Positions 1 to 64,000 of a stretch of DNA of 64,000 nucleotides are shown here, one piece after another (position 1 is the stretch's first letter; every line of letters begins with the position of its first letter). The stretch is from Octopus vulgaris. Taxonomy: Eukaryota. A program made the translations under genes and the position numbers. The notes below the pieces were generated by a model that searched no databases, had not been told where the DNA came from, and was given only the letters and a program-made list of their open reading frames with translations. The DNA is taken from positions 44,392,001 through 44,456,000 of the forward strand of contig OX597815.1 in assembly GCA_951406725.2 (NCBI GenBank). The letters are read 5' to 3'.

Positions 1-43576: not shown

Positions 43577-43760
43577 GTGTGTATGTGTACATACGACGAG
43601 CTTCTTTCAGTGTCCGTCTAGCAAATCCACTTACAAGGCTTGGCTATGTGTGTGTGTGTGCTGTGTGTGTGTGTGTTTGTGTGTTTGTTGTGTGTGTGTG
43701 TACATACGACGAGCTTCTTCCAGTTTCCGTCTAGCAAATACACTCACAAAGCTTGGCTGC
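43421..43760 (-). repeat. Three tandem copies of a SINE family B internal segment with (TG)n spacers
   Basis: TACATACGACGAG...TCCGTCTAGCAAAT.CACT.ACAA.GCTTGGC occurs three times. Confidence 0.9.
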
Positions 43761-43769
43761 TGCTGCAAA

Positions 43770-44145
43770 TGTCGTCCCTTCTAATGTGGTTGGTGCTGCT
43801 GCGTCTGCTACCGTTACTGCTTCTGTAGTGTTCTTCATGTGCGCACGCTGTAGCTTTGGGTGGTAGTGGAGTTGCTTTTGGTGCAGCCTGCGTTTCCTGC
43901 TGCAGGTGCTGTTGCAGTGTCTCCCATACTGGAGGGTGTGGTGTGGTTCTCCATTATTTTCAGTGAGCAAAAGGCTTTGAGGTAGTCTTTCTGCCCGCAG
44001 AGAAAGCACATCAGTCTGCGCCCCTCGAAAAATACGGGCAGCTTTGCTCCCTCAGCAGGTGGATTACATCTGGAATGCTTTCTGGAATGCCTGCTGATTG
44101 CCAGAATCAACTCTTCTGTACCCTCACTCCACCAGCTTTGTTGGT
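43770..44145 (-). mobile_element. LINE ORF1 (gag-like zinc knuckle) fragment, probably Tx1/L1 type
   Basis: ORF 43835-44110 LPVFFEGRRLMCFLCGQKDYLKAFC (degenerate CX2CX4HX4C) followed by low-complexity sequence. Confidence 0.55.
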
Positions 44146-44230
44146 TTGGTTCATCAAAATGTGACCGCGTGTGTACCGTTGGCGATTTTTTTCCTCCGTC
44201 TTTGCTTCTCTGAATCTTTCCTTTTCCTAT

Positions 44231-44265
44231 GTTTCTGACGAAGAGCTCCGCTCGAAACGTTAAAC
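44231..44265 (+). ncRNA. Minimal type I hammerhead ribozyme (Penelope type)
   Basis: GUUU-CUGACGA-A-GAGC UCC GCUC-GAAA-C-GUU-AAAC: intact core, 4-bp stems I and II, palindromic ACGU in place of stem III. Confidence 0.8.
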
Positions 44266-44372
44266 CCTCCTTCTTTCCTTCCTTCCTGAGCGTCCAATAC
44301 TTTATTTGTTCCTCGTCCTCGCGTTATTGTGTTTTTTCTTTGTGTTTTCATGTTTGGATTAACTATATATAC

Positions 44373-44445
<73 letters not shown>

Positions 44446-44617
44446 TATAAGAAAAAGGGACAGGCAAAACAGGTTGCCTGACCGCATACCGAAAAAATAG
44501 AAATAGCAGTCAAGAATGCTTATTTCTATCAAAGTTGGACTCCGGGCATGACAGACCCTGTAATTCACATATGCAAAACAGAAGGAATAGATAACGAATA
44601 CGAAGTCTGGCGGTTAT

Positions 44618-44728
44618 CTGTGAACATCATGTTTCTGGATTATAAACATATTGAATATATATTCAATATATTTTTGATATATATTTCATATATATTGCAT
44701 ATATATTTCACATCCTTCTTCAACACAG
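44618..44728 (-). ncRNA. Type I hammerhead, unit 1 (core C3U, probably impaired)
   Basis: CUGUG-UUGAAGA-A-GGAU...AUCC-A-GAAA-CAUGAU-GUU-CACAG. Confidence 0.65.
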
Positions 44729-45261
44729 CTTTCCATTGAAAAAGATTTATCATAGATTTATCAAATGCTACGTACCTCAAACCTTCTGACCATGCGACAT
44801 CAAAATATTTGAAGAAAGTGAGCAAAGGCTAAACCTACATAGACGTTTGAATTCATAAATCTTCCCTCCAAAATTTTGCCATGCGCATTACAAAAATAGT
44901 TCCATAAGATGGGGAACAATTAGGTTGTCAAAGGGAGTGAAAAATCCAAATAGTAATATAATGATAAGAGTAAATAATTTCTATAAAGGCTTTTAAAAAA
45001 AAACCCCAATTATTTACTGGTAGAATTCGGTATGTAAATATAGCCGATTACCGGCAGGAACTTCTGTAAAGTTCAGTATATATATTGTATATAAGAAAAA
45101 GGGACAGGCAAAACAGGTTGCCTGACCGCATACCGAAAAAATAGAAATAGCAGTCAAGAATGCTTATTTCTATCAAAGTTGGACTCCGGGCATGACAGAC
45201 CCTGTAATTCACATATGCAAAACAGAAGGAATAGATAACGAATACGAAGTCTGGCGGTTAT

Positions 45262-45372
45262 CTGTGAACATCATGTTTCTGGATTATAAACATATTGAAT
45301 ATATATTCCATATATTTTTGATATATATTTCATATATATTGCATATATATTTCACATCCTTCTTCAGCACAG
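45262..45372 (-). ncRNA. Type I hammerhead, unit 2 (intact core)
   Basis: CUGUG-CUGAAGA-A-GGAU-(~70-nt AU-rich loop)-AUCC-A-GAAA-CAUGAU-GUU-CACAG; stem I 5 bp, stem III ACA/UGU. Confidence 0.75.
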
Positions 45373-46410
45373 CTTTCCATTGAAAAAGATTTATCATAGA
45401 TTTATCAAATGCTACGTACCTCAAACCTTCTGACCATGCGACATCAAAATATTTGAAGAAAGTGAGCAAAGGCTAAACCTACATAGACGTTTGAATTCAT
45501 AAATCTTCCCTCCAAAATTTTGCCATGCGCATTACAAAAATAGTTCCATAAGATGGGGAACAATTAGGTTGTCAAAGGGAGTGAAAAATCCAAATAGTAA
45601 TATAATGATAAGAGTAAATAATTTCTATAAAGGCTTTAAAAAAAAACCCCAATTATTTACTGGTAGAATTCGGTATGTAAATATAGCCGATTACCGGCAG
45701 GAACTTCTGTAAAGTTCAGTATATATATTGTATATAAGAAAAAGGGACAGGCAAAACAGGTTGCCTGACCGCATACCGAAAAAATAGAAATAGCAGTCAA
45801 GAATGCTTATTTCTATCAAAGTAGGACTCCGGGCATGACAGACCCTGTAATTCACATATGCAAAACAGAAGGAATAGATAACGAATACGAAGTCTCGCCA
45901 GACTTCGTATTCGTTATCTATTCCTTCTGTTTTGCATATGTGAATTACAGGGTCTGTCATGCCCGGAGTCCAACTTTGATAGAAATAAGCATTCTTGACT
46001 GCTATTTCTATTTTTTCGGTATGCGGTCAGGCAACCTGTTTTGCCTGTCCCTTTTTCTTATATACAATATATATACTGAACTTTACAGAAGTTCCTGCCG
46101 GTAATCGGCTATATTTACATACCGAATTCTACCAGTAAATAATTGGGGTTTTTTTTTAAGCCTTTATAGAAATTATTTACTCTTATCATTATATAGATAG
46201 ATAGATATATATAGATATATACATGATATATATAATAAGGGTGAAAAGTTGAACATTCATTTGATTAATATCAATTTAAAACCAGTGGCCTAGCATACTG
46301 AAAAATCTAAATTTTCTTGAGAACAATCTTTTCTTAGTGGTCAGACCATATGGGGTCTACCTCTAGCATAATGGATGTCCACTTAGTGGTCATCCCCTCT
46401 TACATGTATG

Positions 46411-46470
<60 letters not shown>

Positions 46471-47147
46471 CATTCATACATATATATATATATATATATA
46501 TATACGTAAAAGTGCAACCTGCGATGCCTATAAATTGTTGCTGCTCCTGATCATGCACTGTCCACTCTCTATTCTCTGTATCTGTCACAGACTGGTTGAA
46601 GCTTGCTAACTTTCTATACTTGGATCCTTGGATCTTACTCTTGTATACATACGCACGCGCGCGCGCACACACAAACACACATGCACGAGTGAGTGGACAA
46701 ACGAAAGAGAGTGGCACTCAACGTATTTCGTAGAATTAAAATGATTTTTCTTCATAATAGTTTAGCTTGTAGGAATGAACGTGTAGGAGTAACGCAAGGC
46801 ATCAGATTTTAGGAAAAGAGACTCTGAGCCAAATTGTTAAGACATGTGTATGCCTGTGTGTGCCTGTTTGTGCCTTTACGTGTATGTGCTGTCCCACACT
46901 CACAGTTACACACAGACTCAAAGATAGAATGAGAAAGCGAGAGAGAGAGAGAGAGAGAGAGGAGGGAAGAAGACAGAATGACAGACAATACTTAGCATTT
47001 CGAAGAGTGGTGAATTTGTAAGGAGTTTCAGAATTAAAAAAATAAAAAACAATTTATCATGTCTTACAAGTACGTAATAGCGTTCAGAATATTACATTAA
47101 TGATAAAGATGTCGTGGAATGACAATGATGATGGCAAACATGATGAC

Positions 47148-47179
<32 letters not shown>

Positions 47180-47390
47180 CGACGACGACGATGGTGGCGA
47201 TGATGACGATGGTGAGCGTGATAAAGAAGAAAAAGAATATTGGTAAGGAGAAAGGATGAACTTTAAGTGAAGTCGTTTATATAAATGTCAGAAGGCAAAG
47301 AGGTAACGGAAGAAGGAGAGTGTCCAAGGGAAAGAAAGGAAGTAAAACAAACGTCTGTGTCAAAAACTAGTAGTTATATAGGGCTGGTGG

Positions 47391-47488
<98 letters not shown>

Positions 47489-47551
47489 GAACAGCTGATA
47501 CCGTAGTACATCTTCAGCCTTAGAAGCTGTGCAAAGGCAATAATAATGATG

Positions 47552-47624
<73 letters not shown>

Positions 47625-47626
<2 letters not shown>

Positions 47627-48180
47627 GTCCTCATGCAGTACCAAGCAGTCACCCACAAGATTTCTGATCTTAACTGATTGGAAGTGTTATCATGTATATT
47701 GTTTTGTCTTGGTATAAAAGATAGGCTACAGCAAATATTCTGCTCAATACCACAGATTTGCTTGTCAGTTGCTTGACCTTAACCAGTTGAGCATGTCCCT
47801 TAGTGGCTGACGATATGTGCATCTCTGATCAAAAACAGAAGTGGGGAAGCATCATAGATATGTGTTGAGAGGAATTCTTTGGGGTTTGGATAATTCACTT
47901 TTGGAAACATGGGTGTTTCGTTCAACATCCTTAAACAACCCTTATTCAGGGACCTTTTGAACGGGATGGGCTACTCGACCTGAAGAAAATTCTAACTGGG
48001 CTCCACCTGTAAGGTCATGTGCTGTTTATCTTGATATAAGATTACCATGTTGCGCACATATGATTGTGATGCATGTGCCTGGTGTACCCTTATCAGACAA
48101 GTAGTCATAATGGGTAAACTGGGTTTCGTATATTTTACTCCCGTGTCACTTTAGTGGCATGCACTGCTCTCTCACTTAAT
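47625..48180 (+). mobile_element. ~550-bp non-coding insert bounded by (TAA)n on both sides, unclassified
   Basis: Sharp boundaries with TAA arrays; no ORF. Confidence 0.4.
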
Positions 48181-48654
48181 AATAATAACCATAATAATAA
48201 TCCTTTCTATTATAGGCATAAACCCTGAAATATGAGGGAGGAGGATAGCCTATTACAGGACTCAAATGGTACTTAATTTACCAACCCTGAGAGGATGAAA
48301 GGATCAACCCCGACCTCGGCGGAATTTGAACTCAGAACGTAGCGACGGGCAAAATACCGCTATGCATTTCGTTCAACGTGCTAACAGTACTCAACTGGTG
48401 CTTAATTTATCGACCCCGAAAGGATGAAAGTCAAAGTCAACCTCGGCGGAATTTGACACAGAACGTACTGACGGACAAAATGCCGCACAGCATTTTGCCC
48501 AGCGTGCTAACGATTCTGCGAGCTCACTGCTCTGTTAATAATAATAATCTTTTCTTTATTGGTCACAAGAGCCGAACACAAATACATATAGGGACAATAC
48601 AAAACAGGGACAAGTGAAGTAATAATAATAATAACAATAAAAATAATAATACTT

Positions 48655-49080
48655 TCTTTTATTGGCCTCAACGGCCTAACACAAAACAAATAGGGACGAT
48701 ATAATACAAAGATCAAGTGGGGTGTTGAACAATGCCGTGTGTACAATAAGTAGCAAAAACAATTAAGAAAACAATTAAACAATAAAAATTCCCCCAAAGT
48801 AGGGAGTTCCTGACGGGGACAACCGAGGAACTGCATACATTCTGTTTATCCCGACAGCCAGATGCACCTCAGCAGGCGCCTTTCGCCTTCTCAACTCCTC
48901 CGGTTTACAAACGAAAGTTCAGAGTAGGCCTATTCAAACGGATCATTCCCGCCACATTCACCCATCTTTCAACAAATTTACTGACTGGCAGAACTACCCT
49001 CTCTAATCTCACTTTACATTTCGAGTGGAACTTGAGGAGATCGATGAGGGCTTCGCTGAAGAGACAACCATTATCAAAAT
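48655..49080 (-). mobile_element. Tx1/L1-like LINE ORF2 C-terminus and 3' UTR
   Basis: LIDLLKFHSKCKVRLERVVLPVSKFVERWVNVA...* followed by a T-rich UTR and AATAAA. Confidence 0.5.
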
Positions 49081-49235
49081 CTTAGAATAAATTGTTAAGG
49101 TATAAAATAATGACATGGCAAGGGAGATAACTAAGAAGAGCGTTTTCTATAGAACTTGGAAATTTTGAATTCTCGTATGTTAGATGTAGACTTGAAAATA
49201 AAATTATACATACATTTAAACATACATCTATGTGC

Positions 49236-49340
<105 letters not shown>

Positions 49341-49608
49341 GCATACGTGCATACATATATATTCTGACTGTATATATATATATATATATTTATATATTAT
49401 ATATTTTATATATATGTATATCATTTATACATGTGTGCCTGTATATAAATTTATATAAATAAGGATAAGGTCGTTATTTAAATATTGAACTTATCAAGTG
49501 GCCAGTATGGGAATAAAAACTTTCAAAGGTAATAATTACTATTAAAATTTATATATGTCTGTATGTATACAATATATACGTATATGTATAATATATACAT
49601 ACACACAC

Positions 49609-49643
<35 letters not shown>

Positions 49644-49660
49644 CACGTTCACACGCACAT

Positions 49661-49731
<71 letters not shown>

Positions 49732-50095
49732 GCGTGTGTGTGTGTGTGTGTGTAGCCTTAGGTTCATCCGTCCCTCTCGGTATTAACACGTGTGTGTGTG
49801 TGTGTATCTGGCTGCTCATACTGGAATGAGGGAGCGCCTGATAGAAATTTAAGTCTCAACAGACAGATAGACATGACAGTTTCACTAACATACACACAGA
49901 CAGACGGACAATCAGTCAGTCAGACAGGTGAAGATTTGAAGAGACCGAGAGGGAATGGGAGGACCTGGAAGATTATAAAGTTGCTGATGTTAATAGCAAG
50001 TACAAATGTTTGTGAAAATTTATTTATATATATACATACATTATACATATGTATATATAAAAGCGTGCGTGTGTGTGTATATACATGTACGTATG

Positions 50096-50126
<31 letters not shown>

Positions 50127-50243
50127 ATATATAATATATACCATTAAAATAGAGTTATAGAAAAACATTTAATTGTAATGTTCTTCGTAAGAAAAAATTA
50201 AAGTGGTTATCGAAAGGGGCGAAAGAAAGTAGTGGCGGTGATG

Positions 50244-50275
<32 letters not shown>

Positions 50276-50389
50276 CGGGATGATTTTGAAGAGCGGTCCT
50301 CCACCTTCTTTTGCATCACCGGACCGGGAAGAGATGATCATACTCATACAACACAGTAAAGTATATATATATATATATATATATATACT

Positions 50390-50559
<170 letters not shown>

Positions 50560-50986
50560 TTTACTCCTTTCAGTCCAGTGGCCACGCTGCAGCACCGCCT
50601 TTTAGTCGAAGAAATTGACTGCCGAACTTATTCTTTGTAAGCTTGGTACTTATTCTATCGGGGTCTTTTGCCGAACCGTTAAGTTACGAGGACGTAAACA
50701 TTCCAACATCGGTTGTCAAGCGATGGTGGGTGGGGCTAAACACAGACACAAAGTTACACACATATACATATATATGTATATACATATATACGTATACACA
50801 CTCACAAACACACACACATACATATATATATACACACATACATACGACGGGCTTCTTTCCGTTTCCATCTACCAAATCCACTCACAAGACCCGACGCTAC
50901 AGTGGAAGAGGCTTGCCCAATTTGCCACTCAGTGGAACAGAACCTAGAAGCATGCTGCTGGGAAGCAAGCTTCTCACAGCCATGCC
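50560..50986 (-). mobile_element. SINE family B (diverged)
   Basis: Colinear with the reverse complement of 63201-63621; further family B copies at ~24930, 33113, 35385, 36852/37630, 43035, 55058, 56415 and 60132. Confidence 0.85.
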
Positions 50987-51070
<84 letters not shown>

Positions 51071-51114
51071 ACAAAAAACAAGACGAAGACGGGTGTGTAA
51101 ACAACAAACTGATA

Positions 51115-51447
51115 TCTCTCTCTATATAAACGGCAGTTTGTCTGTGCGTTTTCTGTGTGTCTGTTTTCTCGTACCCTCACTCTGACTACGGCTTTCAACC
51201 GATTCTGATGAAACTTGACACACACATAGCCCAATGTCATAATTCAAAACTAACGCAGCGAAAATTTTGAAAAGTTCCCTCAGTTCTGAAAAAAATCGAT
51301 AAATTAGACAGGGGGTCGAGAATCAGAAACCCAAACCACAGACCGTCTAGGGGACGCAACTCCACCTTTTTTAACTCTCAAAACTGCTTTTAACTGCTTT
51401 ATAGTTATTTCCCTTACAAACCTGAGCAACGCCGGGCGATACTGCTA

Positions 51448-51448
<1 letters not shown>
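51115..51448 (+). mobile_element. Non-autonomous Helitron
   Basis: 5' TC after host A, 3' hairpin CCTG.GCAACGCCGGG then CTAG followed by host T, no TSD; internal TCAACCGATTCTGATGAAACTT motif. Confidence 0.8.
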
Positions 51449-51505
<57 letters not shown>

Positions 51506-53041
51506 GTATATATAATGCGAAAAAGCTCTGCTGACTACGATAGTCAATAAAATCGAAATAAAAGTTTTGAATTTATTCTTCCTGTACGGTCTGGGACTGG
51601 TCCGCGGTTCTCTGTTTAAGAATCCCTGTTTTAGATGTAAAGGTTGTAGTAAAGGTCATATACGGCTGTTGCTTTTTACTGAATTCGAATCCCACCAACG
51701 TTAACTTTGTCTTTCGTCTCTTCAGACAGGGATGACTTAGCCCCAAACCAAGCCATTGCACTTGGTCCTATGGTATTAATCTTTAGGTCCCTAGATCTGT
51801 GAGAATCACCCGGAAACCGACCAGTATGCTTACATGTGAAGAGCACACTGCCTTCAGGGTACTAATAAAGTAGTAATAAAGTACCAAATTAAGCAATATG
51901 GATTTCAGGTTTTGGCACAAGGCCAATAATTTCGGGACAGGGGGTTAAAGTCGATTACATCGACCCTAGTGTTCAACTAGTACTTATTTTATAGACCCCG
52001 GAAAGATGAAATATAAAGTGACCTCGGCGGAATTTAGACACAGACGTACAGACGGACGAAATGCCGCTAAGCATTTTGCACGGCGTGCTAACGGTTCAGA
52101 CAGTTCACCGCCCTCAAATTATACAATATTGGGGAGAGGGCTTAATTCGGGGTGTCCCTTCCCCTCAAATTTATCGGCCTTATGCCTAAGTTAATACTAA
52201 TTATGGTTGCGCCCCACGTTTTAGCCATAACGGTCTGGAAAAAGCATTCAACACCTGACCGCTTCGATTTCGTTTTTATTCTATAATATCCAAATTTTCA
52301 GGGTTTCTTTTTTTACGACGATAGGGTGTAACATTTGAGGGAGAGATTTGGTTCCATTTCTAGTAATGTGAAGTGATCATGTAGATGCACCTGCGTTAGC
52401 TCGCAGGAGAGGTCTATTTATTTATCTGGGAGTGGGTGGGTCGGGAGAGTAACTATGATGGTTAAAGTAGATGGAATTGTAGTGTGACGGTGGTTGGTGT
52501 AGTGTCACATTGATGATGAGGATAAGGATGGTGTTGATGAAGGTGGTGGTGGTAGTAGTAGTAGCTGCAGCAGTAGTGTTGGTGGAGGCGGTGACGTCGA
52601 TAGCGGAGTGTCATGTTGGAGGGTGGTGATAAACAACATAGCAAAGTCAGTAATGTCCGATAATGAGGGGTGGGTAGTTTTGTGGTGTAATGTCGTTGGT
52701 GGTGGTGGTGATAGTGCTGGTGGTGGTGTTGGTGGTGGTGACGGTGGCGATGGTGGTGCTGTGGAGGTCTGCTTTTTTTTTTTGAGAAGTTAAAGTAGGA
52801 ATAGTAGTAGTATCAAACAGTGGTGAGGCAGTTGTATTTCTGTTCGCGATGGTGGTGGTGGTGTCGGTGATAGCAATGGTAACAATGGTGGTGGGGGTGG
52901 TGGTGATCGTCGTGATGTTGGTGTTAGATAATGGTTGACATAATAGCATTGGCAATAGTAGCAGTAGTGGTGCTGGTGATAGTAGTTGTACTTTAGTTTA
53001 AATTGGTTGTGATGATGGCAGTTATGTTAGAAGGGAGGTAA

Positions 53042-53108
<67 letters not shown>

Positions 53109-53274
53109 CGTAGTAGTTGTAGTGGGGTGCGGTCTTGGTGGTGACGGTGGTGACGGTGGTTGTGGTGGTTGTGGCGGTGGGAGGCAACATGAGTATATAG
53201 GAGGTGTGGACTCTGAAGGATGATAGTAAGAGTGAAAGACAAACGAATAGAAAAAAAAACAATATAGACTTAAA

Positions 53275-53311
<37 letters not shown>

Positions 53312-53702
53312 TATATAAACAAAAACAACCCACTTCAACAGAACAAAAACAAGAAATACGACTTACAACTAGAACTAGATTTACAACAACAAATTAAGAC
53401 AAGAAGAGAGAGATAAGTGTGGACATATCGTATGAAGAAATTGAGACGATGGAAATATTAAAATATAAAAAAAAAAAACAGAGAGAAAGAGAGAGAAGGA
53501 AATAAAAGAAGGAAAAAATTGAAAAAAAAAATATACAAATTTTTCAAAAAAATAACATGGAAGGAAGAGGAAAGTATACAAATATACGTGAAATAGGTTA
53601 TTTTTGCTGTGAGAGTTGTAGTAAGAAGTGAAGGCATGAGAAAGAAGGGGATGGAGTGGGGAAAAAAAAAGACTTTTATTTTTTTGCTTATTCTTTTGTC
53701 AA

Positions 53703-53722
53703 GGCGGGAAAACTGGCCAATC
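53703..53722. promoter_or_regulatory. Adjacent E2F site and CCAAT box (candidate promoter)
   Basis: GGCGGGAAAA-CT-GGCCAATC in non-TE sequence beside a CT-rich tract. Confidence 0.35.
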
Positions 53723-53927
53723 ATACCATTAGATTTACTCTCTCTCTCACACAGCATTTCCTATTTCTCTTTCTTCTCTCTCTCTCTCTCTCTCTCTCTT
53801 ATTCTTCTCTCATTCTTCTCTCTCTCTCTCCTTCTCTTTCTAACTCGTCTCCTCTCTCACACTCTACCATTCTTCCACTATTATCTTTTATTTTCCCGGA
53901 TTTATTTCTGTTTCCGCTTTTTGTGTA

Positions 53928-53997
<70 letters not shown>

Positions 53998-54228
53998 CAT
54001 ATATGTACGTATGTATGTATATATATATTTATATATATGTATATATATATAATATATATATATATATACATATACATACATACATATATACGTGTGTGTG
54101 TGTGTCTATGTTGCTAGTGTGCGTGTAGTATTTCTTTTAATGACATTTTTTGTAAAATCTGTATTTCTATATTCCGTTTTCATATTCTCGCTCCAACCTG
54201 TCTATCTTATAACCTAAAACCGTATCTT

Positions 54229-54340
<112 letters not shown>

Positions 54341-54963
54341 ACTATATATCTATCTATCTGTTTGTTGTTTGTATGTATGGAGCATAGGTCAAACTAACTT
54401 ACCTATATAGAAACTTAGTTAAAAAGTTAAACACGCTCTTTACTACATACACTATTTCCCGCCAATTTTATTCCTCTTCTTTAGCTGTCTGTCTGATCCG
54501 CGCTATCTGCTATCTCTCTCATTATCACTCTTTCTCTCTCGCGCGCTCTCTTTCTTTCTCGCTCTGTCTCTCTCTCTCTGTCTCTCTGTCTCTCTCTCTC
54601 TTTCTTTCTTTCTCTCTCTGATTTTCTCTCTCCTTCTGTTTCTTTGCTTCCTCAGTGACATCACCGTGAGTATACAAATGACAATTGCGTTAATACTCAA
54701 ACGGAATTAAATAAAAAAAAAAAAGCATCGTAAAAATCGAGACATGAAAATTGTCAAATTGAGGAATTTGCGCAAAACTTTGTAAAAATGTAAAACTGTT
54801 TGGAAAAATTCCAAAATATCTTGATGCTAACATTTCACGATAATCTAACTAGATTTTATTTGTCTGAATGTTTAATATTTTCATTTCTTAAGACCTAGTT
54901 CATTTATTTATAAATTATTTAAACGGAACAATTTTTTTGTCGGAGATATATATACGTGTGTGT

Positions 54964-55015
<52 letters not shown>

Positions 55016-55380
55016 GTATGTATGTGTGCGTGTGTGCGTATGTGTGCGTGTGTGTGTGTGTGGCTTGTGGTTAGAAGTTTGCTTCCCAACCACATGGATG
55101 GCACCTTGGGCAAATGTCTTCTATCATAGCTCTAGGTCGCCCAAGACATGAGTGGATTTTGTAGACGATATATATATATATATATACAGGGTTGGCTCAA
55201 AGTCATCCGACAGTAAATCAAAATTCCATAGCTTCTGTATTGACTCGAACGGGAAAATGTGTTGCTCAAGGACTTCAGTTTCAACAATTTTCATGATGTT
55301 TCATATTTAGATGCTTTTATTAAATTCATTCAGTTCTTAAACATAAAAAGGTTTTGAAATTAAATGCCTTTGATTTACTG

Positions 55381-55421
<41 letters not shown>

Positions 55422-55444
55422 TATAATATATAATATATATAATA

Positions 55445-55502
<58 letters not shown>

Positions 55503-55545
55503 CCTGGGCCTATAGTGGCCGAAACCTACCAAAGTTATCAAAGTT

Positions 55546-55577
<32 letters not shown>

Positions 55578-55731
55578 TAGAAGAAATGAGGTAATCAGAA
55601 GATCGGATGGTTCATATTTATAGATATTTATTTATATATTACATTTTTTACATATATATATCATATCATTCAGATCATATCATTCAGATTATTAGCGCTA
55701 TATATATATATATATATATATTAATAGGTTA

Positions 55732-55794
55732 GTCCTCTACTGCAATTTCGAAGTTAAGAACCAAAAGTGGATGCATTTTTCTCTTCAGGAGAAC
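55732..55794 (-). ncRNA. Type I hammerhead ribozyme motif
   Basis: GUUCUC-CUGAAGA-GAA...UUC-GAAA-UUGCA-GUA-GAGGAC: 6-bp stem I (one G.U), palindromic UGCA loop on stem III. Confidence 0.7.
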
Positions 55795-56338
55795 ATTCCT
55801 GTACAACACGAAAAAAACATACCTTGGGGCTTAACATATGTCCCGACCGGCAAGAATAATGTGTTAACGTCTATCTACACAATTCAAATTCTCAATTCAA
55901 GCGTCATGCACGACGTTTATAAGAAGAGACCATTTTAAACGAACCGCTGCGAAGAACCGGATATGAATGAAAAGTAAATAATGTAAGAGGAAGGAATGTA
56001 AAAAATACATTACGCAGGATATATTGTCGACAATTCAAAATTATCCATGAAATGTAATCAAAATGTTATTTCATAGAAGAAGAGTGGAACAATTGTGAAG
56101 AATCATAATTATAATGGAGAGGGCTAAAAAGCCTTACATGCCTAGAAATAGCAGTCAAAATCGCCATAAAGCCACTATAAACACTCACATCATTTCTCCT
56201 TATTTTTGATTGCATGTTCTAGCCATGCAATATATTCGTGGCTAAATTGGAAATTGTCTACAACATATTCTGCGTAATGCATTTTTACATTCCTTCCTCT
56301 TTTATACACGCACACTCACACACACACTCACACACACA

Positions 56339-56397
<59 letters not shown>

Positions 56398-57065
56398 CAC
56401 ACACACACACGAAGACACAGGCCTGGTAGGATGATTCAGAATATTGCTTCACAAGCTCATGGTCCTGGGTTCAGTCCCATTGCGCGGCACCTTGGGCAAA
56501 GTGTCTTGTACTATAGCTCCGGGTGAACCAATGCCTTGTGAGTGTTATTGGAAGACGGAAACTATATTTTTTTTTAAATTAATAAAAGTGGCAATTTTGT
56601 ATACATATATACATCTGTGTTTGTCCCGCAACCACTGCATGACAGCCGGTGTTAATTGTTTACGTCTACGCAACCTAACGCTTCGGCAAATGAATCCGAT
56701 AGAATATATAGCAGAGTTAAAAATAAGTCCTAGGGTCGAATTGGTTGCCAAAATCTTTTCATAGTGAAGCTCCAGCATGGTCACAGTCCAATGACTGAAT
56801 CGAGGAGGGATAAAAAAATTAGCATGTTGATTCTTTCAGTCGTGTTATCTTCCAGTATTATTTTCTATTATGTTGTCTTCGTTCCACAAGGGTTCATCAG
56901 TTGCCTTTTTTTCCCCCTTTACATATGATCACAAATGGTCAATTTCTCTGTCTCTCCATAAATTATGGACAAATATCTGAAGACGGATGTGTTACAACAG
57001 CCGAAATCCTGTGACTATAGCACCCGAGATGAGGACACAAGGTCGAAAATATCAATGTATAACAT

Positions 57066-57623
57066 TGGTTTCAAATTTTTGGCTTAAGACCAGCAAGCTC
57101 GCGGTAGGGGCCAATGCTTAACTGGGACTTATTTTATCAACCCTGAAAGGATGTAAGGCAAAGCCGGACTTGGCTGAATTTGAACTCAGAATGTTAAAGA
57201 CGAACGAAATGACCTTTATTACCCACAAGGGGCTAAACATAGAGGAGACAAACAAGGACAGACAAACGGATTAAGTCGATTACATCGACCCCAGTGCGTA
57301 ACTGGTACTTATTTAATCGACCCCGAAACGATGAAAGGCAATGACGACTTCGGTGGAATTTAAACTCAGAACGTAACGGCAGACGAAATACCTATTTCTT
57401 TACTACCCACAAGGGGCTAAACACAGAGAGTACAAACAAGCACAGACAAACGGATTAAGTCGATTATATCGACCCCAGTGCGTAACTGGTACTTATTTAA
57501 TCGACCCCGAAAGGATGAAAGGCAAAATCGACTTCGGCGGAATTTGAACTCAGAACGTAACGGCAGACGAAATACCGCTAAGCATTTCGACCGGCGTGCT
57601 AACGTTTCTGCTAGCTCGCCGCC
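57066..57623 (-). mobile_element. SINE family A, head plus tandem body units
   Basis: Two near-identical units with the AAGAAATA|GGTATTTCG junction, then an older third unit. Confidence 0.88.
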
Positions 57624-58089
57624 TTTAAACAACAGGATATTATATATATCGTATGTTCCAACACGGCATTCGCCTCTACACGCCGCCTAGTATAATAATG
57701 ACAATCTAACAAATACAAACACACACACACACACGTGTGTGTGTGTGTGTTGTTGTTGTTGTCGAATTTATAAAGTTTTACTCTGACTTTAAAGTATATG
57801 TATTTCTGTACTTTTTGATAATTCACTTTCCAATCTGTTTATTTATCTACAGCATATCAATCTATGTATTTGTTGCATATGTATACGAGAACGTTTATCT
57901 GGTATTTCTCTATAGAAAAATATGTGAAACACACTCTTTGCTCTATACATAATTTTTCCCGCCTTTTTCATTCCTCTCTATCGCTATCTTTATCAAACAC
58001 TGTCTACTTCTGTCTTTCTCTCGCACTTCCCATCACTATCTTTTCTCTCTTTTCCTCTCCTCTCTCCACTCCACACACACACACACACA

Positions 58090-58130
<41 letters not shown>

Positions 58131-58840
58131 TCTCTCACACACACTCACACACACTCCGTTCCTCTGCATTTGTCTGTCTCTGTACACATACGAACAACAA
58201 CCGCGAAACGGACGGTCGCTGCCCTTATATTCTCGAAAGGAATTTTCTTCAAATTGAAAAACGTGTATGACAGTCCGATAACGTTATTAAGGACTAGGTT
58301 CGATGTGATTTTACACACGCAGCTTATAAGCAAAAGGAAAATGATTTTGTTAAGAGACTATAAGCGCAGTGAACGTATTTCCACGAACGCGTTATGTATA
58401 AATATATTACGTCTTTATTTTAATCGTCGTTCCTGAGTATGCGTATTAATTCCAGCTAGACATGGAGTTATCTACCATTTTTCATCTTTGGACCCCTCTG
58501 ATTACTATTTTATTCTGGTGGACTCCATAACTGTTTGATGTTTAAAAACTAGTTTCATAGAAACTTCTTTGAAAATTCTTATTTTGTCATTCACACATTA
58601 ACTTGTGTAGATAGAACTATGTAAAATGTTAGAGAAAGAAACCTAGTAGATTTTCACAATACATACCAATGCTTACATCTAGGGCAAAACATTTCCATGG
58701 GCCCTCAAAATACTATTATGGATCACCAATTGACTAATTTGTTGCATGGACCCCCAATTTTCTTATATGGACCTGGTTGAGAACCCTCTAGCCAACACAC
58801 AGTGCGAAAATATATTTTGCTGTTAACATATAGGGTGTGC

Positions 58841-58892
<52 letters not shown>

Positions 58893-58918
58893 GTGTGGGT
58901 GTGTGTGTGAGCGTATGC

Positions 58919-59334
58919 CATACCATCTTAAAGCATGGGAACATTGGGCAGTTACCTGAGAGGTGGGGGCTAACGTGTCTGAAGGCTCACTTTTGATTTA
59001 TTTATGATGTGGCTTGCTCTCAATATATAAATACTATAGGGCCCAATGCATTGAGTTTTGACCGAGGAACTAACCAGTTCAGGGGCTCAATTCTGGACCC
59101 AGAGCAATGATTTGTCCCAAGGCTTCAAGGGGCCTAATAGTAATCTACGTAGGCAATGGTTTTCTGAAATTAATAAATAATATAGTACTTAATGCATTGA
59201 TTTACCCAGGGGCCTCACAAGTTTAGGGATCCAAATCTAATATATATATATGTTGTAGCTTGCCATCAATAGATAATATAGGGCACAGCGTAATGATTTT
59301 CCCAGGGGCCTATAATGCTGTTAAGATGACCCTA
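58919..59334 (+). mobile_element. hAT-like non-autonomous element with internal ~100-bp repeats
   Basis: Ends CCATCTTAA / TTAAGATGACCCT are inverted; subterminal GGGGCC motifs; shares its repeat unit with 14310-14885. Confidence 0.55.
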
Positions 59335-60063
59335 TGTATAGGTCTGTATATGTATGTAAAGACAAGGACACTTTCGTTAATAAAAATTTCATATTTTAAA
59401 ATCCCAATTTGCCCTTTCCATAATCATATTTGTTTATATTTCGACTATTTCTAAAATTATTCCTATTCTTCGCTCTATAGATCGACCAATCGTGAACTTA
59501 CTTTTTTTTTTCTTCCAGTTTATATATTTTATTTTTATTCCTATCTGTACATCGTTTCGCTACGATAGATGTAACTCTGGGAAAATTCTCTCCGTTCTGG
59601 GAAAAATGTTCACAGAGTTCAATGATCGCTACAAATTAATCCTGTCAACAGTTATGTGGAACTGAGAGAAGCTCATCAAATTTCATTCTCAATTTGTTCT
59701 ATTTGAAGGTCACAAGGCTATTTCATAATGTTGTTGTTGACTAAGTAAAAATAGATTCACGGTTAACAGATTGGATTACACTAATTTCATCGCTGCAAGC
59801 AACTATTTTATTTATTTAATGATTTATCTTTTACCTTATCTTTGTTACAGTCATTGGCCTGCGACCATGCTGGCGCACTGCTTTTGAAGATTTTAGTCGA
59901 ACAAATAAACCCCATTACTTTTATTATACTTTATATAGCGTGAAACCACTAAAACGTCTCGGAAACCAACCGAGAAAATCAGTTGCGAATGTTTCTTGTA
60001 CCGTGATTTTGTCTCCCTTTTCTGTCCGTTATCTTTTCGTCCAGTTTTCGTTTATTTTTCCCT

Positions 60064-60094
<31 letters not shown>

Positions 60095-60291
60095 GTAAAT
60101 CCCTCCAGGGACGATTTACGTTCATGTGTTAGGCGCAGGCGTGGCTGTGTGCTAAGAAGCTCGCTTCCCAACCACATGGTTCAGGGTTCAATCCCATCGC
60201 GTGGCACCTTGGACAAATGTCTTCTAATATCGCTTCAAAGCCTTGTGAGTGGATTTGGTAAACGGAAACTGAAATAAACCTGTTGTATATA

Positions 60292-60340
<49 letters not shown>

Positions 60341-60554
60341 GTGTCTGTATCTGTCTTTGTACCTTCACCATCGTTTGACAACAGAAGTTAGCGGTTCGGC
60401 AAAAATGACCAATAGAATAAATAGCAGGCTTACAAAGAATACGTCTAGGAGTCGATTTCTTCGACTAAAAGGCGGTGTTCCAGCATGGGCACAGTCAGAT
60501 GACTGAAACAAGTAAAAGAATAAAAGAACATACATACACATACACACATACACG

Positions 60555-60658
<104 letters not shown>

Positions 60659-61604
60659 AAATGTTACTGTTTGGACTTTGGGTATATGTCTGTTAGTATG
60701 TCGATTAAATTGTTATTAAAAAACACATGTCATCTTAAGCTCTTACCATAAGAAAACTAAGGAAAGTAGACAGAAATGCAGTTTCTTTTTGCAGTCCCAA
60801 CCTTTCTATTTCAAATTTTCTTTCTTTTTGTTTTTTATATTATAACTTTCAGTCAAGAGGGAAGACAGTACGCATGACAGTACTCATCTCCTGTCGAGTC
60901 TGGTCTGGAAAGTTATCTTCAAATTGAAAATGTGGTCAGAATGCTTACAAGAGATACTAGAGTTAAACCGAGCGACGCAACAAGTCTACGTTCCCACAGA
61001 ACACAAAGAGCTGGGACGAATACAAGGCATTCAGTCCGACGTTATTACAGTTCCACTACTGCAGCTCCCTAAATTAGTACTTTTTTCTTTCTTTTGTGAC
61101 CTCGTAAAGACGAATGGCAAAGTTCACTTCGTCTTGATTTGGTCTCAGAATACAGATGCACTATGCATTATCTTTCTCCACCACACTTCCGTTTTGTTGG
61201 TACGCACTCTACCAAGCTCAATATTATAGATTTTATTCCCCTGTAATACCTCTGACTGTATCTCTGTGTTACAAATCATCATTAACTCTTTCCCAAGAAA
61301 ATTAAATTTCATGGTTATTCCAGTAAAGATGTCTAGCATAAAGTAAGACTGGTATTTTTTGTAAGTCATGTGGCCTCAACAAACTTGACATATTTCAAAA
61401 GAAGAAAAATAGTTTTAAATATATCCCTCAACAAAAGAGATTGCACTATAAAACTACTTAATGTAATTGAGGGTTATAAGATTATAAGTGGGTATATCAT
61501 GATTTCTGTAATAAAAGGGTTAAAGACACATATTTATAAAGGATGGAACAGTCTATTAGATCAACTTTAGAACTTGACTTTTAAGTTATCTAGCCTTAAA
61601 ATAT

Positions 61605-62058
61605 TGGTTTCAAATTTTGGCACAAGGCCATCAATTCTGGGGAAGGGGTTAAGTCGATTACACCGACCACAGTGCTCAACTGATACTTATTTTATCGACC
61701 CCGAAAGGATGCAATAAAAAGTGGAGCTCGGCGGAGTTTGTATTCAGAACGTAAGTAATGACAAACGAAATGTCGATGAATATTTTGGCTGGCGTGCTAA
61801 CGATTCTCCCAGATCTCCGCCATCCACATAAATATAATATTGGCTTCAATTTTGGTAAAAGGCCAGCAATTTCTTGGAAAGGGTTAAGTAGATTACATCC
61901 ACCCCAGTGCTTAACAGGTGCTTACTTTATCGACCCCGAAAGGATAAAAGGCAAAGTCAACCATGGCGGAATTTGAACTCAAAATGTAAGTAAAGACGGA
62001 CGAAATGCTGCTAAACATTTTGCCTGACGTACTAACGATTCTCCCGGCTCGCCGCCTT
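61605..62058 (-). mobile_element. Two head-to-tail SINE family A copies
   Basis: Copies at ~61605-61822 and ~61840-62058, both followed by TCCACATAAAT; other family A copies at ~48200-48530 and ~51905-52112. Confidence 0.85.
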
Positions 62059-62754
62059 CCACATAAATTGCTCCATTCTGAACACACCAACATACATCAT
62101 CAGTTTTCACCTTTTTGCTGTTTATAACACAATGACTTGCCGACACACTCCACCACAATTGTCTCCTACAAGTCTAGTGAGTATCATTAATGCGAGAGAA
62201 CATCACAGCTTCTCCCCCCACACCGCATACATACGCACGCGCAAATGCTTCGCTAACTTAAGAGAAATAAGATTCTGCAACTTCGCCTGTATTTTTACCT
62301 CCCCACTGTCTGCCTGCTTGTTCCGAGACGGTGTTTTTCACTAACGGCCTAGAAGATAAATATAAAATGTAAAGATAAACAGGCATTAAGGGCTTAAAGG
62401 CTGCAAAACCCCCATCCCACCGCAGAAACTTACAGACAAACACATAGACATACGAACATGCTGTTGAGCGAACTACTAAAGTACCTCAACAGGTTGTATT
62501 AGGGGGGCCCAGTCCGTCACATTTTTTCCTCTCGCTACGGGAGTCTGTAATTTGAAACGGCAATGCATGCAATTTATTTGTTAAATGTGTAAGTGGTAAT
62601 AGTATTATTGTTAGGCGCATGTGTATGAGTTAATTAGGGTACGTATTTCTGTATAGGAATATATGCACACATGTATGCTTCATGTATGATTGTCTGAGTG
62701 CTTGTATATACATGTGTGAGTGTGTGTATGTATGATATATATATACGCGTGTGT

Positions 62755-62800
<46 letters not shown>

Positions 62801-62905
62801 GTAGTTAAGTCCTATGTCCAGCCATAAAGTGACCTATGGTTTCGTATCCACAAAGGGCTTATCTCCTTGCTTCCCAGAGTTGAAGAGTTACATAGTCTTC
62901 TACTT

Positions 62906-62969
62906 TAGAGTCTGACGAGATGACCATGGGGCTGGGCTCTTTCTGGATGCGAAACCATTCGTCATTCTA
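62906..62969 (+). ncRNA. Type I hammerhead ribozyme motif
   Basis: UAGAGU-CUGACGA-G...C-GAAA-CCAUUC-GUC-AUUCUA: intact core, GUC triplet, 6-bp stem I (one G.U), 2-bp stem III, imperfect stem II. Confidence 0.7.
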
Positions 62970-63051
62970 TGACTGAACATAGGCTTAACTACATATAAAT
63001 ACTGCTCTATGCTTTAGAGTATGCTTCTTTTTCGGATATACGATACATTGA

Positions 63052-63191
<140 letters not shown>

Positions 63192-63200
63192 CTATATATA

Positions 63201-63366
63201 GGCGCAGGAGTGGCTGTGTGGTAAATAGCTTGCTTACCAACCACATGGTCCCGGGTTCAGTCCCACTGCGTGGCATCTTCGGCAAGTGTTTTCTACTATA
63301 GCCTCGGGCCGACCAAAGCCTTGTGAGTGGATTTGGGTAGATGGAAACTGAAAGAAGCCCGTCGTA

Positions 63367-63415
<49 letters not shown>

Positions 63416-63621
63416 ATGTTTGTGTGTCTGTGTTTGTCCCCCTAGCATTGCTTGACAACCGATGCTGGTGTGTTTACGTCGCCGTCACTTAGCGGTTCGG
63501 CAAAAGAGACCGATAGAATAAGTACTGGGCTTACAAAGAATAAGTCCCGGGGTCGATTTGCACGACTAAAGGCGGTGCTCCAGCATGGCCGCAGTCAAAT
63601 GACTGAAACAAGTAAATGAGA
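63201..63621 (+). mobile_element. SINE family B, full length and young-looking
   Basis: Nearly identical to 32223-32628; inserted in (TA)n. Confidence 0.92.
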
Positions 63622-63669
<48 letters not shown>

Positions 63670-64000
63670 TAGGCGTGCAGTCCATGGAAGCAAGGGAAGC
63701 AATGGTTCCCTTAAAAACTTATAGAAACAAAATTGAAACTATATTACTTAATGTTCTGTTAAATTGATATAAACTACATGGCATCATAGGCTTCTGTCTT
63801 TTATTGTCGGAATTAGTATGAGACGAGAAGCAGTGGCAGACGACACAAAAAAAAACTATGCGAGGGAAGCAATACGAGCTGTTGCATCCTTTTGGGTGTA
63901 ATATTTTAACATTTATTAATTCCGATAAAAATGCCACAAAGACAAATTTTTTCTAGTAAGAGCCGATAACGTACAGTTTTAGATGTTAATAAATACTTAT

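Follow-up and report, generated by a model that had tools for sequence, protein, structure and literature searches.

A young hammerhead-bearing tandem repeat in TA tracts of the Octopus vulgaris genome: a likely Penelope passenger, probably copied from a circular monomer RNA

Introduction

A 64,000-nt stretch of the Octopus vulgaris genome (contig OX597815.1, positions 44,392,001 to 44,456,000; hereafter, the window) contains a tandem repeat of ∼643 nt, with one hammerhead motif on the minus strand of each complete unit. The locus raises the question of how such a non-coding sequence is multiplied, from what template, and by whose enzyme. In the accessible text of PMC4209133 and PMC7229834, circles made by hammerheads are proposed, and not shown, to be the templates for cDNA of more than unit length; likewise, in the accessible parts of PMC8557442 and PMC3846280, the origin of the tandem and inverted structures of Penelope elements, and the strand that is used, are called open. 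The present family is young and numerous enough for the circular template, the tandem/inverted origin and the strand to be tested from sequence: its insertions number in the hundreds and can be dated, their haplotypes can be read, and they have fixed start sites as well as ends at the ribozyme cut. It also provides the bench with two naturally occurring tools, a short cis-element and a hammerhead variant. A published description of the 643-nt family, or template evidence drawn from haplotypes or cut sites, was not found in the openly accessible literature; repeat databases may list the family.

Anatomy of the insertion

The insertion spans 44445-46194 and comprises two arms that meet 5'-to-5' at 45895/45896, with both 3' ends directed outwards into TA tracts. 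The tandem arm, on the minus strand, consists of unit 1 (44445-45088; 644 nt), unit 2 (45089-45731; 643 nt) and a 5'-truncated third unit (45732-45895; 164 nt), which starts ∼14 nt downstream of the predicted ribozyme cut. Unit 2 is our reference: unit positions are counted from 45731 down the minus strand, and thus equal 45732 minus the coordinate. The outer end of unit 1, at 44445, corresponds to the second 3' end of the family (unit position 643). The inverted arm, on the plus strand (45896-46194; 299 nt, 99% identical), runs through unit positions 476-643 and then 1-132, contains no hammerhead, and terminates at the main 3' end of the family. A sequence-only reading of this stretch had described 2.25 head-to-tail units of 644/643 bp between 44445 and 45895, differing between units 1 and 2 by two substitutions and a 1-nt indel. 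The tandem and its internal differences (44665/45309, 44723/45367 and one base in a T run) are borne out by sequence comparison, with one further change at 45823 in the partial unit, but the boundary at 45895 is not, the inverted arm having been overlooked.

The region is poor in GC (0.35 across 44001-46000) and, in line with the absence of a meaningful ORF claimed previously, no ATG-started frame around the unit is longer than 37 aa on the hammerhead strand or 63 aa on the opposite one. Frame analysis revealed no RT or GIY-YIG ORF in the window element, which is, therefore, not an autonomous EN+ Penelope-like element; an LTR-like frame was found in none of 81 insertions, and a bacterial promoter scan gave chance-level results. 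The insertion is flanked by a (TA)n target tract on the left (44364-44444) and a degenerate TA/TAGA tract on the right (46195-46234); because both flanks are TA tracts, a target-site duplication is unreadable.

The neighbourhood contains several further repeats. On the plus strand, 44154-44360 belongs to another repeat family, of which it forms the 3' end; its type I hammerhead is minimal, with a GUU triplet, no loop III and the core at 44235. This 3' end runs into the same TA tract as the insertion and has 80-91% matches in at least 16 other loci examined. A 162-aa stop-to-stop frame on the minus strand (43835-44323) contains, by eye, a degenerate zinc-knuckle-like cysteine motif, for which Pfam gave no match. 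The right flank (46215-46400) is another repeat, with 14 matches among the loci examined, often beside TA tracts, and short diverged tandem repeats of 126-235 nt with a SINE-type look, several of which have a common core sequence, lie at 38672-39084, 48255-48511, 57111-57577 and 61600-62068.

A dispersed family targeted to TA tracts

A DNA search recovered full units at 96-100% identity on 20 contigs, among 40 of 1393 candidates scored, which agrees with the earlier view of a very young, recently mobile element. An exact hammerhead pattern gave 360 matches across the genome (reversed control, 0), such that at least 360 intact hammerhead units of the 643-nt family are present and a single-copy sequence, which would have told against that view, is excluded; an exact pattern for the 3' motif gave 570 (control, 0). 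Our main sample comprised the window, the 39 loci that otherwise scored best and 40 more drawn in list order from the hammerhead matches, giving 81 insertions with 134 arms, and was selected for a full unit or an intact hammerhead. A second, unbiased sample consisted of 49 loci chosen by the 3' motif alone, and not by the hammerhead.

The anatomy of the window locus recurs throughout. Multiple arms were seen in 51 of the 81 insertions (50 two-armed and one four-armed), and all of them diverge. The main 3' end, at 127-138, is present in 67/81 insertions and never on both arms; the second arm mostly ends at 643, 620 or 591, 5' ends are variable, and 79/81 insertions end at 127-138 or at 640-643. 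The same anatomy was found in 43/49 of the loci picked by the 3' motif. Arms extend up to 12.8 units, and a 616-nt subfamily exists; 44/134 arms cross at least two cut sites, and both arms exceed one unit in 6/50 two-armed loci. A further feature by which non-LTR retrozymes are recognized is present in the family (e.g. L033, L048, L065 and L109) and absent from the window locus, where unit 1 carries C3U. When 20 short insertions are added to the 81, (TA)4 adjoins at least one side in 101/101 cases and both sides in 79/101, as compared with 8.6% of random windows; the dispersed arrays in TA tracts that had been predicted are, thus, found. In short, the element is young, dispersed, non-coding, TA-targeted and conserved in its hammerhead.

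This anatomy bears on the suggestion that the family is a satellite or DNA-level mobile repeat that owes its amplification to unequal crossing-over or to rolling circles of DNA, its hammerhead being a passenger inherited from an old Penelope end. Some arrays have 9-13 units, with variant patterns that recur, and would fit such a history, which is also close to the local-amplification scenario of a recent preprint (10.64898/2026.07.22.740005; accessible portion). Against it stand 3' ends that are fixed and 5' ends that vary, arms that diverge, the targeting of TA tracts, and short arrays dispersed by the hundred, as well as the ends at an RNA cut site and the RNA-level pairing kept across families that are described below. 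As an account of dispersal the satellite reading is already largely refuted, and overall we consider it very improbable.

Local growth does, nonetheless, occur: L077, L109 and L065, two of which belong to the 616-nt subfamily, are 6-13 units long and have variants that recur from unit to unit in several cases, and these are retrozyme insertions becoming satellites through local duplication. A separate peculiarity is seen in L075, L077, L083, L092, L096, L100 and L105, where the second arm often opens with a short stub of the 643 end before skipping to 626-549, the layout that priming at that end and early template jumps would leave. Two other routes to the inverted structure were rejected. Fold-back copying of one arm from the other does not hold as a general rule, as the 132-ended arm is shorter in 13 and longer in 32 two-armed loci, the junctions lie within 20 nt in only 4/50, and at two of the near-palindromic junctions the haplotypes of the arms differ; nor do the breakpoints abut, as classical twin priming on a single linear RNA would require.

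The hammerhead motif

Unit 2 carries an intact type I hammerhead motif on the minus strand at 45262-45372, with the predicted cut at 45267/45266 (unit positions 465/466). Each full unit reads, on the minus strand, CUGUG, CUGAAGA, an 81-nt stem II insert, GAAA, CAUGAUG, UU and CACAG, providing a 5-bp stem I, the core, a long stem II, a 7-nt near-palindromic stem/loop III and a GUU triplet. The CUGANGA and GAAA boxes, the NUH triplet and stems I-III paired in type I order are, hence, all in place, as the sequence-only reading had it; it had also placed one substitution at core position C3 of unit 1 (motif at 44618-44728, minus strand), and this is indeed the C3 to U change at 44723, seen in 1 of 92 aligned rows. 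Its AU-rich stem II loop of ∼70 nt, on the other hand, must be replaced by the 81-nt insert, which fold prediction closes into a paired stem II with no open loop. The isolated motif is predicted to fold into three stems, forcing of the active pairing costing 0.9 kcal/mol, although the 161-nt hammerhead region alone is not more stable than shuffled sequences (z -0.67).

The motif departs from the canonical hammerhead at stem II: an extra A on each side of stem II means that the G10.1-C11.1 pair does not abut the core. These extra bases are conserved in several sister families (the L089 and L230 types are canonical), and 505 further pattern matches with a short stem II also have an extra base on both sides; the second extra base (A or C), before G12, is kept in 360 + 505 matches. 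No earlier description of an extra base on both sides of stem II was found in the accessible hammerhead literature that we searched. With a GUU triplet, a stem III of three pairs and these extra As, the ribozyme may well cut slowly, a point in favour of a template left uncut or partly cut. Rfam returned no hammerhead match in the window region, but it also missed five relatives with canonical-looking motifs, and its silence is, therefore, uninformative; the Rfam microRNA matches in the window proved to be TA tracts and the palindromic junction.

Conservation was assessed between families, a covariation test within the 643-nt family itself having been set aside because the family is too young. 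With no pairing filter, 64 of 70 stem I cells are paired in 14 classes (shuffle mean 48, with 0/5000 shuffles reaching 64), the classes being related to each other and including single-copy mutants. The covariation of the stems that the sequence-only reading had proposed as a check is, thus, seen as kept pairing in stem I, and other copies do conserve core and stems, as the 360 exact matches also attest. A conserved UAAC/UGAC-like run follows stem I. Loop III is palindromic, in some classes with a mismatch at its centre, and its 7-nt forms (CAUGAUG, CACCGUG, CAGACUG and CGUAACG) are predicted to pair only between two molecules. Within the family, the hammerhead columns contain 0/39 lineage variants against 2.9 expected (P 0.05), in a comparison that is sampling-biased. 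As judged from these patterns of change, the hammerhead is under selection across families.

A structured 3' domain shared with sister families

A second conserved element is the 3' domain, at 45995-46194 on the plus strand (unit positions 575-643 plus 1-132), with further copies on the minus strand at 45600-45800 and 44956-45157. It is predicted to form a 9-bp long-range stem, between 46015-46023 and 46118-46126, and a terminal hairpin. The 9-bp stem is 98.5% paired in 15 sequences, as against 23-56% for slid controls, although its covariation alone is weak (37/500 shuffles). The domain takes up 109 columns, in which 8.2 of the 39 lineage variants would be expected and none is found (P 1e-4), whereas private changes occur at normal rates both here and in the hammerhead. 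The domain is likely to be an enzyme-recognition element. For the RNA as a whole, the predicted circular monomer fold is 64% paired, with z -5.3 versus 40 shuffles.

The 3' motif is common to other repeats, with 3,421 exact genome matches. Searches with two relatives led to families of ∼583 and ∼508 nt with a similar two-armed layout, others being of ∼550-595 nt, and every sister family carries a hammerhead at the same place. At least 10 such diverged sister families are represented (L089:3460-4570, L079:485-975, L215, L227, L265, L269, L274, L371 and L378 among the loci concerned), with 500-640-nt units where measured; several are commoner than the 643-nt family, and some have canonical GUC hammerheads. 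The flanks of many loci contain, in addition, at least 15 further unrelated types of type I hammerhead with palindromic loop III, and the genome is very rich in them.

One haplotype per insertion

The unit variants offer a record of what was copied. The mean distance is 0.54% within loci (87 pairs) and 2.0% between loci (3782 pairs). After homopolymer and AT-tract columns (126/643) had been dropped, lineage variants were uniform within a locus in 261/276 tests (273/359 before dropping). Private variants fixed in all covering segments number 26, of which 14 extend across both arms (including unit position 610 in the window locus); the other private variants comprise 122 that are single and 21 that are partial. 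The two arms are alike at all diagnostic columns in 44/50 two-armed loci, as compared with a distance of zero in 3% of random locus pairs, although many arm overlaps had few diagnostic columns. This uniformity of haplotype points to a single-monomer template. Two observations run the other way: the nearest neighbour of a segment lies in its own locus for only 37/75 segments, which counts against a single template, and in L091 and L095 (2/50 two-armed loci) the arms derive from different haplotypes.

Because variants are uniform per locus, new variants pass through one unit and are then multiplied. A circle gives such a one-unit bottleneck in every cycle; short sources combined with local duplication could give it too. 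The latter is the core of the main alternative, in which the same enzyme copies a linear multi-unit transcript, uncut or partly cut, and uniformity stems from sources just over one unit long and from local tandem growth. Uncut RNA is the main in vitro substrate of the Anolis Penelope-like enzyme, according to the accessible text of PMC11167929, and local duplication is visible in the long arrays, where L077, L109, L065, L045 and L041 show repeated variant patterns. A linear transcript predicts, however, ordered inheritance of unit-specific differences, and of the 19 locus pairs that shared a variant polymorphic in both, none shared a second unit-specific variant; moreover, the very young arrays L040, L068 and L048 have near-identical units, yet carry fixed private variants, and arrays copied in this way would shrink with each generation in the absence of a step that remakes the tandem. 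A source-daughter pair, with a variant in one source unit and in all daughter units, was not seen among the 81 insertions sampled. We regard the linear transcript as rather unlikely to be the usual template, though it deserves to be taken seriously.

5' ends at the predicted cut

The 5' ends of short insertions cluster near 466-477. Here, a count of ends based on BLAST (6 versus 1.4 near the cut) was discarded in favour of exact patterns, as it reflected in part over-extension (L324 and L341; L326 is ambiguous). The exact pattern for a start at 466 gave seven genome matches, corresponding to five true junctions in four loci and two point changes, and that for 467 gave seven, of which six (in six loci) are true and one is a point change; at the control base, 507, nine matches comprised one true junction, five point changes and three sequences from a sister family. 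Ten loci in two bases represent a roughly threefold enrichment (P 0.0004-0.008); the comparison is with one control base and with an approximately scaled expectation of 1.3-2.0 per base. A hairpin just downstream of the cut (469-475 with 493-499) offers microhomology, and may be an alternative source of the excess. In the 81-insertion sample, there is no excess near the cut (2/134 arms within 5 nt).

Such ends support the hammerhead strand as the template, together with some cutting in vivo, as far as insertion sequences can testify to either. They also suit a reading in which the template is the cut linear monomer, and tandems arise as the reverse transcriptase, on reaching the 5' end of a monomer, jumps to the 3' end of that monomer or of a sister. 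One locus (L359/L360) starts at 466 twice, with jumps to 510-512, and short jumps are common at the second 3' end. In the unbiased set, however, read-through dominates, with 78 passes through the site and ∼3 stops, and in almost every copy one unit passes into the next at the cut without a seam (78/92 rows identical), whereas jumps elsewhere are imprecise; we, accordingly, think this reading improbable. The linear multi-unit transcript would accommodate L052, which reads through one cut site and stops exactly at the next, and the window insertion, both arms of which stop 10-14 nt from the cut.

The search for a partner enzyme

The genome contains many identical-scoring GIY-YIG loci with intact 781-aa RT frames, ending in TA tracts with an optional short tail. 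The linker cysteine motif of this family is of the Neptune/Nematis kind described in the accessible part of PMC8557442. Represented by L141:2164-5550 and its copies, it is a young TA-targeted family of Penelope type with two alternative 3' ends ∼35 nt apart, and has a hammerhead with, by eye, a U3-A8 core variant. A second large clade of Penelope type (L379-L428; 20,482 candidates) has frames of up to ∼930 aa and, in its 3' region, a hammerhead with a 47-55-nt stem II and a palindromic loop III.

No autonomous element sharing the 3' end was found in the two clades sampled (50 + 50 loci of thousands of candidates) or among 428 loci. A Penelope protein match and the 3' domain occur together in 30/428 loci, and the four that have them in the right order are separated by a TA tract. 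Apparent partner links in L117, L136, L152, L159, L171, L274, L291, L371, L399 and L416 were rejected as separate insertions, mostly sharing a TA tract. Thus, of the earlier proposal that a Penelope RT/GIY-YIG is borrowed in trans, the part that stands is the anatomy, which is that of EN+ Penelope-like elements; an autonomous Penelope sharing the ends did not emerge from the 428 loci. From the insertion anatomy, we infer a borrowed Penelope enzyme.

It might be argued that the copies are simply truncated terminal repeats of an autonomous Penelope element, given that their anatomy is identical to that of Penelope-like insertions, and that autonomous elements in this genome have similar long-stem-II hammerheads near their 3' ends. 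Yet, what lies upstream of each unit is another unit, in arms of up to 12.8 units, and never coding sequence, and in the family loci examined no Penelope protein match is joined to the element. This explanation seems to us hardly credible.

A model for mobilization

By its sequence features, the element belongs with the non-LTR retrozymes and appears to work like a non-autonomous Penelope passenger; that it is a Penelope-mobilized retrozyme we consider very probable. On balance, a circle would seem to be the usual template. The description that we favour is, hence, of a young, dispersed, non-coding tandem, likely to be a passenger of a Penelope RT/endonuclease and probably copied from a single circular monomer RNA.

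In the cycle that we envisage, a tandem array would be transcribed on the hammerhead strand. Neighbouring hammerheads would pair via loop III, cut after GUU and free a monomer, which a host ligase would close; in the circle, the lone hammerhead would be nearly inactive. The enzyme would bind the 3' domain and cut both strands of a (TA)n tract, and both DNA ends would then prime at internal sites of the RNA: unit position 132 for one end and, for the other, most often 643, 620 or 591. Each cDNA would run for anything from a fraction of a turn to several turns, and the two would be joined 5'-to-5' by microhomology. A minority of templates would be cut linear RNAs, on which cDNAs run off at the cut, and the longest arrays would also have grown by local duplication.

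The most specific version of this proposal combines several parts: reverse transcription that rolls round a circle produced by the ribozyme; a Penelope enzyme, acting as a dimer, that primes both ends of the TA tract at two fixed sites on one circular monomer; multi-unit, single-haplotype, head-to-head insertions as the outcome; run-off ends that mark the cut in vivo; and a clan of at least 10 families with 500-640-nt units that share one 3' handle and an extra-base variant of the hammerhead. Taken jointly, these parts make a plausible whole, to which we give a little less than even credence.

Comparison with known systems

Among known systems, the element most resembles the non-LTR retrozymes of animals, at least as these are described in accessible text. 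It shares with them non-coding, low-GC (<45-50%) head-to-tail units with one type I hammerhead each, a circle predicted to be highly self-paired, a weak stem III suited to dimeric cleavage, and the coexistence of Penelope-like elements. The expectation in the sequence-only reading that its monomer would be unusually long depends on the yardstick: 643 nt exceeds the 150-450 bp given in the accessible text of the 2020 paper (Cervera and de la Pena, PMC7229834), but lies inside the 51-972 bp of the accessible part of the 2026 preprint by Li, Clavereau and Pollet (10.64898/2026.07.22.740005), in which local amplification is proposed, and size is, therefore, no novelty. What does set the element apart is that each array represents a separate insertion, targeted to TA, whose 3' ends are fixed and which has an inverted arm (the word 'microsatellite' is absent from the accessible text of the 2020 paper), and that, unlike those of retrozymes, its hammerhead has an 81-nt stem II flanked by an extra base on either side.

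The hammerheads of Penelope-like elements and of amphibian satellites are of a dimeric design from which low monomer activity is expected (PMC4209133 and PMC7229834, accessible portions). In common with these, the present motif has an extra base between A9 and 10.1, a palindromic loop III and, in a range of 5-6 bp, a short stem I; it differs in the second extra A (or C) before G12, in a 7-nt loop III that would have a central mismatch in the dimer, and in that the GUU triplet is common. Chlamys MRC1 (PMC8557442, accessible part) is comparable as a non-autonomous passenger of Penelope type with multicopy head-to-tail insertions, although in its clade canonical hammerheads are missing and the 3' ends are common to autonomous families as well; no such partner was found for our element among 428 loci.

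For EN+ Penelope-like elements, the accessible parts of PMC8557442 (Craig et al.) and PMC3846280 (Arkhipova et al.) describe partial tandems, an inverted truncated copy and a tail at one end, and those of PMC11167929 (Frangieh et al.) describe a Penelope-like enzyme that cuts and extends both strands of AT-rich DNA from two internal RNA sites. The element matches these in that its tandems are partial, a 5'-truncated copy is inverted head-to-head, a tail, where there is one, is confined to a single end, insertion is biased to (TA)n, start sites are internal and fixed, and the hammerhead lies upstream of the 3' end. Against this, it has no ORF, its tail is of ∼132 nt rather than 30-40, and its ends share TAT-like letters with the target; furthermore, its 5' ends are enriched at the ribozyme cut, whereas for the Anolis element no reads ending there are reported in the accessible text of PMC11167929. 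Overall, as retrozymes, their link to Penelope and unit sizes of as much as 972 bp are already to be found in published sources as far as these are accessible, the novelty of the family lies in the evidence that it provides on mechanism.

Follow-up and report, generated by a model that had tools for sequence, protein, structure and literature searches.

The window, the 64,000-nt stretch of Octopus vulgaris DNA analysed here, contains a palindrome whose arms (296 and 295 nt) are reverse complements of each other around a CGCC spacer (Table 1). It is the centre of a single insertion, the joint within a young non-coding hammerhead element of 644-nt tandem units that lies in a (TA)n target; the element is a putative non-LTR retrozyme, or non-autonomous Penelope-like element. 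The near-perfect inverted repeat of ~295 bp derives from a multi-copy family and is not due to chance, since a 26-mer of that family has 328 exact matches in the genome and its reversed control has none.

Element positions are numbered from the base after the predicted ribozyme cut, so that +1 corresponds to 45266 and to 44622 on the minus strand. The head-to-head joint is blunt and falls between 45895 and 45896. At its 3′ end the long arm is fused to (TA)n, the boundary being ambiguous from 44434 to 44445, and both insertion ends abut a TA-type microsatellite. The element sits in the (TA)n end of a neighbouring ~207-bp repeat, for which there were 1581 first-look candidates, with 91-95% identity among the 40 that were scored. 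A first-pass annotation of the window had delimited the palindrome, its arms and its spacer as given here and had placed the start of the inverted arm at +11 and that of the main array at +15; comparison of the arms agrees with it on these points and shows neither overlap nor inserted bases at the joint. It had recorded one of the two differences between the arms, the substitution at 45823, but overlooked the other, a 1-nt indel at 45635.

Folding the 595-nt palindrome gives 294 pairs, a trivial result that is uninformative on transcription. A mir-5897 match in Rfam, far below the gathering score, reflects the hairpin and was rejected. When 80 of the 182 candidate open reading frames of the window were scanned against Pfam in a search for a host gene, only two reverse-transcriptase fragments matched, far from the locus.

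Table 1. Features of the insertion and its surroundings, in window positions
Feature	Positions	Strand	Remarks
Reverse-transcriptase fragment of another retroelement	8263-8778	-	
Reverse-transcriptase fragment of another retroelement	16890-18113	+	
Neighbouring ~207-bp high-copy repeat	44154..44360	+	own minimal hammerhead pattern at 44231-44265, U17
(TA)n target, left side	44364..44449		
Long arm	44434..45895	-	2.27 tandem 644-nt units; from +15, across two predicted ribozyme sites, to ~+190
Predicted hammerhead, unit 1	44618..44728	-	private C3U change at 44723
Predicted type I hammerhead, unit 2	45262..45372	-	pattern and fold; covariation in two related families
Palindrome left arm	45600..45895		portion of the long arm
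Substitution private to unit 3	45823..45823		element position +87; other allele in 74 loci
CGCC spacer	45896..45899	+	element +11..+14, only in the short arm
Short inverted arm	45896..46194	+	element +11 to +311; +311 is one of the fixed 3′ ends of the family
Palindrome right arm	45900..46194		
TA/TAGA microsatellite, right of the insertion	46195..46234		

The family and its head-to-head insertions

Three motifs of the element have 328, 544 and 159 exact matches genome-wide. The census was built from the first 100 matches of each motif, and every locus among these was examined. Not counted are the focal locus itself, L001, which falls outside the census, two neighbours met incidentally in L092 and L208, and the loci at C20 and C29, which were found by their junction pattern. 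The ends of arms were placed by visual inspection, to within ~5 nt in general and with an uncertainty of up to 20 nt inside the AU-rich stem. Where a 3′ end at +84, +92 or +152..+157 was followed by a jump to the TA motif near +171, it was in most cases scored as +190. The census misses partner arms shorter than ~20 nt.

Like retrozymes, the element is dispersed, multi-copy, low in GC (~35%) and apparently without LTR, PBS or PPT, and consists of tandem non-coding units, each with a predicted type I hammerhead; the focal locus has 2.27 units, and arrays elsewhere reach ~12. No Pfam match was found in four open reading frames of the 644-nt unit that were scanned, and the unit is without a reading frame for reverse transcriptase and GIY-YIG endonuclease.

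Head-to-head pairs occur at 95 of the 138 other loci, among the matches taken. This layout is routine in the family, and the single palindrome is itself ordinary. The 5′-truncated tandem with an adjacent inverted copy, the (TA)n target and the alternative fixed 3′ ends together form a Penelope-like signature. The paired loci bear out the earlier view of the locus as a Penelope-type tandem-plus-inverted insertion, and the accompanying proposal that two cDNAs were joined head to head is likewise supported. The 3′ ends recur at +311/+317 and at ~+190. Exactly one end in +305..+318 is present in 90 of the 95 pairs (two in 2 pairs, none in 3), and the partner of the long-end arm ends elsewhere, mostly at +190. 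Among 80 joints scored, 16 were blunt, 43 had an overlap of 1-5 nt, 5 a larger overlap and 16 a small insertion; an overlap of 0-5 nt thus accounts for 59. The arms share >30 nt of unit sequence in 41 of 52 pairs and are adjacent in the L1 manner in 9 of 52; in 16 of 52 (focal locus included) the second arm has >30 nt that are absent from the first.

The substitution at 45823 could be read as a sign of two templates. The allele is found only in unit 3 of this locus, the 74 loci with the other allele including the other units of the focal locus itself, and it is therefore not evidence of two templates; as proof of them the mismatch was rejected, and it is a later change or an error. A T9 run, by comparison, is present in 5 of 115 copies, of which 3 are in the focal locus and lie in both arms. 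This shared rare allele points to one source, and both arms probably come from one source RNA. Elsewhere in the family the two arms of a pair mostly carry matching subfamily alleles: recurrent sites disagree in 6 of the 52 pairs listed, many of which offer few informative positions. In the T run +261..+272, T8 was seen in 22 of 66 3′-terminal units versus 6 of 49 inner units.

The genome also contains intact elements that encode reverse transcriptase and GIY-YIG endonuclease and have (TA)n targets. As to an autonomous partner, BLASTN of the 644-nt unit against 46 GIY-YIG loci (of 148 matches) gave no match at E<0.01. One young autonomous Penelope-like family (L152-L163) encodes a 781-aa reverse transcriptase with GIY-YIG, and its reading frame is intact in many copies; inverted 5′ pieces are present in 2 of the 12 copies examined. 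It has an upstream 479-aa reading frame without a Pfam match, a pLTR of ~500 nt and a tail of 33-40 nt. A possible variant hammerhead with a U3-A8 core was read by eye near L155:2140-2185.

The predicted hammerhead and related families

In unit 2 the predicted cut falls between 45267 and 45266 on the minus strand. The putative ribozyme has stem I CUGUG/CACAG, the core CUGAAGA, GAAA, a palindromic stem III and U17. Its stem II is ~80 nt long and AU-rich, and there are two extra A's, one after the core CUGAAGA and another before GAAA; the latter departs from the hammerhead consensus as described in PMC4209133. Position 44723, in unit 1, is C in 43 loci and U in one, the focal locus. Rfam returned no hammerhead family match for the element, either at the gathering score or at E<=10.

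The core combined with a short stem II was found 49 times, and the 30 matches that were examined yielded two further families. Both keep the core and the two extra A's, and stems I, II and III have changed with their pairing preserved. The core CUGANGA...GAAA...UH with three covarying stems is that of a PLE-variant type I hammerhead; in that variant the G10.1-C11.1 pair is followed directly by G12, whereas here an extra A stands between C11.1 and G12 in all three families. Since stems I-III covary in two related families, the predicted position of the cut is well supported, and the cleavage site proposed by the first-pass annotation holds as a prediction.

One of the two, the sister family, has a 553-nt tandem unit that is 65% identical to the focal unit and carries the same hammerhead core. 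Its census covers 46 loci, taken from the first 76 of 186 exact motif matches (L230-L259, L260-L309). In 16 of 19 sister pairs there is one end each at ~+192 and at +304..+313, and these ends are homologous to those of the focal family. Among solo copies, 25 of 27 in the sister family end near +192, and focal solo copies end mostly at +311/+317. The third family is short and dispersed (L233, L245, L256, L258), with the same core, a GUA triplet, a palindromic stem III and a covarying stem II.

Arm ends relative to the predicted cut

Stops were counted against the bases at risk, with a correction for how each locus was found. In the pooled data 61 of 233 arms end in +1..+60, a hazard ratio of 2.60 (locus bootstrap 1.82-3.53); compared with the 15 stops in -60..-1 the ratio is 3.3. 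The first set (82 loci, 135 arms) has 32 stops in +1..+60, with hazard ratios of 2.39 versus the rest and 2.61 versus -60..-1. The replicate (56 new loci, 98 arms), for which the test was fixed beforehand, gave 29 versus 5 stops and a hazard ratio of 2.89 versus the rest. When the count is restricted to loci found by the motif at +238..+261, far from the site, the ratio is still 2.5-2.6 versus the rest. The best 60-nt interval of the 644 possible starts at +1 in the pooled data, at -2 in the first set and at +2 in the replicate, and the bin with most stops is +1..+10. Both arms end in +1..+35 in 9 of 95 pairs, against at most 3 in any non-overlapping interval. About 38 of the 61 stops in +1..+60 exceed background. 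A second hot zone, +541..+584, had 15 stops in the first set and was dropped when the replicate showed 6 (hazard ratio 0.95).

The excess is flat over its 60 nt, with just 6 of 233 arm ends in +1..+5 and no pile-up at +1. The +1 site was read through in 175 of 234 passes, and twice by the focal long arm. Near-symmetric joints, counted by exact anchor, number 4 just after the cut, or 3 if the focal locus is left aside, and 2 just before it, with 3 in +61..+75 and 2 in +117..+131; this 3/2/3/2 comparison, similar at the four places, understates the +17..+28 zone because a subfamily differing at +24 is missed. In three separate insertions (L011, L097 and G000:C14:70863169) the joint lies inside the palindromic stem III, ~8-16 nt upstream of the cut. 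In L076, L058 and L185 the near-cut joints carry short repeats of +2..+30, as if copying had slipped back repeatedly.

The same test, set in advance, failed in the sister family: 3 of 65 arms end in +1..+60 versus 9 in the 60 nt upstream, and the stops peak instead at +61..+130 (18 of 65). The stop fractions, 3/61 in the sister and 59/234 in the focal family, differ with a Fisher p of 3e-4. The excess of stops that begins at the predicted cut is thus replicated but family-specific. The first-pass annotation had named clustering of truncation points just downstream of the cut as support for its idea, and an excess is found there, although 172 of the 233 ends lie elsewhere. Its stronger proposal, that the joint records two cDNAs running out at a ribozyme-generated RNA end, is not supported as worded, given 75% read-through, ends spread over 60 nt with so few in +1..+5, similar numbers of near-symmetric joints at other places, and the sister-family result. 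As a footprint of RNA self-cutting, the joint is probably unreliable.

Origin of the joint and comparison with known systems

We favour, with moderate confidence, an origin by Penelope-type priming on two strands followed by end-joining where the copies stopped, for which ribozyme-cut RNA ends would not be required. A Penelope-like reverse transcriptase-endonuclease would mobilise the element in trans, nicking both strands of the (TA)n target and priming DNA synthesis on each, so that the two copies would start at +311 and +190 respectively; their template was probably RNA of a single source. These first steps are suggested by the fixed ends and by in vitro work on Poseidon (PMC11167929). The host would then join the two far cDNA ends wherever each happened to stop. 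The enzyme would usually read through the ribozyme site, which suggests that most of the template was uncut or circular, and the joint at +11/+15 would most likely come from a tendency to stall or be trimmed within the 60-nt stretch, with local hairpins, microhomology and the edge of the ribozyme fold as candidate causes. Predicted pairing in +1..+40 is not higher than elsewhere and so is no demonstration of a stall there. The excess starting exactly at the predicted cut, moreover, is what a cut RNA end predicts, and counts against stalling.

That step in the stop rate, repeated in the 56 new loci, is the main attraction of the alternative that part of the RNA was cut by the hammerhead and that both copies ran to its new 5′ end and were joined after losing 10 and 14 nt. 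We consider this possible but doubtful. Covariation of the ribozyme stems across three families, the ~38 stops above background and the nine pairs with both arms in +1..+35 fit it well, as do arms ending at +1 or +2 in L076, L094, L108, L176 and L215 (each ambiguous by 1-2 nt or locally duplicated) and, at C20, an arm that ends at +1 with a single additional A. It would work for a multimer cut at its 5′ and last sites with two inner sites uncut. Against it stand the failed test in a sister family of the same core, the frequent read-through with no pile-up at +1, and the near-symmetric joints that also lie upstream of the cut and further downstream. U17 and the additional A ahead of GAAA make the predicted core atypical, in vitro cleavage by minimal PLE hammerheads is weak (PMC4209133), and in the Poseidon experiments reported in PMC11167929 reads neither began nor ended at the site. 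On the wider form of this reading, +1..+60 would be an in vivo footprint of self-cleavage, with about one copy in six made from cut RNA, the palindrome two run-offs and the sister family copied from uncut or circular RNA only; we hold that combination improbable. A 5′ end near +1..+60 might instead be a transcription start from an internal promoter, on which the copies ran off, the ribozyme being incidental. Such starts could differ by family (the sister peak lies at +61..+130), would explain both the step and the broad end zone, and agree with motifs described inside pLTRs (PMC3846280). The edge of the zone, within 2 nt of the predicted cut in two sets, speaks against it and makes it unlikely. 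For the +1 excess itself, stalling, trimming or microhomology ranks highest in our view, followed by run-off and then by a transcription start, an order decided by the sister-family result.

Self-priming has been proposed for PLE palindromes (PMC3846280), and here a long cDNA could have folded onto itself and been copied into the short arm, with 4 nt at the centre lost afterwards. The sequence of the long arm does contain the short arm, and the two ends of a pair are at most 30 nt apart more often than in shuffled data (13 vs 6.0 of 53, p 0.004). The short arm nevertheless stops at the main fixed end of the family, +311, the joint is without microhomology, and most pairs are not near-symmetric. 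A second arm that has >30 nt lacking in the first cannot have been copied from it by fold-back, and with 16 such pairs of 52 and 41 sharing >30 nt, neither fold-back nor L1 twin priming fits as a rule; for this locus we regard fold-back as very improbable. That the palindrome is a read fold-back or an assembly error is hardly credible. Errors in the consensus could account for four private differences that fall within 1.76 kb, namely 44723, 45823 and the lengths of two A runs. Several observations speak against an artefact. The right arm ends at the fixed +311, and the flank beyond it is not a mirror image of the left side. The spacer CGCC has the correct sequence of the element and is lacking in the left arm, the arms differ at two places, and 95 other loci of the family have this layout but other joints. 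The joint of another locus, C2:103454500, recurs with identical sequence in a contig of an independent run. Among the contigs listed for seven public runs none bridges the exact junction; a contig can show that a junction is present but not that it is missing, and the insertion could be polymorphic. Runs presumed to be RNA contain 0.24-0.40 of the words of the stretch, and in the one compared no contig lay on the joint.

The preferred account, two-strand priming with end-joining, can be set beside L1 twin or dual priming (PMC2837659), in which two opposite-strand cDNAs are joined at their far ends with little microhomology, as here. L1 twin priming as described there gives non-overlapping fragments, whereas 41 of 52 focal pairs overlap by >30 nt. 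An L1-type mechanism was rejected on this overlap, target-site duplications being unreadable in (TA)n.

Animal non-LTR retrozymes (Cervera and de la Pena 2020, PMC7229834; Li, Clavereau, Pollet, bioRxiv 10.64898/2026.07.22.740005) are described as non-coding, low-GC tandem units, each with a type I hammerhead, that are dispersed as monomers to multimers, as is the focal element, and the same sources propose that they are mobilised by or derived from PLEs. The focal unit is longer (644 nt, known from genomic sequence, versus ~170-400 nt for expressed retrozyme circles), and its hammerhead differs in the 80-nt stem II, U17 and the extra A's. Head-to-head inversions, fixed 3′ ends and breakpoint maps, present for the focal family, do not appear in the consulted passages on retrozymes. 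A search by title and abstract, in which subscription journals are thinly covered, found no published mapping of PLE or retrozyme 5′ ends against the cut site. Pairs of hammerheads on opposite strands, 100-700 bp apart, have been noted (PMC4209133).

PLEs typically have (TA)n targets and an inverted copy truncated at its 5′ end (PMC8557442, PMC3846280). Compared with the endonuclease-bearing PLEs with an inverted 5′-truncated pLTR described there, the focal element is without a reading frame, its main 3′ ends are ~120 nt apart rather than defined by a tail of 30-40 nt, and its unit has no sequence match to the 781-aa PLE family of this genome. That Naiads make inversions while lacking a hammerhead (PMC8557442) was an argument to which little weight was given. 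The inverted layout is already known for Penelope-type elements, and the useful result lies in the family-level numbers. Both the role of PLE hammerheads and the origin of inverted insertions are stated to be open in PMC8557442; this young family offers hundreds of near-identical insertions in which the two are measurable, and two related families with the same core and opposite patterns provide a clean comparison for cleavage. A self-cleavage footprint, if true, would be the first indication at population scale of in vivo cutting by a Penelope-type hammerhead and of its influence on integration.

A further parallel is the Poseidon protein of Anolis, which in vitro nicks and extends both strands with two internal start sites; ribozyme cleavage was unnecessary, and no RNA ends were reported at the site (PMC11167929). 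The post-cut excess of the focal family is not predicted by that work, whose consulted part maps no genomic 5′ ends. Poseidon shares the AT-rich targets, and its two starts predict one arm per site, as in 90 of 95 focal pairs; this rule of one long and one short end, which also holds in 16 of 19 sister pairs, lends in vivo support to the two-strand, two-start-site behaviour seen in vitro.
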